From: Oscillospiraceae bacterium
Lineage (GTDB): Bacteria; Bacillota; Clostridia; Oscillospirales; Ruminococcaceae
Length of the DNA stretch: 64,000 bases
Assembly: GCA_022508895.1 (NCBI GenBank)
Contig: JAFLUH010000001.1
Coordinates: 77,265-141,264 of the forward strand
Reading direction: 5' to 3'
The notes below the pieces were generated by a model. The model saw only the letters and a list, made by a program, of their open reading frames with translations. It did no database searches and had not been told where the DNA came from. The position numbers were made by a program, and so were the translations under genes. Position 1 is the first letter of the stretch, and every line of letters begins with the position of its first letter. Shown here one piece after another: positions 1-64,000 of this stretch.

Positions 1-7
1 TCCAACG

Positions 8-55
8 ATCCTTGCTCACACCCCGATGTGTGGGCCATAAGTCTAAAAGGAGGTA
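8..55 (+). promoter_or_regulatory. S6:S18 ribosomal protein leader (autogenous translational operator of rpsF)
   Basis: CCTTGCTCA...GGGCC...AGTCTAAAAGGAGG immediately 5' of rpsF resembles the Firmicute rpsF leader as I recall it; window starts inside the UTR. Confidence 0.65.
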
Positions 56-63
56 ACTAAATT

Positions 64-357
64 ATGGCAAAGCTCGGCGAAAAGTACGAGGCAATGGTTG
101 TTTTCTCCGTGAAAAACGGCGAGGAACAGGTGCAAAGCCTTGTAACAAAGTTCACAGACCTTATCAAGGCGAACGGTGAACTGGTCAATGTTGATGAATG
201 GGGCAAGAGAAAGCTTGCTTATCCCATCAACTATGAAAATGACGGCTATTATGTAGTCTACACTTTCAGCAGTAAAACCGATTTTCCCGCAGAGTTTGAA
301 CGTATAATCAATATTACTGATGGCGTTCTTCGCTCACTTGTACTGATCAGCAAGTAA
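64..357 (+). CDS. rpsF: 30S ribosomal protein S6
   Basis: KYEAMVVF, WGKRKLAYPI, GYYVV motifs; AGGAGG RBS; rpsF-ssb-rpsR order. Confidence 0.98.
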   Translation: MAKLGEKYEAMVVFSVKNGEEQVQSLVTKFTDLIKANGELVNVDEWGKRKLAYPINYENDGYYVVYTFSSKTDFPAEFERIINITDGVLRSLVLISK

Positions 358-378
358 ATTTGACTGGAGGCTTGTGAA

Positions 379-840
379 ATGTTTAACAAAGCAGTTTTAA
401 TGGGTCGTATATGTAATGATCTCGAGCTGAAAACGATTCAGGGTGGCATAAGCGTTCTTTCTTTCCGACTTGCAGTAGATCGTTCATATCAGCCTAAAGG
501 TGAGGAAAGAAAAGCTGATTTTTTCAATATTGTGGCTTGGAGAAGCACCGCAGAATTTATCTCCCGTTATTTTGGAAAAGGAAGAATGATTCTGGTAGAA
601 GGCGAGCTTCAGACCCGTCAGTATGTTGACAAAAACGGATCCACACAGAACGTTGTTGAACTGGTGGTAAACAGTGCCTATTTCACAGGTGAGCCAAAAT
701 CCTCAGGAAACTATGGTGCATATCCGCCGCCTCCGCCTGTTTCGGGACAGGCAGCGACAGGAAATGCAGCTCCTGCTGTTTCCTCGGGAAGTACAAAAGA
801 TTTTGCAGAGACGGATTCTGATGACGGTTATCCGTTTTGA
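379..840 (+). CDS. ssb: single-stranded DNA-binding protein
   Basis: OB fold ([28 protein letters not shown]); acidic tail DSDDGYPF. Confidence 0.98.
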
Positions 841-860
841 TTCTAAAGGAGGAAATTACA

Positions 861-1121
861 ATGGCTGAAAAGCATGAAGCAAATTTAGATAAGGGTGCAC
901 GTCCTGTAAAGCGTGCAAGAAAAAAGGTTTGCCAGTTCTGTGTTGACAGAGCGGAATTCATCGATTACAAGGATGTAGCAAAGCTTAAGAAGTGCATGAC
1001 TGAGCGTTCCAAGATACTGCCTCGCCGTGTTACCGGCTGCTGCGCATATCATCAGAGAGAGCTTACTGTAGCTATCAAGAGAGCAAGACAGGTCGCACTT
1101 ATCCCTTATGTAAGCGACTGA
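861..1121 (+). CDS. rpsR: 30S ribosomal protein S18 (Zn-binding form)
   Basis: [31 protein letters not shown]; start taken at ATG 861 after AAGGAGG rather than ORF-track 837. Confidence 0.97.
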
Positions 1122-1138
1122 TCGTAAAATTCTATAAG

Positions 1139-1170
1139 AACAGCACAGGATCAAAACCTGTGCTGTTTTA
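1139..1170. terminator. bidirectional intrinsic terminator
   Basis: AACAGCACAGG-atcaaaa-CCTGTGCTGTT 11-bp perfect stem between convergent genes. Confidence 0.85.
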
Positions 1171-1734
1171 ATTTTTCCTTAACTTTTTATTGAATTTTGG
1201 CTTGATCCATTTTCTGAAAGCGTAGAAAATATGTCTCAAAGCGAAATCGTAAAGCAAAAACGTCACATTTGCCGCTCCCCACAGCACATACACTGCTGCA
1301 TCGCCAAAAGACTCAAGCCCTTCAAGTATCTGATCCAGATTCAATATATGCGACAGTATCCAGAATGCGATTACTATGGTAACATTGAATAATGCAAGCT
1401 TTGCCAAAAAAGCTAAAATCTTAGGGCTGATTTTTTCTATAAGCTCCTTGACCAAAGGATAAAATCCGAAAAAGAAAGCATAGTACAAATCGGCTTCTAT
1501 CTCAGGTATCAGAATAAAACACAATGCTGCAGATGCTGCATAGGAGAGAAAACCCCACTTACGGCTGATCTGTTCGGAAATTGTCCATATACACAAGCCG
1601 GAAAAAGCAGGAAGTACATACGTCATGGACGGGATAAGTGCTGCCAGCATAATTATCACGCTGAAAGCGACCATTATACCGCAGTAGGCGATATTAAAGC
1701 TCAGAGATGAGCGACTGCTCATATTGACTATCAC
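1168..1734 (-). CDS. conserved hypothetical multi-pass membrane protein
   Basis: 188 aa, about 5 hydrophobic segments, FFGFYPLVK motif; follows tyrA on the same strand. Confidence 0.75.
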   Translation of the reverse strand: MIVNMSSRSSLSFNIAYCGIMVAFSVIIMLAALIPSMTYVLPAFSGLCIWTISEQISRKWGFLSYAASAALCFILIPEIEADLYYAFFFGFYPLVKELIEKISPKILAFLAKLALFNVTIVIAFWILSHILNLDQILEGLESFGDAAVYVLWGAANVTFLLYDFALRHIFYAFRKWIKPKFNKKLRKN

Positions 1735-1749
1735 ACTCCTTTTGTGAAG

Positions 1750-2598
1750 TTATTGTTTTCCGTACATATCCGTGCATTTTTCTTTAAGAACTCGTCCGTT
1801 CTTGAGCAGATCATGAAGCAGCTCATGATCATCTGATGAAATTGCGTCTCTGTATTCGGAAATACTTGTAATGATATGATTCAGCTCGTTGAGCAATGCC
1901 TCCTTGTTACACATAAAAAGGCTTGTCCACATATCCTCGTTCAGCTTTGCAACTCTTGTGAGATCCATGAAGCTGCCGGCAGAAAAGCCGTTGAATTCAA
2001 GAACCGAAGGACTTTTAACGTAAGCATTTGAAACAATATGTGCAAGCTGAGAGGTGTATGCTATTACCTGATCGTGCTTTTCAGGCGTGGAGATCACAAC
2101 TTTGTTGAAGCCTATGCTACCTGCAAGGGTCGAAAGCAGATCTATTGCGATTTGAGGCGTTTTTTCGCTTGGAGTTATGATAAAGCTTGCATTATCAAAA
2201 AGATCGTCAGTGGAGTAATCAAAACCACTGAATTCTCTGCCGGCCATAGGATGAGTTCCCACAAACAGTACATCACGCTTTTCCAGAAGGGGAGTGCATT
2301 TGTCAACTATTACCTTTTTAACGCCGCAGGTGTCGATAACGATACTGCCTTTTTTAAAATTATCTGCATTATTCCGTACAAATTCACAAATTGCTTCCGG
2401 ATAAAGGCATATTACAGTGAGATTAGCTTCATCAAGCCTTTCTGCAGTTATTTCTTCATCTATTGCATTTTGATCAACAGCTTTTTTAACTGTAGCTTTA
2501 TCCATATCAAGACCCATTATATGATGAAAGGTATGCTTTTTAAGGCTTTTGCATATACTTCCGCCGATAAGTCCAAGTCCGATGACAGCAATATTCAT
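1750..2598 (-). CDS. tyrA: prephenate dehydrogenase
   Basis: GLGLIGGS Rossmann motif, GTHPMAG, HDQVIAYTSQLAH; start at MNIAV after GAAAGGA. Confidence 0.93.
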   Translation of the reverse strand: MNIAVIGLGLIGGSICKSLKKHTFHHIMGLDMDKATVKKAVDQNAIDEEITAERLDEANLTVICLYPEAICEFVRNNADNFKKGSIVIDTCGVKKVIVDKCTPLLEKRDVLFVGTHPMAGREFSGFDYSTDDLFDNASFIITPSEKTPQIAIDLLSTLAGSIGFNKVVISTPEKHDQVIAYTSQLAHIVSNAYVKSPSVLEFNGFSAGSFMDLTRVAKLNEDMWTSLFMCNKEALLNELNHIITSISEYRDAISSDDHELLHDLLKNGRVLKEKCTDMYGKQ

Positions 2599-2623
2599 TT
2601 TGATGTATCCTTTCACTTAACGA

Positions 2624-2660
2624 AAAATAACAGACAGCATTTCTTGCTGTCTGTTATTTT
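2624..2660 (-). terminator. intrinsic terminator after sigG
   Basis: 16-bp perfect inverted repeat AAAATAACAGACAGCA / TGCTGTCTGTTATTTT. Confidence 0.85.
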
Positions 2661-2684
2661 AACATATTTTATACAAAATGTCTA
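2656..2684 (-). promoter_or_regulatory. putative sigma-A promoter for tyrA overlapping the sigG stop and terminator
   Basis: minus strand TAGACA-N17-TAAAAT with TG at the extended -10 position. Confidence 0.55.
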
Positions 2685-3452
2685 TATCTGACTTTTAATT
2701 TTATTCAATGCTCCCTTTTCAAGTCTTGAAACCTGTGCCTGACTTATCCCAATTTCATTCGCCACCTCTACCTGCGTCTTTCCCTGAAAAAAACGAAGAT
2801 TTAGTATTTTCTTTTCCCTCTGTCCGAGATTAAGGATAGCGTCCTTTAATGCAATTTCATTGAGCCAGTTTATGTCATTGTTTTTGTCTCCTACCTGATC
2901 CATAACATACACTGTGTCCCCCGACTCGGAAAATATGGGCTCGTAAAGTGAAACAGGTTCACTGATAGCCTCCAGTGCAACCACAACATCCTGTGTTTTT
3001 GCATCTATTTCTTTAGCTATCTCATCAATGGTGGGTTCAGCGGAAGCCTGACTTGTCAGCTTTTCCTTTGCCTGCATTGCCTTATAGGCAAGGTCTCTGA
3101 GAGATCTTGATATTCTCATGGAGCTGTTGTCCCTCAAAAAACGTCGTATCTCTCCGATTATCATAGGAACTGCATAAGTACTGAAACGCACATTCAGCGA
3201 AAGGTCAAAGTTGTCTATTGCTTTGATAAGTCCGATCACTCCGACCTGAAAAAGATCGTCAGGATTTTCTCCACGACCCGAAAAGCGCTGTATAACGCTG
3301 AGTACAAGGCGCAAATTGCCGTTTATAAGCTCTTCGCGGGCTTTTTCATCTCCATTTTGTATTTTTTTCAGCAGCTCAGTTTTTTCACTTTCTTTCAGAA
3401 CTTTCAGTTTAGAAGTGTTTACACCGCTGATTTCGACCTTGTTATAATACAA
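2682..3452 (-). CDS. sigG: RNA polymerase sporulation sigma factor G
   Basis: N-terminus YNKVEISGVNTSKLKVL, GNLRLVLSVIQRF, FSTYAVPMIIGEIRR; TTG start; directly downstream of sigE. Confidence 0.97.
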   Translation of the reverse strand: MYYNKVEISGVNTSKLKVLKESEKTELLKKIQNGDEKAREELINGNLRLVLSVIQRFSGRGENPDDLFQVGVIGLIKAIDNFDLSLNVRFSTYAVPMIIGEIRRFLRDNSSMRISRSLRDLAYKAMQAKEKLTSQASAEPTIDEIAKEIDAKTQDVVVALEAISEPVSLYEPIFSESGDTVYVMDQVGDKNNDINWLNEIALKDAILNLGQREKKILNLRFFQGKTQVEVANEIGISQAQVSRLEKGALNKIKSQI

Positions 3453-3495
3453 AATAGATCACCCCTGCCTGTTTTCTAAGAACGCATTCTACGAA

Positions 3496-3525
3496 AAGTA
3501 TGGGCAGGGTATTTTTTCTTTATTC
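3496..3525 (-). promoter_or_regulatory. putative sigma-F/sigma-G promoter of sigG
   Basis: minus strand GAATA-N18-CATACTT, close to the sigma-G consensus GYATA-N17/18-CATWMTA. Confidence 0.6.
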
Positions 3526-3553
3526 TTGGTATTTTTTTCTAACAGTGTGAAAT

Positions 3554-4264
3554 TTAGTTACAAAGACGTTCCAGATCCTTTTTCAGACGCTTTATTATCT
3601 TTTTTTCAAGTCTTGATATATAGCTCTGAGATATCCCTATCTCATCTGCTACTTCCTTCTGTGTCATCTCCTTTCCGTTTTTCAGCCCGAATCTCATTTC
3701 CATGATCCTTTTTTCCCGTTCCGGCAGAGCAGAAACAAGCTCTCTCAACAGCTCATGCTCCACCTCATTTTCAATATTGACATTCACTATATCATTTTCA
3801 GTCCCCAAAACATCTGACAGAAGCAGCTCGTTACCGTCCCAGTCCACATTCAGCGGCTCATCTATTGAGATTTCATGCTTATATTGATTGGATTTTCTTA
3901 GAAACATCAATATTTCATTTTCTATACATCTGCTCGCATAGGTGGCGAGCTTTATATTTTTTTCTTTGCTGAAGGTGTTTACGGCTTTAATAAGTCCTAT
4001 GGTGCCGATTGAAATAAGATCCTCCAGTCCTATTCCCGTAGACTCAAATTTTTTCGCTATATAAACAACAAGCCTGAGATTATGTACTATGAGAGCTTCT
4101 CTTGCTTTGTCAAAGTCTGTGTCCATAAGATCAAACACTTCTTTTTCTTCTTCTTTAGTGAGAGGCGGCGGCAGGGTATCCGAGCCGTTGATATAAAGCA
4201 CGGTGCCTGTGTTCTTGATTTTTATCTTTATCAGTATTTTTTCTAATAAAATTCGTGGATTCAT
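3554..4264 (-). CDS. sigE: RNA polymerase sporulation sigma factor E (pro-sigE)
   Basis: pro-sequence then [42 protein letters not shown]; follows spoIIGA. Confidence 0.97.
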
Positions 4265-4291
4265 GGTTTTGTCTCATATCCTTTCGTATTA

Positions 4292-5137
4292 TTACAGCAG
4301 ATTTGGATTGAATATCGCTCCAAACTCATTTTTAATGCCATTTTTTGTAAAGCCTATCAGGGCGTTTACTTCCTTCTTATTCTGACCGTCAATAATTATC
4401 AGTTTATTAGGCTTGAAACATACTGCCAAAGTGTCTCCTGAAACCGTTGAACAGGGAATAAGCCTTATGCCTCGTAAAGATGCACTTTTTTCGTTCATAT
4501 CATCGAGATATGTGAAAATATCTTGCGGACATATATCCGAACAGCATTTTATATCGCAGAATATAACAGGCAGTCCTGTCAAAAAGTCAGTCAACTTGTT
4601 TCCGCTGTCAGGCATTGCGGTAAGTGTGACCTTGCCAATAGAGGTGACGATTTCTATCTGATATTTTTTGTCAAGATCCGACTTTGAATCCAGCACCCGA
4701 CGTATGATCAACAGAATTACATATGATATTGATGTGGACAGTATAACTGCCCAGAATGGAATATCCAGATAAGACACTCCGTTGTTGTAAATCATTCCCA
4801 TCGGAGCGCAAAACAGCCACAGTGCCAGCATTATTCCCGCATATATGCAGTTGATGATAATAAACACCGCCGAGCTTTTAATAAATGTACGGATATTGCC
4901 AAAGCCCAGTGATGCAAATGTGATGATCAAAGAAACTGCTATTTTAAGAGCGATATTCAGTATCAACGGTAATGCAGGCAAAAATATCATCAGAGAAGAC
5001 AACATTCCTGCAATGCTGCCAAGTATACGCCTTGAAGCTGATATTTTTCGGTGCAGAATGCAGCAGGCTCCAACTATTAAGAAATATGTAACATAAAAGT
5101 TCAGCAGCAAAAGAATGTCTATATAAATTACCCGCAT
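4292..5137 (-). CDS. spoIIGA: sigma-E processing aspartic peptidase SpoIIGA
   Basis: VIYIDILLLLNF N-terminus, 5 TM segments, DSGNKL catalytic motif; ATG 5137 after GGTGAT. Confidence 0.93.
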   Translation of the reverse strand: MRVIYIDILLLLNFYVTYFLIVGACCILHRKISASRRILGSIAGMLSSLMIFLPALPLILNIALKIAVSLIITFASLGFGNIRTFIKSSAVFIIINCIYAGIMLALWLFCAPMGMIYNNGVSYLDIPFWAVILSTSISYVILLIIRRVLDSKSDLDKKYQIEIVTSIGKVTLTAMPDSGNKLTDFLTGLPVIFCDIKCCSDICPQDIFTYLDDMNEKSASLRGIRLIPCSTVSGDTLAVCFKPNKLIIIDGQNKKEVNALIGFTKNGIKNEFGAIFNPNLL

Positions 5138-5152
5138 TTGATCACCGATATA

Positions 5153-5371
5153 ATTATAGCAAAAAATGAGCATGAAGCGAAGCGGAATGCGATTCCTCTA
5201 AAGGATAAAATAATCTTAAACATTAAAATCAATTGTTCCTCTTTACTTCGTTTAAGATTATTATAGCAAAGAAGAGCATGAAGCGAAGCGGAATGCGATT
5301 CCTCTAAAGGATAAAATAATCTTAAACATTAAAATCAATTGTTCCTCTTTACTTCGTTTAAGATTATTATA
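5153..5371 (-). repeat. tandem pair of a 106/107-bp element bounded by TATAAT; candidate miniature mobile element
   Basis: 5168-5265 is identical to 5274-5371 (98 bp); ATTATA (TATAAT on minus) at 5153, 5260 and 5366; homologous to 48250-48362. Confidence 0.92.
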
Positions 5372-5399
5372 ATACTTTAAGGTGGAAAAAAATGTCGAA
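5366..5399 (-). promoter_or_regulatory. Spo0A-dependent sigma-A promoter of the spoIIG operon
   Basis: TATAAT (minus, 5366-5371) and a perfect 0A box TGTCGAA at 5393-5399, in reverse orientation and 21 nt away, as in the Bacillus spoIIG promoter. Confidence 0.7.
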
Positions 5400-5552
5400 G
5401 CTGCACCCTATGAAAAATTAGTTTGTCTGTTGTTTGAATTTCACAGAAGCGCCTTATTTATAAGGTTATAATCCTGTCCGTGATGAATAAAGATGTATAA
5501 GGCAACCCTGCACAATGCAGTGTTGCCTAAATATCTCGGAAAGGACAATGAA

Positions 5553-7217
5553 ATGAAAAGAAAAAGCAGTTTTTTCAGGAATACCCTTATATTGTTCGTT
5601 GCGATGTTTATTACTAAAATAATAGGCGCAGTTTTGCGAATACCACTGACAAATATGTTGGGCGGTGTAGGAATGGGGTATTTTTCGACTGCATATAGTT
5701 TTTTTAATCCGGTTTATACCGTTCTTGCTGCCGGGCTTCCCATAATTGTCACAAAACTTACAGCCCAGAGTGTTTCCTGCAAAAAATATAAAGAAACACG
5801 AAAGATAAAAAATGCAGCTCTTATTATCTCTTTAGGGGCAGGCCTGTTGGGAACCGTTTTTATGCTTGTGTTTGCGGCTCCATTCGCAAATTTTGCCGCA
5901 AGCTCTCCGGAAAGCCTTTGGTCGGTATTGGCAATTGCTCCTTCTGTGATTTTTTGCTGTCTTGCTGCAGCTTACAGGGGATATTATGAGGGACTGAGCA
6001 ATATGATGCCAACTGCTGTTTCACAGGTTGTAGAATCGGTTATAAAAGCGGCGATGGGTTTGGGCTTGTCGTATGTTGTACTGCATTTAGGGGCACAGGG
6101 GATTATCTCACAGGAAAAAACGCTGCCTTATGCTGCTGCTGCCGCTGTATTGGGCGTTACCTTCGGTGAATTTTGCGGAACATTGTTTCTTATAATACGC
6201 AGCAGGTTCCTTAAGGATTCTATCACTGAATATGAGTTGAAACTAAGCATTGAACCGCCGCGCACAAGGGAATTGATAAGGAAAATAATCATTGAGTCTA
6301 TTCCTATTTCCTTAGGTGCAGTGGTTATAAACATAGGATCGTTTATAGATCTTCTCACTATATCTTTCGGTATACAGAAAAGCTTATACGAGAATCAAAC
6401 TTATTTTATTGAGCAATATCCCATGGCGATATCGGAGGCAGGTGCCGATCTTTTTGGAAATTTTGTTTACGGAAGCTATACAGGTATTGTGTTGTCGATT
6501 TTTATGATAATTACGTCTATGACTGCACTTGTAGGGAAAAGCTCTTTGCCAAGTATTGCTGCTGCCTGTGAATGTGGACGAAGCGGGGAAGTAGAACGTC
6601 ATGTCAGTATTTTGCTTGGCAGCATTTTTGTGATAGGTATGCCGCTGTGTTTTTCGCTGAGCGTATTATCCGAGCCTGTTTTAATGCTGTTATATCCCGT
6701 CCGCATGGCGGAGGTCAGCGTAAGTACTCTGCCGCTTTCTGTGCTGTGCATCGGAGGCGTTCCAATAGCATTATGCGGAGCTCTTTTTTCTGTTTTTCAG
6801 GCGGTAGGCCGTTCGGATCTCCCCATAAAGCTGATGATGGCCGGTTCTGCGCTGAAGCTTGTGCTGAATCTGATTTTGCTTAATATTCCTCAGCTGTCGC
6901 TTTGCGGAGCGGCTATCTCAACAGTGTCCTCCCACATTTTGGTCATGATGCTTGGAATAAGCTTATTGCGTAATTCCTTGGGAATAAAATGCAGAATATT
7001 TTCTCTGTTTATTAGACCTGCTTTTGCTTCCCTGGTCTGTGCCGCTGCTGCCGTATTTTCTTACTATTACATGTTTGATAATCTCCATTCCGTTATAAGA
7101 ATGGGTCTCACTGTCATAGCGGGAGGAGCCGTTTACATAATTCTCCTTCTTTTGTTAGACAAAAAAATGGTTGATTTGATCATTGGACGTGGGGTCAAAA
7201 AAACTGCAGACGGTTGA
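5553..7217 (+). CDS. spoVB: SpoVB/MurJ-like MOP-family lipid II flippase (polysaccharide biosynthesis protein)
   Basis: TKIIGAVLRIPLTNMLGGVGMGY, AYRGYYEGLSNMMPTAVSQVVE motifs; about 14 TM; start at 5553 after GGAAAGGA. Confidence 0.8.
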   Translation: MKRKSSFFRNTLILFVAMFITKIIGAVLRIPLTNMLGGVGMGYFSTAYSFFNPVYTVLAAGLPIIVTKLTAQSVSCKKYKETRKIKNAALIISLGAGLLGTVFMLVFAAPFANFAASSPESLWSVLAIAPSVIFCCLAAAYRGYYEGLSNMMPTAVSQVVESVIKAAMGLGLSYVVLHLGAQGIISQEKTLPYAAAAAVLGVTFGEFCGTLFLIIRSRFLKDSITEYELKLSIEPPRTRELIRKIIIESIPISLGAVVINIGSFIDLLTISFGIQKSLYENQTYFIEQYPMAISEAGADLFGNFVYGSYTGIVLSIFMIITSMTALVGKSSLPSIAAACECGRSGEVERHVSILLGSIFVIGMPLCFSLSVLSEPVLMLLYPVRMAEVSVSTLPLSVLCIGGVPIALCGALFSVFQAVGRSDLPIKLMMAGSALKLVLNLILLNIPQLSLCGAAISTVSSHILVMMLGISLLRNSLGIKCRIFSLFIRPAFASLVCAAAAVFSYYYMFDNLHSVIRMGLTVIAGGAVYIILLLLLDKKMVDLIIGRGVKKTADG

Positions 7218-7233
7218 CGCCTGTTTTATATTC

Positions 7234-7268
7234 AAGCCTGCTCCTCAATTGTAGGGGTGGGCTTTTTT
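7234..7268 (+). terminator. intrinsic terminator
   Basis: AAGCCTGCTCCT / AGGGGTGGGCTT stem followed by a T run. Confidence 0.75.
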
Positions 7269-7298
7269 GTTATATCAGAACTTATTCAATAAAAATTC

Positions 7299-7327
7299 TT
7301 GCAAAAATTGCGCTTATATGCTATAAT
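7299..7327 (+). promoter_or_regulatory. sigma-A promoter of ruvCAB
   Basis: TTGCAA-N17-TATAAT with extended TG. Confidence 0.7.
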
Positions 7328-7375
7328 AAATTGTTATAATAGAAAAGCTATGTTCTATAGGAAATAACATGTAAA

Positions 7376-7873
7376 ATGAGAATTATAGGAATTGACCCCG
7401 GATATGCCATTGTGGGCTTTGGTGTTATCGAATACGAAAAAAGCCGATTTACCACAATAAACTATGGCGCAATAACCACACCTGCGGGAATAGACTTCAA
7501 CCGAAGACTGGAAATAATCTACGCAGATACCTGTCAGGTGCTTGACAGTTACAAGCCGGAAAGCCTTGCTATTGAGAAGCTGTACTTTCAAAATAATCAA
7601 AAAACTGCAATAGATGTTGCAGAAGCAAGGGGAGTCATTCTTCTTGCCGCTGCACAGCGCCATATTGAGATACATGAGTATACGCCTTTGGAAGTAAAAA
7701 AGTCCATCACAGGTTATGGAAAGGCAGTAAAAAAACAGGTTCAGGAAATGACCAGACGCGTGCTGCATTTGAATGAGATACCCAAGCCTGACGATACGGC
7801 GGACGCACTTGCCATAGCTGTCTGTCATGCACATACAGGAAGCTCAATGCTGTCGGCATACGGCAAACGCTGA
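7376..7873 (+). CDS. ruvC: Holliday junction resolvase RuvC
   Basis: IIGIDPG, AIEKLYF, KPDDTADALAIAVCHA. Confidence 0.98.
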   Translation: MRIIGIDPGYAIVGFGVIEYEKSRFTTINYGAITTPAGIDFNRRLEIIYADTCQVLDSYKPESLAIEKLYFQNNQKTAIDVAEARGVILLAAAQRHIEIHEYTPLEVKKSITGYGKAVKKQVQEMTRRVLHLNEIPKPDDTADALAIAVCHAHTGSSMLSAYGKR

Positions 7874-7884
7874 AAGGAAGAAAA

Positions 7885-8484
7885 ATGATCTACAGTTTAA
7901 ACGGTGAAGTAACTCACCTTGAACAAAATTTGATAGTTGTTGAGTGCGCAGGAGTGGGATATGCCTGCCGATCCACATCTACGGCTGTGTCAAGAGCCGT
8001 TATGGGCGAAAAAATAAAGCTGTATACATATCTTAATATCCGTGAGGATGCGGCGGAGCTTTTCGGCTTTTCCGATGAAAGCGAGCTGAATTGTTTTAAA
8101 ATGCTGCTTTCTGTTTCAGGCGTAGGACCAAAGGTAGCTATCGCTATACTGTCCGATCTGAAGCCGCAGGAATTTGCTTTGGCTGTGGTAAATGACGACA
8201 GCAAGGCCATAACTCGTGCTCAGGGAGTAGGCTCAAAGCTTGCACAGAGAATAATCCTGGAGCTTAAAGACAAGCTTAAAAAGGACGGCTCCTTTGCTTC
8301 AGCGGATATCCCCAGAATAGATCTGAGTGCCACTGCAAGCAATGCAGTTTCTGAAGCGTTGACCGCTCTTATGGTATTGGGTTTCAGCAATTCACAGGCA
8401 CAAAAAGCTTTGTCAGGTCTGTCGGAAGAGCTTTCGATACAGGAGCTTGTCAAGGAAGGCTTAAAACGCCTTTCGGGGAAATAA
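7885..8484 (+). CDS. ruvA: Holliday junction branch migration protein RuvA
   Basis: VVECAGVGY, LYTYLNIREDA, SVSGVGPK HhH, C-terminal ALMVLGF. Confidence 0.98.
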   Translation: MIYSLNGEVTHLEQNLIVVECAGVGYACRSTSTAVSRAVMGEKIKLYTYLNIREDAAELFGFSDESELNCFKMLLSVSGVGPKVAIAILSDLKPQEFALAVVNDDSKAITRAQGVGSKLAQRIILELKDKLKKDGSFASADIPRIDLSATASNAVSEALTALMVLGFSNSQAQKALSGLSEELSIQELVKEGLKRLSGK

Positions 8485-8553
8485 GAACTTGTTCTGCAAG
8501 AAATTTGACGAATAAAAATTTTTTAGTTGGAATAATCTGAAAGGGATGATCAA

Positions 8554-9618
8554 ATGGCAATTGAAATGAGCGGTTTTCAGGGCGCGTCTGATGACGATAT
8601 ACAGATCGGTCGTTTGATTGAAACCGGCTGTACGCCTGAGGATATAGATCTGGAGTTCAGCCTTCGCCCTAAGATTTTATCAGAATATATTGGGCAGGAA
8701 AAGGTAAAGGATAATCTTAAAATTTACATAGAAGCTGCAAAGAAAAGGGGAGAGCCTCTTGACCATGTCCTTCTTTACGGCCCCCCGGGATTGGGCAAAA
8801 CCACATTGGCAGGCATAATTGCCAACGAAATGGGCGTACAGATCAAGATAACCTCAGGACCTGCAATAGAAAAACCGGGGAGCCTTGCGTCCATACTTAC
8901 CACATTGAAAGACGGAGATGTACTGTTTATAGACGAGATACACCGCCTGTCCAGACAGGTGGAGGAGGTTCTTTATCCCGCAATGGAGGACTATGCCCTT
9001 GATATAATGATAGGCAAAGGACCTGATGCACAGTCAATACGTATAGACCTGCCCCATTTCACCCTTATAGGGGCAACTACCCGTGCAGGTCAGCTTACCG
9101 GACCTTTGCGCGACAGATTTGGCGTTGTGGAACGACTTGACCTTTACACTCATCAGCAGCTTTGCGAGATAATAATGCGTTCAGCCGTTATACTCGGGAT
9201 ACCTACATTAAAGGACGGGGCAATGGAGCTTGCGCGGCGTTCGCGTGGGACCCCCCGCATAGCCAACCGCCTGCTGAAGCGTGCAAGAGATTTTGCTGAG
9301 GTAAGAGGAAACGGACAGATAACTCAGGAGCTTGCAGATCACGCGCTTAACTGTCTTGAGATAGATGAACTGGGACTTGACAGCCTGGACAGGCGGATGC
9401 TCACTATGATAATCAAGGGTTATAACGGCGGACCTGTGGGACTTGACACCTTGGCAAGTGCATTGGGCGAGGAATCGGTGACCTTGGAGGACGTTTGTGA
9501 GCCGTATCTTATGCAGTTAGGATTTATTGCAAGAACCCCCAGAGGCAGAACAGCCACTGCACTTGCATATCAGCATTTGGGTATAGAAAGCAACGACGGT
9601 CAGCAAATGCTTTTATAA
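8554..9618 (+). CDS. ruvB: Holliday junction branch migration helicase RuvB
   Basis: [40 protein letters not shown]. Confidence 0.98.
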
Positions 9619-9657
9619 TGAAATAGAAATATATTATTAACAGGAGACGGCACAATA

Positions 9658-11019
9658 ATGGGCAGATTGTTCGGAACTGACGGTGCAAGAGGCGTAGCTA
9701 TAACTGAGCTAACCTGCGAAACTGCCATGAACATAGGCAGAGCCGCTGCAACGGTTTTGACCAGGCACAAAACAAGTGAAGGGCGAGCTAAGATACTTAT
9801 AGGAAAGGACACCAGAATTTCTTCGGATGTTCTGGAGGCGGCTCTTATAGCAGGGATAACCTCCGTTGGAGTTGATGCGGAGCTTTTGGGAGTTGTTCCG
9901 ACGCCAACTGTAGCTTATCTGGTAAAGCTTCACCAAGCGGATGCAGGCGTTATGATATCGGCGTCCCACAATCCCGTTGAGGATAATGGCATAAAGCTTT
10001 TCGCCGACACAGGTTATAAGCTTCCTGACGAAATCGAAAATGAAATAGAGGAGCTTATACTGGATTGTCCCGAAAAGATACAGCTCAAAAATGGCTGCGA
10101 AATAGGCAGAGTAAGCACCATACGCAATGCCGTGGAAGAATACAACAGTCATCTTGCAAGTACGGCGGAATGTTCGTTTTCGGGAATAAAAGTCGCTATA
10201 GACTGCGCCAACGGAAGCGCTTCAGCTACGGCGGAGACCTTGTTCAGCAAGCTTGGAGCAAACTGCACAATGCTTTATAACAGTCCGGATGGCTGCAATA
10301 TAAACGACAGCTGCGGCTCTACGCATATAGAAAGTCTCAGAACCTTTGTAAAGGAACACAGGTGTGATCTTGGTATTGCCTTTGACGGAGATGCGGACAG
10401 GTGCATTGCGGTAGATGAAAACGGAAACATTGTTGACGGAGATAAGCTTATCGCAATAATATCCGATCATATGCGCAGCAAGGGCACACTGAAAAAAGAT
10501 ACGGCAGTAGTCACGGTAATGAGTAACCTTGGTTTTCATACCTATATGAAAAATAATCATATAAACACTGTCTGCACAGCGGTTGGCGACAGATATGTCC
10601 TTGAAGAAATGCTGAAATGTGGTTATAATATCGGCGGCGAACAGTCAGGTCATATAATTTTTCTTGACCACGCTACCACAGGAGACGGTCAGCTGACGGC
10701 TGTTCAGTTGCTGAACCTGCTTGCCGCTACAAAAAAGCCGCTGTCTGAATTGGTAAGTGGGATACCCGATTTTCCGCAACTTCTTATGAATGTTAAAATA
10801 ACTGAGGATAAAAAGGGCAAATGGGATAAAACGCCCTCTATACTGTCTGCTATAAAGGAAGCGGAGGACGCTTTAGGCGAAAACGGCAGAGTGCTGGTAA
10901 GAGAAAGCGGCACTGAGCCGCTTGTCAGAGTGATGATCGAAGGCAAAAACGCTGATGAGGTAAAATATTGGACTGAGAAAATAGTTGAAAAAGTAGAAGA
11001 AGAGCTTTGCGGTCAGTGA
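9658..11019 (+). CDS. glmM: phosphoglucosamine mutase
   Basis: FGTDGARG, SASHNP, DGDADR, GGEQSGH, RESGTEPLVRVM. Confidence 0.96.
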   Translation: MGRLFGTDGARGVAITELTCETAMNIGRAAATVLTRHKTSEGRAKILIGKDTRISSDVLEAALIAGITSVGVDAELLGVVPTPTVAYLVKLHQADAGVMISASHNPVEDNGIKLFADTGYKLPDEIENEIEELILDCPEKIQLKNGCEIGRVSTIRNAVEEYNSHLASTAECSFSGIKVAIDCANGSASATAETLFSKLGANCTMLYNSPDGCNINDSCGSTHIESLRTFVKEHRCDLGIAFDGDADRCIAVDENGNIVDGDKLIAIISDHMRSKGTLKKDTAVVTVMSNLGFHTYMKNNHINTVCTAVGDRYVLEEMLKCGYNIGGEQSGHIIFLDHATTGDGQLTAVQLLNLLAATKKPLSELVSGIPDFPQLLMNVKITEDKKGKWDKTPSILSAIKEAEDALGENGRVLVRESGTEPLVRVMIEGKNADEVKYWTEKIVEKVEEELCGQ

Positions 11020-11049
11020 TACTGGTGTGAACGGGAAGGGAAAAATCTA

Positions 11050-11385
11050 ATGGCTAAAATAGAGTGTGAGCTTCACGGAAATTTTGATGCAATACTGAAT
11101 ACACTCCATAATGCGGTCATGTCCGGCAGTTCAAGCGCTTCTGTTGAGGATAGTTCAAACTTTTACACGGGCAGCGCACGCTGTGTAGTGAGGACTTATG
11201 AAAGATACAGCTATTTTGGAAATGGAAGGGTAAGCATGAATATCACCTTGCTGGAGTCAGACGGAAGGATATTCCTTTTCGCAATAACGTCAGGCGGAAG
11301 TCAGGCAATGTTTTTCAAGGTAAATACTATCGGAGAGAACAGCTTCCTTGATACTATAAGAAATGCTGTGAGCCAATTTGTTTGA
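11050..11385 (+). CDS. conserved hypothetical protein (DUF6054-like)
   Basis: SASVEDSS, VRTYERYSY, ITSGGSQAMFFKVNT..E..FL pattern; family assignment from memory. Confidence 0.65.
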   Translation: MAKIECELHGNFDAILNTLHNAVMSGSSSASVEDSSNFYTGSARCVVRTYERYSYFGNGRVSMNITLLESDGRIFLFAITSGGSQAMFFKVNTIGENSFLDTIRNAVSQFV

Positions 11386-11403
11386 TAAGGGATCGCAGAA
11401 AGT

Positions 11404-12273
11404 ATGAGAATTGCAAAGGATTGGCAGGATTACTGCCTTATAGATACATCAAAGGGTGAACGTCTTGAACGGTGGGGCAATGTTACACTGATACGCCCTG
11501 ATCCGCAGATAATATGGGAGTGCAGTGATCCCGCTTCAGAGTGGAATAATGCAAATGCACGGTATATCCGCTCTTCATCGGGAGGCGGACATTGGGAATA
11601 TTCCCGTTCATTACCCGAAAACTGGAATATAAGATACAAAAATCTCACTTTTATGGTAAAACCTACAGGCTTCAAGCACACTGGGCTGTTTCCCGAACAG
11701 GCAGTAAATTGGGACTATTGTGCTGAACTAATAGAACAAGCCGGACGACCGGCCAAGATTTTGAATCTTTTTGCGTATACAGGCGGAGCAACTCTTGCCT
11801 GTGCAGCTGCAGGCGCAAGCGTGTGTCACCTGGACGCCGTAAAGGGAATGGTTGAGTGGGGCAAGCAAAACGCAGCTTTAAGCGGTTTATCAGATAAGCC
11901 CATACGCTGGATAGTTGATGATGTGATGAAATTTCTTGGTCGGGAGATCAAGCGCGGAAACAAATATGACGGCATTGTACTGGATCCGCCAAGCTATGGC
12001 AGAGGTACCAACGGTGAAATGTGGAAGCTGGAGGATCGCATTTATGAGCTTATGATGCGCTGCACACAGGTGTTATCCGACGATCCGCTGTTCATCGTTT
12101 TGAATAGCTATACCACAGGGCTTTCCCCATCGGTAATGTCCTATCTGCTTCAAATGACGGTAGGCAGGCAGAGAAAAGCCGAAATATCGGCAGAGGAGAT
12201 AGGACTGCCCGTTAAACAGACGGGTCTTGCAATTCCTTGTGGGAATACGGCGATAGTAAATTTTATAAACTGA
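11404..12273 (+). CDS. class I SAM-dependent methyltransferase (RlmI/RlmK-like)
   Basis: [26 protein letters not shown] motifs. Confidence 0.9.
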
Positions 12274-12296
12274 AGGTTTTTGGAGACAGCGACCTG

Positions 12297-13157
12297 ATGA
12301 ATATAATAGAAGTAAAAAATCTGGAATTTGAGTATCCCATAACCGATGATGAAGGCAACGTTGTCGGTGGAAATAAGGTTTTAAAAGACATAAGTCTGGA
12401 AATACCAAAGGGACAGTTTCTTGCTATACTCGGTCATAACGGAAGCGGGAAATCTACACTTGCCAAGCACTTCAACGGCATTTTGCTGGGGAATTCGGGT
12501 AAGGTTTTTGTTAATGGTATAGATACTGCTGATGACGATAGGATATACGACGTGCGGCAGACCGTAGGAATGGTGTTTCAAAATCCCGATAACCAGTTGG
12601 TTGCGACCATTGTAGAAGAGGATGTGGCTTTTGCGCCCGAAAACTTAGGATTGCCTCCTGAACAGATACGAGAGCGTGTGGACGAGGCGCTTAATGCGGT
12701 GGATATGTACAAGTACCGTCTACACTCTGCCCATCAGCTTTCCGGCGGACAAAAACAGCGTATTGCAATTGCAGGCGTTATAGCTATGCGTCCTGAGTGC
12801 ATCGTTCTTGACGAGCCTACGGCAATGCTTGATCCAAAAGGCAGAAAATCCATAATGAAAACCATAAAGCATCTTAACAGTCAGTTCGGAATAACTATAG
12901 TGCTGATAACTCATTACATGGACGAAGCCGCACAGGCGGAGCGTGTTGTGGTTATGGACGGCGGCAGGATAATAATGGACGACGTGCCGCAAAAGATATT
13001 TTCAAAGGTGGACAAGCTGACAGAAGTGGGACTGGACGTGCCGCAAGTGACGCAGCTTGCATACGAGTTGAAAAAAGAGGGGATCGACATCTCCCTTGAA
13101 GTGCTTACCGAGGAGGATTGCCTTAACGAGCTTTTAAGGGTTGCAGACAGAAAATGA
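12297..13157 (+). CDS. ecfA1: ECF transporter ATPase A1
   Basis: [34 protein letters not shown]; start at 12297. Confidence 0.95.
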
Positions 13158-13172
13158 TTATAGGTAGAACAA

Positions 13173-14036
13173 ATGAATGCGATAGAAACAAAAAATCTGA
13201 CATATAAATACAGTGTAGGAACGCCTTTTGAAACCACTGCCGTCAACGACGTAAGCGTATGTATCGAGCAGGGCGAATTTGTAGGTGTTATCGGTCATAC
13301 CGGAAGTGGAAAATCAACGCTGATACAGCATTTGAACGGACTTTTGAAACAGACTTCCGGTGAAGTCCTGATAAACGGCAGGAACATTTGGAGCAAGGAC
13401 GTAAATATAAAAGATATACGATTTGAAGCCGGACTTGTATTCCAGTATTCCGAGTATCAGCTTTTCGAGGAAACAGTCTATAAGGATATAGCCTTTGGTC
13501 CGAAAAATATGGGACTTTCCGAGGAGGAAATCGACAGGTGCGTAAGAAAAGCAGCAGAACAAATGGGCTTGGACGAGGAGCTGCTGGAGCGTTCTCCCTT
13601 TGACCTTTCAGGCGGGCAGAAACGCCGCGTGGCATTAGCAGGCGTTATAGCAATGGAGCCTAAGATACTTATACTTGACGAGCCTGCCGCAGGACTTGAC
13701 CCTGCAGGGCGTGACAGGGTGCTGGAGGAAATAAGCAACTACCACAAAAATTCCGGCACAACAATTTTATTGGTCTCCCACTCAATGGAGGATATCGTAA
13801 AATATGCAAAAAAAGTTCTGGTGATGAACAAGGGTGAGCTTTTTTGCTATGAAGATGTGGACAAGGTGTTCTCTATGGCGGAGGAGCTTCAGAAGATAGG
13901 GCTTGATGTGCCTCAGATAACAAAACTGGCACAGCTTTTAAATAAAAACGGAATAGATATCGGAAAAGATATTTATACAGTAGAGCGGGCAAAAGAAAGA
14001 CTTCTGAAAATAATAAAAGGAAACACTGATGCTTAA
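13173..14036 (+). CDS. ecfA2: ECF transporter ATPase A2
   Basis: GHTGSGKST, SPFDLSGGQKRR, LDEPAAGLDP. Confidence 0.95.
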   Translation: MNAIETKNLTYKYSVGTPFETTAVNDVSVCIEQGEFVGVIGHTGSGKSTLIQHLNGLLKQTSGEVLINGRNIWSKDVNIKDIRFEAGLVFQYSEYQLFEETVYKDIAFGPKNMGLSEEEIDRCVRKAAEQMGLDEELLERSPFDLSGGQKRRVALAGVIAMEPKILILDEPAAGLDPAGRDRVLEEISNYHKNSGTTILLVSHSMEDIVKYAKKVLVMNKGELFCYEDVDKVFSMAEELQKIGLDVPQITKLAQLLNKNGIDIGKDIYTVERAKERLLKIIKGNTDA

Positions 14037-14835
14037 AGACATAACGATAGGTCAATATTTCCCCGGTGATTCGGTGGTGCACCGAATTGACAGCCGCTTC
14101 AAGATAATTCTCGATATTTTATATGTTGTTATGTTGTTTGTGGCAGACAATTTTATTTCGTTGGCTGTAGCGGGGATTTTTATTTTGATGGCGTATGCCG
14201 TGTCGGGCATAAAGGCTGTGATGATGTTAAAGAGCCTTAAACCTATTATGCCGCTGATACTGTTCACGGCAATACTTAATCTTTTCTTCGTAAACGGTAC
14301 AGGAGACCCTTTGGTTGAGTGGTGGATAATAACTATACATGAGGAGGGAATTACCACTGCCATATTTATGATAGTGCGCATAGTATGTCTTATCATAGGT
14401 ATGTCTCTGCTCACCTATACCACCTCTCCGATAGTTCTCACCGACGCAATCGAACGACTGCTGTCTCCGCTGAAAAAGATAAAGCTGCCTGTTCATGAGC
14501 TTGCAATGATGATGACGATAGCACTGAGGTTCATTCCCACGCTTATAGAGGAAACAGACAAGATAATGGCTGCACAGAAGGCAAGGGGCGCAGAGCTTGA
14601 CACGGGCGGACTGATGAAGCGAGCTAAGGCGTTAGTCCCGATTTTGATACCACTTTTTGTTTCGGCATTCAAACGTGCAAACGAGCTTGCAATGGCGATG
14701 GAGTGCCGTTGCTACAAGGGTGGAGACGGAAGGACAAAGCTTCGCCAGCTTAAAGCACGCCCGGCTGATTATATGGTGTTCATGCTTGTGCTTACTGTCC
14801 TTGGATTTGTGATAGTGGATAATGTGGTGTTCTGA
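14029..14835 (+). CDS. ecfT: ECF transporter transmembrane component T
   Basis: DITIGQYFPG, ALRFIPTL, AQKARG, AMECRCY. Confidence 0.95.
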   Translation: MLKDITIGQYFPGDSVVHRIDSRFKIILDILYVVMLFVADNFISLAVAGIFILMAYAVSGIKAVMMLKSLKPIMPLILFTAILNLFFVNGTGDPLVEWWIITIHEEGITTAIFMIVRIVCLIIGMSLLTYTTSPIVLTDAIERLLSPLKKIKLPVHELAMMMTIALRFIPTLIEETDKIMAAQKARGAELDTGGLMKRAKALVPILIPLFVSAFKRANELAMAMECRCYKGGDGRTKLRQLKARPADYMVFMLVLTVLGFVIVDNVVF

Positions 14836-15584
14836 TGAAAAATCTCAAGGTTACTATAGCTTATAACGGTTTCGCATATAACGGTTATCAAAGCCAGCCA
14901 AACGGCAATACGGTTCAGGATCGGCTGCAAAAGTCAATGACTGAGCTGCTTAATCAACCGATAACGATAAACGGCTGTTCACGCACAGACGCCGGAGTAC
15001 ACGCCCGAGAGTTCGTATTCAACGCTTTATATGACGATAGGCTCAGCAGCATAACACCTGACAGCTTTGTACGCGCCATGAACGGCTCTTTACCGTATGA
15101 TATTGCAGTGCTTTCCTGCGAATATGCTCCGCTTGATTTTCATGCGCGTTTTTGTGCAAAGGGTAAGGAATACCTTTATCTTGTGGATATCTCAAAGGTA
15201 CGGAATGTTTTTTCAACCGATTTAGCATTGCATTATCCTTATGATATAGATGTACCGAAGCTGAGAGAGGCTGCCTTGCTGATGGTTGGTCAGCACGATT
15301 TTGCGGCATTCTGTAAGGCTGAGGCAAAAGAACATCTGAAATCTACGGTTCGCACCGTTACTGACATACGGATAGAAAAAAAACATAATAATGTGGAATT
15401 TTATGTCAGCGGAGACGGCTTCCTTCACAATATGGTGCGGATAATCGTAGGAACGATGATATATATAAACGAAGATAAACGCAGTGCAGAAGATGTGAAG
15501 GAAGCATTGGAAACAGGAAACCGTGAAAAGGCAGGTAAAACTCTTCCGCCTCACGGACTTTATTTGAACAAGGTGTTTTATTGA
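14835..15584 (+). CDS. truA: tRNA pseudouridine(38-40) synthase
   Basis: GCSRTDAGVHA, FHARF, GFLHNMVRIIVG, LPPHGLYL. Confidence 0.97.
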   Translation: MKNLKVTIAYNGFAYNGYQSQPNGNTVQDRLQKSMTELLNQPITINGCSRTDAGVHAREFVFNALYDDRLSSITPDSFVRAMNGSLPYDIAVLSCEYAPLDFHARFCAKGKEYLYLVDISKVRNVFSTDLALHYPYDIDVPKLREAALLMVGQHDFAAFCKAEAKEHLKSTVRTVTDIRIEKKHNNVEFYVSGDGFLHNMVRIIVGTMIYINEDKRSAEDVKEALETGNREKAGKTLPPHGLYLNKVFY

Positions 15585-15611
15585 TACAGCTAAAAAGGAA
15601 GGAGGGATAAA

Positions 15612-16787
15612 ATGGCAGCAGGCAATGAGCGGAATAACCAGACTTCAGATCTGGTTGAATATAGAAAAAAACGAAAACAAAAGCGCATGCTGACAAGGCT
15701 TATTATTGTTCTTTTGATTTTCACCGTGATTTTGATAATTGCGGCGAATTTTACTTCTATAATAGAACCGCTAAGGGGCTTTGCGTCACGAATAGATACA
15801 AAAACCTCCGATGAAGTGGGATTTCCTATAAAGCTTCCGGGAAGCGCATCGTACTCCTTTGACAGCTTTGGGGATAGCTTTCTTCTTCTGACAGATACAT
15901 ATCTTTACACCTTCGGAATGAACGGTGGACAGAACTATGCGCTGAGGCACGGTTATTCAAATCCCACTCAATGCTCCAATTCCAAGCGTATACTTTTGTA
16001 TGATAAGGATTATAACAATTTTTCGCTGTACAGCAAAACAAGTCTTATCTACAGCGGAAACGTTGAAGAAAAAATTGTGTTCACTTCTTTGAGCAATAAC
16101 GATACTGCCGCAATTGTCACTAATTCTGACAGATATTCAAATATCATTTACATATACAATGGAAGGGGCGAATGGAGGTATACCAGAAAGTTTATTGATG
16201 AGAATGTAATGAATGTAAAATTCTCATCTGAGGAACGCTACATTTATGTGAGCACGATCGGAGTCGAAAACGGGGAAATTTATTCCGCAATATATAAGTA
16301 TGATATAACAAACGAATCGGATGCTATATGGAGCTACAGAATGAACAGCTTCTCTATTCCGCTGGATATGCATGTGCAGGGCGGTAGAGTGCACATAATT
16401 TTTGACAATCTTGCCGTCTCTCTCAGCGAAACAGACGGCACTGCTGTAGGAGAAATGGCTTTTCCGGGAACCGTTCTCTGCTGCGATTTTTCTGATTCTC
16501 TCGTTGCAGTGGTATACACCGATTCTTCCACCAACAGAAAGATGTTATCCATACTGAACAGTGAAATGGAAGTCATTTCGTCCAAATCGGTAAATCCAAA
16601 TATCGACAGAATTATAGTTGACGGAAACAGTGTATATCTGGTTGAGTCAGGAATGCTGTACGGATATGATTCGCAATCAGAAGCTATTGTTGAAAAACAG
16701 CTGTTTGATGATTATGTATCATTTATCAAAATAGGCAGCTCCGTACTGCTGTTAGGCTATAATTCCGTGGATATTGAAACTATATAA
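15612..16787 (+). CDS. membrane-anchored beta-propeller-like protein (DUF5711-like)
   Basis: basic N-terminus, single TM, beta-rich repeats; family assignment from memory. Confidence 0.7.
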   Translation: MAAGNERNNQTSDLVEYRKKRKQKRMLTRLIIVLLIFTVILIIAANFTSIIEPLRGFASRIDTKTSDEVGFPIKLPGSASYSFDSFGDSFLLLTDTYLYTFGMNGGQNYALRHGYSNPTQCSNSKRILLYDKDYNNFSLYSKTSLIYSGNVEEKIVFTSLSNNDTAAIVTNSDRYSNIIYIYNGRGEWRYTRKFIDENVMNVKFSSEERYIYVSTIGVENGEIYSAIYKYDITNESDAIWSYRMNSFSIPLDMHVQGGRVHIIFDNLAVSLSETDGTAVGEMAFPGTVLCCDFSDSLVAVVYTDSSTNRKMLSILNSEMEVISSKSVNPNIDRIIVDGNSVYLVESGMLYGYDSQSEAIVEKQLFDDYVSFIKIGSSVLLLGYNSVDIETI

Positions 16788-16815
16788 TATATTTTATTAT
16801 TTAAAGGGGAAAAAT

Positions 16816-17856
16816 ATGGGAACACAATTTTTTTGGATATTTGACATCGCTATAGTGGCGATATTGGCAGGATTTATTTTCTTGGGCATACGGAAGGGAT
16901 TAGTGTCAACTATTGTAGCTGCAGTATCATTAGTTCTTGCGTTTATTGTTTCATTGCCTGTGAGCGGTGCTATTGCTGATGCGATATATGAAAATCTGAT
17001 AAGAAATGCTGTAGCGGATGAGATCAATAATCAGATCGGCGCTGCGATAGACGGTACGTTGATAGCCAAAATCAAAGATGTGGATATTAGCAAGGCAAAA
17101 ATAAACGGACGGGAGTTTTCCTCTTTAGATATCCAAATTGACAGTTCCGGAAAATACAGTCTCGATCTTTCCAATCTTGACCTGACCGGTACGGGTATAG
17201 AAGATATTGATCTGAGTGCTTTAGGGATAACAGACGAAAGCATGGACTTTTCCTCGGTAAATCTTGGCACTGTTGTACTCACTGCAGACGATATAAATAC
17301 ATACGGAACCGAAAAAATAGTATTGGCTACTGTTATTTCGGACAATATATCAAACGGAACGGCATTTGGTTCGATCGCGTCCGCTGTGGAAAAAATGGCA
17401 GACTCTATACCTGTTATCCTGTCAGGCGTATCCGAATCGGTTACATCAGGGGACAGGACCATCATGAACGAGGTCGTTCTGAGTATCCTCGATGCCGATA
17501 CAGATGATTTTGCCCGTGCAATTACAGATGATATGGTAAGGCCGGTTTTGCTGGTTCCGATGAGGGCATTGATTTTTATTGTTTTATTTGCTATAATAGC
17601 TATTATATTGAGCATTGCTGCAAAGCTTCTTAAACTGGTCAATAAAATACCTTTGATCGGTAATATCAATAAGGTTCTGGGTGCAGTGGCCGGAGCGGTT
17701 GAAGCAGTGATAGTTATATTCCTTGTTTGTATCTTCATTCAGGTCATCGTAGTATTATCAGGAAACACTCTTATTTTCTTGAACACAATGACTATAGATG
17801 AGACCTTTATTTTTCAAAAAATATATTACTTTGAATTTCTTGATTTTTTAGCGTAA
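16816..17856 (+). CDS. CvpA-family membrane protein with long central insertion
   Basis: FDIAIVAILAGFIFLGIRKGLV start and NKVLGAVAGAVEA end are CvpA-like; about 190-aa soluble insert. Confidence 0.75.
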   Translation: MGTQFFWIFDIAIVAILAGFIFLGIRKGLVSTIVAAVSLVLAFIVSLPVSGAIADAIYENLIRNAVADEINNQIGAAIDGTLIAKIKDVDISKAKINGREFSSLDIQIDSSGKYSLDLSNLDLTGTGIEDIDLSALGITDESMDFSSVNLGTVVLTADDINTYGTEKIVLATVISDNISNGTAFGSIASAVEKMADSIPVILSGVSESVTSGDRTIMNEVVLSILDADTDDFARAITDDMVRPVLLVPMRALIFIVLFAIIAIILSIAAKLLKLVNKIPLIGNINKVLGAVAGAVEAVIVIFLVCIFIQVIVVLSGNTLIFLNTMTIDETFIFQKIYYFEFLDFLA

Positions 17857-17882
17857 CGTAATGTTCTTAAGGAGGGAGTACA

Positions 17883-20204
17883 ATGATGTTGTGCGGCAGG
17901 TGCAAAAAACGCCCGGCGGTGGTGTTTATAAGCACTATGAAAGGTAACGAAAAGCATAACGAAGGATTGTGCCTTAAATGCGCAAAAGACTTGAATGTTC
18001 CTCAGGTCAGCGACTATATAAAACAGTTGGGTATTGACGAGGAAGATCTGGAGAATGAGATAGATATGCTGTTTGGTTCAGGCGATTACGAAGGAAACGG
18101 CGATGAAGAAAACACAGATACTGAGGAAAGCGTAGATGGCTTTAAAAGCGGCGGTGCAGGCACAATGACGCCTTTTCTGCGCAGTTTGTTTGAAGGACCT
18201 TTTTCTTCCGGTTCTGAAAATGCCGATAAATCTCAAAAGAAAAGCGAGACAGCCGAGAAAAAGGAAAAGAAGCCTGAAAAATCCAATAAAAAGCGCAAAT
18301 TCCTTGACACCTTCTGCACAAACCTCACTGCAAAGGCAAAACGCGGCGAGCTGGACCGTATCATAGGCCGTGAAAAGGAAATTTACCGTGTAACACAGAT
18401 ACTGTCACGCCGCACTAAAAATAATCCCTGCCTTATAGGTGAGCCCGGCGTGGGAAAAACTGCTATTGCAGAGGGAATAGCGCAAAAGCTGGTGGAAGGT
18501 TCCGTCCCTTTTAGGCTCAGAGGCAAGGAACTATATCTGTTGGACCTTACCGCCCTTGTGGCAGGCACGCAGTTCAGAGGACAGTTTGAAAGCCGTGTAA
18601 AATCCCTTATTGATGAAGTAAAGAGCGCAGGAAATATATTACTGTTTATAGATGAGGTTCATAATCTGGTCGGAACAGGCGACAGCGAGGGAACCATGAA
18701 TGCCGCTAATATGTTCAAGCCTGCGCTGTCAAGGGGAGAACTTCAGGTCATAGGTGCTACAACCTTTGACGAATACAGAAAGTATATCGAAAAGGACAGC
18801 GCTTTGGAACGGCGTTTCCAGCCTGTTACCGTGAATGAGCCAAGCCTTGAGGATACGGTTGAGCTCCTCAAGGGCATAAAAAGCTACTATGAGGAGCACC
18901 ATGCCATACATGTTCCTGACAGTATTCTGCGCGCTTGTGCGGTATTGTCTGAGCGCTATATAACTGACAGGTATCTCCCCGATAAGGCGATCGACCTGCT
19001 TGACGAATCAGCGGCATGTGCAAGCATAAAAAGTACAGATCTTGCTGAATATGAAGGTCTGAAGCTTGAAAACAAGGATTTGGAGCGAGAGCTGACGGAT
19101 CTTTCCGCCGAAACCGAAAATATCGATTACGAACGTATAGCTGAGGTAAAGACTGAAATTTCAAAAAACGAAATTCGCATAAAGGAGCTTGAGCCTCTTG
19201 TAACTCAGATAACAGTTACTGAGGAAGACGTGTCAAGGGTTATTGAGCTTTGGACAGGTATTCCTGCCAGCAAGATAATGGAGACGGAGTTTAAGAAGAT
19301 AGCAAGGCTGGAAGATGTGCTGAAAAGCAAGGTCATCGGTCAGGACAATGCCTGCGAGCTTGTGGCAGCAGCAATAAGGCGCACCCGTGTACAGCTTTCC
19401 CTGCGCCGCAGACCTGCGTCCTTTATATTTGTTGGTCCTACCGGTGTAGGTAAAACCGAGTTGGTCAAGGTGCTTTCAGAGGAGCTGTTCGATACCGTGG
19501 ATCCGCTCATAAGACTTGATATGAGCGAGTATATGGAAAAATACAGCGTAAGCAAGATCATAGGCTCACCTCCCGGATATATTGGTTACGACGAAGCTGG
19601 ACAGCTTACCGAAAAGGTACGCAGAAAGCCATATTCAGTAATACTTTTTGATGAGATCGAAAAGGCACATCCCGATGTTCTGAACATTCTGCTTCAGATA
19701 CTTGACGAAGGCAAGGTGACTGATTCCCACGGCAGAGTGGTAAGCTTTGAAAATACCGTTATAGCAATGACCTCCAACGCAGGTTCGTCCAATAAATCTT
19801 CAGGCGGACTTGGATTTGGTAAAACAGAAGCCGATATATCCAAGGAAAAGGCGATGAATGCACTTAAGGAATTTCTGCGTCCTGAATTTTTGGGCAGAAT
19901 AGACGAGATCGTGGTATTCAATCCGCTTACGGAAGAGCATTACGCAAAAATTGCCAAGCTTATGCTTGAGGAAATGAAGGAAGCCCTTGCGGAAAAAAAT
20001 ATTACTCTGAAAATTACCGATGCCGCTTATAAAACCATTGCTTCCAAGGCATTCGGCGGGAAATACGGTGGACGTGATATACGCAGAGTAATACGCCGTG
20101 ATCTGGAAGACAAAGTGGCAAATCTGGTGGTGGAAAAGGGAGAAGGCGGACTTTCCGAGGTCAGCGTATCCTCAAAGACCGGCGAGTTGGTGGTTTCAGG
20201 ATGA
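17883..20204 (+). CDS. ATP-dependent Clp protease ATP-binding subunit, ClpE-like (N-terminal C4 Zn finger)
   Basis: CGRC...CLKC N-terminus; two AAA+ modules (GEPGVGKT, GPTGVGKT); LGF ClpP-docking loop; no Clp-N repeats. Confidence 0.93.
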   Translation: MMLCGRCKKRPAVVFISTMKGNEKHNEGLCLKCAKDLNVPQVSDYIKQLGIDEEDLENEIDMLFGSGDYEGNGDEENTDTEESVDGFKSGGAGTMTPFLRSLFEGPFSSGSENADKSQKKSETAEKKEKKPEKSNKKRKFLDTFCTNLTAKAKRGELDRIIGREKEIYRVTQILSRRTKNNPCLIGEPGVGKTAIAEGIAQKLVEGSVPFRLRGKELYLLDLTALVAGTQFRGQFESRVKSLIDEVKSAGNILLFIDEVHNLVGTGDSEGTMNAANMFKPALSRGELQVIGATTFDEYRKYIEKDSALERRFQPVTVNEPSLEDTVELLKGIKSYYEEHHAIHVPDSILRACAVLSERYITDRYLPDKAIDLLDESAACASIKSTDLAEYEGLKLENKDLERELTDLSAETENIDYERIAEVKTEISKNEIRIKELEPLVTQITVTEEDVSRVIELWTGIPASKIMETEFKKIARLEDVLKSKVIGQDNACELVAAAIRRTRVQLSLRRRPASFIFVGPTGVGKTELVKVLSEELFDTVDPLIRLDMSEYMEKYSVSKIIGSPPGYIGYDEAGQLTEKVRRKPYSVILFDEIEKAHPDVLNILLQILDEGKVTDSHGRVVSFENTVIAMTSNAGSSNKSSGGLGFGKTEADISKEKAMNALKEFLRPEFLGRIDEIVVFNPLTEEHYAKIAKLMLEEMKEALAEKNITLKITDAAYKTIASKAFGGKYGGRDIRRVIRRDLEDKVANLVVEKGEGGLSEVSVSSKTGELVVSG

Positions 20205-20890
20205 AAACAGCACTCATTACAGGTGGCAGCGGTGCTATAGGCAGTGCGCTTGTTGCAGAGTTTTCCTCAGATCATCGTGTGATTTTCACATTTTTAAAAA
20301 ATAGGAACAAAGCTGAAGAGATTGCTTTGAAATACGGTGCTGAAGCGGTTTGCTGCGATATAACATCCGAGAATGATATAAAAAAACTTTGTGCTTTGAC
20401 AAATAAGTGTGACCTGCTTATAAACAACGCCGGAATAAGCAATGTAGGTCTTTTTACCGATATGTCATACGGTGATGTGAGCAGCGTTGTCAATACCGAT
20501 CTTTTAGGTACCATGCTTATTACAAAGGCATTTTTACCGCTTATGATAAGCTGTAAAAGCGGCTGCATTATCAACATTTCTTCTATATGGGGGGTGCATG
20601 GTGCTTCCTGTGAGGCGGCTTACTCTGCTGCAAAAGCAGGGGTGATAGGTTTTACCAAGGCGTTGGCAAAAGAAGTGGGACGGTCAGGTGTGCGGGCGAA
20701 TTGCATTGCTCCGGGTCTTATTGAGAGCGAGATGAACGCACATTTGTCTGCTGATGAGCTGGAAGAATTTGTGAACGGAACGTCATTGAGCAGGATAGGG
20801 AAGCCTTCTGATGTTGCTCAGGCTGCACGTTACCTATCGCAGGCTGATTTTGTTACAGGGCAGGTTTTGGGTGTTGACGGCGGATTTTGA
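20201..20890 (+). CDS. SDR family oxidoreductase (FabG/YmfI-like)
   Basis: TGGSGAIG, NNAG, YSAAK, PGLIES, VTGQVLGVDGG. Confidence 0.92.
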   Translation: MKTALITGGSGAIGSALVAEFSSDHRVIFTFLKNRNKAEEIALKYGAEAVCCDITSENDIKKLCALTNKCDLLINNAGISNVGLFTDMSYGDVSSVVNTDLLGTMLITKAFLPLMISCKSGCIINISSIWGVHGASCEAAYSAAKAGVIGFTKALAKEVGRSGVRANCIAPGLIESEMNAHLSADELEEFVNGTSLSRIGKPSDVAQAARYLSQADFVTGQVLGVDGGF

Positions 20891-20917
20891 CCTTTTTTAC
20901 ATTTGGGGAGCAGCTGC

Positions 20918-21760
20918 ATGACTGAGGAAATACGGGAAAAATTTCGACAGCTTAAATTATGTGGCGAACGGAATAAAAGAAATTTCACTGACAAAGAAGC
21001 TTCAGATATAGCAGTTATTGATTATATGATGTGGCTTTTGGACAATGGGAATCTTTTTGACCCCAAGGATATATGCTTCGCTTTTTGGAATATATCCGAC
21101 AGTTACGCCATGCTCAGAAAAAGCAATGAGCTTTATAAAAATCACAAAAGATTTGCTGATTTTGTTTCTGATACCAAAGATGGATATAAATTTTTCCCGG
21201 TGTGTGATACTACTCAGCGTTTCACATTGATTTTAGGCGGATATGGTGATTTTTGGCATGGGCTTTACCGAGACGCTGTGGAGAATACTACTATGACATC
21301 TGAAAATTATCGCATTGCATACGAAGCACATCGTGCAGCTATGGGAGTACATAAGCGGCTCAGTATTCCTTTTGAACATCTGCAATACGCAAACGAAAGT
21401 TTTTTGAGTTTTTTGTTTAAATGCAGGGAAAGGGAAGAATACGATTTTTTTAAACTGATATATGATTCATGCTATATGAAAGCTTTTGAAGATACTGACA
21501 GAGATATTGAAAAATCTTGCATGACATTTTATAAATATCTTGCTGTTGATGACTACAAAACTCCCTATGTGCTGGGTGAATGGGAAAATCTGAATCATAA
21601 GAGAAGCGCTAAAAATCAAGCCGTTGTCGGTATAACATCAGCTGTCAACGCTCTTATAGATACAGGTGAGTCTAAACGTGCATCTGAGCTTTACGACTTC
21701 GCTAAGCAGCAGGGGCTGCCGGAGAATGCATATATAAACAACAGGATCGGAATTATGTAA
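20918..21760 (+). CDS. hypothetical protein
   Basis: open 280-codon frame with GGGGAG RBS and downstream terminator; no recognisable motif. Confidence 0.75.
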   Translation: MTEEIREKFRQLKLCGERNKRNFTDKEASDIAVIDYMMWLLDNGNLFDPKDICFAFWNISDSYAMLRKSNELYKNHKRFADFVSDTKDGYKFFPVCDTTQRFTLILGGYGDFWHGLYRDAVENTTMTSENYRIAYEAHRAAMGVHKRLSIPFEHLQYANESFLSFLFKCREREEYDFFKLIYDSCYMKAFEDTDRDIEKSCMTFYKYLAVDDYKTPYVLGEWENLNHKRSAKNQAVVGITSAVNALIDTGESKRASELYDFAKQQGLPENAYINNRIGIM

Positions 21761-21786
21761 AAAGCAGCACAATATGTGCTGCTTTT
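21760..21786. terminator. bidirectional intrinsic terminator
   Basis: AAAAGCAGCAC-aatat-GTGCTGCTTTT between convergent genes. Confidence 0.88.
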
Positions 21787-21790
21787 AAAT

Positions 21791-22606
21791 TTATATCTTT
21801 TTATATGTAAGGATCAAAAACTCTGTTTCCGTAGTTAGAGCCTCCAAGCTATCCAGCTTTTTTTGGTCTGACAAAGAAGTTTTATAATAATAAGGCGTCA
21901 TCGTAAACAGATTTTTGATATCTTCATTGCTTTCGAGCTGTATTTCTTTGTGCACTTCTTGCGAATTTAAAAGCTCAAAGCCTTTTATTTCCGTATTTTC
22001 GGGCTTGTTTTTATATGGAATGTCATAAACCGCTTGTTTCAGCTGATATAAATGATTTTCCAGCGGAATTGCAGTAATGAATATTCCGCCTCTTTTCAAC
22101 ACCCTGTAAAATTCATTAAGGCTGAGTGGAGCAAAGAGAGAAGTTACTATATCAAAGCATTCATCTTCAAACGGAAGCTTATATGCACTTGCAACAGCAA
22201 AGCTGACATTCGGACAGCTTTTGGCAGCTATTTTAAGAGCTTCCTTTGATACGTCTATAGCATAAACCTCCCCGCTTTTGCTTTCTGATACTGCATCGTA
22301 CATTCCCACAGTATAATATCCGTCGCCGCACCCCGAATCCAACAGGCTTACACCTTTGTCTGCGTATTTTTTTACTTCGGTGCAAAAACTGCTTTTTAAA
22401 TCCTCATAGTAACCTTTGTTTAAGAAATTATGACGGGCGTTTATCATCGTTTTATTATCGCCGTGACCTTTTTTGCCTCCCTTTATAAGCAGGTTGACAT
22501 AGCCGCTCGCGGATTTGTCAAAGCAGTGACCGCTGCTGCATTTAAACGAGGATTTGTCCTCTTTGAGGAGCTGACTGCATACCGGACATAAAAAACCGCT
22601 TATCAT
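21791..22606 (-). CDS. rlmA: 23S rRNA m1G methyltransferase, RlmA family
   Basis: CPVC...C..GHCFD Zn motif, LDSGCGDGYY, FTMTPYYYK; ATG 22606 after GGAG. Confidence 0.88.
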   Translation of the reverse strand: MISGFLCPVCSQLLKEDKSSFKCSSGHCFDKSASGYVNLLIKGGKKGHGDNKTMINARHNFLNKGYYEDLKSSFCTEVKKYADKGVSLLDSGCGDGYYTVGMYDAVSESKSGEVYAIDVSKEALKIAAKSCPNVSFAVASAYKLPFEDECFDIVTSLFAPLSLNEFYRVLKRGGIFITAIPLENHLYQLKQAVYDIPYKNKPENTEIKGFELLNSQEVHKEIQLESNEDIKNLFTMTPYYYKTSLSDQKKLDSLEALTTETEFLILTYKKI

Positions 22607-22635
22607 AATTGTCTCCAATCACAATTTATATTATG

Positions 22636-22664
22636 ATTATATAATAAAGGTTTTTAAAAGTCAA
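22636..22664 (-). promoter_or_regulatory. sigma-A promoter of rlmA
   Basis: minus strand TTGACT-N17-TATAAT. Confidence 0.7.
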
Positions 22665-22715
22665 TTATTCTGTTAAAGTGCCGCTGATAAGCGTATTGAC
22701 AGTGTTTGGTATAAG

Positions 22716-22744
22716 TTGACAAAATGACAGGTATATGGTATTAT
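22716..22744 (+). promoter_or_regulatory. sigma-A promoter of the HAD gene
   Basis: TTGACA-N17-TATTAT with extended TG. Confidence 0.7.
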
Positions 22745-22770
22745 ATATAATAATGTAAAATGGTGGTATT

Positions 22771-23418
22771 ATGTATAGTTGCGTGATTTTTGACCTTGAC
22801 GGTACGTTGCTGAATACACTCGATGATTTGGCTGATGCAGGCAATTATGCTCTTGTTCGGTTGGGGCTTCCTGTGCATACCGTTGAGGAATACAAGTATT
22901 ACATAGGCAACGGTATACCAAAGCTGATACAGCGCATCCTTCCGGCGCAAAGCAGTCGGGAGCTGTGCGATAAGGCACGCGGTCTTTTTTCGGAATATTA
23001 TTCTTCTCATTCCACCGACAAAACACGTCCTTACGACGGCATTTGTGATCTGATCTCAAGACTGGCGGACAATGGTATAAAAATAGGTGTTGCAACAAAT
23101 AAAGACCATGATTTTTCCGAAAAACTGGTTTGCACTTTTTTTGGTGATGCAGTCAGTGTTGTTTGCGGAAGAAAGGACAATACCCCCAAAAAGCCTGATC
23201 CCTTCTCCGTGAACTATATTATAGAAAAGATAGGAGCAGAAAAAAGCAAAACACTTTATGTAGGCGACAGCAACGTGGATATGGAGACAGCATACAATGC
23301 CGGATTGGATTCATGCGGCGTTTTATGGGGTTTCAGAACTGAAAAGGAGCTTCGTGAAAGCGGTGCGCACCATATTGTAAAAAATACAGACGAACTATAT
23401 CATATAATAAATATATAA
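22771..23418 (+). CDS. HAD-superfamily hydrolase (phosphoglycolate phosphatase-like)
   Basis: FDLDGTL, ATNK, KKPDP, YVGDSNVD. Confidence 0.92.
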   Translation: MYSCVIFDLDGTLLNTLDDLADAGNYALVRLGLPVHTVEEYKYYIGNGIPKLIQRILPAQSSRELCDKARGLFSEYYSSHSTDKTRPYDGICDLISRLADNGIKIGVATNKDHDFSEKLVCTFFGDAVSVVCGRKDNTPKKPDPFSVNYIIEKIGAEKSKTLYVGDSNVDMETAYNAGLDSCGVLWGFRTEKELRESGAHHIVKNTDELYHIINI

Positions 23419-23449
23419 ATTTAAAGTAGAACAATATTTGGAGAATAAA

Positions 23450-25180
23450 ATGAAAAGAAATAAAACACTTCTCTTCTCAATTTTGTTTTGGTTATTATCG
23501 GTTTCATTCTTGGTTATAGTGGTTTTTTTTATAAAAGCTGGGATCGATGATAAAGCAAGTGCGGCTGATAGTACTGACTTGAATGTAACGTGGCGCCTGA
23601 CAAATAATAATGTTGAGATCGACCCTGACGATCATTCTTATTATTCCGTAACTGCAACAGATAATGCTATTTCCATATATCATGAAGCAGAGTTTACAGC
23701 GGAGAATACAAGGCTGGCACTGAAAGCTTTTTTTGCTGATGTACAGGTATTTTTGAACGATAAACCGGTCTATTCAAGTAAAGACGGGTCTGACATACAA
23801 GAAAGCAATTTTTTCCCCATTGGCGCTCCGTCGCCGAAAATACATTTTATAGACTTTGAAAGCGTCTCCAAAGGCGATGTCATAAGAGTGGATGTTCAGC
23901 TATATTATAATGACGGTACAGATGGAATAAGTGGGGTTATGTACGGCACGGCCGACAAGGTGTCTGATGTGCTTGGAAAAAGTGAAGTTATAGGCATTAT
24001 CCTATGTACAGTGCTGTTTGCATTTGGTGTACTGATTCTGACAATGCGCCTTTCTTCTCGCAGCAACGCACTTACGTCGGGTTTGGAATATATCGCTTTC
24101 TTTTCTTTTTTCGGGGCGGCATTATCAATGCTGCACAGTCGGCTTATCAGCTCGGAAATAGGTCTTTCCGGCAATGTGGCATATATTTTATATTGCATGA
24201 CTTTTATGATCATGTACTTGCCCTTAATACTGTTTTTCGCAGAGAATATGACGTTAAGGCTTTCCAAGGCCATTCTCTATATTGATTCTATATTTCAGAT
24301 TTTATTTGCAGGTGCCGGGGCTGCTTTTGCGTCCAATGGCATAGTGGACATACATATAACTCACTTTTACGCAGAGATAATCGGGATAGTTCAATTTTTG
24401 ATTATTTTGATAGCACTGATACTTGAATTTGCGAAAAAAGCCGAGCGTTGGAATTCAGACCTTAAACTGCTGATAATATATGGAGTATTCTCTTTTGTAG
24501 TAGTGATAGGTCAGCTGCTTGCCCTCAATGGAGATGTCCCTGTTGTATGGCTTATTGCTTGTATTTTCCTTGTAATTGCCGTTACCGTTATCAGAGTCAG
24601 ATCGGCTTCCGAACATCTCAAAAGTGCAACAGAAACAGAAAAGATAGGTAAACTTGCTTTTGAGGACGGCCTGACCGGCGTTGGAAATACTGCTGCCTTT
24701 CGCAGAAAGCTGAGCCATCTGGAAATCGTTAAAATAAACTACAAGACAATCGGCATCATTCAATTCGATATAAATAATCTTAAAACCATAAACGATACAC
24801 TGGGACACGAAATGGGCGATAAGCTTATAACGGACGGTTCATCTATGATATCGAGGATATTTGGGAAAATAGGAGATGTATACCGAACCGGAGGAGACGA
24901 ATTTGTGGCCATAGTATGCGGTGACAAGGCGCTCGAGTTGTGCAGCAAAGCGATCATCGAATTTGAGACGGCAATGGATGAATATAATTCCGATCCTACT
25001 CACAAGTTTAAGTTGCAGGTAGCCTATGGAGTTGAATATTACAGCAGTGATACGGATAAACGCTTTACCTCACTTCGCCACATACAAAAGCTTGCAGACG
25101 AAAAAATGTATAATAAAAAACGTGAAATGAAGGCGATAGCTCAATATGACTCTGAAAAGGTCAGAAATGAGATAATTTGA
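23450..25180 (+). CDS. membrane-bound diguanylate cyclase
   Basis: N-terminal TM, extracellular domain, about 7 TMs, then DGLTGVGN, FDINNLKTINDTLGHEMGD, GGDEF, ADEKMY. Confidence 0.93.
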   Translation: MKRNKTLLFSILFWLLSVSFLVIVVFFIKAGIDDKASAADSTDLNVTWRLTNNNVEIDPDDHSYYSVTATDNAISIYHEAEFTAENTRLALKAFFADVQVFLNDKPVYSSKDGSDIQESNFFPIGAPSPKIHFIDFESVSKGDVIRVDVQLYYNDGTDGISGVMYGTADKVSDVLGKSEVIGIILCTVLFAFGVLILTMRLSSRSNALTSGLEYIAFFSFFGAALSMLHSRLISSEIGLSGNVAYILYCMTFMIMYLPLILFFAENMTLRLSKAILYIDSIFQILFAGAGAAFASNGIVDIHITHFYAEIIGIVQFLIILIALILEFAKKAERWNSDLKLLIIYGVFSFVVVIGQLLALNGDVPVVWLIACIFLVIAVTVIRVRSASEHLKSATETEKIGKLAFEDGLTGVGNTAAFRRKLSHLEIVKINYKTIGIIQFDINNLKTINDTLGHEMGDKLITDGSSMISRIFGKIGDVYRTGGDEFVAIVCGDKALELCSKAIIEFETAMDEYNSDPTHKFKLQVAYGVEYYSSDTDKRFTSLRHIQKLADEKMYNKKREMKAIAQYDSEKVRNEII

Positions 25181-25207
25181 TAATATGCTTATTAAGGAGG
25201 AACAGTA

Positions 25208-26047
25208 ATGACAGCTGAGGAAAAACTTGAAAAATGCTATGAAAGCTTTAAAAGAAAAATTGATTTTAAGCCTTCAGTCGCCCTTATTTTGGGTTCGGGA
25301 TTGGGAGCGTTGGCAGATGAAATAGATGTAAAAGCTGTACTGAATTATAGCGAGATCGAAGGCTTTCCCATGTCTACAGTTCCCGGACATAAAGGTCGAT
25401 TTGTTTTTGGGCATATAGAGAATGTACCTGTTGTGATAATGCAGGGAAGAGTACACTATTATGAGGGCTATTCCATGCAGGACGTGGTTTTGCCCACCAG
25501 ACTCATGCGTAAAATGGGCGCTGATGTGCTTTTTCTGACCAATGCTTCAGGTGCGGCAAACCCTGCTTTTTCAGCCGGTGATTTCATGCTCATAACCGAT
25601 CAAATATCTGATTTTGTACCCAGTCCGCTTATAGGCGCTAACTTTGAATCTCTTGGAACACGTTTTCCCGATATGAGCGAGATATACAATAAGCAGCTGC
25701 GTTCCATAATCAAGGAAACCGCCGAAAGTATCGGAATAAAGCTGCAAGAGGGAGTATATATCCAGCTTACGGGTCCTAATTTTGAATCGCCTTCCGAGGT
25801 GAGAATGTGTAAGCTGTTAGGGGCAGATGCGATAGGAATGAGCACTGCCTGCGAAGCGATTGCTGCCAATCACGCAGGAATGAAAATATGCGGTATAAGC
25901 TGTGTCGCAAATCTTGGCTGCGGACTTACCGATAATCCCTTGACTCACGCTGAGGTGATGGAAGCGGCTGATAAGGCTGCGCCGTTGTTTAAAAAGCTGA
26001 TAAAAGCATCAATAATCAACATTGCAAAGCAGCTTAAAATTGTTTAG
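25208..26047 (+). CDS. punA: purine-nucleoside phosphorylase (trimeric type)
   Basis: LILGSGLG, GHKGRFVFG, QGRVHYYEG, GPNFES, GMSTACE. Confidence 0.93.
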   Translation: MTAEEKLEKCYESFKRKIDFKPSVALILGSGLGALADEIDVKAVLNYSEIEGFPMSTVPGHKGRFVFGHIENVPVVIMQGRVHYYEGYSMQDVVLPTRLMRKMGADVLFLTNASGAANPAFSAGDFMLITDQISDFVPSPLIGANFESLGTRFPDMSEIYNKQLRSIIKETAESIGIKLQEGVYIQLTGPNFESPSEVRMCKLLGADAIGMSTACEAIAANHAGMKICGISCVANLGCGLTDNPLTHAEVMEAADKAAPLFKKLIKASIINIAKQLKIV

Positions 26048-26056
26048 AATCGTTTA

Positions 26057-26099
26057 ACAAGACCATAACCGTTCTTTTTTGAATGGTAATGGTTCTTGT
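26057..26099 (+). terminator. imperfect inverted repeat, possible terminator or processing site
   Basis: ACAAGACCATAACCGTTC ... GAATGGTAATGGTTCTTGT. Confidence 0.45.
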
Positions 26100-26165
26100 A
26101 TTTTCAAGGGCAATTTGATGCAAAGTCATTTTAATTGATAAATTATATGAAAGGAAAGAAAAAAC

Positions 26166-27434
26166 ATGAAAATTCGCTTTTATAATGCAAGAATAATGAC
26201 TGCTGAGAAAGATTGCAGCATAATAACCGGTGAACTGCATACTGAAAACGACGTCATAAGCTATGTTGGTGAAGAAAACACTAACGGCGAAAAATTTGAC
26301 CGAGAGATAGATTGCCGTGGTGATCTCATTATTCCGGGATTCAAAAATGCACATACACATTCCGCAATGACTTTCCTACGTTCTTATGCCGATGATCTTC
26401 CTCTACAGGAATGGCTGTTTGAGCGGGTTTTCCCCAGAGAAGATAAACTTACTCCCGATGATGTGTATCATTTAACAAAACTGGCAATACTTGAGTATCT
26501 GACAAGCGGCATAACATCATGCTTTGATATGTATTTTTTTGGCGACTCCATTGCTGCTGCATCAAAGGATATAGGCTTTCGTATGGTACTGTGCGGCGCA
26601 GTAAGCGGGGGCGCTGATAAGATAAAGCGTCTTGAGGACGAATATCAGCGTTTTAACGGAATGGGTGACCTTATTTCCTATCAGTTAGGCTTTCACGCCG
26701 AATATACGGCTGAAACGGCTTTGCTGAAGGAGATAGCGTCATTGTCAAAAAGTCTGAAAGCGCCTGTTTATACTCATAATTCAGAAACCGAAAGGGAAGT
26801 CAAGGAATGTATAGAACGGCACGGTAAAACTCCCACAGAATTTTTTGAGGAGCTGGGAATGTTTGAGTACGGCGGTGGCGGTTTTCACTGTGTACACATG
26901 AGCGAAACCGATTTGAACATATTCAGGCAAAGAGGACTCTGGGCAGTCACCAATCCCGGCTCCAACACGAAGCTTGCAAGCGGCATAGCTCCTATATGTG
27001 AAATGCAAAGCCGTGGGATAAACATTGCGATAGGAACGGACGGACCTGCCAGCAACAACTGTCTGGATATGTTCAGAGAGATGTTTCTTGTAACAGGTTT
27101 GCAAAAGCTGTCGCAAATGGACGCTTCCGCCTGCGATGCCGATACAGTGCTTCAAATGGCTGTAAAGGGAGGCGCGCTTGCAGCAGGTCTTACAAGCTGC
27201 GACTGTCTTGCAGAAGGAAAGAAGGCAGACCTTGTTCTGGTCGACCTGAACAGACCTAATATGCAGCCTCTGAACAACATCGGAAAAAATCTTGTTTATA
27301 GCGGAAGTAAGGAAAATGTAAAACTGACTATGATAAACGGCAGGATCTTGTACGAAAACGGAGAGTTCTATGTAGGAACTGATGTGAATGAAATATACAG
27401 AAAAGCAAATGAGATTGCTGAAAGACTGAGATGA
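26166..27434 (+). CDS. mtaD: amidohydrolase, MTA/SAH deaminase-like
   Basis: PGFKNAHTHSAM, HNSET, GTDGPASNN, EGKKADLV. Confidence 0.8.
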   Translation: MKIRFYNARIMTAEKDCSIITGELHTENDVISYVGEENTNGEKFDREIDCRGDLIIPGFKNAHTHSAMTFLRSYADDLPLQEWLFERVFPREDKLTPDDVYHLTKLAILEYLTSGITSCFDMYFFGDSIAAASKDIGFRMVLCGAVSGGADKIKRLEDEYQRFNGMGDLISYQLGFHAEYTAETALLKEIASLSKSLKAPVYTHNSETEREVKECIERHGKTPTEFFEELGMFEYGGGGFHCVHMSETDLNIFRQRGLWAVTNPGSNTKLASGIAPICEMQSRGINIAIGTDGPASNNCLDMFREMFLVTGLQKLSQMDASACDADTVLQMAVKGGALAAGLTSCDCLAEGKKADLVLVDLNRPNMQPLNNIGKNLVYSGSKENVKLTMINGRILYENGEFYVGTDVNEIYRKANEIAERLR

Positions 27435-28774
27435 TCGAAGATATAAGATTTCCCCGGTATGTGCTGACACTTCTTGACCGCTTGGAGGATTCGGGTTTTG
27501 AGGCTTATCTGGTAGGAGGATGTGTTCGTAATGCATTGATGGGATTAGAGACCCATGATTACGATATTACCACCTCTGCATTGCCAGATGAGATCAAAAG
27601 TGTTTTTAGCGATATGCGCATTGTGGAAACAGGGATAAAGCACGGAACCGTTACGGTCATTTCTGATGCAATAACTGCGGAGATCACCACATATCGCTCA
27701 GACAGCACTTATGAAGACCATCGTCATCCGCAAAGCGTGATTTTTACCTCGCGTCTTCAAGAAGACCTTTCGAGACGTGATTTTACGGTAAACGCCATAG
27801 CTTACTCTGAAAAGCGTGGCTTAGTTGATATGTTTGACGGAATTGCGCACTTAAAGCAAGGGGCTCTTTGCTGTGTAGGAGATGCGGATAAACGGTTTGA
27901 CGAGGACGCACTGAGAATAATGCGGGGTTTGCGTTTTATGTCAGAGTACGGCTTCAGACTTGACAATAAAACTTCCTCCGCACTGCACGAAAAAAAGGAA
28001 CTTCTTAATGAAATCTCGGCTGAACGGGTAAACAGTGAATTAAGCAGGCTTTTATGCGGAAATTCCGTTTTTTTATTACAAGTATTGCGGGAATACTGGG
28101 ATATTTTTGCGGTCATCATTCCTGAGATCGCCGATTGTCAAGGCTTCAAGCAGCATACTCATTACCATGACCGTGACGTTTGGGAGCACACGATCGCTGC
28201 CGTATGCAGCATTGATCCCGTGCTGCATTTGCGTCTTACTATGCTTTTGCACGATTTGGGAAAGCCTGCCGCCTACTCCTTTTATGACGGTGCCGGTCAT
28301 TTCAAGGGACATGGAGCTATCAGCGCTGATATTTGCAGGCGTACCATGAATAAGCTGCGATTTGACAGTGAAACATCACATAAAGCACAGTTTCTGATAG
28401 AGCGGCATGATATGGTTATGACTGACGACCCTATCCTTATAAAAAAACATCTGAATAAATTCGGGAGTGATCTTTATTTTGATCTGATCAAAATCCATAT
28501 TGCGGACGATATGGCGAAATCTCCCGATGCGCAGGGTCGTATAGCCACTTACCGTTCCGCTGCAGAAACCGCAAATAAAATTTTATCGCAAAATGAATGT
28601 TTTTTATTGAAAAATCTGGAAATAAACGGGAATGATATAATGAAGCTGGGATTTGTAGGGAAAGAGGTAGGCTTGGTGCTTGACTGGCTGCTGAATTCGG
28701 TAATAGAAGGGAAATGCGCTAACAAAAAAGACGCATTGTTCGATTATCTTGAGCAAAACAGAAATAATATATGA
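27431..28774 (+). CDS. cca: CCA-adding tRNA nucleotidyltransferase with HD domain
   Basis: AYLVGGCVRN, DYDITT, EDLSRRDFTVNA, EDALRIMR, LLHDLGK. Confidence 0.92.
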   Translation: MIEDIRFPRYVLTLLDRLEDSGFEAYLVGGCVRNALMGLETHDYDITTSALPDEIKSVFSDMRIVETGIKHGTVTVISDAITAEITTYRSDSTYEDHRHPQSVIFTSRLQEDLSRRDFTVNAIAYSEKRGLVDMFDGIAHLKQGALCCVGDADKRFDEDALRIMRGLRFMSEYGFRLDNKTSSALHEKKELLNEISAERVNSELSRLLCGNSVFLLQVLREYWDIFAVIIPEIADCQGFKQHTHYHDRDVWEHTIAAVCSIDPVLHLRLTMLLHDLGKPAAYSFYDGAGHFKGHGAISADICRRTMNKLRFDSETSHKAQFLIERHDMVMTDDPILIKKHLNKFGSDLYFDLIKIHIADDMAKSPDAQGRIATYRSAAETANKILSQNECFLLKNLEINGNDIMKLGFVGKEVGLVLDWLLNSVIEGKCANKKDALFDYLEQNRNNI

Positions 28775-28789
28775 AAGGAAACAACTTTT

Positions 28790-29809
28790 ATGTCATCTGT
28801 GGATATAGGAATAGATCTGGGTACTGCTAACACAATTATAACGATCGGAGGCAAGGGCATCGTCATCAATGAACCCAGTGTGGTTGCTTACGACAAAAAG
28901 AAAAAGCGTGTTCTTGCGGTGGGAGCGGATGCATATAAAATGATCGGCCGCACTCCCGAATATATCATTGCAGTAAAGCCGCTTAGAGACGGAGTTATAT
29001 CCGATAATGAAACAACAGAGGCGATGGTTGCAGCTTTTATCAAAAAAGTAAGCAGCAGTATGATGCTCAAGCCGAGAATAATACTCTGTGTGCCTTCCTC
29101 CGTCACTGACGTAGAGAACCGTGCAGTGGTGGAAGCCGCACTGTCCGCAGGCGCAAGAAAAGTATTCATTATAAAGGAGCCTATTGCAGCTTTACTTGGC
29201 GCAGGAATTGATATATCCAAGGCTAAGGGCACTATGGTTGTGGATATCGGCGGAGGCACGACCGATATAGCTGTAGCCTCGTTCAATGGCATTGTTCAGG
29301 ATACGTCCATAAAAATTGCAGGAAACAAATTTGACGACGCTATCATAAAACATATTTCTGCCAAATATAAGATACTTATAGGAGAAAAAACTGCGGAGCA
29401 AGCTAAAATGCAGCTTTCAAATGTATATAATCCCGATGCAAGCAGGACTATGGTAGTAAAGGGACGCAATCTGATAAAAGGACTTCCTGAAAGTCTGGAG
29501 ATAAGCGAAGCAGATACTTACGATGCTTTAATAGATCTGGTAGAAGAGATCACTCTGGGTATAAGGAACGTTCTGGAACGCACTCCGCCTGAATTGGTGG
29601 GAGATATTCTTGCCAGCGGAATAATACTGACAGGCGGCGGAGCACTTCTGGGAGGGCTGGACAAATACATTCAGAAGCACATAGGTGCTCCATGTTATGT
29701 GGCAGACAACCCCCTCGAATGTGTAGCCAGAGGTGTCGAAGCAGCATTTGACCTTTCGGAAGATTTAATGGACGGTTTTGAAAAAATATCCATATACAGA
29801 TATAAATGA
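28790..29809 (+). CDS. mreB: MreB/Mbl actin-like rod shape protein
   Basis: GIDLGTAN, INEPSVVA, VDIGGGTTD, LTGGGALL; mreB versus mbl cannot be resolved. Confidence 0.88.
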   Translation: MSSVDIGIDLGTANTIITIGGKGIVINEPSVVAYDKKKKRVLAVGADAYKMIGRTPEYIIAVKPLRDGVISDNETTEAMVAAFIKKVSSSMMLKPRIILCVPSSVTDVENRAVVEAALSAGARKVFIIKEPIAALLGAGIDISKAKGTMVVDIGGGTTDIAVASFNGIVQDTSIKIAGNKFDDAIIKHISAKYKILIGEKTAEQAKMQLSNVYNPDASRTMVVKGRNLIKGLPESLEISEADTYDALIDLVEEITLGIRNVLERTPPELVGDILASGIILTGGGALLGGLDKYIQKHIGAPCYVADNPLECVARGVEAAFDLSEDLMDGFEKISIYRYK

Positions 29810-30726
29810 TTTTAAGGAGACCTGAGATGCGAAAGCTGACTGATTTTATTACCTCATGCGCTTATGCTGTCAAACGGCTTTCAAAGCGTTTTGAAGCGGA
29901 TAATCTTACTGCTTACGCAGCTCAGGCTACTTTTTTTATTTTTATTTCTATTTTTCCCTTTCTTATGCTGTTCCTTAATCTGATAAAATATATCCCCATA
30001 TTCAGCAGCGAAAACGTAGAAACGTGGAATTTGGATTTTATGAGTCCTACTATAGGTGAGATGCTGAAGAGCATAGTGGCTGAGGCAGGAGAAACGGGTT
30101 CTGGTGCACTGATCTCCATTACTACCATAGCGGCACTTTGGGCCTGTTCTAAAGGAGTTCTGGGGGTAATATACGGGCTCAACTCCATATACAAGACCAC
30201 GGAAAAAAGAGGATATGTACGGCTGAGAGCGGTAGCTGTTTTTTATACGATAGCTTTTATTGTAGCGCTCATCGTAGCGCTTACCTTTATGGTATTCGGC
30301 AACAGGATACTGGATGCTGTACTCATCAATACTCCCGTTCCGGCATCTTTCGCAGAGGCTGTAAGAATAGTCAGATGGCTCGTTTCACTGGGCTTCCTGG
30401 TGCTTTTTTTTATGTTTATATACACAGTGATACCTGAGCGAAAAACAAAAATGAAAAATGAGCTTCCCGGCGCGCTCATAAGCGCTGCGGGCTGGATAGG
30501 CTTCTCTGCACTTTACTCTTTTTATATAGATAATTTCGGCAATCATTCCAGCGTTTACGGAAGTCTGACTGCTATCGTTCTTTTTATGCTGTGGCTGTAT
30601 TTCTGCATGATAATACTGTTTTTCGGTGCAGAGATAAACGATATGATAAGAGTACACAACTTTTATCAGCTTATCAAGCGAAGCAGATCCATACAAAAAA
30701 GCATCAAAGCGAAAATAAGGAACTGA
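29806..30726 (+). CDS. YihY/BrkB family membrane protein
   Basis: AAQATFFIFISIFPF, SVYGSLTAIVLFMLWLY, FGAEIN. Confidence 0.92.
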   Translation: MILRRPEMRKLTDFITSCAYAVKRLSKRFEADNLTAYAAQATFFIFISIFPFLMLFLNLIKYIPIFSSENVETWNLDFMSPTIGEMLKSIVAEAGETGSGALISITTIAALWACSKGVLGVIYGLNSIYKTTEKRGYVRLRAVAVFYTIAFIVALIVALTFMVFGNRILDAVLINTPVPASFAEAVRIVRWLVSLGFLVLFFMFIYTVIPERKTKMKNELPGALISAAGWIGFSALYSFYIDNFGNHSSVYGSLTAIVLFMLWLYFCMIILFFGAEINDMIRVHNFYQLIKRSRSIQKSIKAKIRN

Positions 30727-30741
30727 TACAAGGGGCTGCAT

Positions 30742-33111
30742 ATGGACATCTCGATCAACGGAAACCGCATGGGAAAAATGTACTACGGCGCAGGTATGGT
30801 CAGTGCAAACAATTCCTCTCGATTGCTCCTTGATTATAAATATGAGCATGAAAAGGAATATAATGAGATACTTCAGCATATTTTCGGCAAAGATGGCATA
30901 CACATCGCTCATCTGAAGCTGGAAATGGGTTCTGATATAAACTCTTCATCAGGTACAGAGCCTTGTATAAAACGGTATGAAAATGAACCTGCCGATGTTG
31001 CAAGAGGCGCGGGATATATCCTTGCTGCCGATGCCAAGAAGATAAATCCCGACCTGACGCTGGATATCCTTTTCTGGAGCGAGCCTAAGTGGGTTACGGA
31101 TTCAAATGATGTTTACGCTGCACGATACAAATGGTATAAGGAAACTCTCGTTGCCGCGTATGAAACATATATGCTGAAATTTGATTGCGTAAGTGTTTCA
31201 AGAAACGAACGTGACATAGACGGAGAGTGGATAAAGTATTTTTCAAGCAGAATAAAAAACGAAACAGACTGTCCTTATGATTTTTCCAAAATAAAATTAG
31301 TTGCTGCAGATGAGGAAAATTCATGGCGGATATCCGATATGATGATATCCGATGAAGAATTAAGAAACGCAGTCGATATTATTGGTACACATTACACCAG
31401 CCACTGTACCGATAATACAAGAAAGCTGTCTGATGATTTTGGCAAGGAAGTATGGTTCACCGAGGGATCACCTCCAATGACCTATTCAAAAAGGACAAGC
31501 CGCTTCGACGGTTCAGGCCTTTTAGGGATCAACGGAGTACTGGATATTGCCAACCGTATCGTGGCAATGTATCCCTGCGGCTGTATGAGCCTGTATGAGT
31601 ATCAGCCCGTTGTTTCGGCTTATTATGATGGAGTTACATACTGCCACAAACAGCTTATTACCGCCAACGAGCCTTGGAGCGGGTTTTACAGTCTTGACGG
31701 CGGATACTATATGTCTTTGCATTTCTCAAGATTTATGAGGAAGGGCTGGCGTTTCGTTGATGGCGCTTGCTTTTGTGATGGGAAAAAGGGCGGTGACGGT
31801 CATGCGCTGGTGGACACGGTTTACAGCTACATGACTGTCTGTGATCCCGAGACGGGGGATTACAGCACCGTTATAGTAAACTCCACCGCTGAATCTATCA
31901 GTTATAACATATCAATCTGCTCGTTGAAAAAAGCCTCTGCAACTGCTAATGTGTGGGAAACAAGAGGTTCGGACAACGGAGAATATGACGAAAATTACTT
32001 TAGAAAAATATCCTCAATATCCCCTGTAGAAAAAGATGGTAAGCATATTTTTTCAATAACTGTGAAGCCCTTTTCAATGATCACAATATCGACGCTTGAT
32101 ACTGATCCTCCAAAAAAAGTTTTTCAACAATCAGAAATTCTGTGTTTGCCTTATCACGATGATTTTTCGTACTCTGAGTATGGAGATGATTATCTTTTTT
32201 CGAGAGGCATGGCTCCCAGATACACCACCGATCAGGGCGGCGCATTTGAGGTAACGAAAATTAACGGCAAAAATGTCCTTATGCAGATGATAACTCCCGA
32301 TATCAAGGCAATGGAATGGGGATTTACTCCGTCTCCCACAACAAATTTTGGCGATGACAGATGGTATAATTACGAAATATCTGCAGATGTGGGTTTTGAA
32401 AAAAGTGCTGTGCCTGATGAAAATTATGTGGGCATCGGGCTTCGCTACAGTCATGTGACTGATTGTATGTGCGGATACTCTTTGCTGATTTATGAGGACG
32501 GAAGTTGGAAATTCTTCCGCAATAACGATATGAAGCTTAGCGGAAATATAAATCCGGACAAGATGACTTATAATCTGGATATATCAGCATTTCACGAAAA
32601 AGTAACAGGAAAAATTGACGGAATAACAGTTTTTGAGTATTCCTCGGAGCAATGTAGCGACGCATCTATAGGAGCGGGAAGAGCGGCTCTTTACAGTTCA
32701 TATAATCGTAATTATTACGAAAACATAGACATACTTCCTGCGTGTGAAATGCCTTATATAACACGATTTGACGATACAGACGATTGCTTTGAATACAATG
32801 GAAACTGGGAACATGATCTGATGAGCGGCTTTTCCAATTATAAGCGCACAATATCAAAAGGCTCAGAGGGAGCAGAGCTTATATTTAAATTCACGGGCAT
32901 CGGCTTCGGAATTTTCGGAGAAAACGACGGGAAGTGTGTGATCTCTGTATGTGTTGACGGCAAAATCACCGAAAAAATACCTTTGCCTGTTTCCGGCAGC
33001 AGGGAGATAGTATATGGCGTCAATGATCTTCAAATAAAAGAGCATACTGTCAAAATAACGGTGCTATCCGGTGTATTGAATGTGGACGGCGTTCAGGTGG
33101 AAGGCGAATGA
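30742..33111 (+). CDS. glycoside hydrolase family 59 (galactocerebrosidase-like), multi-domain
   Basis: GAGMVS..SSRLLLDY, EMGSDINSSSGTEP, RNER (acid/base), WFTEG (nucleophile), ANEPWSGFY align with the GALC motif order; C-terminal beta-sandwich domains. Confidence 0.82.
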   Translation: MDISINGNRMGKMYYGAGMVSANNSSRLLLDYKYEHEKEYNEILQHIFGKDGIHIAHLKLEMGSDINSSSGTEPCIKRYENEPADVARGAGYILAADAKKINPDLTLDILFWSEPKWVTDSNDVYAARYKWYKETLVAAYETYMLKFDCVSVSRNERDIDGEWIKYFSSRIKNETDCPYDFSKIKLVAADEENSWRISDMMISDEELRNAVDIIGTHYTSHCTDNTRKLSDDFGKEVWFTEGSPPMTYSKRTSRFDGSGLLGINGVLDIANRIVAMYPCGCMSLYEYQPVVSAYYDGVTYCHKQLITANEPWSGFYSLDGGYYMSLHFSRFMRKGWRFVDGACFCDGKKGGDGHALVDTVYSYMTVCDPETGDYSTVIVNSTAESISYNISICSLKKASATANVWETRGSDNGEYDENYFRKISSISPVEKDGKHIFSITVKPFSMITISTLDTDPPKKVFQQSEILCLPYHDDFSYSEYGDDYLFSRGMAPRYTTDQGGAFEVTKINGKNVLMQMITPDIKAMEWGFTPSPTTNFGDDRWYNYEISADVGFEKSAVPDENYVGIGLRYSHVTDCMCGYSLLIYEDGSWKFFRNNDMKLSGNINPDKMTYNLDISAFHEKVTGKIDGITVFEYSSEQCSDASIGAGRAALYSSYNRNYYENIDILPACEMPYITRFDDTDDCFEYNGNWEHDLMSGFSNYKRTISKGSEGAELIFKFTGIGFGIFGENDGKCVISVCVDGKITEKIPLPVSGSREIVYGVNDLQIKEHTVKITVLSGVLNVDGVQVEGE

Positions 33112-33135
33112 GACTTAACTTTGCCAAAGTCGGCA

Positions 33136-33164
33136 TTGACATAGTATAGTTTTTGAGATATACT
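33136..33164 (+). promoter_or_regulatory. sigma-A promoter
   Basis: TTGACA-N17-TATACT. Confidence 0.72.
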
Positions 33165-33215
33165 ACTGACTGTCAGCTAAAAAATTGACCCAAAAAAGAA
33201 AGCATGGTGATAAAG

Positions 33216-33692
33216 ATGAAATTTAATGTTGATTCCTTTGGAATATTCAATGATGTCTGGGCGCTTTTGACCGCGGGAGATAAAGATGGTTACAACAGTA
33301 TGACTATTAGCTGGGGCGGGCTCGGAACGCTTTGGAGTAAGCCTGTTGCCACTGTTTATGTAAAGCCCGTACGCTATACACATCAGTTCATGGAAAAAAG
33401 CGACTATTTTACGGTGAGCTTTTTCTCTGAGGAATATAGAAATGCGCTCATGCTGATGGGCATGAAATCCGGAAGGAATGCAGATAAGGTCAAGGAAGCT
33501 GGTCTGACTGCTGATTTTCTCGAAAATTCCGTTATGTTCAAAGAAGCAAAAACCACATTGCTGTGTAAAAAAATCTACAAACAGGATTTAGATGTCGGCA
33601 ATATACCGGAAGATGTGGTAAAGGCTTTTTATACCGATGAAGCAGCACACACCATGTACATCGGTGAGGTAGTAGATATCATAGAGGGATAA
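33216..33692 (+). CDS. flavin reductase-like domain protein
   Basis: WALLTAG, NSMTISWGG, VKPVRYT, SGRNADK, HTMYIGEV; start at 33216 after GGTGA. Confidence 0.88.
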   Translation: MKFNVDSFGIFNDVWALLTAGDKDGYNSMTISWGGLGTLWSKPVATVYVKPVRYTHQFMEKSDYFTVSFFSEEYRNALMLMGMKSGRNADKVKEAGLTADFLENSVMFKEAKTTLLCKKIYKQDLDVGNIPEDVVKAFYTDEAAHTMYIGEVVDIIEG

Positions 33693-33694
33693 CA

Positions 33695-34369
33695 ATGAGG
33701 TTTTATGAGTTTAAAAGCAAGGAAGATATTATACGATTGGTGAATGAGATCGGTTTTTTACCGTTTTTTAAAAATGATATAATAGGTTTTTCCATTGAGG
33801 AGCATACACCGAATGAACTTTGGTTTTCTGATATTGCCGAGGGTCCATGGGAATGGAAAGGGCCTATCTCAAGAAGCGGTAACTGCCTTTATGGAAAATT
33901 TTTCGGAAATAAGGCAGGATTTATCAGCCTTGATCAGTTTCCCGATTTTGCAAATTACCGGCGTGACGGATATGATTTTGATTCAAGGTATGATGAAGGT
34001 CTTGCACAAACTAAAGATAAAAACGTTTATGACACTATAGCAGAGCATGGCACATTGCTGTCAAAAAAGCTGAAAAGTATCTGCAATTATCGTAAAGGCG
34101 GAAATAAAGGTTTTGACACCGTTATAACACGGTTACAGATGCAAAGCTATGTTTGCATAGCAGATTTTGAGTATATGAGGGACAAGTACGGTCAGCAATA
34201 CGGCTGGGGTGTGGCAAAATACAGCACGCCTGAGGGACTGTACGGATATGAAAGGATAACCGAAGCATACCACAGAGAACCGTATGAGTCGAAGATGAGG
34301 ATAGTTGATCATTTGAAGAATATTTTGAATGATACTGAGGAAGATAAAATACTGAAATTTATCAAGTGA
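33695..34369 (+). CDS. AlkZ-related winged-helix protein (hypothetical)
   Basis: GFLPFF, PWEWKG, YGKFF, KGFDTVITRLQMQSY, YGWGVAKYSTPE; family assignment from memory. Confidence 0.6.
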   Translation: MRFYEFKSKEDIIRLVNEIGFLPFFKNDIIGFSIEEHTPNELWFSDIAEGPWEWKGPISRSGNCLYGKFFGNKAGFISLDQFPDFANYRRDGYDFDSRYDEGLAQTKDKNVYDTIAEHGTLLSKKLKSICNYRKGGNKGFDTVITRLQMQSYVCIADFEYMRDKYGQQYGWGVAKYSTPEGLYGYERITEAYHREPYESKMRIVDHLKNILNDTEEDKILKFIK

Positions 34370-34398
34370 TTTTATGAAACTGACAAGGAGAGAGCGAT

Positions 34399-35268
34399 AT
34401 GAGAGCTAAGGTTTATTTTTCAAAGGAAATAACTCCTGAAAAGGTATTGGAGCTGTACCGTCTTCTGGGTAAAGAATTGACAGGCAAGGTAGCCGTCAAA
34501 GTACATTCCGGTGAGGTAGGCAATCAGAATTTTCTGAAACCGGATTTCTGGAGACCTGTGATAGATGAGGTGGGCGGTACTGTTGTTGAGTGCAACACCG
34601 CTTATGAAGGTGGGCGTGATACCACTGAAAAACACTTGAAAACTATCGACGATCACGGCTGGAATGTGTTTGATTTTGATTTATTGGACGCCGAAGGACC
34701 TGACCTGGAGCTGTCTATCCCTGACGGCAAGAAAATAAAGAAGAATTTTGTGGGAAAGAATTTGAAGAATTACAACTCGCTTTTGGTGTTGTCACATTTT
34801 AAAGGTCATCCCATGGGCGGATACGGCGGAGCATTAAAGCAGCTTTCCATAGGTATCGCCTCTTCTTACGGCAAGGCGTATATACACGGTGTGGGTGATA
34901 CAAATGGTGATATATGGTCGTCTGATCATGACAGCTTTTTGGAATCGATGGCAGATGCAGCGGGTTCTGTGATAGATTTTTTTGATAAAAATATTGCTTA
35001 TATAAATGTTATGAAAAACCTCTCGGTGGATTGTGACTGCTGTGAAGTAGCCGAGGATCCCTGTATGAGGGATATTGGTATTTTGGTATCAGACGATCCT
35101 ATTGCGATAGATCAAGCGTGTATCGATCTTGTTTATTCCGCCAAAGACGACCCGGGACAGAAGCATTTACTGGAAAGGATCGAAAGCAGGAACGGCGTTC
35201 ACACAATTGAGGCGGCGGCAGAAATTGGCTACGGAAGTCGTGAGTATGAGCTGATCGAGGTAAAATGA
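34399..35268 (+). CDS. DUF362 domain protein
   Basis: KVHSGE, ECNTAY, SHFKGH..GGYGGALKQ, VDCDC, DPIAIDQAC. Confidence 0.88.
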   Translation: MRAKVYFSKEITPEKVLELYRLLGKELTGKVAVKVHSGEVGNQNFLKPDFWRPVIDEVGGTVVECNTAYEGGRDTTEKHLKTIDDHGWNVFDFDLLDAEGPDLELSIPDGKKIKKNFVGKNLKNYNSLLVLSHFKGHPMGGYGGALKQLSIGIASSYGKAYIHGVGDTNGDIWSSDHDSFLESMADAAGSVIDFFDKNIAYINVMKNLSVDCDCCEVAEDPCMRDIGILVSDDPIAIDQACIDLVYSAKDDPGQKHLLERIESRNGVHTIEAAAEIGYGSREYELIEVK

Positions 35269-35270
35269 TA

Positions 35271-35317
35271 ATAAAAAATAAACTTTAAGGATCATTTCTT
35301 TAAAGTTTATTTTTTAT
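35271..35317. terminator. AT-rich long inverted repeat, likely terminator
   Basis: ATAAAAAATAAACTTTAA / TTAAAGTTTATTTTTTAT 18-bp perfect arms. Confidence 0.7.
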
Positions 35318-35331
35318 AGTTATTATTGGCA

Positions 35332-35360
35332 TTGAAGTTTAAACAGACTTGTGATATAAT
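35332..35360 (+). promoter_or_regulatory. sigma-A promoter driving a short transcript upstream of dnaD
   Basis: TTGAAG-N17-TATAAT with extended TG. Confidence 0.65.
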
Positions 35361-35428
35361 AGTATAAATGAAGCATTCGCCATTAAATGTGCATGATTTT
35401 GAGGATTGTGAACGCAAGGATTGATCCT

Positions 35429-35457
35429 TTGCTTTTTTATATATTTTATGATATACT
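35429..35457 (+). promoter_or_regulatory. second sigma-A promoter for dnaD-dnaC
   Basis: TTGCTT-N17-TATACT with extended TG. Confidence 0.55.
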
Positions 35458-35496
35458 TAATACAAAGCAAATTTTGCATGGAGCATAAAACATAGA

Positions 35497-36495
35497 ATGA
35501 AATACGAAATAAATCTTGGAATATGGAACGGCATATTCTGCGTTCCTAATGCAGTTGCAGATGACTGCCTCAAGCTGGCGAGGGGCAACGACCTTAAAGT
35601 TTTGCTCTACCTCCTTAGAAATGCGGGAGCAGAATTTGATGTGAAGGAAATAGCCGAATATCTCTCCATCACCGAAGAACAGGTAGAAGAAAGCGCCAGC
35701 TTCTGGAAACAGCGCGGGATAATTGATTTTAATGAAAGCGGCGAGCTGGTTCCATCTAAGGCAAAAATGTCTTCAAACGTAAAAAAGACAACAAACAAAG
35801 CTTCGTCTGACAGCGTGCTTGATTCTGTCAGAAAAATAGAGCTTGATCGCACACCGGATTTTACTCCTAAAGAGATCGCATCTACCGTTCGCGGCAACGA
35901 AAAAGCCGATTATCTTTTCAAACATTGCGAAATGCTTTACGGAAGACCTCTTAAGCACAATGAACAGCGCACTTTGATGATAATACTGGAGGACGCCTGC
36001 CTTCCTGTGGAAGTGGCAATGGTACTTATTGACTACTGCTTTTCCGTAAACAAGGCTACGCCTGCGTATATGAGAGCAGTGGCGTTGGATTGGGTGGATA
36101 CCGGAATAATTACTATTGATAAAGCAGAGGAAAAGGCGGCAGAGCTTAAAAATCTCGATAATGCCATAATCAGATTCAAAAAAATGTTCGAGGTCACATC
36201 TGCTTTTTCAAAGCAGCAAAAAGAATGTATTGATAAGTGGGTAAATGTTTTCGGATTCAGTGACGAAATGGTAAATGAAGCTTATCAGATCACTTTGAAT
36301 GCCACAGGCAAGCTTGCTTTTCAGTATATGAATAAAATATTGGAGGGTTGGCACGCCAACGGTATTACTACCGTTGAACAGCTAAATGAACAGGAGAAAA
36401 AACATAGCGAAAAGAGAACAAATTCATCCTTTGATGCAAACACCATTGAACAGCTTGTAACTAACAAATACAAAAAGCTGGGAGGAGATCAATGA
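35497..36495 (+). CDS. DnaD domain protein (helicase loading)
   Basis: N-terminal HTH (DLKVLLYLLR, WKQRGII) and two DnaD-like domains (YMRAVALDW, YMNKILEGWH..GI.T). Confidence 0.9.
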   Translation: MKYEINLGIWNGIFCVPNAVADDCLKLARGNDLKVLLYLLRNAGAEFDVKEIAEYLSITEEQVEESASFWKQRGIIDFNESGELVPSKAKMSSNVKKTTNKASSDSVLDSVRKIELDRTPDFTPKEIASTVRGNEKADYLFKHCEMLYGRPLKHNEQRTLMIILEDACLPVEVAMVLIDYCFSVNKATPAYMRAVALDWVDTGIITIDKAEEKAAELKNLDNAIIRFKKMFEVTSAFSKQQKECIDKWVNVFGFSDEMVNEAYQITLNATGKLAFQYMNKILEGWHANGITTVEQLNEQEKKHSEKRTNSSFDANTIEQLVTNKYKKLGGDQ

Positions 36496-37472
36496 GCTAT
36501 CTAAAAAAATATTACATAATGGCAGAAAACGAGCTTGAAAACCGTAAAGCACGCAACCGTGAGCTGCAGCAGGAGCAGATCGCAAAGGCGGAGGAATCTG
36601 TTCCTCGTCTTCGCTCTTTGAGAAATCAGCTTGCTTCAGGCGGCGCAAAGCTGGCGGCGGTTCTAGTATCAGGCGGAGACATGAAAAAGAATGTAGAAAA
36701 GATTGCGGCGGAAAATCTGTCATTACAAAGGGAAATTGGGGAATTGCTTTTAGCAAACGGTTTCAAACCAAGCTGCCTTGATCCTATATACAGTTGTGAA
36801 AAATGTCAGGACACAGGAATTTACAATAACGAGCGCTGTTCCTGTTTTATGAACGATGTGAGAAGATTCCAATGTATGGAGCTTAACAGCTCTTCTGCAA
36901 TGAACCTGTGTTCCTTTGACACATTTGACCTGAATTTTTATCCGGAGGATACTGAGGGCACAAGCGGCGTCAGCATACGCAGGATAATGGAAGATAATTA
37001 TGATTTCTGCAGAGATTATGCAGATAAATTCTGCCTGCCTCATTTGGGTATACTGATGAACGGCGGAACAGGTTTGGGAAAAACGCACCTTTCTCTGGCT
37101 GTCGGGAAGGAAGTTATTGAAAAAGGGTACAGCGTTATATACGGTTCTGCGCCTGATTTGCTCAGAAAGGCGGAAAAAGAGCATTTCAGAGGTGGGGACG
37201 AGATGGACATCATGCAGTTGCTGTATGAGTGCGATCTGCTGATAATTGACGACCTGGGAGCGGAGTTTGAGTCGAAGTTCAACGATTCCGTTATCTACAA
37301 CCTGCTCAATACCAGAATGAATGCAGGCAGACCTGTTATCGTAAATACCAACTTTCAGACCTCGGAGCTTCACAAAAGGTATGGCGACAGGATAGCTTCA
37401 AGGCTTTTCACAATGGAGATACTTACTTTTTACGGCAACGATATAAGATTGATGAAAAAGTACGCAAAATGA
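36492..37472 (+). CDS. DnaC/DnaI-like helicase loader ATPase
   Basis: CEKCQDTG...CSC Zn motif, GGTGLGKTHLS, LLIIDDLGAE, RIASRL. Confidence 0.9.
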   Translation: MSYLKKYYIMAENELENRKARNRELQQEQIAKAEESVPRLRSLRNQLASGGAKLAAVLVSGGDMKKNVEKIAAENLSLQREIGELLLANGFKPSCLDPIYSCEKCQDTGIYNNERCSCFMNDVRRFQCMELNSSSAMNLCSFDTFDLNFYPEDTEGTSGVSIRRIMEDNYDFCRDYADKFCLPHLGILMNGGTGLGKTHLSLAVGKEVIEKGYSVIYGSAPDLLRKAEKEHFRGGDEMDIMQLLYECDLLIIDDLGAEFESKFNDSVIYNLLNTRMNAGRPVIVNTNFQTSELHKRYGDRIASRLFTMEILTFYGNDIRLMKKYAK

Positions 37473-37482
37473 GGCTTTTTAA

Positions 37483-37511
37483 TTGACAATTCAGGGCGGT
37501 TGTGGTATAAT
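37483..37511 (+). promoter_or_regulatory. consensus sigma-A promoter
   Basis: TTGACA-N17-TATAAT with extended TG. Confidence 0.82.
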
Positions 37512-37586
37512 AACTTTAATACCAAAAGCATAAAAATGCTGCATGGATTGTATGAATAAACCGCTTGATATAACAGGAGAATTGCT

Positions 37587-37943
37587 ATGTATAGTGTAAG
37601 CTCGGTATCTTTGCAAAACATTTATGCTCCCTCGGCTGCTGCAAGATCATCTTTAAAGAAGGACGGCAGTGCTGCATTTGATTACGAGCTGTACGGAAGA
37701 GTTAATAGCGACACCACGGCAGAACGCATTATTGACGATATGACTGCCGCAGGTATTTTCAAGACCGAAGAAGAGGAGGAAGAGAAGGGAAAAGCCGTTG
37801 ACGAGCTTCTGAAAGCTATAAAGGAACATCAGAAGACTTGGAAAGAAGAAGTGTTCGGCATAAAGAAAAGCGGGCTTACTGTCGAAGAAGTAAAAGAAGT
37901 TTTATCTGAGCTAAAATGTACCAATAGAGTGACAGCGAAATGA
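37587..37943 (+). CDS. hypothetical protein, short paralog of the downstream gene
   Basis: AGGAGA RBS; shares N- and C-terminal motifs with 37966-38967. Confidence 0.8.
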   Translation: MYSVSSVSLQNIYAPSAAARSSLKKDGSAAFDYELYGRVNSDTTAERIIDDMTAAGIFKTEEEEEEKGKAVDELLKAIKEHQKTWKEEVFGIKKSGLTVEEVKEVLSELKCTNRVTAK

Positions 37944-37965
37944 ATCCGGTTTAAGGAGAATTGCT

Positions 37966-38967
37966 ATGTACAATATAAGCGCGTTACCTTCACAAAATGT
38001 TTATGCTCCCCCGGTAGCTTCAAAAAAGGCGTTCAACGCTGCATTTGACACTGTATTTGCGCCTTCGGCAGCGGAAAAATATGAGCAAACAGGCGGCAGT
38101 GAAATTACTGCTGATAATCTTTATGATATTCTTGCAGAGAGAGCTAAAACCTCTGCGGAAAAGCTGGCAGAGTATGATTTCAGCGATATGTATGTAAAGT
38201 CGGCGGCACACCAATTTCAATTAACAGAATCACAAAGAAATGCGATAAGGTGGAACGGATTTGAAACATTTCATAGTATAACCATGTCGCTAAAACGTGA
38301 AAGTTGGGATGCAGCTAAGAATGAAGACTGCATTCTAGTTCCAATCGGTCCCGGAGAGCTTCCCCAATTTATGGACGAAATTATGCAGGCATTGTCCGAC
38401 GGAATGTCTTTAACTGATGCGTTAAACAATAAAATTGAAGACCTCAAAAATAACAATATTTCTTTTGATGGCAAGGATTTCTTTTTTATAAATCCTACAA
38501 ATGGAGATGTAGTGGGGTGTGATGCAAAGGGCAGAGGTTTCTTTGAATATGGTGAACGCTTTGCTGATTATGATGCTGCTTTGGAATTAGCTGATGACCT
38601 TGCAACGTTTTTTAGATATGTTGCTTTTCCGCAGGAGGGTGATGGCCCTGAAAAAGTTGCGTCACTTATTTCCTACATAAAAGACAAACAGGCATACGCT
38701 AATTACGATCGCTATATTTTTGATGAATCTCCGAATGAAATCATGGGCATGGACAACAACGCTTATGCAAATCTGATCATTGCCAATCTGACCGCCGCAG
38801 GTGTTCTCAAGGGCGAAGATGATGAGGAAGAAGAGGAAGAATCTATTGATATGCTTATGGAGGCGGTCAAGGAGCATCAGGAAACTTTGAGGGAAGATAT
38901 GATAGACAGAGAGAAAAGCGAGCTTGCTATGGAAGAAATCAAAGAAATTTTATACAGCATGGCTTAA
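37966..38967 (+). CDS. hypothetical acidic protein, long paralog of the upstream gene
   Basis: identical 17-bp RBS/start region; shared MYxxS..QNxYAP start and TAAG..EEEE...KEHQ C-terminal module. Confidence 0.82.
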   Translation: MYNISALPSQNVYAPPVASKKAFNAAFDTVFAPSAAEKYEQTGGSEITADNLYDILAERAKTSAEKLAEYDFSDMYVKSAAHQFQLTESQRNAIRWNGFETFHSITMSLKRESWDAAKNEDCILVPIGPGELPQFMDEIMQALSDGMSLTDALNNKIEDLKNNNISFDGKDFFFINPTNGDVVGCDAKGRGFFEYGERFADYDAALELADDLATFFRYVAFPQEGDGPEKVASLISYIKDKQAYANYDRYIFDESPNEIMGMDNNAYANLIIANLTAAGVLKGEDDEEEEEESIDMLMEAVKEHQETLREDMIDREKSELAMEEIKEILYSMA

Positions 38968-38981
38968 AGGCAAGCGGAAGC

Positions 38982-39006
38982 GCACTTCATTTTGTTGTGC
39001 GCTTTT
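38982..39006 (+). terminator. intrinsic terminator
   Basis: AAGCGCAC ... GTGCGCTT followed by a T run. Confidence 0.6.
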
Positions 39007-39029
39007 TGATATGATAAAAGGAGGAAGGT

Positions 39030-39989
39030 ATGAAGCTCTATCCTATGAAGCTGATCGCCCCCTGCAAGGACTATATATGGGGTGGCAACAGGCTGCGTGA
39101 GGAATACGGAAAGGTTTCGGATAAGGATAAGATAGCTGAGAGCTGGGAGCTTTCCTGCCATAAGGACGGAGAGAGCGTGATAGCTGACGGTGAATTTGCA
39201 GGAATGACCCTAACTGCATATATCGAAAAGGCAGGCAGGGAAGTTCTTGGTGAAAACTGCCGCAGATTTGAATATTTTCCTGTTTTTATCAAGCTCATAG
39301 ATGCCAAGGATAATCTTTCCGTTCAAGTACATCCCAACAATGAATATGCACTGAGAGTTGAGGGAGAGTACGGCAAAACCGAGGCGTGCTACATCTTGGA
39401 TTGCGATCCCGGAGCAGAGATACTCTACGGCTTCAAGCATGATATTACCAAAGAAGAATTTGAGCGCAGGATAAAGGATAACACTATCCTTGAGGTGATC
39501 AACAGCGTTGAGGTACATAAGGGAGACATTTTCTTTATTGAAGCAGGAACGCTTCACGCTATAGGAAAAGGCATACTCGTTGCAGAGATACAGCAAAATT
39601 CCAACACAACTTACCGTATTTACGATTATGGGCGAGTTGGTGCAGATGGGAAGCCGCGTCAGCTCCATATCGATAAGGCAGCTGAGGTTATTGAACTTAC
39701 ACCGCCTAAATATTCCTGTAAGCCGATCGGTAAAGAGGAAGTTAAGGAAGGGTATACTGAACAGCTTCTTGCGAGGTGTGATTTTTTCAGAGTGAAAAAG
39801 CTGAATATTACACAGAAATGCGCTCTTGATGCGGGAAGCGGTTCGTTTAATTCCATTCTTGTACTTGATGGTGATGGCGAGCTTGATGGAGTGAAGCTTA
39901 AAAAGGGCGAAAGCTGTTTTATTCCGTCGGGATACGGTAAGTATACTTTTGCAGGCAAAGCAGAGATAATAGTTACGGACATCGACTGA
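39030..39989 (+). CDS. manA: class I mannose-6-phosphate isomerase
   Basis: DYIWGG, AESWELS, LSVQVHP, KTEACY, HAIGKG, EIQQNSNTTYRIYDY. Confidence 0.93.
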   Translation: MKLYPMKLIAPCKDYIWGGNRLREEYGKVSDKDKIAESWELSCHKDGESVIADGEFAGMTLTAYIEKAGREVLGENCRRFEYFPVFIKLIDAKDNLSVQVHPNNEYALRVEGEYGKTEACYILDCDPGAEILYGFKHDITKEEFERRIKDNTILEVINSVEVHKGDIFFIEAGTLHAIGKGILVAEIQQNSNTTYRIYDYGRVGADGKPRQLHIDKAAEVIELTPPKYSCKPIGKEEVKEGYTEQLLARCDFFRVKKLNITQKCALDAGSGSFNSILVLDGDGELDGVKLKKGESCFIPSGYGKYTFAGKAEIIVTDID

Positions 39990-40003
39990 GAACGGAGCTT
40001 ATT

Positions 40004-40966
40004 ATGAAGTATTCGCTTGGCATTGACATTGGCGGCACGAACATTGCGGCAGGAGTAGTAGACGAAAATTACAACATCGTATGTCAAAGCAAGGTGAAAA
40101 CCTGTTCCGACAGGGAGTACACGGCCGTGCTTGACGACATCGTTTCTGTAGGAAAAAGCGCTGTAGAAAAATCGGGAATGTCTATGAAGGATATTCAGTG
40201 GACAGGCTTGGGTTGTCCAGGGACCTGTAATCCGGAAACCGGCGTTGTGGAGTATGCCAACAATCTTCACTGGGCGAATGTTCCGCTGAAAAACTATGTG
40301 GAACAAGCTCTCGGAATACCTGCATACATTGAAAACGATGCGAACGCTGCTGCTTTGGGAGAATTTTTTGCAGGAGCAGCAAAAGGAGCCAATAACGCCA
40401 TTATCATAACTATCGGAACGGGTCTTGGAGCCGGTATAATCATTGACGGTAAACTGTTCAGCGGCTCTAACTATGCAGGCGCCGAGATAGGGCATACAGT
40501 GATAAACGTTGACGGAGAACAGTGTACCTGTGGAAGAAAGGGTTGCTTTGAAGCGTACTCCTCCGTGACAGCCCTTGTAAAATTCACAAAACGTTATATG
40601 GAGCAGTATCCCGATACATTGATGAAAAGCGTTGCAGAGAAAGAGGGCAAGGTCAGCGGAAGGACTTCCTTTGTTGCTGCAAAGCAGGGAGATGAGGCAG
40701 GGAAAAAAGTAGTAGAGCTTTTTATAAAGAATCTTGCCTGTGGAATAATAAACACAATAAACGTTTTCCAGCCTGATATACTCTGTATAGGAGGCGGCAT
40801 CAGCAATGAAGGCGACAACCTTCTGATACCGCTGAAGGAATATGTAAACAGAGAAATATATTCAAAAAACAGTAAAAAAAATACTGAAATAGTAACTTGT
40901 AAGCTTGGAAACGGTGCCGGATTGATCGGAGCCGCATTGCTTGGTTATCAATATAAAAAACATTGA
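40004..40966 (+). CDS. ROK family sugar kinase (glucokinase-like)
   Basis: GIDIGGT, ENDANAAALGE, GAEIGH, CTCGRKGCFE. Confidence 0.92.
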   Translation: MKYSLGIDIGGTNIAAGVVDENYNIVCQSKVKTCSDREYTAVLDDIVSVGKSAVEKSGMSMKDIQWTGLGCPGTCNPETGVVEYANNLHWANVPLKNYVEQALGIPAYIENDANAAALGEFFAGAAKGANNAIIITIGTGLGAGIIIDGKLFSGSNYAGAEIGHTVINVDGEQCTCGRKGCFEAYSSVTALVKFTKRYMEQYPDTLMKSVAEKEGKVSGRTSFVAAKQGDEAGKKVVELFIKNLACGIINTINVFQPDILCIGGGISNEGDNLLIPLKEYVNREIYSKNSKKNTEIVTCKLGNGAGLIGAALLGYQYKKH

Positions 40967-40993
40967 TACATAAAGAGAAAGGAAGAAACATAA

Positions 40994-42649
40994 ATGAGAA
41001 GCGATCTAATCAAAAAAGGCGTTGACAGAACACCGCATAAGGCGTTGTTGAAGGCTTTGGGAGTGACCGACAGTGAAATGGACAGACCCTTTATTGCGGT
41101 CGTGTGTGCTGCCAGTGACTATGTGCCCGGACACAGCCATCTGCATGAAATTGCGCAATGCGTGAAAGACGGTATCAGAAACGCCGGCGGCGTGCCTTTT
41201 GAGTTCTTTACCATCGGCGTATGCGACGGGCTTGCCATGAATCACAAGGGAATGAGGTATTCTCTTGCTTCAAGAGAACTGATAGCCGACAGCATAGAGG
41301 TAATGCTTACCGCCCACCCCCTTGATGGCATTGTATTCATACCAAACTGCGACAAAATCGTTCCGGGCATGATAATGGCGGCAGCAAGACTTGACCTGCC
41401 AAGTATATTTGTAAGCGGCGGCCCAATGAAGGCAGGCTGCGTACAGGGCAAAAGAGTCGGTTACAGCGAGATATATGAGGCTATAGGGCAGTACTCTAAC
41501 GGAGAGATAGACGACAGCGTGCTGAAAGATTATGAGAATAATGCTTGCCCCACCTGCGGAAGCTGCTCGGGTATGTACACCGCAAACTCCATGAATTGTC
41601 TTACAGAGGCTATTGGACTTGCCTTGCCATATAACGGAACAGAACCTGCCGTAAACTCTGCAAGACGCAGGATAGCCAAGGAAGCAGGAGAGCGAGTAGT
41701 TGAGCTGTTTAAACAGTCCATCACTGCAAAGGATATCCTCACTAAGAAGAATATGCTGAATGCTCTTGCGACTGATATGGCTATCGGCGCTTCTTCAAAC
41801 ACTGTACTTCATCTTTTAGCGATAGCGCATGAAGCGGGAATAGATATTTCTTTGTCAGATATTGATGAGATGAGCAGAAGAATACCTCAGCTTGCCAAGC
41901 TGAATCCCGCAAGCGATGTTTTTATTGAAGACCTTAACTCTGTAGGAGGAATACAGACCGTACTGAAGGAACTCGCAAAAACAGGCGAAATATACACAGA
42001 TGTTCTCACTGTCAACGGAACGCAGCAGCAGCGAATTGAAAATGCCAAGGCTGCTGACGGAACAGTAGTGCATAAGGTGGACGCTCCTATCAGAAAAGAC
42101 GGCGGTATTGCAATACTTAAAGGTAATCTTGCAGAAAAGGGTTCTGTTGTCAAGCAGGGCGCCGTAAAGCCTGAAATGATGACAACTACCTGTACAGCTA
42201 AGGTTTTTGATGGCGAACAGCAGGCGGTCGATGCAATACTTGGCGATAAGGTACAGCCCGGAGATGTTGTGGTAATAAGATATGAAGGCCCTAAGGGAGG
42301 TCCCGGAATGCCTGAAATGCTAGCTCCTACCGCTGCAATAGTGGGCAAAGGGCTTGACGGCTCCGTCGCTCTTATCACTGATGGCAGATTCAGCGGTGCA
42401 AGCCGTGGAGCGGCTGTAGGTCACGTTTCTCCGGAAGCCGCTGACGGCGGTCTTATTGCCTTTGTTGAAAACGGAGATAAAATACTTATAGATATACCAA
42501 ACAGGAAAATAGAGCTTCTGGTGAATGATGATGAGATCGAAAAACGCAGAAAAAAAGGAATAAATTCTACCAGGGAGCTTGACGGATATCTGAAGCGTTA
42601 TGCCCGTATGGTCACCGGTTCGGATTCCGGCGCTGTTTTCTTGGATTGA
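40994..42649 (+). CDS. ilvD: dihydroxy-acid dehydratase
   Basis: [51 protein letters not shown]. Confidence 0.97.
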
Positions 42650-42661
42650 CGCTATCATGAG

Positions 42662-43402
42662 GTGAACAAAATGCCTGAAAACAAAAAAGAAAATCCTCAC
42701 GAAGGACATAGACAAAGAGTAAAAAATCGTTTTCTCAAGCATGGTCTGGAAAGCTTTGAGGATCATCAGGTTCTTGAGGCGCTTTTGTTTTATTCAGTTC
42801 CTAAGAAGGATACGAATGAGCTTGCTCATCTTCTGTTAAAGACTTATGGCAGCATTGATAAAGTTTTTGAAGCGGATTACGATGATCTGATCAAGATAAA
42901 AGGGGTAGGGGAGAATACTGCAAGCCTTATCAAGTTCTTTCAGATGCTTTCCAAAAGATATGTATATTCCACTTTTGTACATGACGGCGCAATCAGACTG
43001 AATGAACCTAAAATTCTGATGAATTACTGCAGAACTCTTTTCAAGGGCGAGAAAAAGGAAATAATTTATGCCATTGCTTTGGACGACGAGCTTTACCTTA
43101 TAGATAAGATGAAAATCAACTCCGGAGAGCCTAACAGAGTGGAAGTACCTTTCAGAAATCTAACTGAGTTTGCTATCAAATGTAATTGTACACGCATGGT
43201 AATAGCCCATAATCACCCCAACGGACCCATGATCCCTTCCAGAGCTGACATTCATTCTACCAGTTCGGTAGCTGATCAGTTGTCAAGCGTAGATGTTGAA
43301 CTTGTGGATCATATAGTAGTAGGGAAAAACGGTGCAACCAGTATAAGAGAACGTAATCCTGATGATGTCAACGCATGGAGAAATCAAAATGGATTTTTTT
43401 GA
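42662..43402 (+). CDS. radC: RadC-family JAB domain protein
   Basis: [20 protein letters not shown] HhH, AHNHP...PSRAD, DHIVV. Confidence 0.93.
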
Positions 43403-45350
43403 GTTGCATTCCGAGTACAGCCCGACCGGGGATCAGCCATCTGCAATAGAAGCTCTTGCGGACGGCGTGTTAAGAGGAGACAAAGAGCAGGTACTCATGG
43501 GTGTCACAGGTTCGGGAAAGACCTTTACAATGGCTAATATCATTGCAAAGGTCAACCGCCCTACTCTCGTCCTTGCTCATAATAAAACACTTGCAGCTCA
43601 GCTATGCAGTGAGCTGAGGGAATTTTTCCCAAACAATGCGGTGGAGTACTTCGTTTCGTATTACGATTATTACCAGCCGGAAGCGTATATACCTTCAACT
43701 GATGCTTACATTGAAAAAGACAGTGCAATAAACGATGATATTGACAGGCTCAGGCACTCTGCCACCTTTGCCCTTGCGGAAAGGCGTGATGTAGTGATCG
43801 TAGCCAGTGTTTCGTGCATTTATTCTTTGGGCAGTCCCGAGGATTACCGTGCTAATGTTATTTCCATACGGAAGGGAACCGAGCTTGGCAGGGACGAGCT
43901 GATAAAAAAGCTTGTCGAGATACAGTATGAACGAAACGATGTCAATTTTATACGGAATAAATTTCGTGTAAGAGGGGATACCGTTGAGATATTCCCTGCA
44001 GGAAATCCCGTTGAAACCGCACTTCGCGTGGAATTTTTCGGAGATGAGATAGACAGGATAACCGAAATAGAGGTAGTAACCGGTGCTGCAAAGAGAGAGC
44101 TGCTTCATGCTGCAATTTTTCCTGCCAGTCACTATATAGTGGACAGGGCGAACATGGAAAGAGCACTTGATGAGATACGCAGTGAGATGGAAGAACAGGT
44201 GGAGTTTTTCACCAACAACCACAAGCTGATAGAAGCGCAGCGCATTGCTCAAAGGACTACCTACGATCTCGAAATGCTCAGGGAAATAGGAACGTGTAAG
44301 GGAATTGAAAACTATTCAAGAGTGCTTTCGGGCAGACCTAAAGGAAGTACGCCCCTTACGCTTATTGATCATTTTCCGAAGGATTTTTTGCTGCTTGTTG
44401 ATGAGAGCCATGTCACGCTTCCGCAGATAAGGGGTATGTACGGCGGTGATGCTGCAAGAAAGAAAAATCTTGTCGAATACGGATTTCGCCTGCCTTCGGC
44501 TTACGATAATCGCCCGATGAATTTCGATGAATTCTATTCCAAGATAAATCAGGCGATATATGTTTCAGCAACTCCCGGACCCTTTGAAAGGGAACATTCT
44601 GTTCGGGTGGTGGAGCAGCTGATAAGACCTACCGGATTGCTTGATCCGCTTGTTTCTGTAAGACCTGTGGACGGACAGATCGAAGACTTGGTTTCCGAAA
44701 TAAATCTGCGTATTGAAAGGAATGAGCGAGTTCTGGTAACTACTCTCACCAAGAAAATGGCGGAGGACCTTACCAAATACCTTGAGAAGCTGAACCTCAA
44801 AGTACGCTATATGCACCATGACATAGACACTATTGAGCGAATGGAGATAATCCGTGACCTTCGTCTGGGCGAATTTGACGTTCTTATAGGAATAAATCTG
44901 CTCCGTGAAGGTCTTGATCTGCCTGAAGTGTCGTTGGTGGCGATACTTGATGCCGATAAGGAAGGCTTTTTGCGCAGTGAGACGTCTTTGGTTCAAACGA
45001 TTGGACGAGCCGCAAGAAACGCTGACGGAACAGTTATAATGTATGCGGATCAGGTGACCCCGTCAATGGAAAATGCGATAGGAGAAACCAACCGCAGGCG
45101 TGAGATACAGATGAAATATAATGAGGAAAACGGTATTGTTCCAAAAACCATTGTCAAAGATGTTCGCGACGTTATAGATATTTCGGCAAAAACCGAAAAA
45201 CGCGGCAAAGCTAAGAAACAGTTGACAAGAGAAGAAAAGCAGACCCTCATCAAACAGTACACCTCTCTTATGCGGGAAGCAGCTAAGGTGCTGGATTTCG
45301 AGCAGGCGGCTTATTTCAGAGATAAGATAACAGAACTGAAGGAAAGGTAA
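43389..45350 (+). CDS. uvrB: excinuclease ABC subunit B
   Basis: [47 protein letters not shown]; ATG 43389. Confidence 0.98.
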
Positions 45351-45351
45351 A

Positions 45352-48171
45352 ATGTCAATCAACAAGATAGTTATAAAAGGGGCAAAGGAGCATAATCTAA
45401 AAAATGTAGATTTAGAGCTTCCAAGGGATAAGCTTATCGTGATGACAGGGCTTTCGGGCTCGGGAAAATCTTCTTTGGCTTTTGATACGATTTACGCCGA
45501 TGGACAGCGTAGGTATATTGAAAGCCTTTCGTCATACGCCAGAATGTTTCTCGGGCAGATGGAAAAGCCCAATGTGGAGAGCATCGAGGGCTTGTCTCCG
45601 GCTATCTCCATAGATCAGAAGACCACTTCAAAAAATCCTCGCTCCACAGTGGGAACGGTAACGGAGATATACGACTATTTAAGGCTTCTCTATGCAAGGA
45701 TAGGTATCCCTCATTGTCCTGTATGCGGAAAAGAGATACGTCAGCAGACCGTAGATCAGATAACCGACAGGGTCATGGAGCTTGAAAAAGGCACTAAGAT
45801 ACAGATAATGGCTCCTGTTGTCAGAGGAAGAAAAGGCGAATATGCCAAGGAGCTTGAAAGCATAAGGAAGCAAGGCTATGTCAGAGTGCGGATAGATGGG
45901 ATCATGTACGATGTATCCGAACAGATAAAGCTGGAGAAAAACAAAAAACACAATATCGAGGTCATAGTTGACCGTCTTGTTGTCAAGGACGAGATAAGAT
46001 CCAGACTTACCGAGAGTATTGAAACAGCAGGCACTCTTTCGGGAGGGATAGTGTTTGTTGATGTGGTTGGGCAGGAGGAGCTGCATTTTTCACAAAACTA
46101 TGCTTGTCCTGAACATGGCATAAGCATTGAGGAGCTGAATCCCAGAATGTTCAGCTTCAACAACCCTTACGGAGCCTGCAAGCGCTGTACAGGACTGGGT
46201 TTTTACATGAGCATTGACGAGGATCTTATCATTCCCGATAGAGAACTGTCTATCAGCGAAAACGCCATTAAGGCAAGCGGATGGAATTATGCGCCGGGCA
46301 CAATGGCACAGATGTATATGGATGGGTTGGCAAAGCATTACGGTTTTTCAGTTGATGTTCCCGTAAAGGATTTACCTGAACACGCACTTGATCTTATACT
46401 TTACGGCTCTAACGGTGAGAAATTTCCGGTACACCGTCCTTGGGAAGGCGGAAAAGTCGATTATATGACAGATTTCGAGGGGATAGTCAACAATCTGGAG
46501 CGCCGCTTCCGTGAGACAAGCAGTCAATATTCCAAGGATGAGATATCTGACTATATGTCTGAGGTGGAATGTCCCGAATGTCATGGTCAGAGATTAAGGC
46601 AAGAAGCGTTATCGGTGACTGTTTCGGGAAAAAACATCAATGACTTCTGTAACATGAGCGTTACTCAGGCGCTGGATTTTGCCAATAAGATGGAGCTTAC
46701 TCCGAGAGAACGCATGATAGCTGATCAGATACTTAAGGAGATAAGATCGCGATTAGGTTTTCTGCAAAGCGTAGGTCTAGATTATCTGAAGCTGTCCCGT
46801 GCTTCAAGCACCTTGTCCGGCGGGGAAAGCCAGCGTATACGCCTTGCTACGCAGATAGGCAGCTCCCTTGTAGGAGTGCTGTACATTCTGGACGAGCCAA
46901 GCATCGGACTGCACCAGCGTGACAACGACAGGCTCATTGCTACATTGAAGGAGCTTCGTGATGTAGGCAATACGGTGATAGTCGTAGAGCATGACGAGGA
47001 TACCATGCGTGCTGCCGATTATCTTGTTGATGTGGGACCGGGAGCAGGTGTTCACGGAGGAGAGATAGTAGCGGCAGGTACGGTAGACGACGTCATAAAA
47101 TCAGAGCGCTCCGTGACAGGTAAGTACCTTTCAGGAAAAATGAAAATTCCCGTTCCTGCACAACGCAGAAAACAGGACGGGCGTTTTCTCACTATTCACG
47201 GCGCTGCAGAAAACAACCTCAAAAATATTGACGTAAATATACCGATAGGTTTATTTACCTGCATAACAGGCGTTTCAGGCAGCGGAAAAAGCTCTCTTGT
47301 AAACGAAATAATGTATAAACACCTTGTTGCTAAGCTGAATAGGGCAAGAGTCAGGGCGGGAAAATTTGACAAGGTGACAGGCTTGGAGTTTTTGGATAAA
47401 GTCATAGATATTGACCAGTCGCCTATCGGCAGGACTCCACGTTCCAACCCTGCCACTTACACGGGATTGTTTACCGATGTTCGTGACCTTTATGCTTCCA
47501 CTAATGACGCAAAGATGAAGGGCTATTCCAGCGGCAGATTCAGCTTCAACATAAAGGGCGGCAGGTGCGAAGCCTGCGAGGGAGACGGTGTAATCAAGAT
47601 AGAAATGCATTTTCTTCCCGATATTTATGTGCCATGTGAGGTCTGCGGCGGTAAGCGCTATAACAGAGAGACCCTTGAAGTCAAATATAAGGGAAAATCA
47701 ATTTACGATGTGCTGGAAATGACAGTGGAGGAAGGGCTCGAATTTTTCTCAAGCATACCTAAACTGTCCAGAAAGCTGCAAACATTGTATGATGTAGGCT
47801 TAGGCTATGTGAAAATAGGACAGCCTGCAACTACGCTTTCGGGTGGTGAAGCACAGCGTGTCAAGCTTGCTACAGAACTGTCGAAACGCCCTACAGGAAA
47901 GACTATATACATTCTGGACGAGCCTACTACGGGACTTCACACCGACGATGTGGCAAAGCTGATAGATATCATACAAAAGCTGACCGACGGCGGAAATACT
48001 GTTGTAGTTATAGAGCACAACCTTGATGTGATAAAAACGGCAGATCATATCATTGACCTCGGTCCCGAAGGCGGTGACAACGGAGGATACATTATTGCTG
48101 AGGGAACTCCGGAGGAGGTTGCAAAAAACAAAAAATCTTATACCGGTAAATATTTGAAGAAAATGCTGTAA
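45352..48171 (+). CDS. uvrA: excinuclease ABC subunit A
   Basis: GLSGSGKSS and GVSGSGKSS Walker A, two Zn fingers, LSGGESQR and LSGGEAQR. Confidence 0.98.
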
Positions 48172-48176
48172 TAGCA

Positions 48177-48206
48177 AGGTGCGGAAGAGCCCGCACCTAA
48201 TTTTTT
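48177..48206 (+). terminator. intrinsic terminator after uvrA
   Basis: AGGTGCGG-aagagc-CCGCACCT followed by AATTTTTT. Confidence 0.8.
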
Positions 48207-48226
48207 ATTATTTCCGGCAAAAATAC

Positions 48227-48255
48227 TTGTAAGATTTAATGAAATATGCTATAAT
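48227..48255 (+). promoter_or_regulatory. sigma-A promoter of hom
   Basis: TTGTAA-N17-TATAAT with extended TG. Confidence 0.75.
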
Positions 48256-48362
48256 AATCTAAAAATAAATATAGTGGTTTATATGATTTTGAATTTTTAG
48301 ATTATTTTAGCGTTCAGCGGAATCACATTCCGCTTCGCTTCATGCTCTATTTATGCTATAAT
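48250..48362 (+). repeat. third copy of the 107-bp TATAAT-bounded element
   Basis: 90/113 ungapped identity to the reverse complement of 5153-5265; flanked by direct repeat TATGCTATAAT (48245-48255, 48352-48362). Confidence 0.9.
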
Positions 48363-48398
48363 TATCCGGTAGGACAATAAAAGGGAAGTGAACAGACT

Positions 48399-49637
48399 AT
48401 GGTCAAAATAGCTGTGATAGGATACGGAGTTGTTGGTTCAGGCACCGTTGAGGTTTTTTATAAAAATCTTGAAAGCATAGAGAAAAAGATCGGCGAAAGC
48501 ATAGATATCAAATATATACTCGATTTAAGGGACTTTACAGGTACTCCTTACGATGAAAAATTCATCAAAACCTTTGATCCGATAATAAATGATGGCGAAA
48601 TAACGGTGGTTGCAGAGGTGATCGGCGGGATAAATCCCGCATATCAATATGTCAAATCATTGCTTGAAGCGGGAAAAAGTGTAGTTACCTCGAACAAGGA
48701 GCTGGTGGCAGAAAAGGGAGCGGAGCTGCTCCGTATAGCGCGTGATAAAAAAGTAAACTTTTTCTTTGAGGCAAGCGTAGGAGGAGGCATACCGATAATT
48801 CGTCCTCTTCATCATTGCCTTTCCGCCAATGAGATAGACGAAATAGCAGGTATCCTCAACGGTACTACCAATTTTATCCTTACAAAGATGATAAGTGAAG
48901 GAATGGCGTTTCACAAAGCTCTTTCCCTTGCACAAGAGCTTGGTTATGCTGAACGGGATCCTTCTGCTGATGTTGATGGTCATGACGCCTGCCGCAAAAT
49001 ATGTATACTTGCTTCTCTTGCATTCGGAAAGCATATTTATCCCAGAGATGTACACACCGAGGGAATATCCATGATCACCGCCGAGGACGTTCAATATTGC
49101 GATGATTTCGGAAGCAGAATAAAGCTTATCGGCTGGGCAAGCAAAAGGGACGATAAAGCGGCTGTTATGGTGTGCCCTGCATTTATTTCGGAATCAAGCC
49201 AGCTCGCAGGTGTAAACGATGTATTCAATGCAATACTTGTACGCGGCGATGCCACCGGAGACGTTATGTTTTACGGCAAAGGGGCAGGAAAGCTCCCCAC
49301 GGCAAGTGCTGTGGTATCAGATATCATAATGGCTGCCAAAATGAACGATAACAGCCGATCGCTTTACTGGGACGACTCGGAGCAGCCCTTTGTGCTCGAC
49401 AGAAACGAAATTGATAACAGGTTTTATCTAAGATTGATTTGCGAAAACAAATACGAAACCTTAAAGCAGGCAGAAAAAATGTGGGGCAGGCTCGTACTGC
49501 TGCACAGAAACGGCGAAGAGGAAAACGAGCTTGCTTTTGTGACCGAAAGCATCAACGAGAAGAAGTTTGAAAATGATTGTGCTCTGATTTCAGATACTGC
49601 TGAAATCAAAGGCAAAATAAGAGTACTTGGTTATTAA
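48399..49637 (+). CDS. hom: homoserine dehydrogenase
   Basis: GYGVVGSG, VVTSNK, FEASVGGGIP, GILNGTTNFIL, GKGAGKLPTASAV. Confidence 0.96.
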   Translation: MVKIAVIGYGVVGSGTVEVFYKNLESIEKKIGESIDIKYILDLRDFTGTPYDEKFIKTFDPIINDGEITVVAEVIGGINPAYQYVKSLLEAGKSVVTSNKELVAEKGAELLRIARDKKVNFFFEASVGGGIPIIRPLHHCLSANEIDEIAGILNGTTNFILTKMISEGMAFHKALSLAQELGYAERDPSADVDGHDACRKICILASLAFGKHIYPRDVHTEGISMITAEDVQYCDDFGSRIKLIGWASKRDDKAAVMVCPAFISESSQLAGVNDVFNAILVRGDATGDVMFYGKGAGKLPTASAVVSDIIMAAKMNDNSRSLYWDDSEQPFVLDRNEIDNRFYLRLICENKYETLKQAEKMWGRLVLLHRNGEEENELAFVTESINEKKFENDCALISDTAEIKGKIRVLGY

Positions 49638-49680
49638 AAGGCAATATATGATATAAACTTAGGAGGGAATACTGACTTAT

Positions 49681-50406
49681 ATGGACGAGGCGGCAACTCC
49701 GAAATACAGGAGGATCCTGCTTAAACTCAGCGGTGAGGCGCTGGCAGGTGACAAGAAAACTGGTTTGGATATCCCTACCATCGAAGGGATATGCAAAAGC
49801 GTAAAGAAATGCTTTGATATCGGTACTCAGATCGGTATAGTAGTAGGCGGCGGCAACTTCTGGCGTGGGCGTTCCAGCGGTACCATGGATAGGGTAAGAG
49901 CCGATCACATTGGAATGCTTGCTACTACAATGAACGCTCTTGCAGTAGCTGATGTACTGGAAAGTCTCGGCTGCGAGGTGAGAGTACAGACTGCCATTGA
50001 AATGAGATCAATTGCTGAGCCATATATAAGACAGAAAGCTTTGAGGCATTTTGAAAAGGGAAGGATAGTCATCTTCGGCTGCGGCACCGGAAGTCCGTTT
50101 TTCTCTACTGATTCCGCTGCTTCTCTCAGAGCTGCGGAGCTGGAAGTGGATGTGCTTCTTAAAGCAACTATGGTGGACGGAGTTTATAACAAGGATCCCA
50201 ACCGATACAACGATGCCGTAAAATATGACCACCTGAGCCATCATGAGATACTTTCATCGGGACTTATGGTGCTTGACGGAACTGCGGCTGCAATGTGCAG
50301 CGACAACGATATACCGCTGATAGTGTTTGATCTGCATAATCCCGATAATATTTACGATGCAGTTGTCGGCAAAAAAGTAGGCACATTGGTAAACAATCAA
50401 AATTGA
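49681..50406 (+). CDS. pyrH: uridylate kinase
   Basis: LLKLSGEAL, GGGNFWRG, DHIGMLAT, PFFSTD. Confidence 0.98.
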   Translation: MDEAATPKYRRILLKLSGEALAGDKKTGLDIPTIEGICKSVKKCFDIGTQIGIVVGGGNFWRGRSSGTMDRVRADHIGMLATTMNALAVADVLESLGCEVRVQTAIEMRSIAEPYIRQKALRHFEKGRIVIFGCGTGSPFFSTDSAASLRAAELEVDVLLKATMVDGVYNKDPNRYNDAVKYDHLSHHEILSSGLMVLDGTAAAMCSDNDIPLIVFDLHNPDNIYDAVVGKKVGTLVNNQN

Positions 50407-50429
50407 TCTGATATGAAAGGAATTTTATC

Positions 50430-50984
50430 ATGAAAGAAGTACTTGATTCTGCAAAACAAAAAATGGAGAAGTGCATAGCATCTCTGGAGCATGAGTTTTC
50501 GACCATTCGTGCAGGTCGTGCAAATCCGGCAGTTCTCGACAAAATAACTGTTGATTATTACGGTTCTCCCACCCAGATCAATGCAATGGCGGCTATATCC
50601 GTTGCCGAAGCCCGCATACTTGTTATCCAGCCATGGGACGCTTCCATGCTGAAATCCATAGAAAAAGCTATTATGGCAAGTGATATCGGCATTACACCCA
50701 CCAATGACGGCAAGTGTATCCGTATAGCTTTTCCCCAGCTCACCGAGGAGCGCAGAAAGGAACTGGTAAAGCAGATATCCAAATACGGTGAGGAAGCCAA
50801 GGTAACTGTCAGAAACATACGCCGTGACGCCATGGACAAATTCAAGGCTATGAAGAAGAACTCGGAGATCACCGAGGACGATATGAAGAATGCCGAAAAG
50901 GACGTGCAGAATCTTACAGATAAATTCTGCGACAAGGTAGATACAGTCTGCAAGGAAAAAGAAAAGGAAATAATGACGATATAG
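50430..50984 (+). CDS. frr: ribosome recycling factor
   Basis: IRAGRANP, LTEERRKEL, VRNIRRD. Confidence 0.98.
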   Translation: MKEVLDSAKQKMEKCIASLEHEFSTIRAGRANPAVLDKITVDYYGSPTQINAMAAISVAEARILVIQPWDASMLKSIEKAIMASDIGITPTNDGKCIRIAFPQLTEERRKELVKQISKYGEEAKVTVRNIRRDAMDKFKAMKKNSEITEDDMKNAEKDVQNLTDKFCDKVDTVCKEKEKEIMTI

Positions 50985-51703
50985 TGGATACTGAGAACTT
51001 GGTTCATAGCCTTGGAATCCGTCACATCGGTATTATTATGGACGGCAACGGCAGATGGGCAAAGAAACACGGACTTCCTCGCAAAATGGGACATTCTAAA
51101 GGTGCAGATACTTTTCGCAATTGTCTTAACAGCTGCATAAAGTTAGGTGTTCCTTGTGTCACTTTTTACGCTTTTTCCACTGAAAACTGGTCAAGACCCA
51201 AGGAAGAAGTGGATTCACTGATGAGACTGTTCTGCACTTTTATGGACGAAATGATGAAGCTTCAGTCAAAAAATATCAGACTGAGATTTTTGGGTGACAG
51301 AAAAGCATTACCCGATGACGTCCGAAAAAAAATGGCAGAGGCAGAGGAGATGACTGTAAACAATACAGGCATGTGGTGCTGTATAGCATTGAATTACGGT
51401 GGAAGAGAAGAAATACTGAATGCCGCGAGGAAAATCTCTGAATTATATCATTCGGGAAAGCTTGATCTTCAGTCGCTTGATGAAGAACGGTTTTCGTCCT
51501 TCCTCTACACAGACGGACTGCCCTATGTGGACCTTGTAATCCGCCCAAGCGGAGAAAAACGGCTGTCCAACTTTTTAATATGGCAGGCTGCTTATGCTGA
51601 ATTTGTATTTATGGACGTGCTGTGGCCTGATTTCTCAGAAAATGATCTTATTGACGCTATAGTCGAATACGGAAAAAGAGACCGCCGCTTCGGTGGTGTA
51701 TAG
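50984..51703 (+). CDS. uppS: undecaprenyl diphosphate synthase
   Basis: IIMDGNGRWA, YAFSTENWSR, RPSGEKRLSNFLIWQ; GTG start. Confidence 0.96.
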   Translation: MDTENLVHSLGIRHIGIIMDGNGRWAKKHGLPRKMGHSKGADTFRNCLNSCIKLGVPCVTFYAFSTENWSRPKEEVDSLMRLFCTFMDEMMKLQSKNIRLRFLGDRKALPDDVRKKMAEAEEMTVNNTGMWCCIALNYGGREEILNAARKISELYHSGKLDLQSLDEERFSSFLYTDGLPYVDLVIRPSGEKRLSNFLIWQAAYAEFVFMDVLWPDFSENDLIDAIVEYGKRDRRFGGV

Positions 51704-51716
51704 AGGATTATTTTGT

Positions 51717-52568
51717 ATGATTAAAAGAATACTCACTGCTGCCGTTGCAATTCCGATAGTAGTGCTGATGCTGTGGCTGCATAACTTCATTGTAACGTTG
51801 GCTGCAATGACCCTTGTTTGCGTATTGGCAGTGGGAGAAGTACTGCTGGCTACGAAATATTTTTCTAATCGTGGTATTGCTGCCGTTTGTATGATATTTG
51901 TGGCGGTGATGCCTTCATTCGTATGCTCTGATGTTCTTTACCCTTATGTTCCTGTCCTTGCGTTTGTTTTTTTACTGACAATGTTTCTGATCATGTTATC
52001 CGATCATGAAAACGTAAAATTTCAGGAAATGGCATTAGTGTCATTTGTTTCATTTTTAGTCCCGCTTTCAATAAGCACTATTGTACTTTTGCAGGAAAAG
52101 TACGAACACGGTGTATATTACATGATTTTAGTCCTGCTCATTCCTTGGATCAGTGATGCCGGTGCGTACTTTGTCGGCTCTGCCTTCGGAAAACACAAGA
52201 TGGCTCCTAAAATAAGCCCTAAAAAATCCTGGGAAGGCTTTTTTGGCGGACTTGCAACAGCCATTATTTCAGCCCTTGTGGTAGGATTCGGTTATCCATG
52301 GTGGGTAGAAACAGTTTTGAATGGCACTGTTTCTTTCACAGTCAATATTCCTTTGCTTGTACTGCTTGCAGTCGTGGGAACGGTTTTTGGCGTTATCGGA
52401 GATTTTTCCGCTTCACTGCTTAAAAGGCAGTGCATGGTCAAAGATTTCGGTTCCATTCTTCCGGGACACGGTGGGATAATGGACAGGTTTGACAGCGTGC
52501 TTTTTGTAGCTCCATTCTTTTATCTGGTATTCAAATTTGTTGAGCCGGTCACTAAAATAATAGCATAA
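51717..52568 (+). CDS. cdsA: phosphatidate cytidylyltransferase
   Basis: SDAGAYFVG, ISPKKSWEG, GDFSASLLKR...KDFGSILPGHGGIMDRFDS. Confidence 0.96.
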   Translation: MIKRILTAAVAIPIVVLMLWLHNFIVTLAAMTLVCVLAVGEVLLATKYFSNRGIAAVCMIFVAVMPSFVCSDVLYPYVPVLAFVFLLTMFLIMLSDHENVKFQEMALVSFVSFLVPLSISTIVLLQEKYEHGVYYMILVLLIPWISDAGAYFVGSAFGKHKMAPKISPKKSWEGFFGGLATAIISALVVGFGYPWWVETVLNGTVSFTVNIPLLVLLAVVGTVFGVIGDFSASLLKRQCMVKDFGSILPGHGGIMDRFDSVLFVAPFFYLVFKFVEPVTKIIA

Positions 52569-52608
52569 TAGGAGGAAATGCCGATTAAGTTCGGCATTAT
52601 TTTTGATT

Positions 52609-53745
52609 ATGAAAGAAATAGTGCTGTTAGGTTCGACCGGCTCCATTGGCACACAGACATTGGAAGTCGCAAAACTGCATAATATAAAGATAAAGGCGTT
52701 GTCCGCAGGGAGAAACATTGCATTGCTTGCAGCTCAGGCAAGGGAATTTATGCCCGAATATGTCTGTGTAGCCGATGAAAACCGATATTCTGATTTAAAG
52801 CTAATGCTCAATGACACAGATATCAAGGTGTTATGCGGCAAAGAGTCTATTTGTGAGCTGGCAGCCATGACCTGCGACATTACAGTAAATGCAATAGTTG
52901 GAATGGCAGGTTTTCTTCCGACGTTAGCAGCATTGAACGCTGGAAACGACATTGCTCTGGCAAACAAGGAGACTTTGGTAGTCGGCGGCGAGATAATAAT
53001 GAAGCTTGCCCATGAGAAAAAAAGAAGGATCTTTCCCATTGACAGCGAGCATTCGGCAATTTTTCAGTCCCTGTTGTGCAGTCAGGGAAACAAGCCTAAA
53101 AAGATAATCCTCACTGCATCAGGCGGGCCGTTCAGAGGATATACTCCCGAGCAGATAAAAAACGTCACCAAAGAACAAGCGTTAATGCATCCCAATTGGA
53201 GTATGGGCGAAAAAATAACCATTGACAGTGCTACAATGATGAATAAAGGGCTGGAGCTTATAGAGGCGGTCTGGATGTTTTATGTTCCTCCCGAGAAAAT
53301 TGAGATAGTGGTGCACCCGCAAAGTATCCTGCACTCTGCGGTGGAGTTTGAGGACGGCTCTGTTATCGGACAGCTTGGAAATCCCGATATGAGACTGCCG
53401 ATACAGTTTGCTTTGACATATCCTGAAAGATATGCTTCTCCTGCCAAAAGCCTGTCTTTAACGGAGGTTGCTTCCATGACCTTTGAAAAAGCGAATGAAA
53501 AAGCTTTTCCTTGCATAGAGCTTGCAAGAGCTGCACTGAAAAAAGGCGGGAATATGCCTTGCATAATGAACTGTGCTAATGAAACGGCTGTAGAAATGTT
53601 TTTGAAGGATAAAATAAAATTTTTTGAAATACCTGAAAAAATTCAGTATGCAATGGAAAACATAAGATATATGAAGGATATTTCACCTGAGATCATAGCC
53701 GAAACGGAGAGAGAAACGAAAATAGCTGTATTGGAGGCAATATGA
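52609..53745 (+). CDS. dxr: 1-deoxy-D-xylulose 5-phosphate reductoisomerase
   Basis: LGSTGSIG, LANKE, PIDSEHSA, HPNWSMG.KITIDSAT; start may be TTG 52603. Confidence 0.97.
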   Translation: MKEIVLLGSTGSIGTQTLEVAKLHNIKIKALSAGRNIALLAAQAREFMPEYVCVADENRYSDLKLMLNDTDIKVLCGKESICELAAMTCDITVNAIVGMAGFLPTLAALNAGNDIALANKETLVVGGEIIMKLAHEKKRRIFPIDSEHSAIFQSLLCSQGNKPKKIILTASGGPFRGYTPEQIKNVTKEQALMHPNWSMGEKITIDSATMMNKGLELIEAVWMFYVPPEKIEIVVHPQSILHSAVEFEDGSVIGQLGNPDMRLPIQFALTYPERYASPAKSLSLTEVASMTFEKANEKAFPCIELARAALKKGGNMPCIMNCANETAVEMFLKDKIKFFEIPEKIQYAMENIRYMKDISPEIIAETERETKIAVLEAI

Positions 53746-54803
53746 TAGTATTAGCCATCTTAGCATTTTGTATTATAATAATAATACACGAGATGGGGCA
53801 TTTTTTTGCTGCAAAAGCCTGCGGCATAAAAGTAAGGGAATTTTCCCTCGGGATGGGGCCGAGAATACTGACTAAGCAGGGTAAGGAAACTCTGTACACT
53901 GTCAAGCTGCTGCCTATAGGCGGTTCGGTGCAGATGGGAGAAGACGAGGAAGACAGTGATCCTCGCAGCTTCAGGAACAAGCCTGTATGGCAAAGAATGA
54001 TCGTACTTGCTGCAGGCCCCATAATGAACCTTATACTCGGAATTATCGTATGTGCAATTGCACTGATCGTCAGCGGAAGAGTAGTCACCTCGGAAATAGG
54101 CGGATTTCGTGGAGATAAGCCTGTTTCAAGCCAATTTTTACAGGCAGGCGACGAGATAGTTGAAATAAACGGTCTTTCGGTATGGAGCTCAATGGATATT
54201 TCCTATGCCATGCAGAACAGTGCACGAAAGGCCTCTGCTGACGCTGAATATATTACCTACGATTTTAAAGTGAAGCGCAACGGAGAGATAGTAACACTTA
54301 ACGACGTAAAGTTTGCGGCAACGCCAGGAGAAAACGGAAAATCAAGTGTAATACTGGATTTTTATGTGATCGCTCACAAAACGGACTTCGGTAATGTGTT
54401 TGTGTACAGCTTCAAAGAGGCGGCAACATACGGAAGATTGGTTTGGATATCACTGATTGATCTTTTAAACGGAACGTATGGACTTAACGATCTTTCAGGA
54501 CCTGTAGGAGTAGTGTCAGCGATAACCCAGACAGCCAGTGCCAGTACGGATATGCGGATTAATTTCACGAATTTGCTGTCCATGATAGCATTGATAACCA
54601 TAAATCTTGGTACATTCAATCTGCTGCCTGTTCCTGCACTGGACGGAAGCAGGATACTGTTCCTGGTTATCGAGCTGTTCAGGCGCAAGCCAATGAAGCC
54701 TGAACATGAAGGTATCGTTCATTTTATCGGCTTTGCAGCATTGATGATATTGATGATAGTAGTTACATTTAATGATATTGTAAAGCTGTTTAGCGGAGGA
54801 TAA
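53742..54803 (+). CDS. rseP: RIP metalloprotease RseP/RasP
   Basis: HEMGH, FSLGMGP, PDZ-like region, NLLPVPALDG. Confidence 0.95.
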   Translation: MIVLAILAFCIIIIIHEMGHFFAAKACGIKVREFSLGMGPRILTKQGKETLYTVKLLPIGGSVQMGEDEEDSDPRSFRNKPVWQRMIVLAAGPIMNLILGIIVCAIALIVSGRVVTSEIGGFRGDKPVSSQFLQAGDEIVEINGLSVWSSMDISYAMQNSARKASADAEYITYDFKVKRNGEIVTLNDVKFAATPGENGKSSVILDFYVIAHKTDFGNVFVYSFKEAATYGRLVWISLIDLLNGTYGLNDLSGPVGVVSAITQTASASTDMRINFTNLLSMIALITINLGTFNLLPVPALDGSRILFLVIELFRRKPMKPEHEGIVHFIGFAALMILMIVVTFNDIVKLFSGG

Positions 54804-54805
54804 GC

Positions 54806-55840
54806 TTGAAAAGAAAAGTAAAGGTCGGCAATATTACGCTGGGCGACGGAAATATTTACGTTCAGTCAATGCTCAATGTTCCTGCTGTAGATGTGGAAGG
54901 AAATGTAAGACAGGCAGTGGAGCTTGAGAAGGCAGGCTGTGATATATTGCGTGTTTCGGTGCCCTCAATAGATGATGTGCACCTTATCTCCGCAATAAAG
55001 TCAGAAATATCCATTCCTCTTGTAGCCGATATACATTTTGATCATAGAATAGCTATCCGTTGTGTCGAAGAGGGCGTAGATAAGCTTCGCATAAATCCGG
55101 GTAATATAGGGTCACATGAAAAAGTACGGGAAGTAAGCGATGTATGCAGAAGAAATAGTGTCCCTATAAGGATAGGAGTGAACTCGGGTTCTTTGGAAAA
55201 AGACCTGCTTGAAAAATATGGCTCGCCCTGTGCCGACGCTCTTGTTGAAAGCGCAATAAGGCATGTGCGTTTGTTGGAGGAACAGAACTTTTACGACATG
55301 GTGATCTCTATCAAGGCTTCATCTGTACCGACCATGATAGAGGCATACCGCAAACTGGACAAGCTTTGCGATTACCCGCTGCATCTCGGAGTTACCGAAG
55401 CAGGGACCGAACGTATGGGAGTCATAAAATCGGCAGTGGGCATAGGATCGCTTCTTTGTGATGGTATAGGTGATACCATCAGAGTATCACTTACCGAGGA
55501 TCCTGTTCTGGAAATAAAAGCAGCAAGGGACATTTTGACTGCTGCAGGCAAAAGCCGTAATTCAGTGGAGATAGTTTCATGTCCTACCTGCGGAAGAACA
55601 CAGATCGATCTTATAAGCCTTACTCACAGGGTCGAAGCTGCGATCTCGGGTATACATAAAAATATAAAGATCGCAGTTATGGGCTGTGCGGTAAACGGTC
55701 CGGGAGAAGCAAGGGAGGCCGATATAGGTATCGCCGGAGGAAACGGCGAGGGACTGATCTTCAAAAAGGGCGAAATAGTTCGCAAGGTACGGGAAGAAGA
55801 ACTCCTTACGGCGCTGTTGAATGAAATTAAAATGATGTGA
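54806..55840 (+). CDS. ispG: HMBPP synthase
   Basis: VQSM, VADIHF, RINPGNIG, LHLGVTEAG, SCPTCGR, VMGCAVNGPGEA. Confidence 0.97.
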   Translation: MKRKVKVGNITLGDGNIYVQSMLNVPAVDVEGNVRQAVELEKAGCDILRVSVPSIDDVHLISAIKSEISIPLVADIHFDHRIAIRCVEEGVDKLRINPGNIGSHEKVREVSDVCRRNSVPIRIGVNSGSLEKDLLEKYGSPCADALVESAIRHVRLLEEQNFYDMVISIKASSVPTMIEAYRKLDKLCDYPLHLGVTEAGTERMGVIKSAVGIGSLLCDGIGDTIRVSLTEDPVLEIKAARDILTAAGKSRNSVEIVSCPTCGRTQIDLISLTHRVEAAISGIHKNIKIAVMGCAVNGPGEAREADIGIAGGNGEGLIFKKGEIVRKVREEELLTALLNEIKMM

Positions 55841-55854
55841 GATGAGGTAGAAAG

Positions 55855-58800
55855 ATGTCAAAAAAACTGACCGATTTATTTGAGAATATTGAATTTGAAG
55901 CTCTTGTCGGCAACGGCGAGGTGCTTTCTGTTATTTACAACAGTATAAGCAAAATAATGCTTCTCAACCTCTCTATGGAAGATGTGCCCGATTCTTCCCA
56001 TGTTTTGTCGGCTGCAGAAAAAATAAAAAAAGCACTGCAAATAAATGCAGTTGAAATATACCCCAAATACCCTTCCGTGCTGTTTTCGGCGGATATGATA
56101 ACTCATGTGATCGATCTTATGCATTCCAAGCAGAGCTTTGCAGGAAGGATCAACGGGTACCTAAAGGATGTAGAAATATCCGAGGGTGATGGGATATATG
56201 AAATTACATTGAAAAACGGCGGTGCAGATATTCTCACAGAGGGACATATAGACAGAGAAATAGAAAGATATATAAAAGGTTTTTTTGATGTTTCCGTAAA
56301 AGTCGTATTTGACGGCATTACTTCGGTTAGTATCAACGAACGGGAAGAAAAACAGCAGCTTGATGATATCGGTTTACCTATGCCCCCTCCTGAGGCTTTT
56401 ATACCCGCACCTCCTAAAAAAGAATATGAAAAAAGAAGCAGTTATAACGATGACGGGTATACTGACAGCCGTCCCAAGCGTCAGAGAGGTATACAGATTT
56501 TTTCCGAACCTAAAAAAATGCCTCTTATGTTTGACAGCGAGGAGTTCGACAAGGAAGCCGAACTGCTTGCAGGCAAGCCTGTCAACGATCCTCCTATCCC
56601 AATGAGGGATATTTTTGAAGAGTGCAGCAACGTAACTGTTTGGGGCGATGTATTCAACGTGGAGGACAAAACTGTCAAAAACGGTGAATTTACCATTCTG
56701 ACGGCTTTTTTTACAGATTATACAAATTCGCAGACACTGAGGATATTTACCGCAACGGACAGAGCAGAAGAATACGGTTTTATACAAAACGGCACAACTC
56801 TCCTTGTAAACGGTGATGTAAAGTTTGACAGCTTTACCAAGTCCAACTATATAGAACCCAAGTCCATAATGAGGATAAAAAGAAAGGAACAAATGGATGA
56901 AGCTCCCGAAAAGCGTGTGGAGCTGCATATGCATACATATATGTCCGACCTTGACGCATTGACGCCCGCTGAGGATCTGGTCAAGCTTGCATATAAATGG
57001 GGGCACAGAGCCGTTGCCATCACCGATCATGGAAATGTTCAGGCATTTCCAAAAGCAATGGAAACGTTGAAATCCATACGAAAAAAGGATCCTGATACCA
57101 AGTTCAAGGTATTGTACGGTATGGAGGCGTATTTCGTCAATGATGGTCATTCTCTTGTGGAAGGCTGTACCAACCGTTCTATCGATGAGGATATAATAGT
57201 ATTTGATATTGAAACCACAGGTCTCTCACATGAAACCGAGCGCATCACCGAGATCGGTGCAGTGAAAATGCGCAATTTGGAAGTTGTAGAGGAATTTAAT
57301 ACGTTTGTATGCCCCGGAAAGAAGATCCCCGAAAATATATCTGAGTTGACAGGTATAACTGACGAAATGGTTGCGGACGCACCCTCTGAATCTGAAGCAG
57401 TTTCTGCTTTTATGAATTTTTGCGGCGGTGCTCCTCTGATTGCGCATAATGCTGACTTTGACATGTCCTTTATTCGTTCGGCATGTGAAAGAAGCGGGAT
57501 AAACTGCAGAAATCCGTATATTGATTCTCTTAAGCTCTGTAAAGCTGCTATCCCAAACAAAAAGAAATACACTCTTGATGCTATGGCAGCGGAATTTGAT
57601 CTGGGAGATTTCAATCATCACAGGGCTAAAGATGACGCGGCAATGTTGGCTGATATTTTTGTCAAGCTGATAGAGCTTTCGCAGAAGGGCAGAGTTATCG
57701 AGAAGCTGGGCGATCTGAATTCTGCACTTGGCAACGTTGACGTAAAGAAAATGCCGACGTACCATCAGATCATTCTTGCAAAAAATAATACGGGCTTGAA
57801 GAACCTTTATAAGCTTATATCTTTCTCCAACCTTGACTATTTCGCAAAAAAGCCCCGTATTCCTATGTCTGAGCTTAAAAATCACCGTGAAGGGCTTATT
57901 ATCGGAAGCGCCTGTGAAGCAGGCGAGCTTTACCGTGCTATATTAGAAGGCAAATCTGAGGATAGCATAGAGGAAATAGCGGCTTTTTACGACTATCTGG
58001 AGATACAGCCGATAGCAAACAACAGATTTCTTGTGCGTGAAGGTAAGGTCACTTCCGAGGAAACGCTTAGGGAATACAACAGGAAGATAGTGAAGCTGGG
58101 TGAAAAGCTGAACAAGCCTGTTGTAGCCACCTGTGACGTGCATTTTATGAGAAAAGACGACGCTATATTCCGTGAGATACTTCAAGCAGGGCAGGGGTAT
58201 AACGACGCAGATAAACAGGCTCCGCTATTCTTCCGTACAACACAGGAAATGCTGGATGAATTTGCATATTTAGGTAAGGATAAAGCGTTTGAGATAGTAG
58301 TCACCAATACCAACAGAATAGCGGATATGATAGATGATATAATGCCTATCCCCAACGGTACTTATACGCCATACATTGAAGGTGCAGAGCAGGAATTGCA
58401 GGATATTTGCTGGGGAAAGGCTCATGAGCTGTTTGGAGATCCTCTGCCCGAGATGGTTGAAGAAAGACTTAAAAAAGAGCTGGACGCTATAATCAAGTAC
58501 GGATTTGCCGTGCTTTATATGATAGCGCAAAAGCTGGTGCATAAGTCCAATGAATGCGGATATGAGGTAGGCTCCAGAGGATCGGTAGGCTCGTCATTGG
58601 CGGCAACAATGTCGGGTATATCGGAGGTAAACCCTCTGCCCCCTCATTATAGGTGTAAAAAATGCAAGCACAGTGAATTTATCTCCGACGGTTCGGTTCA
58701 ATCGGGCTACGATCTTCCCGAAAAAGATTGCCCTGACTGCGGTACGCCTATGGAGAGAGACGGACACGATATACCTTTTGAGACGTTTCTCGGCTTCAAA

Positions 58801-60243
58801 GGCGACAAAGCGCCCGATATCGACCTTAATTTCAGCGGCGAGTATCAGGCTCAGTCCCACAGATACACTGAAGAGCTGTTCGGTAAGGATAATGTATTCA
58901 AAGCGGGAACAATATCTGCAATAAAGGAAAAGACTGCATTCGGATTTGTAAAGAAATATATGCAGGAGCGGGGAAGAGTGATAAATCCTGCTGAAACCAT
59001 GCGCCTTGCAATGGGCTTTACAGGCGTAAAGCGTACCACTTCCCAGCACCCCGGCGGAATGGTGGTAGTTCCTGACAGGTACGAGATATATGATTTCTCG
59101 CCCGTACAGCGCCCCGCTGATGACGCTTCAAAGGGCGTTGTAACCACTCACTTTGACTTCCACTCTCTTCATGACACAATTCTGAAGCTGGACGAGCTGG
59201 GTCATGATGTCCCTACACTTTACAAGCATCTTGAGGATATGACAGGCATAAAGATCGTCGATGTACCCACTACAGATTCCGAAGTTCTCAGCCTGTTTAC
59301 GTCTACAAAGGCACTTAAGCTTCAGGAGGAAGACCCTGTTCTCATTCCTCTCGGTACATACGGGTTGCCCGAATTCGGCACTAACTTTACGATACAGATG
59401 CTGAAGGATTCAAAGCCTAAGCTGTTTTCCGACCTTTTGCAGATCTCCGGGCTTTCTCATGGAACGGACGTTTATGTAGGCAATGCTAAGGATCTTATCG
59501 CAAACGGTACCTGCACTATTTCCGAGGTAATAGGAACAAGAGACGGCATAATGGTTTATCTTATGCACAAGGGCATGGAACCCGGTCTTGCTTTCAAAAT
59601 AATGGAGATCACAAGAAAGGGAAACGCAAAAAAGCTTTTTGATGATACCATTTATAACGCTTTCAAGGAAAACAACGTTCCCGAATGGTATGTGGAAAGC
59701 TGCAAGAAGATCAAATATATGTTCCCAAAGGCTCATGCCGCTGCGTATGTTACAGGAGCGGTAAAGCTTGGTTGGTTCAAGATCTACCATCCGTCTGAAT
59801 TTTACGCTGCAGTTCTCACCAAGCATACAGAGAATATTGAAATAAAGACTGTTTTGGAAGGGAAAGATGCCGTAAAAGCAAGAATGCAGCAGATACAAAC
59901 TAATCCTGAGGCAAGTCAGAAAGAAATGGACACACTTGAAGCGTATTTCCTCGTATATGAGATGTTGAATCGAGGCATAAGCTTTCTTCCTGTGCATTAT
60001 CTGAAAAGCGACGCAACTAAATATAATATTGAAGACGGTAATTTGCGGCTTCCTTTAATGGCAGTGGACGGGTGCGGTGAAAGTGCCGCCCAAAGTCTTA
60101 AGGAAACGATCAACAGTAATAACTATGTGAGTGTTGAGGACATTCAGATCGAAAGCGGAATAAATAAAAAGGTTATGCAGGCGCTGGAAGAGATGAATGT
60201 TTTTGAAGGATTGGATAAGACGGCGCAAATGACGCTGTTCTAA
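55855..60243 (+). CDS. polC: DNA polymerase III PolC-type
   Basis: PHP domain (ELHMHT, AITDHG), DEDDh exonuclease (FDIETTG), GSRGSVGSS, PDIDLNFSG, YMFPKAHA. Confidence 0.98.
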   Translation: MSKKLTDLFENIEFEALVGNGEVLSVIYNSISKIMLLNLSMEDVPDSSHVLSAAEKIKKALQINAVEIYPKYPSVLFSADMITHVIDLMHSKQSFAGRINGYLKDVEISEGDGIYEITLKNGGADILTEGHIDREIERYIKGFFDVSVKVVFDGITSVSINEREEKQQLDDIGLPMPPPEAFIPAPPKKEYEKRSSYNDDGYTDSRPKRQRGIQIFSEPKKMPLMFDSEEFDKEAELLAGKPVNDPPIPMRDIFEECSNVTVWGDVFNVEDKTVKNGEFTILTAFFTDYTNSQTLRIFTATDRAEEYGFIQNGTTLLVNGDVKFDSFTKSNYIEPKSIMRIKRKEQMDEAPEKRVELHMHTYMSDLDALTPAEDLVKLAYKWGHRAVAITDHGNVQAFPKAMETLKSIRKKDPDTKFKVLYGMEAYFVNDGHSLVEGCTNRSIDEDIIVFDIETTGLSHETERITEIGAVKMRNLEVVEEFNTFVCPGKKIPENISELTGITDEMVADAPSESEAVSAFMNFCGGAPLIAHNADFDMSFIRSACERSGINCRNPYIDSLKLCKAAIPNKKKYTLDAMAAEFDLGDFNHHRAKDDAAMLADIFVKLIELSQKGRVIEKLGDLNSALGNVDVKKMPTYHQIILAKNNTGLKNLYKLISFSNLDYFAKKPRIPMSELKNHREGLIIGSACEAGELYRAILEGKSEDSIEEIAAFYDYLEIQPIANNRFLVREGKVTSEETLREYNRKIVKLGEKLNKPVVATCDVHFMRKDDAIFREILQAGQGYNDADKQAPLFFRTTQEMLDEFAYLGKDKAFEIVVTNTNRIADMIDDIMPIPNGTYTPYIEGAEQELQDICWGKAHELFGDPLPEMVEERLKKELDAIIKYGFAVLYMIAQKLVHKSNECGYEVGSRGSVGSSLAATMSGISEVNPLPPHYRCKKCKHSEFISDGSVQSGYDLPEKDCPDCGTPMERDGHDIPFETFLGFKGDKAPDIDLNFSGEYQAQSHRYTEELFGKDNVFKAGTISAIKEKTAFGFVKKYMQERGRVINPAETMRLAMGFTGVKRTTSQHPGGMVVVPDRYEIYDFSPVQRPADDASKGVVTTHFDFHSLHDTILKLDELGHDVPTLYKHLEDMTGIKIVDVPTTDSEVLSLFTSTKALKLQEEDPVLIPLGTYGLPEFGTNFTIQMLKDSKPKLFSDLLQISGLSHGTDVYVGNAKDLIANGTCTISEVIGTRDGIMVYLMHKGMEPGLAFKIMEITRKGNAKKLFDDTIYNAFKENNVPEWYVESCKKIKYMFPKAHAAAYVTGAVKLGWFKIYHPSEFYAAVLTKHTENIEIKTVLEGKDAVKARMQQIQTNPEASQKEMDTLEAYFLVYEMLNRGISFLPVHYLKSDATKYNIEDGNLRLPLMAVDGCGESAAQSLKETINSNNYVSVEDIQIESGINKKVMQALEEMNVFEGLDKTAQMTLF

Positions 60244-60333
60244 AAAAAGCTTGTCCGACTTTACCTAGACGATAAAAACATTACACAATGATAAAAATAT
60301 ATGTTTATTATTAACAAAATAGTGTATTTTCTA

Positions 60334-60362
60334 TTGATTTTTCTCGGATAATATGGTAATAT
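60334..60362 (+). promoter_or_regulatory. putative sigma-A promoter of the his operon
   Basis: TTGATT-N17-TAATAT with extended TG. Confidence 0.55.
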
Positions 60363-60404
60363 GGCAATATGCTACTACACTAAAGTGAAAGAAAAGAGTG
60401 CCTG

Positions 60405-61622
60405 ATGAAAAAAAATGATTTGCTTACTCCGGAAGGAACGCGAGACCTGTTATTTGATGAGAGCGTTGCAAGGCGTACCGTTGAGGACAAGCTCCGCCGA
60501 ATGTTTGAAGCTTACGGCTATTCCGAGGTAATAACTCCGGGGCTGGAATTTTACGACGTATTCACACTGAAAACACGTTATTTTGCTCAGGAAAGTATGT
60601 ACAAGCTGTCCGATGCAAAAAGCAGGCTTATGGTCCTGCGCCCCGATTCCACAATGCCTATCGCAAGGCTTGCCGCTACAAGACTGAAGGATGAGACATA
60701 TCCGCTGAAATTATTCTACAATCAGAATATTTTCAGGATAAACCCCAAAAACAGCGGAAGAGACGATGAAATTACACAAAGCGGGATAGAGATAATCGGC
60801 GGCGACCCCAAGCGCGCGGATATGGAAGCTCTTAATCTGGCAACTGAGGTACTGAAAGCCTGTGCAGTTGACGATTTTCGCATTGAGATCGGAGACAACG
60901 CTTTTTTCAAGGCTCTCATTTCAAATGTCACCGCAGACGATGATGAGATCGAGGAAATACGCAGTTACATAGAAAATAAAAATTTCCCCGAGCTGAAATC
61001 GGCATTGAAGAAATATCCAAAAAGCGATGAAACAATGGCACTTGAGGCACTTCCCGGATTGTTCGGAGGAGCAGAGGTGTTCGATAAAGCTGAAGCTTTT
61101 TTAAAGGGCACTGATATACTCTCTATTCTCAATGAATTAAAGCAGGTATACAAATATTTATCTGTTTTGGGAGTAAGTGATAAGATAACCATTGATTTAG
61201 GTCTGGTAAATAAAGCTAATTATTACACAGGTATCGTTTTCAGAGGATATATTCAAGGCTACGGTATGTCCGTTTTATCGGGCGGCAGATATGACACACT
61301 TATAGGAGATTTTGGTCTGAACTTGCCTGCTACAGGCTTTGCAGTGAATATAAACGCTGCGGCAAAAGCCTTTCTGAAAAGCAACACCGAACCTTTGACA
61401 AATCCTGTACAGGTCTTGGTATATTCAGATAAGGATTCTCTTGAAGCAGGATTCATTCACTGCAGGAACTTAATTGCAGACGGGATACGGGCGGAAAACT
61501 CTTTGCATGATTCTCTTGAAGAAGCTAAGGAATATGCCCGCAGAAAGAGAATTGCAAAGATAGAGATAGTGGATAAAAACAAAAAAATTACCGAAATAAA
61601 TCCGTTGAATGAGGGATCGTGA
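60405..61622 (+). CDS. hisZ: ATP phosphoribosyltransferase regulatory subunit
   Basis: TPEGTRD, LRPDSTMPIAR, QSGIEIIG, YYTGIVF, GGRYDTL. Confidence 0.95.
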   Translation: MKKNDLLTPEGTRDLLFDESVARRTVEDKLRRMFEAYGYSEVITPGLEFYDVFTLKTRYFAQESMYKLSDAKSRLMVLRPDSTMPIARLAATRLKDETYPLKLFYNQNIFRINPKNSGRDDEITQSGIEIIGGDPKRADMEALNLATEVLKACAVDDFRIEIGDNAFFKALISNVTADDDEIEEIRSYIENKNFPELKSALKKYPKSDETMALEALPGLFGGAEVFDKAEAFLKGTDILSILNELKQVYKYLSVLGVSDKITIDLGLVNKANYYTGIVFRGYIQGYGMSVLSGGRYDTLIGDFGLNLPATGFAVNINAAAKAFLKSNTEPLTNPVQVLVYSDKDSLEAGFIHCRNLIADGIRAENSLHDSLEEAKEYARRKRIAKIEIVDKNKKITEINPLNEGS

Positions 61623-61623
61623 T

Positions 61624-62265
61624 ATGAGTGAAGATACGATAAGAATAGCTCTTACAAAGGGCAGATTGGAAAGAGATACTGTAAATCTTTTTGAAAGTCT
61701 GAATTTTAACGTAACAGCTTTGAAGGATAAGGGAAGAAAGCTTATACTTCCCATTGAAGGTCAGAATATAGAAGTGGTGCTTGCAAAAGCCGCAGACGTC
61801 ATCACTTATGTGGAACACGGCGTTTGTGATATCGGAGTAGTGGGCAAGGACACTATAATGGAGCATGGCGGGAAATATTTTGAGATAGCCGATCTTGGCT
61901 TCGGAAAGTGCAAATTTGCGCTTGCAGGCAAAAAAGGCCGTGATTTTTATTACGGTTACGGCGTGAAAACCGTTGCTTCAAAATACACAAACGTCACAAG
62001 AGCTTTTTTTGAAAGCAAGGGAATGGACGTTGACATTGTAAAGATAGAGGGCTCGGTGGAATTGGCTCCGCTGCTTGGATTGGCTGACGGTATCGTAGAT
62101 ATAGTGGAAACGGGAACTACATTAAAGGAAAACGGGCTTGAGGTTTACGAGGACATCGCGCAGATATCTGCAAGACTTATTGTAAATACGGTAAGCATGA
62201 AGCTGAAAAAAGATAGGATAGATGCTCTTGTACGACTAATTGATAACAAATTGGGGGAAAACTGA
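61624..62265 (+). CDS. hisG: ATP phosphoribosyltransferase, short form
   Basis: IALTKGR, DIGVVGKD, GSVELAP, DIVETGTTLKENGL; ATG 61624. Confidence 0.97.
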   Translation: MSEDTIRIALTKGRLERDTVNLFESLNFNVTALKDKGRKLILPIEGQNIEVVLAKAADVITYVEHGVCDIGVVGKDTIMEHGGKYFEIADLGFGKCKFALAGKKGRDFYYGYGVKTVASKYTNVTRAFFESKGMDVDIVKIEGSVELAPLLGLADGIVDIVETGTTLKENGLEVYEDIAQISARLIVNTVSMKLKKDRIDALVRLIDNKLGEN

Positions 62266-62266
62266 A

Positions 62267-63562
62267 ATGATAAGAAAGATATACGCAGACGGCAATGAGA
62301 TTGCATTTCTTAAAGAAGTTGAAAAAAGAAGCAGTGAGATAAACGTAAAGGTGGAGGAGACGGTCAGGGAGATAATCGCTGATGTTATTCAGAACGGCGA
62401 TAAAGCTGTCAGAGAATATACCGCTAAATTTGACTGTCCGAATTGTACTTATTATGAGGTACCGAACGAAGTCATAAACCAAGCCTTGACGGACGCAGAT
62501 CCGAAGCTTGTAGACGCACTGCTTAACTGTGTGGAGAATATAACGGCTTTTCACGAGCGTCAGAAACAGAACGGTTTCATTATCACCAACGAAGACGGCT
62601 CAATAATAGGTCAACGTGTGCGTGGACTGGACAGAGTTGGCTTGTATGTTCCAGGAGGCACTGCAGCATATCCCTCATCTGTCCTCATGAACGCTATTCC
62701 TGCTAAAATCGCAGGGGTCAAAGAGATAATCATGGTGACTCCTCCTTTAAAAGACGGTACTCCAAATAAAGATATTCTTTTGGCTGCTGCTCTCTGCGGA
62801 GTTGACCGCATTTTTATGTGCGGCGGCGCTCAGGCGGTAGCGGCACTGGCATACGGTACTGAAATCATTCCAAAGGTATCTAAAATAGTTGGTCCCGGCA
62901 ATATCTATGTAGCTACTGCAAAGAAGATCTTATATGGCGTAGTGGATATAGATATGATAGCGGGTCCCAGTGAAATACTGGTAATTGCAGATCAAACAGC
63001 CAATCCCAAATATGTAGCGGCCGATCTTATGTCACAAGCGGAGCACGATAAGCTTGCCAGCGCCGTCCTTGTTGCCACTGACGAGAACGTGGCAGATGCC
63101 GTTATAGCGGAAATAGAAAGGCAGTCCGCAGCACTTTCCAGAAAAGAGATCATAGATCATTCTCTTGACAATTACGGAGCAGTGATAATCGCTCAGGACA
63201 TGATGCAGGCGTGTGATATAGCTAATATGCTCGCTCCTGAGCACCTCGAAGTTGTGGTTGAGAATCCTCTTGAGTATATTGGAAAATTGGATAATGTAGG
63301 CTCGCTTTTCCTTGGCGAGTATGCACCCGAGCCATTGGGCGATTATTACGCAGGACCAAATCATGTACTTCCTACAGGAGGCACGGCACGGTTCTTTTCA
63401 CCTCTATCAGTTGACAGCTTTATAAAGAAATCAGGCTATATCTACTATACAAAGCAGGCGCTTAACGAGGCTGCAAATGATATTATATTGGTAGCGGAAA
63501 AGGAACAGCTTACCGCTCACGCCAACTCAATAAAGGTGCGTGTCGAAGATATGCGTTCATAG
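62267..63562 (+). CDS. hisD: histidinol dehydrogenase
   Basis: GLYVPGG, GGAQA, GPGNIYV, AGPSE, SQAEHD, APEHL, GPNHVLPT; ATG 62267. Confidence 0.97.
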   Translation: MIRKIYADGNEIAFLKEVEKRSSEINVKVEETVREIIADVIQNGDKAVREYTAKFDCPNCTYYEVPNEVINQALTDADPKLVDALLNCVENITAFHERQKQNGFIITNEDGSIIGQRVRGLDRVGLYVPGGTAAYPSSVLMNAIPAKIAGVKEIIMVTPPLKDGTPNKDILLAAALCGVDRIFMCGGAQAVAALAYGTEIIPKVSKIVGPGNIYVATAKKILYGVVDIDMIAGPSEILVIADQTANPKYVAADLMSQAEHDKLASAVLVATDENVADAVIAEIERQSAALSRKEIIDHSLDNYGAVIIAQDMMQACDIANMLAPEHLEVVVENPLEYIGKLDNVGSLFLGEYAPEPLGDYYAGPNHVLPTGGTARFFSPLSVDSFIKKSGYIYYTKQALNEAANDIILVAEKEQLTAHANSIKVRVEDMRS

Positions 63563-63574
63563 AGGACATATTAT

Positions 63575-64000
63575 ATGTACAAATTTACTGAAAAACTGGA
63601 GAAAATGGAGCCTTATGATCCTATACAGGGAGAATATGAAATAAGGCTGGATGCAAATGAAAGTTTTATAAAAACCGATTATGAAAGCATTATACAAGGA
63701 TTGAAAAGCGTCGATCTTAACCGATATCCTGACCCCTATGCAAAAAAGCTGATACAGACCTATAGTGATCTTTATGGCATTGATAAAGATTCAGTAACCG
63801 CAGGAAACGGCTCCGATGAGCTTATCAGCATTATCACAGCTTGCTTTCTGCAAAAAAAAGATAAGGTGTTATGTTTTTCACCAGACTTCTCCATGTATGC
63901 GTTTTACTCTGCTCTGTATGAGTTGGAGGTGATCGTCGCTCCAAAAAGAAATGATCTGACAATAGATGTTGACGGGACGATAGACAAAATCAACTCCGAG
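63575..64000 (+). CDS. hisC: histidinol-phosphate aminotransferase (partial, runs off window end)
   Basis: read by hand (absent from ORF track): MYKF...RLDANES...LNRYPDP...GNGSDELI...PDFSMY. Confidence 0.92.
   Translation, partial: MYKFTEKLEKMEPYDPIQGEYEIRLDANESFIKTDYESIIQGLKSVDLNRYPDPYAKKLIQTYSDLYGIDKDSVTAGNGSDELISIITACFLQKKDKVLCFSPDFSMYAFYSALYELEVIVAPKRNDLTIDVDGTIDKINSE

Follow-up and report, generated by a model that had tools for sequence, protein, structure and literature searches.

A family of small non-coding repeats situated at sigma-A -10 boxes, doubled in the spoIIG promoter of an Oscillospiraceae bacterium

Introduction

What lies between the spoIIG promoter of this bacterium and its first gene, and how did it get there? 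In the 64,000-nucleotide stretch analysed here (Oscillospiraceae bacterium, GCA_022508895.1 JAFLUH010000001.1:77265-141264; hereafter the window), a 219-bp tandem repeat at positions 5153-5371 sits between the -10 box and the ribosome-binding site of spoIIGA. A preliminary description had read it as a miniature element that integrates at promoter -10 hexamers, with TATAAT either duplicated as a target site or shared as a core by element and target, and had derived the dimer from a second integration. The analysis reported here suggests that the stretch probably consists of two tandem, non-coding and non-autonomous elements of ~107 bp, which would be site- and orientation-specific for sigma-A -10 boxes.

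Results

Layout of the spoIIG region

The native spoIIG promoter reads on the minus strand (as do all features of the repeat described below), with a Spo0A box (TTCGACA, 5393-5399) 21 nt upstream of the -10 hexamer TATAAT (5366-5371), which is the insertion point and left core of the repeat. Two head-to-tail units then separate this promoter from the spoIIGA start, scored by Tandem Repeats Finder as 2.1 copies with a period of 106 and 98% matches over 5153-5371. The distal unit of 106 nt (5260-5365) comprises the arms of a predicted hairpin 1 (5368-5356 and 5327-5315), an internal anti -10 segment (5320-5309), a predicted hairpin 2 (about 5308-5268), and the 3' end TGCTATAAT (5268-5260). The proximal unit of 107 nt (5153-5259) has its hairpin 1 arms at 5262-5250 and 5221-5209, its anti -10 segment at 5214-5203, and its 3' end TGCTATAAT at 5161-5153 as a regenerated extended -10 box adjoining spoIIGA; it is followed by TATATC, the ribosome-binding site GGTGAT (5146-5141), CAA, and the spoIIGA start codon ATG (5137-5135). 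As first described, a T-rich tail (TTCTTTGC vs ATTTTTTGC) is the sole difference between the two units, which share 98 identical nt, and TATAAT is found once per junction, at 5371-5366, 5265-5260, and 5158-5153.

A Pfam scan placed spoIIGA (Peptidase_U4) at 4292-5137 on the minus strand, with sigE (3554-4264) and sigG (2682-3452) downstream and a SpoVB-like gene as the divergent neighbour. The ATG at 5137 and not 5138 was taken as the start since the Peptidase_U4 match begins two residues later, and it is also backed by relatives, which carry GGTGAT-N3-ATG at spoIIGA. The frame stays open further upstream to an ATG at 5173 inside the proximal unit (5135-5173, minus strand), and the product is called as 293 aa in L096 and 281 aa in other assemblies. 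Two further direct-repeat pairs were recorded in the window, one of 70 nt with 80% identity and 379 bp apart (37575-38023), which is a paralogous gene pair, and one of 110 nt with 70% identity and 867 bp apart (12726-13702).

Copies and distribution

A BLAST search of the own genome, a 2.37-Mb draft, returned about 20 further copies (20 to 31 matches, 74-85% identity), which are spread over many contigs and about 16 loci besides spoIIG. A third, diverged copy with 80% identity lies in the window itself (48250-48362, plus strand), at the -10 box of the homoserine dehydrogenase promoter TTGTAA-N17-TATAAT, and is bordered on both sides by TATGCTATAAT. Further tandem dimers were found at C9, C70, and C107, the unit count at C107 being uncertain because a run of N breaks the array at C107:18368-18477; another such run breaks the flank at C46 upstream of 9270, and both may be scaffold gaps. 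A covariance model built from 17 own-genome copies recovered the family in 21 of the 108 species of the genus, i.e., in 20 species besides that of the window, and in none of the 178 other genera sampled from the order. The unit is hence a dispersed repeat. The congener G095 held at least 144 matches at about 35 loci (at least 35), mostly in head-to-tail arrays of 2-7 units with a period of 104 bp, and partial matches in this genome were array edges.

A longer autonomous version with the same ends was sought, and solely internally deleted variants were found: C17:3190-3263 is without hairpin 1 and consists of the promoter, 16 nt, hairpin 2, and TGCCATAAT, and C128:5788-5877 is without the inner part of hairpin 2. 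Both short variants remain between the -10 box and the gene. A separate ~180-bp repeat with 81-91% identity occurs a few hundred bases from several arrays (L081:844-1027, L086:2068-2253, and L093:3208-3385 in G095; L063:735-906 in G096). The unit at C102:20400-20547 (minus strand) is followed by at least 400 nt without a 60-aa ORF, a GC-rich, structured-looking stretch (...GGTCGAAACCTGCCCCCGGAAAGGGGGG...) without an Rfam match at the gathering threshold; it may represent an RNA or leader that lacks annotation. A scan of viral contigs with the conserved core motif found no carried element, its single match being a chance one in coding sequence. For the purE protein and the LytTR regulator, exact-protein look-ups turned up no further strains.

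Position at -10 boxes

The element proper spans AATCTYAAAC to CTCTTTTTATGnTATAAT and starts directly 3' of a pre-existing (TRTGn)TATAAT, and every own-genome copy terminates in ...CTCTTTTTATGnTATAAT, its own TRTGnTATAAT. In all but one of the host-flanked own copies, the unit begins at a TATAAT that a TTGnnn hexamer precedes by 17 bp. The spacing is 16 bp after a weak hexamer at C152, and 21 nt after the Spo0A box at spoIIG; the exception, C107:8209, is without a recognisable -35 and its flank nonetheless reads TGATATAAT. The claim that the unit sits at promoter -10 hexamers is therefore supported, as nearly all host-flanked copies lie exactly there. Copies read in the same direction as the gene that follows, whose start is 7-180 nt away, and the genes behind them are functionally unrelated: spoIIGA, hom, dus-like, ddl, a LytTR regulator, CdAMP_rec, an XRE regulator, glmS, pyrC, metA, CheV-like, purE, and a phosphoesterase. 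This arrangement fits a promoter-targeted repeat and not a regulon-specific leader.

The flanking direct repeat is always one motif, (TATGn)TATAAT, of varying length (6 bp at spoIIG, 9 bp at C152, 11 bp at C46). Both TATAAT boxes are nearly invariant despite ~20% overall divergence among copies, and a TG at -15/-14 was present in 78% of the occupied promoters vs 44% of all TTGnnn-N17-TATAAT sites in the genome. The earlier proposal of a TATAAT core shared by element and target is refined here: the hexamer is usually part of a longer shared core of 9-11 bp, TGnTATAAT or TATGnTATAAT, in which the variable n is matched between target and element. The spoIIG site is atypical as a target, reading GTAT|TATAAT vs TTGC|TATAAT in the element, with the hexamer alone in common.

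Fold and co-variation

RNAalifold predicted two hairpins from 17 own copies. Hairpin 1 is a 13-bp AT-rich stem with a left arm that begins inside TATAAT, while hairpin 2 is longer and irregular, has a base in which TTTTAn'CG pairs with TGnTA of the 3' core, and is followed by the T-run. A loop motif, AAAGAGGAA, and a second motif, AGAGGAA, are conserved. The core finds its complement in an internal segment, ATTAT-T/G-TAn'CG, which can pair either with the 3' end or with TGnTA of the left flank; in the latter case hairpin 1 is lengthened across the -10 box.

An alignment of 75 units from many genomes, which was fitted to the model and so favours the structure, had 15 of 29 pairs changed on both sides and 90.7% of cells paired, vs 36-52% with the partner slid, and none of 500 shuffles reached the observed pairing values. 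The much lower values of the slid controls and the agreement of the independent 17-sequence result argue for a real hairpin signal; the two hairpins are maintained by compensatory substitutions. The target n, the 3'-end n, and the internal n' co-vary: the n'-n pairs counted were CG 41, UA 21, AU 5, and GC 3, and the left-flank n was complementary to n' in 25 of 35 host-flanked units (permutation mean 13.2; 0 of 100,000 permutations reached 25), statistics that are inflated by subfamily descent, as the copies are not independent. The spoIIG units are outliers here (n' is T, 3' n is C); spoIIG units of other strains carry G and C, so the n'-n pair was intact ancestrally. This three-way co-variation points to recognition by base pairing.

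The fold includes several conserved G-U pairs and is specific for the sense strand. Single-stranded DNA folds of three host-flanked copies had hairpin 1 running into the flank across the -10 box, and the left arm covers this box and the first 4-10 nt beyond, so that RNA starting from that promoter would be without most of the arm. The predicted folds hence favour a role in single-stranded DNA or in read-through RNA.

Empty and filled alleles

Empty alleles were found in relatives at two strain-level loci and at an IS200-like tnpA promoter. At the CdAMP_rec gene promoter (C46), a unit of 108 bp lies between copies of TATGGTATAAT in the own genome and four of six other assemblies of the species; the two empty alleles read ...AACGTAATATGGTATAAT|ATTTGTAAAT..., with exactly 108 bp absent and the 11-mer TATGGTATAAT present once. 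At the XRE-HTH gene promoter the unit is flanked by TGTTATAAT, a repeat common to the element, and two of three other assemblies are empty (...CACAATGTGTTATAAT|AATGGCAT...). Both strain-level empty sites already carry the n of the element (G and T). The IS200-like tnpA promoter is empty in the congener G123 (...CCGATATGGTATAAT|AGTAACGG...), and seven examined G095 copies of that IS have 1-7 units at exactly this point. Strains also differ just downstream of the CdAMP_rec unit, by a tandem duplication of 15 bp (TTATCACAACACAAT) and by a short block of substitutions (C46:9466-9520 vs L114 and L115), the duplication being a second indel polymorphism of that leader.

At spoIIG, the number of units varies by strain (one in L095, two in L096), and the single unit of L095 has lost 15 nt from the hairpin 1 3' arm. 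In six other species, no copy of the unit lies upstream of spoIIGA: five have only a short or unrelated leader, one of them longer, and the sixth is without a recognisable promoter. Three of the six read TTCGACA-N21/22-TATAAT, ~16 nt, and GGTGAT-ATG, which is the window minus both units and thus the tidy short-leader promoter that had been predicted from removing them, albeit in distant species with SpoIIGA 58-60% identical. The expected series of spoIIGA alleles was accordingly recovered in part, with one unit in L095 and none in other species, while all strains seen within the species carry units.

Doubling, loss, and array turnover

The second spoIIG unit derives from the first, because the two share 98 identical nt whereas the nearest other genomic copy is 85% identical to them, and because their difference is limited to the T-run, which is hypervariable between strains. 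The dimer is thus most likely a product of its own neighbour. The second integration proposed earlier, into the rebuilt core, is compatible with this derivation, and so are unequal crossover and slippage. The own-genome copies are old (74-85% identical), and this genome has no near-identical source copy for any polymorphic unit, so the strain polymorphisms may all be precise losses, e.g., by slippage between the 9-11-bp direct repeats.

In G095, units are on average 89% identical within arrays vs 86% between loci, with the best cross-locus pairs at 96%, and since the former barely exceeds the latter, exchange or insertion between loci is argued for. The G095 arrays also display a 208-bp higher-order pattern with identical neighbouring units, and in many of them the terminal units are truncated or degenerate. 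Two processes seem to be at work, unequal exchange inside arrays and, between loci, movement or conversion.

Search for a mobilising enzyme and known classes

None of the transposase classes scanned across the 108 species of the genus was associated with the family. Y1 HUH transposases (IS200/IS605, RAYT; PF01797) occur in 7 of 21 carriers and 31 of 108 species, DEDD transposases (IS110; PF01548) in 8 of 21 and 25 of 108, and Y2 transposases (IS91; PF04986) in 1 of 21 and 2 of 108, and all three are absent from the own genome. The absence of transposase genes is weak evidence as such, because metagenome-assembled genomes lose mobile genes. A recurrent flanking enzyme gene in the style of RAYT was sought beside the units, and the IS200-like element alone recurred. 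The search for a transposase gene that the preliminary description had proposed lent support to none of these classes.

The further reading of the unit as lacking terminal inverted repeats and an ORF, and as no classical MITE, was confirmed. Its inverted repeats are internal hairpins only, there is no complementarity between the left end (AATCTC...) and the right (...CTCTTTTTATGn), and no ORF is conserved; a small peptide was rejected since neither ATG nor frame is conserved. A classical MITE (DDE derivative) was rejected for want of such repeats and because the flanking repeat is a fixed motif of varying length and no arbitrary target site duplication. An IS110/IS1111 derivative was rejected as DEDD genes are missing from the own genome and from G095, G056, and G109, the latter three among the richest carriers, and are not enriched among carriers, and an IS91/ISCR rolling-circle element was rejected as Y2 genes occur in only 2 of 108 genomes of the genus. 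By inspection, units have no integron cassette context and their junction shows only a TTATG similarity to the XerD arm; a dif-like site search of the own draft genome defined no clear dif site. Rfam 15 gave no relevant match at E <= 10 over 4000-7000 and none at the gathering threshold in five other loci. A consensus scan called no intrinsic terminator in the units.

G095 also harbours ~15 mostly pseudogenised copies of the IS200-like element, which consists of a left-end hairpin (CCACCGGC..GCCGGTGG) followed by tnpA (L076-L079, L082, L090, L094; G095:C6:116920-117682), and other Y1 hits in this genome, the intact copy included, adjoin arrays. The units are passengers and not ends of this IS, as they occupy the tnpA -10 box inside it, and it has probably spread arrays round the G095 genome.

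Discussion

Relation to known repeats

The BOX elements of Streptococcus pneumoniae, for which no mobilising enzyme is known, are intergenic, modular, and stably folded, with tandem internal units that vary in number. They have no sequence relation to the unit, repeat only boxB, between boxA and boxC, and have no -10 target. IS110/IS1111 elements recognise target and donor by base pairing of a bridge RNA; the unit resembles them in its specific orientation, its lack of terminal inverted repeats, the conserved functional motif that is hit, and a promoter across the joined ends. It differs in that DEDD genes are not enriched in its carriers and in being much shorter than known bridge RNAs. REP/REPIN sequences are judged by a 20-40-nt palindrome, often in inverted pairs, and a single-copy RAYT gene; this class was rejected for units of ~107 nt that are always head-to-tail and have no Y1/RAYT association.

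The units work like the promoter-bearing miniature repeats listed in the literature, namely Correia elements, ERIC, and REPINs (PMC3575422), among which the Correia repeat-enclosed elements of Neisseria (CREE/NEMIS) are promoter-bearing mobile repeats (Nijveen et al. 2012, PMC3575422). Like these, they are non-coding, high-copy, intergenic sequences in the range of ~100-150 bp with outward promoters that rewire neighbouring genes. Correia elements have 26-bp terminal inverted repeats and duplicate a TA target that is not promoter-specific, whereas the units are without such repeats, sit in one orientation at a -10 box that is regenerated, and form head-to-tail arrays. Putative mobile promoters, defined as near-identical upstream regions before unrelated genes (Matus-Garcia, Nijveen and van Passel 2012; PMC3575422), are a broader notion that the units fit operationally, having similar upstream regions before unrelated genes. 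The definition as quoted there (>=80% identity, >=50 nt, -150 to -50; PMC3575422) mostly excludes the -10 box, and that source mentions neither a defined -10 target nor empty sites, a covarying structure, or arrays for any family of such promoters. Full-text literature searches turned up no account of a repeat with the -10 box as its target. The family is apparently undescribed, in line with the first impression that it was not a recognised one and with the missing Rfam match.

A probable mobile element and its possible mechanism

The unit lies 3' of (TRTGn)TATAAT and ends in a copy of the same core, so that the gene keeps an extended -10 box. Under the preferred reading, which I consider probable, it is a non-autonomous element of which every insertion recreates a target, and this explains the head-to-tail arrays with one core per junction. 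Precise loss of the element may occur as well. In this lineage, a single old insertion at spoIIG, shared by every strain seen, would have been doubled.

How the element moves is a more tentative matter. A folded intermediate of single-stranded DNA or RNA may recognise the core through base pairing, upon which a putative trans-acting enzyme would cut and join at or beside TATAAT, inserting and excising the unit; this is a possibility with somewhat less than an even chance. A stronger version, which I regard as doubtful, would make the 107-nt element the representative of a new class of base-pair-programmed mobile DNA with a one-segment guide, ATTAT-T-TAn'CG. Here, the guide in the folded single strand would read both the element end and the TGnTATAAT target of housekeeping promoters, a putative enzyme encoded by the host or a mobile genetic element would perform precise insertion and excision, and a changed n' would retarget the element. 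All four n'/n/target combinations occur in nature.

Alternative explanations

Spread and loss might need no dedicated enzyme at all and proceed by template switching (copy-choice) and slippage on the 9-11-bp TRTGnTATAAT microhomologies, with hairpins as stall sites and arrays growing and shrinking by unequal crossover. Every junction indeed shows a short, perfect direct repeat that the empty site already contains, n has to match just as a homology requirement would predict, and no transposase class co-occurs with the family; the 208-bp periodicity with its identical neighbouring units is typical of unequal exchange, and many array ends have truncated units. However, template switching between loci on 6-11 bp is very rare, while in one genome at least 144 units are spread over at least 35 loci, and the narrow gap between within-array and cross-locus identity in G095 argues for exchange or insertion between loci. 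The spoIIG target moreover has only 6 bp in common with the element, and selected, covarying hairpins with conserved loop motifs suggest a specific recognition partner, which makes this explanation unlikely.

The unit might instead be a functional RNA module kept by host selection, i.e., a small RNA gene or insulating leader and no selfish element, in which a host -10 box, a hairpin RNA, a weak terminator, and a fresh extended -10 box are combined and copy number tunes expression. The strand-specific G-U pairs in the sense direction, the conserved loop motifs, the T-run after hairpin 2, the constraint on both -10 boxes, and the units at the orthologous CdAMP_rec gene and hom in different species all speak for such a module. 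Against this stand the unrelated downstream genes, an IS200-like transposase gene among them, the differences in unit presence between strains, the missing terminator call, and the loss of most of the hairpin 1 left arm from RNA made at the left promoter; the units at orthologous genes of different species also belong to different subfamilies. I therefore rate it as improbable as a replacement for the preferred reading, although the module is compatible with mobility and a rival only on why the element persists.

Far less probable is that the units are PATEs of IS200/IS605 elements, mobilised in trans by a Y1 (HUH) TnpA and inserted 3' of a target that doubles as left cleavage site. They share with PATEs, and with REP/REPIN sequences, the lack of terminal inverted repeats, strand-specific subterminal hairpins, insertion in one orientation 3' of a short conserved target without a classical target site duplication, an internal guide-like segment that pairs with the flank or cleavage sequence, and the possibility of precise excision, and each examined G095 IS200-like copy has units in its left end. 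But the cognate Y1 gene is absent from the own genome and from 14 of 21 carrier genomes, without enrichment in the others, the left-end hairpin of the IS200-like element is unrelated to the unit hairpins, and G017 has seven identical IS200-like copies and zero units. The unit target is also 6-11 bp long and repeated at the right end, and head-to-tail arrays are the rule, both of which set the units apart from PATEs and REP/REPIN sequences.

It is barely credible that the dimer was created by misassembly, or that it is just a native spoIIG leader duplicated in place without any mobile element: short-read assemblers can miscount tandem repeats and the L097 contig breaks exactly at the spoIIG unit boundary, but the two-unit allele was assembled independently, a few SNPs apart, from another metagenome sample (L096), so an artefact is unlikely, and the native-leader reading is effectively refuted by units at about 16 other own loci and in 20 other species and by their absence upstream of spoIIGA in six other species.

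Implications for spoIIG and for promoter evolution

For this bacterium, the doubling puts the Spo0A-dependent promoter 213 bp from the spoIIGA ribosome-binding site, and its transcripts would now have to cross a structured leader of 213 nt. Each unit also provides an extended -10 promoter, TTCGCT-N17-TGCTATAAT, that lacks a Spo0A box, and the proximal TGCTATAAT promoter occupies the former place of the native -10 box, such that spoIIGA-sigE transcription could be partly independent of Spo0A. In Bacillus, pro-sigma-E needs SpoIIR-triggered processing; as this step would still be needed, leaky spoIIGA-sigE transcription may be tolerated. On the practical side, the units break short-read assemblies and mislead gene callers, which make spoIIGA 12 codons too long in L096, with the same long ORF present in the window (5173).

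If the preferred reading is correct, the family would represent a small bacterial repeat with the -10 promoter box itself as its target, creating promoter arrays of variable copy number and spreading between unrelated promoters. The suggested base-pairing mechanism is directly testable and, if confirmed, potentially programmable. Such an element would take over a host -35 or activator site and give the gene a replacement extended -10 box, and genes could thereby be uncoupled from their regulators.

Follow-up and report, generated by a model that had tools for sequence, protein, structure and literature searches.

How did the promoter of hom, the homoserine dehydrogenase gene, come to carry its extended -10 box twice, and what is the sequence that separates the two copies? 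The locus lies in a window of 64,000 nucleotides, the whole stretch of DNA that was analyzed, from the genome of an Oscillospiraceae bacterium (G000). A first-pass annotation had viewed the sequence as a third, diverged copy of an element that also occurs in front of spoIIG and had proposed a dispersed, promoter-targeting element rather than a gene-specific riboswitch. The unrelated genes that the copies precede and the empty orthologous promoters of relatives support this proposal. The hom stretch is, we believe with good confidence, a copy of a mobile, box-targeting insertion module of about 100 to 110 bp, noncoding and nonautonomous, one of a family of small mobile elements that occurs in gut Clostridia and has apparently not been described before. 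Going beyond the annotation, we describe a right TGn box that is borne by the element, an internal inverted box that covaries with it, and tandem arrays.

Results

The hom locus

The features of the locus are collected in Table 1. A promoter, TTGTAA-17-TATAAT with a TG (48227-48255), lies between the terminator of the uvrA-like gene and hom, where the annotation had placed it ahead of the element. The box TATGCTATAAT is found at 48245-48255 and again at 48352-48362, which confirms the 107-bp period and the flanking 11-bp repeat. Set against the reverse complement of 5153-5265, the + strand of 48250-48362 aligns with no gap, and an exact recount agrees with the 90 of 113 identities reported earlier; the second spoIIG unit gives 82/113, also ungapped, and unrelated 113-mers from both strands of the window reach 55/113 at best. 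A repeat search of the window recovered the hom/spoIIG pair as 119 nt at 81%. The hom and spoIIG copies do have the same orientation relative to the downstream gene.

The hom unit is a family member by nhmmer and covariance model (113 bits) and is 93 to 95% identical to two copies elsewhere in the genome (C102:20547-20668 and C21:3795-3913). Its right box has the TGn, but the hexamer found 17 nt upstream, at the -35 position, reads only TTCGCT. Simple scans called neither an intrinsic terminator nor a second promoter within the unit. Judged from the sequence, the native -35 and left box are predicted now to drive the unit, with the right box serving as the gene-proximal promoter core.

The window also contains the unoccupied TATGCTATAAT box that had been pointed out before. 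It lies in a promoter at 7291-7329 that is 74% identical to that of hom over 39 nt (AAAAATTCTTGCAAAA...TATGCTATAATAA), is followed there by AA, and stands in front of what we take to be the ruvC region, the gene name being that of the earlier annotation.

Table 1. Features of the hom locus and related sites, in window coordinates
Feature	Position	Strand	Remark
Two tandem family units, spoIIGA promoter	5153..5371	-	Orthologous promoters empty in relatives
Unoccupied TATGCTATAAT box	7317..7327	+	
Intrinsic terminator of uvrA-like ORF 45352-48171	48177..48198	+	8-bp stem, 6 GC pairs, T tail
Native -35 hexamer TTGTAA, hom promoter	48227..48232	+	Conserved in relatives
Native extended -10 box TATGCTATAAT (left box, target)	48245..48255	+	Single in relatives' empty sites
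Hairpin 1, 5' arm (AATAATCTAAAAA)	48253..48265	+	Opens with the last 3 nt of the left box
Inserted 107-bp unit (AATCTAAAAA ... CTCTATTTATGCTATAAT)	48256..48362	+	Not in closest relative
Hairpin 1, 3' arm (TTTTTAGATTATT)	48294..48306	+	From alignment fold and pair counts
Internal inverted box copy (ATTATTTTAGCG)	48301..48312	+	n' is G at 48310; can pair with right or, alternatively, left box
Inner 3' hairpin GCGGAAT-CAC-ATTCCGC, then conserved TCCGCTTCGCT	48317..48333	+	
Right box, extended -10 TATGCTATAAT, element borne	48352..48362	+	36 nt upstream of hom ATG
hom (homoserine dehydrogenase) ORF, downstream of insertion	48399..49637	+	

Empty sites in relatives

That the hom stretch is an insertion follows from three independent empty sites, at hom, at an IS200-like tnpA, and at spoIIGA. 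In the closest relative (contig JAFLTA010000072, L047), whose Hom protein is 87% identical and encoded in the same uvrA-hom neighborhood, the region reads ...catgaaatatgcTATAATtatccagtaggacaataaagg...ATG, with a single box and no unit. Its promoter, gaaatatgcTATAAT|tatccag, is what joining the left and right flanks of the locus in the window would give. A single box is likewise present at the hom promoter of the congeners G001, G008, and G005, and the left box with its upstream flank occurs once at the empty sites of L047, L013/L046, and L014. The promoter of the IS200-like tnpA reads ...gatatggTATAAT|agtaacgg... in G066 and is also empty in G017; three to six units occupy exactly this point in G041. 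At spoIIGA, relatives read 0A-box(gcttcgaca)...TATAAT|catatacggtgat..ATG, with no TGn, and the promoter in the window has two units between TATAAT and tatatcggtgat..ATG. With the orthologous hom, spoIIGA, and IS200 tnpA promoters empty in relatives, the element is not a regulatory leader confined to hom and spoIIG orthologs, an alternative that had been raised at the outset.

The Spo0A box gcttcgaca is kept by relatives at spoIIGA (window 5153-5398, - strand), and the two units move it 213 bp away from the gene-proximal box. Conceivably, these insertions could make expression of the sigma-E processing protease less dependent on Spo0A.

Copies in the genome

An iterated nhmmer search of the genome yielded 22 matches (17 full length and 5 partial or variant) at about 19 loci, in keeping with the expectation of many more copies genome-wide. 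Full copies start at a TATAAT with TTGxxx about 17 nt upstream and end in CTCTTTTTATGnTATAAT; their left flanks constitute a TTGxxx-N17-(TRTGn)TATAAT promoter. All assessable copies are sense oriented, and placement at random positions or orientations is refuted by a same-strand open reading frame that starts within about 200 nt downstream at 16 of 18 assessable loci. The downstream genes, named from their translations, are functionally unrelated and on the same strand: ddl, a LytTR regulator, spoIIGA, glmS, an XRE regulator, pyrC, a surface protein gene, the holB operon, purE, cheV, hom, a GH31 glycosidase gene, dusB, metA, yfcE, cmk, and a lipoprotein gene. One copy (C107:8209) is located behind a fortuitous ...CTGA|TATAAT that coincides with a gene's stop codon and ahead of that gene's terminator, the motif there being TGATATAAT; the target is thus a sequence and not promoter function. 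The genome holds 1,859 TATAAT, 280 TGnTATAAT, and 71 TATGnTATAAT sites, and 24 of the last are at elements, leaving about 47 free by rough subtraction. Copies are 72 to 95% alike and so give no sign of current activity.

A variant subfamily (C168:2421-2544 and the end of C57, 35026-34970) has the same boxes and arms (TATCTTAGGG...CCTAAGATAA), a longer first loop with a hairpin of its own (aaaatgcctttcggcatttt), and a shortened 3' domain; its units precede cmk and the lipoprotein gene. Units or arrays also lie at contig ends or gaps (C70:1-159, C107:18374-18590 at an N gap, and the C57 end), so that the true copy number is probably underestimated in this draft genome.

Anatomy and structure of the module

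The module consists of AAYCTCARAC, a variable loop, GTYTGAGRWYATT, the inverted box (TTA n' C R), a second hairpin, and CTCTTTTTATG n TATAAT. Its two ends, AATCTC... and ...CTCTTTTT, do not form an inverted repeat, and reading of the copy sequences revealed neither terminal inverted repeats nor an open reading frame conserved across copies. A small open reading frame in the unit (MFKIILSFRG...) was dismissed, as neither its frame nor its stop is conserved among the copies.

According to RNAalifold and pair counts, hairpin 1 has 13 bp, seven of them changed on both sides, with 99% of alignment cells paired. The closing stem of the second domain joins the internal ATTAT(T)TTA-n'-C-R to the Y-G-n-TA(TAAT) of the right box, and an inner 4-bp helix covaries as well (GCAC/GTGC, GCAT/ATGC, GAAC/GTTC, and ACAC/GTGT). 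Over the consensus fold, 97.6% of cells are paired, compared with 87.1 +/- 0.8 for shuffles and 41 to 55% for slid partners, and overall 13 pairs carry double-sided changes. Three of the conserved pairs are G.U, which restricts this fold to the sense strand.

The base n' pairs with the right n in 78 of 82 units from many genomes (C-G 57, T-A 16, A-T 5); the G-C type is that of the hom, C102, and C21 copies of this genome. With the right box as partner of the internal segment, the fold had z-scores between -2.75 and -5.2 for six of the seven copies tested. In the spoIIG copy n' does not pair with n, and the fold is no better than that of shuffles (z = +0.28). When paired alternatively with the left box, hairpin 1 grows to 18 bp with one T.T mismatch, as read from the sequence. 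Transcription from the left promoter would start inside the first arm and does not cover the left box itself; we therefore infer that the conserved pairing acts in single-stranded DNA and not in RNA. In some subfamilies (G066 and the Ruthenibacterium lactatiformans units), the second hairpin resembles a terminator with a T tract.

What is duplicated at the target

Among 28 loci whose flanks are clean, the left side has T in 25, R in 27 (A in 16, G in 11), T in 25, and G in 22, followed by n; TRTGn is the classical extended -10 motif of Firmicutes. The true extension of the target is this upstream T-R-T-G-n. A longer target preference had instead been suspected from the similar sequence behind the last TATAAT of both loci (TATATCGGT versus TATCCGGT), a suggestion that we do not follow: TATAAT|TATCCAG already stands at the relative's empty site, so that the similarity is native flank, and a logo of the 28 loci has only a weak bias at +1 to +8.

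Position -4 at these loci is A or G on the left and nearly always A on the right, and hence no duplication extends to the left of -3. The native box of spoIIGA has no TG (aagcTATAAT and gcatTATAAT in relatives, gtatTATAAT on the left in the window), whereas the right box there is TGCTATAAT; the right TGn is thus borne by the element, and only TATAAT is shared at this site. Left and right n are identical in 20 of the 28 loci, a number reached by 0 of 100,000 permutations, and where they differ our reading of the sequences has the right n pairing with n' in seven of eight. At two exceptional loci (G041 C4:23560 and R. lactatiformans C8), the same n stands left and right and does not pair with n'; these loci fit true target duplication or in-box recombination better than a strictly element-borne right box. 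The duplicated length is inconsistent, from 6 bp at spoIIGA up to 11 bp at hom. In our reading, the unit would be AAYCTC...TATGnTATAAT and would enter directly 3' of TATAAT, with a preference for targets that have TRTGn like its own end.

Distribution across genomes

When 61 genomes of the genus (metagenome-assembled genomes [MAGs] of uncultured gut Oscillospiraceae) were searched with a covariance model built from 17 copies of this genome, 11 carried the family, in a patchy pattern and with 1 to >60 matches per carrier. Tandem arrays are common and are the rule in some genomes. In the 3-Mb genome G041, about 178 units were counted by their left-arm pattern, in arrays of up to at least six to seven units. 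Across 200 genomes of the order, the narrow model gave no match above threshold in 119 other genera and matched congeners only. Built from this genome only, it misses a wider superfamily that emerged from a pattern scan of all species genomes and shares the box, the arm AACCTCARAC, the return arm GTYTGAGRACATT, and the inverted box. The loops of these units are quite different, and their periods fall into classes of about 100 to 109 and 156 to 168 bp. Their hosts are many gut Oscillospirales MAGs (mouse, human, ruminants, and rabbit) and include the cultured R. lactatiformans 585-1, with 25 left arms and tandem periods of 145 to 149 bp, and Yeguia hominis NSJ-40, with 6.

Viral contigs (IMG/VR), plasmids (PLSDB), and phages (INPHARED) yielded no copy. 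A search of all GTDB species with the exact 3'-hairpin motif was discarded, having returned only chance matches in unrelated phyla. Rfam gave no relevant match to the window and six other copies at the gathering threshold, nor to the locus at an E value of ≤10. At C3:35431-35490 of G041, two units on opposite strands start head-to-head within 60 bp and possibly represent colonized divergent promoters.

Search for a mobilizing enzyme

A larger, gene-carrying version of the module was not found, as left arms with distant right arms were chance pairs only. The Y1 transposase domain (PF01797) is absent in G000, G069, G032, G001, G012, and G164, and over more than 30 genomes it is not associated with the element, many PF01797 genomes being without it. 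The IS110 recombinase domain (PF01548) is lacking in G000 and in G041 with its about 178 units. An IS110-family element with a bridge RNA was rejected on this ground, PF01548 being missing where the element is most abundant. With no such enzyme encoded here, the copies of this genome are probably relics moved in trans.

Adjacency to a Y1 gene in G041 had made that transposase a candidate mobilizer, which we discarded; the IS tnpA promoter is itself colonized, given that this IS is free of units in G066 and G017. This IS200-like element (G041 L062 C6:116300-118000, L063, and L064; G066 L061; G017 L057) bears the LE hairpin ccaccggctcagccggtgg as well as RE hairpins, and its tnpA has about 155 aa; it appears to target the position 3' of TTTTG, a sequence that also seems to form its own end. 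Its G041 copies are mostly decayed by stop codons, an intact Y1 TnpA being encoded at C6:116920-117276, and all of them carry arrays of 104-bp units at the tnpA promoter box, so that the IS takes the arrays along and multiplies them.

Discussion

The module as we understand it inserts one way, immediately 3' of the TATAAT of a sigma-A promoter, with T-R-T-G-n-TATAAT boxes preferred. A box then stands at both ends, the left one native and still coupled to the native -35. Since the right box, brought by the element, lands directly before the native start region of the gene, the gene would keep a promoter core. This new core is a TGn extended -10 that looks activator independent and lies 107 bp (or n x 107 bp) from the old -35 and upstream operators. 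The sense strand would fold as single-stranded DNA, in which the internal inverted box may act as a guide or attachment complement that pairs with the module's own end and with the target box. By analogy, an IS200/IS605-like single-strand mechanism is our leading, tentative guess. It is somewhat doubtful whether the module further represents a new class of guide-bearing single-strand modules that would recognize extended -10 boxes via the internal inverted box, provide the gene with an activator-independent promoter core, and, mobilized in trans by a host or other enzyme, propagate themselves as promoter swappers; were it so, a change in n' would retarget the module.

The data show the insertion itself, its position and orientation, the family's size and patchiness, the arrays, the covarying fold, and the element-borne right TGn. 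Box-to-box recombination at an att-like core would join an excised, probably single-stranded and folded unit or multiunit circle with one box to a promoter box by means of a host or other site-specific recombinase. Its models would be integron attC cassettes and CTX-phage/XerCD integration. The overlap would include n, so that identity in n is preferred and either allele may end up on either side, which accounts for all n patterns, including the two target-like loci. A folded hairpin that makes the box double stranded with a mismatch or bulge fits as well, as do the attC-like variable loop, the arrays, and an enzyme that is not element encoded. We nevertheless regard such recombination as unlikely. 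No recombinase was identified, and a B. subtilis-type dif consensus had only two weak matches in this genome, at 7/28 mismatches. Target and element share only TATAAT at spoIIGA, a very short core, and the established stiffness of DNA makes a double-stranded circle of 107 bp physically unlikely. Enzyme-free template switching through microhomology would require less: at a replication fork stalled by the hairpins, a nascent strand that ends in a -10 box would reanneal on the box of a unit located elsewhere, copy one or more units, and switch back, and selection on promoter output would keep the products. A shared box of just 6 to 11 bp would suffice, the same orientation would be automatic, identical n, variable crossovers, and multiunit insertions are predicted, and the missing transposases pose no problem. 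It leaves unexplained, however, why the arms AACCTCARAC/GTYTGAGRAC are conserved across genera despite free loops and why n' and n covary near perfectly, and about 178 units in a 3-Mb genome are many for such rare events; we consider it quite improbable.

The fold might alternatively act in RNA, in a host regulatory cassette, be it a multicopy small-RNA gene or a structured leader, composed of a promoter, a hairpin RNA, a terminator-like hairpin, and a new promoter, that is recruited repeatedly to insulate or boost expression. The strand-specific structure with its G.U pairs would agree with this, as would the resemblance of the second hairpin to an intrinsic terminator with T tract in some subfamilies, the Shine-Dalgarno-like AAAGAGGAA in the loop of the ~105-bp class, and the TGn extended -10 on every unit. 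However, the best-covarying pairing includes the -10 boxes, the left one of which is untranscribed from its own promoter, loops and Shine-Dalgarno-like motif are not conserved in the superfamily, Rfam has no match, and orthologous promoters are empty. Such a cassette, to which we assign little probability, would still require a mechanism of mobility and thus complements rather than replaces the mobile-element reading. A riboswitch or attenuator specific to hom and spoIIG has in its favor the leader position and the conserved fold, but with about 19 unrelated downstream genes, empty orthologous leaders, one copy behind a gene end, tandem arrays, and no Rfam match, its probability is close to nil, and the empty sites and the gene list led us to rule it out.

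The single-strand mechanism that we favor has its closest models in the IS200/IS605 family (IS608/ISDra2 and PATEs), peel-and-paste elements that insert 3' of a short target, which the element end may repeat (PMC3597680; PMC7290912). The module is similar to PATEs and IS200/IS605 elements in having no terminal inverted repeats but covarying hairpins near both ends and in its insertion in one orientation 3' of TATAAT, seen in all three empty/filled comparisons, with an end that repeats the target as a pseudo-duplication. Its internal complement lies 5' of the 3' hairpin, a layout that may correspond to that of a guide and its cleavage site. In contrast, its target measures 6 to 11 nt (TATAAT with TRTGn) rather than 4 to 5 nt, about 10 nt pair in plain Watson-Crick fashion, and the left hairpin starts inside the target, with neither a linker nor a separate left guide. 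Furthermore, the hairpins are unlike the LE and RE of the resident IS200-like element (ccaccggctcagccggtgg etc.), and no Y1 transposase occurs in this genome or is associated with the module across genomes. The module thus seems to behave like an IS200/IS605 passenger, yet we cannot assign it to IS200/IS605.

Correia elements are bounded by terminal inverted repeats and can insert either way round, duplicating TA as their target, whereas the module has no such repeats, a single orientation, a -10 box as target, and tandem arrays. The Correia repeat-enclosed elements of Neisseria (Siddique et al. 2011, PMC3024310, cited in PMC3575422) are abundant, noncoding, and about 100 to 150 bp long and carry or create sigma-70 -10 boxes; they are like the module in being small intergenic mobile repeats with -10 boxes at their ends that rewire neighboring genes. 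Putative mobile promoters (Matus-Garcia, Nijveen, and van Passel), defined in the region from -150 to -50 by at least 80% identity over 50 nt, are similarly highly alike sequences ahead of unrelated genes within a genome, with a mechanism of mobility that is not established (PMC3575422). They are, however, a bioinformatic category that lacks defined ends, structure, or target, and the module has these as well as empty sites.

Integron attC and CTX-phage attP are recombination sites that fold from single strands and are served by an enzyme from outside the mobile unit. Like them, the module has a strand-specific hairpin that rebuilds a double-stranded site with mismatches or bulges, a variable loop, arrays, and promoter-adjacent insertion; unlike them, it targets dispersed promoters and not one attI or dif, and by eye its arm GTTTGAG does not fit the GTTRRRY of attC. 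REP/REPIN with RAYT, BOX, RUP, ERIC, and bcr1 are other short structured intergenic repeats (PMC8266576, PMC8049555). The module resembles them in its covarying stems, its tens to hundreds of copies, and its patchy occurrence among relatives. To our knowledge, none of these families has been reported at a fixed -10 position or to regenerate a -10 hexamer. A classical MITE mobilized by a DDE transposase was rejected in view of the missing terminal inverted repeats, the inconsistent duplication length, and the single orientation.

Small dispersed repeats that bear promoters are, in short, known already from Correia elements and putative mobile promoters (PMC3575422). We found no published description of a family with the -10 hexamer as its homing site, a regenerated extended -10, and an internal inverted copy of the target sequence, and there is a sizeable chance that the recognition principle of the module is new. 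The n':n covariation suggests that this principle is programmable and perhaps exploitable, and the presence of the family in cultured human-gut R. lactatiformans and Y. hominis makes it experimentally accessible. If our reading is correct, promoters are a transposition target in gut Clostridia, and each insertion parts a gene from its -35 and activator sites while adding a TGn extended -10. This would provide a repeatable route of regulatory rewiring for housekeeping, sporulation, and biosynthetic genes.

For annotation, the units need to be masked or flagged, as they break assemblies (several are at contig ends) and mimic leaders and riboswitches. Two full units and a truncated third lie ahead of a MATE-type efflux gene in R. 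lactatiformans (C8:95700-96100, L225); the truncated unit runs into the listed frame of the gene, the annotated start of which may thus lie within the repeat.

Follow-up and report, generated by a model that had tools for sequence, protein, structure and literature searches.

What kind of object separates the hom gene of this Oscillospiraceae bacterium from its promoter, and how could it have come to lie exactly there? The window that we analysed, a stretch of 64,000 nucleotides (C1:77265-141264) from an assembly of 2.37 Mb, holds three units of one short repeat, one upstream of hom and two head to tail upstream of spoIIGA, and there are about 20 copies in the assembly as a whole. The units measure 106 or 107 bases in the window and about 105 bp across the family, with an identity of 98% between the two spoIIGA units and of about 80% between these and the hom unit. 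Their coordinates and those of their parts are collected in Table 1. A first-pass annotation, made from the letters alone, had already recognised the element at hom; the element is real, but the start proposed for it (48253) is 2 nt off and the unit extends to 48362.

All copies in the genome have the hexamer TATAAT directly on their 5' side, with a TTGnnn hexamer 16-18 nt upstream of it, and all terminate in TTTTTATGnTATAAT. At hom the host promoter scores 10/12 with TG in a promoter scan, its hexamer TATAAT occupies 48250-48255, and the base at position n of its extended box TGnTATAAT is C (48249). The second TGCTATAAT, which the unit itself carries, stands 37 nt ahead of the hom ATG, and by reading the sequence we find that the rebuilt promoter is spaced as TTCGCT-17-TATAAT. 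The segment TCGCTTCATGCTC, at first taken to be invariant, is present at exactly three places in the window (48335-48347, 5168-5180 and 5274-5286; 0.07 expected from shuffles) and corresponds to the -35-like hexamer and spacer of this rebuilt promoter; it is constant among the copies in the window only and varies between subtypes. In front of hom and spoIIGA there is now a stack of two or three promoters from which the gene is read.

Table 1. Positions in the window of the repeat units, their parts and the adjoining host promoter boxes
Feature	Position	Strand	Description
Host hom promoter	48227..48255	+	-35 TTGTAA 48227-48232, 17-nt spacer, extended -10 TGCTATAAT 48247-48255
Element unit upstream of hom	48256..48362	+	107 bp; starts directly after host TATAAT, 3' end is its own TGCTATAAT
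Hairpin 1	48250..48309	+	Outer stem TATAATAA (48250-48257) / TTATTTTA (48302-48309)
Hairpin 1, covarying core		+	TCTAAAAAT (48258-48266) / ATTTTTAGA (48293-48301); loop 48267-48292
'Anti -10' segment ATTTTAGCG	48304..48312	+	Columns 59-67; reverse complement of extended -10 box
Hairpin 2, AGCGGAAT-cac-ATTCCGCT	48316..48334	+	Perfect in hom copy; not a family-conserved helix
Helix 3	48325..48345	+	ACAT (48325-48328) / ATGC (48342-48345); columns 81-84 with 98-101
Element-borne extended -10 TGCTATAAT	48354..48362	+	Now faces hom (ATG 48399)
Host -10 hexamer TATAAT, spoIIGA promoter	5366..5371	-	Adjoins first unit on its 5' side
spoIIGA unit 1	5260..5365	-	106 bp; 3' end is TGCTATAAT (5268-5260)
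spoIIGA unit 2	5153..5259	-	107 bp; 3' end is TGCTATAAT (5161-5153), just upstream of spoIIGA

What the unit conserves is its base pairing. We aligned 80 distinct full-length units (alignment A1), many of which are array neighbours and not independent samples; this genome supplied 15 of them, and at least nine other species the remaining 65. In the three helices tested 86.9% of cells are paired; the figure falls to 77.8% in shuffled alignments and to 27-44% if the partner is displaced by 1-3 columns. The covariation score, 0.247, compares with 0.100 after shuffling and no more than 0.07 after displacement, and it peaks sharply at register 0. None of 500 shuffles reaches the observed value on any of five measures. 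The proposition that the element is under selection for intramolecular base pairing, or at least subject to a pairing-dependent process, is supported.

The first of the three helices, hairpin 1, joins columns 1-17 with columns 48-64. Its core varies in a coordinated manner at pairs 10-55 (CG in 72 units, UA in 5, UG in 3), 12-53 (CG 71, UA 4, AU 3, UG 2), 14-51 (AU 66, GC 10, GU 4), 15-50 (AU 76, GC 2, GU 2) and 16-49 (CG 62, AU 8, UA 3), and the first four of these contain no unpaired cell in 80 units, with two to ten double changes each. The outer stem pairs the TATAAT box itself with ATTKTA and shows no variation, and RNAalifold alone retains only the six best core pairs. Within the window the arms are those first described, TAATCTAAAAA (from 48255) with TTTTTAGATTA at hom and TAATCTTAAAC with GTTTAAGATTA in the spoIIGA copies; they differ by two double changes, T-A to A-T and C-G to A-T, and the stem does begin inside the -10 hexamer. 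The claim built on these differences, that compensating changes keep the fold, is upheld by the many double changes in hairpin 1 over the 80 units. The 15 dispersed units of this genome have arms that read AATCTC, AATCTA, AATCTT, AAACTC, AAACTT..GC or ATCCTTAGGC, each with a matching partner, and the lower-stem pairs 9-12/53-56 covary among its dispersed single units. Folded as single-stranded DNA, hairpin 1 of the hom unit has z = -5.0. In a variant subfamily (C168, C57) a loop of 55 nt is enclosed by arms of quite another sequence, TATCTTAGG/CCTAAGATA, and apart from this subfamily a pattern scan of the genome for other families of the same architecture returned only ordinary promoters.

The loop of hairpin 1 had been proposed as a hypervariable guide between constant stems. 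Between the hom and spoIIGA units the 28-nt loops are indeed the more diverged part, with 17/28 positions identical (61%) against about 80% for the whole unit, but across the family the mean pairwise identity of the loop is 0.75, close to that of the arms (0.79 and 0.76), and it is the 3' hairpin region, at 0.45, that is most diverged. The loop also contains a conserved GTAAAGAGGAAGA-ATTTATTTTAA, and comparison of the loops with the flanking DNA gave no identity or complementarity beyond shuffles, apart from tandem neighbours. A guide in the loop is thus not supported, the loop being as conserved as the arms and lacking complementarity to its flanks, but the idea of a guide segment survives at a different place, in the 8-9 nt directly 3' of hairpin 1.

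This segment takes part in the strongest covariation of the element, which the first reading did not contain. In an unbiased scan of all column pairs the one with the highest mutual information, far ahead of the rest, is 65-113; column 65 (N') is the base after ATTKTA, just 3' of hairpin 1, and column 113 is the n of the terminal TGnTATAAT. The two are Watson-Crick partners in 74 of 80 units, against 27.6 +/- 3.9 when shuffled, and all four combinations are found (CG in 36, UA in 20, AU in 15 and GC in 3, with 6 unpaired). They belong to a helix of 8-9 bp between ATTKTAN'C(R), which we call the anti-box, and (Y)GnTATAAT, columns 59-67 with 111-119, in which 89.4% of cells are paired, C66-G112 is invariant and a T.T or G.T is constantly present at 62-116. 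Each of the four structural subtypes has two to four types of N'/n pair and therefore the switch must have happened repeatedly; several types are found even within the 15 units of this genome, and one copy that has AATAAT for TATAAT carries a compensating A to T at column 64. The hom unit has G at N' (48310) as the partner of its own n, a C (48356), and both spoIIGA units, with T at N' and C at n, are among the few unpaired cases that break the rule. The anti-box can pair with either copy of the -10 box; the DNA fold of the hom unit uses the left one. On that side the anti-box also extends hairpin 1 over the junction into the host TATAAT. The stem that pairs the anti-box with the carried box suggests that a promoter box is recognised by base pairing.

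The third helix lies in the 3' half of the unit, which takes at least four structural forms across the family. Helix 3 shows double changes at all four of its pairs, including 82-100 (CG in 54 units, AU in 15, UA in 8) and 84-98 (UA 29, CG 21), the latter giving the forms GCAT/ATGC, GCAC/GTGC, GAAC/GTTC and GAAT/ATTC, and in the hom unit it overlaps the -35-like TTCGCT (48334-48339) of the rebuilt promoter. Hairpin 2 of the first-pass annotation occupies part of the same region. Its description as a perfect 8 bp in the hom copy with one A.G mismatch in the spoIIGA copies is accurate; as a conserved helix it does not stand, since column 84 changes with column 98 and not with its hairpin 2 partner, and the inner pairs of hairpin 2 are lost in the copies with this covariation; only in the hom subfamily is the hairpin perfect. 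Since helix 3 alone covaries, a pseudoknot of hairpin 2 with helix 3, or another pairing between the two, was set aside. Also rejected was a long-range helix that would join the loop (GAAGTAAAGAGGA) to the 3' half (TCCGCTTTGCTTC) as a subterminal inverted repeat, which looks good in one subtype but shows no covariation. As for the ends, the termini AAYCTCAAAC and CTCTTTTTA are not inverted copies of one another, and a subterminal resemblance of AAACGAAGTAAAGAGGA to the reverse complement of TCCGCTTTGCTTCGCTC is without covariation support.

Whether this fold is made of DNA or of RNA can be approached through the position of the promoter. In standard promoter geometry a -10 box at columns 1-6 places the start site near column 13, and column 13 is an invariant A. 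The lower stem, columns 9-12, lies 3-6 nt after TATAAT; it and the TATAAT stem are upstream of the expected +1 and are therefore absent from the RNA of the adjacent promoter. The lower-stem pairs are best paired in the dispersed single units of the genome and not in arrays, where read-through from an upstream unit would be possible. From the sequence, hairpin 1 is thus more readily understood as a fold of DNA, an interpretation that these positions favour, and the earlier suggestion of a folded RNA transcribed from +1 is not supported, the covarying lower stem lying upstream of that expected start. The anti-box/-10 helix and helix 3 also lie within the transcript of the host promoter, and for both of them there may be a role as RNA.

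This last point speaks for the explanation that competes most seriously with a DNA fold, namely that the selected structure is RNA, either a structured 5' leader or a small RNA of about 95 nt from the host promoter, in which the top of hairpin 1, the anti-box/-10 helix and the 3' hairpin with its U-run would act in stability, termination, insulation or in trans. Without exception the element follows immediately on a -10 box, in the sense orientation, and it is thus certainly transcribed; the invariant A of column 13 fits a start site, and G.U wobbles are common at 17-48, 62-116 and 67-111. As to which strand folds, the counts over the alignment are ambiguous, with 125 G.T against 63 A.C cells, 42 of the A.C cells falling at a single pair. 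In congeners, one subtype has helix 3 as a perfect 9-bp 3' hairpin, GCATTTTGC-TTC-GCAAAATGC, followed by TCTT(C/T)TTAT, and one such hairpin was flagged as terminator-like by the scan; in three of the four subtypes, however, the terminator-like hairpin is absent or weak, and the 3' half to which it belongs is the least conserved part of the unit. A further difficulty of the RNA explanation is that the outer TATAAT stem and three covarying pairs (9-56, 10-55 and 12-53) precede the expected +1, these pairs being best kept in dispersed single units and not in read-through arrays. An already described cis-regulatory RNA or small RNA family was rejected; comparison with Rfam 15 matched no family at the element loci (no match at E <= 10 around the hom copy, and none at E <= 1 in four loci covering subtypes A, B and C), and the genes behind the copies, which include glmS, spoIIGA, ddl, hom, metA, pyrC, purE, dusB, a response regulator and a PII-like gene, have no common theme and form no shared regulon. 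Taking these points together we consider an RNA function unlikely as the reason for the conserved structure.

The best reading is that the conserved feature is a fold of the DNA strand, either single-stranded or as an extruded cruciform, and not a protein gene or an RNA gene. A small open reading frame in the unit, with an RBS-like AAAGAGGAA followed by ATG or TTG, was discarded: the start codon is present in some copies only, the stops differ between frames (e.g. MILNF*) and the length of the unit is not a multiple of 3.

Two loci can be compared with and without a unit. The hom promoter is empty in the nearest congeners (G201 and G220; Hom 85-86% identical), where AAAATACTTGTAAGATTTGCTAAAATATGCTATAAT runs straight into the leader with one -10 box and no unit. 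A second empty site is found in an IS200 copy of another congener (L115 in G229), in which CCGATATGGTATAAT is directly followed by AGTAACGG ahead of tnpA; in a second copy that is 95-98% identical to it (L122), three units stand between TATAAT and AGTAAGGG. Neither excision products nor circle junctions were seen, and no insertion polymorphism within the species; one other assembly alone has the same Hom protein, and it is 99.95% identical, carries the element and does not differ at hom. One copy lies behind the stop codon of a gene of 189 amino acids, with the TAA inside TGATATAAT and ahead of the terminator of that gene, and it is therefore the sequence that is targeted and not promoter function.

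The two boxes that flank a unit reveal which of them belongs to the element. Among units whose left n and right n are different, N' is the complement of the right base 11 times and of the left base 4 times. Of the 37 first units with host DNA on the left, 34 have a right n that pairs with N', and 12 have a left n unlike the right one. Since the right n follows N' where the boxes differ, the right box is carried by the element and the target site is not duplicated. The host box is nevertheless not arbitrary with respect to N'. In 25 of the 37 first units the host left n is complementary to N', against 10.9 +/- 2.6 when shuffled (0/20000 shuffles reach the observed count), and four further first units have G.T between host n and N'. 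The four bases are fairly even at n in the 261 unoccupied TGnTATAAT sites of the genome. Either the element chooses matching boxes or only matching insertions persist, and in either case pairing across the left junction matters.

This match at the left junction and the precision of placement both tell against regarding the element as a domesticated promoter module. By that account the rebuilt promoter would extrude as a cruciform or fold as a single strand, the anti-box/-10 pairing would make its strength respond to supercoiling or to a structure-binding protein, and arrays would tune expression. Each unit does carry a -35-like TTCGCT or TTCGCA, a 16-17 nt spacer and TGnTATAAT, with the partner of the box on the same strand about 45 nt upstream, and the element persists before housekeeping genes across species. 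A regulatory module would not account for the exact position 3' of a host TATAAT, for the copy at the 3' end of a gene, for a patchy occurrence in 18 of 101 species or for the matching host n, and we judge it improbable.

A similarly improbable alternative is that the compensatory pattern is mutational and not selected. Template switching within quasi-palindromes is an established mutational mechanism for inverted repeats, and by such intrastrand switching, or by gene conversion, a change could be copied from one arm onto the other and produce "double substitutions" in a fold without function; the arms are only about 30-50 nt apart, and conversion is plausible in arrays such as L061 with its alternating unit types (a pattern which itself suggests block duplication), but the hairpin would still have to form in vivo, and this account leaves unexplained the host-derived left n that matches N' in independent insertions, the constant T.T or G.T at 62-116 that is never corrected to a perfect complement, and the 0 unpaired core cells in 80 units while the loop drifts.

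The distribution of the family is patchy. It is present in 18 of the 101 sampled species of the genus, and 200 genomes from the other genera of the family gave chance-level fragments only. Several congeners have the units in tandem arrays, 3-6 at a time and repeating every 104-109 bp. A pattern scan with one genome per species matched only gut MAGs from mouse and other animals such as rabbit, which are labelled Ruminiclostridium sp., Oscillospiraceae or Clostridia, with two records labelled Bacteroides sp. Viral contigs contained no match to the element, and carriage by phage is unsupported. Searches with models of half a unit, for an autonomous version with a gene between the halves, recovered truncated units only.

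An HUH-type enzyme had been one of the candidates named at the outset for recognising the fold. The Y1 HUH transposase domain (PF01797) has no match in the 100%-complete assembly that carries the window and does not co-occur with the element, being found in 4 of the 18 element-bearing species against 25 of the 83 others, although all genomes compared are MAGs, a type of assembly that often lacks insertion sequences. End hairpins that are GC-rich and unrelated, and a different flank, distinguish the IS200 copies of the genus, which show no similarity to the element. In G229 arrays are present at 7 of 10 Y1_Tnp loci; as elsewhere, their place is the -10 box of a promoter, here that of tnpA, the ends of the IS are unrelated, and we rejected IS200 as the partner. 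The tnpA promoter of this IS200 is simply another landing site that was later amplified with the insertion sequence. IS110 was likewise rejected as a partner, showing no clear co-occurrence with the element.

The ends of IS200/IS605 elements such as IS608 and ISDra2 contain short guide segments that pair with the cleavage sites, so that base pairing, rather than contact with a protein, sets the specificity. The element resembles these in several respects. As in IS200/IS605 and PATEs, insertion takes place 3' of a short specific sequence without target duplication; as in IS200/IS605, the 3' end of the element is a copy of the target that resembles a cleavage site, there are subterminal hairpins, and an internal segment 5' of the 3' hairpin is complementary to the terminal site, in what may be the order guide, hairpin, site. 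It differs in having a putative guide of 8-9 nt in place of 4-5, apparently one for both ends, which lies 3' of the left hairpin and not 5' of it, and in having hairpins that are AT-rich, unlike the IS200 hairpins of the genus, with no Y1 transposase in the genome. On the enzyme, IS200/IS605 membership fails.

Other families of small repeats share some of these features. Correia elements have terminal inverted repeats of 26 bp and a duplicated TA target. Like Correia elements (CREE/NEMIS, Neisseria) and promoter-bearing MITEs, the element is a small non-coding repeat that brings or creates sigma-70 promoters before unrelated genes; unlike Correia it is without terminal inverted repeats or target duplication, and it targets and regenerates the -10 box itself. 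On these two characters a classical MITE derived from a DDE element, of which Correia and RUP are examples, was rejected. Integron attC sites are similar in keeping structure while sequence is not kept, with arms that covary around a variable central part, and in that recombination at a short core can leave arrays of units, but the units here are without gene cassettes or open reading frame, and by eye CTCAAAC/GTTTGAG does not fit RYYYAAC/GTTRRRY cores. REPINs, which are mobilised by RAYTs, are hairpin repeats of about 100 bp in which compensatory stem changes were taken as evidence that the fold matters (PMC3116915). The element is comparable in being non-coding and about 100 bp long, with tens of copies, sometimes in tandem clusters, that are vertically persistent in the lineage. 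REPINs consist of two inverted REPs that form one long hairpin, lie mostly between convergent genes and are accompanied by a single-copy RAYT (PMC3116915), whereas the element has a three-helix fold, always lies at a -10 box in the sense orientation and has no RAYT (PF01797). For most of the repeats in a survey of "putative mobile promoters" the mechanism of movement is unknown (PMC3575422).

Our main reading, to which we give a probability of roughly 0.5 from the sequence evidence, is that the repeat is a non-autonomous mobile DNA element of about 105 bp that folds as DNA and follows an IS200/IS605-like guide logic, with the following as a candidate mechanism. A unit that sits directly 3' of a host TATAAT and ends in TGnTATAAT rebuilds the host box before the gene. 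The anti-box would be a guide, reading by base pairing the extended -10 of the target as well as the one at the 3' end of the element, and a putative structure-specific enzyme would cut and join 3' of TATAAT without target duplication. The end of each unit would then be a fresh target, which therefore makes stacking into arrays possible, with further units inserting behind the first. We also suggest, more tentatively, that the element could be the substrate of a hitherto undescribed guide-directed insertion system in which the anti-box, including N', reads the extended -10 by base pairing, either as folded single-stranded DNA or through the RNA of the captured promoter in the manner of a bridge RNA.

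If insertion is guide-directed, specificity for the variants of TGnTATAAT would be programmable by one base, and promoters would be natural landing sites. To our knowledge very few of the common small hairpin repeats, among them REP, REPIN, Correia and BOX, disclose their choice of target in their sequence. Here it is readable, through a single covarying N'/n pair that links an internal segment to the carried box, and N' also correlates with the host box on which the unit landed. If the main reading is true, this would be a natural system that homes to sigma-A -10 boxes and duplicates the promoter and keeps the gene expressed, and it would provide a direct mechanism for "mobile promoters" and tandem promoter arrays, with a short recognition rule that could be re-targeted.

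Two copies elsewhere in the genome of this Oscillospiraceae bacterium form a variant subfamily that shares the main element's architecture and in which the host TGATATAAT is followed by the arms TATCTTAGG/CCTAAGATA and then by ATTGTA-T-C, the internal anti-box. Their 55 nt loop is composed of three mini-hairpins (AAAATGCC-TTTC-GGCATTTT, GAAATGC-TGC-GCATTTC and CAGGC-TTC-GCCTG), the 3' half is short and has no hairpin, and the N'/n pair between the anti-box and the unit's own TGnTATAAT is T/A. Three further units are internally deleted: one, upstream of a YfcE-like phosphoesterase gene, is without hairpin 1, another, upstream of metA, is without the 3' hairpin, and of the third only TGCTATAAT-AAAATCAAAC-TCCGCTTTGC is left. 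The last unit in many congener arrays stops after the right arm.

The copy at a gene's 3' end lies between the stop codon of a 189-aa membrane-protein gene and the terminator of that gene, its target TGATATAAT containing the TAA stop. Both the anti-box (GTTTTG) and the 3' box (TATAATATGA) of this copy are degenerate, as would be expected at a site with no need for a promoter.

The unit loop carries a purine motif, AAAGAGGAA, and a second copy, (T)AGAGGAAT, occurs approximately 47 nt downstream. These motifs are among the best-conserved parts of the unit (identity 0.83 in the loop and 0.82 in the downstream copy, over 80 distinct full-length units), and no helix accounts for either. Both could serve as binding sites for a protein. 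Two unrelated genes in the window have promoter regions that are 74% alike across 39 nt, a likeness that is probably merely the common strong-promoter consensus (TRTGnTATAAT).

Locations of the features described
Feature	Location	Detail
Variant subfamily	C168:2469-2543; C57:34970-35032	own genome, outside window
Internally deleted units	C17:3194-3262; C128:5788-5874; C1:65894-65991	own genome, outside window
Copy at gene 3' end	C107:8099-8209	own genome, outside window
Loop purine motif	~48273-48281 (hom copy)	alignment columns 25-33
Second purine motif		alignment columns 72-80
Similar promoter regions	window 7291-7329; 48219-48257	AAAAAT.CTTG.AA...ATATGCTATAATAA
RpsF-leader-like match	L059:3519-3603	congener MGBC108887
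Unit-carrying IS200 loci	L116, L117, L119, L120, L122, L124	congener MGBC108887
Comparison IS200 locus	L115	congener MGBC108887

The congener with the highest number of units is MGBC108887. At one of its loci a five-unit array has a tRNA upstream and, downstream, an RpsF-leader-like match that is weak, scoring 25.8 bits where the gathering score is 37. At 7 of its 10 IS200 (Y1_Tnp) loci the tnpA promoter has between one and six units within its -10 box, and the comparison locus contains the same IS without units. The IS200 ends show no relation to the element, and tnpA is decayed in most of the unit-carrying copies. The unit arrays at these tnpA promoters may lead to higher transposase expression.
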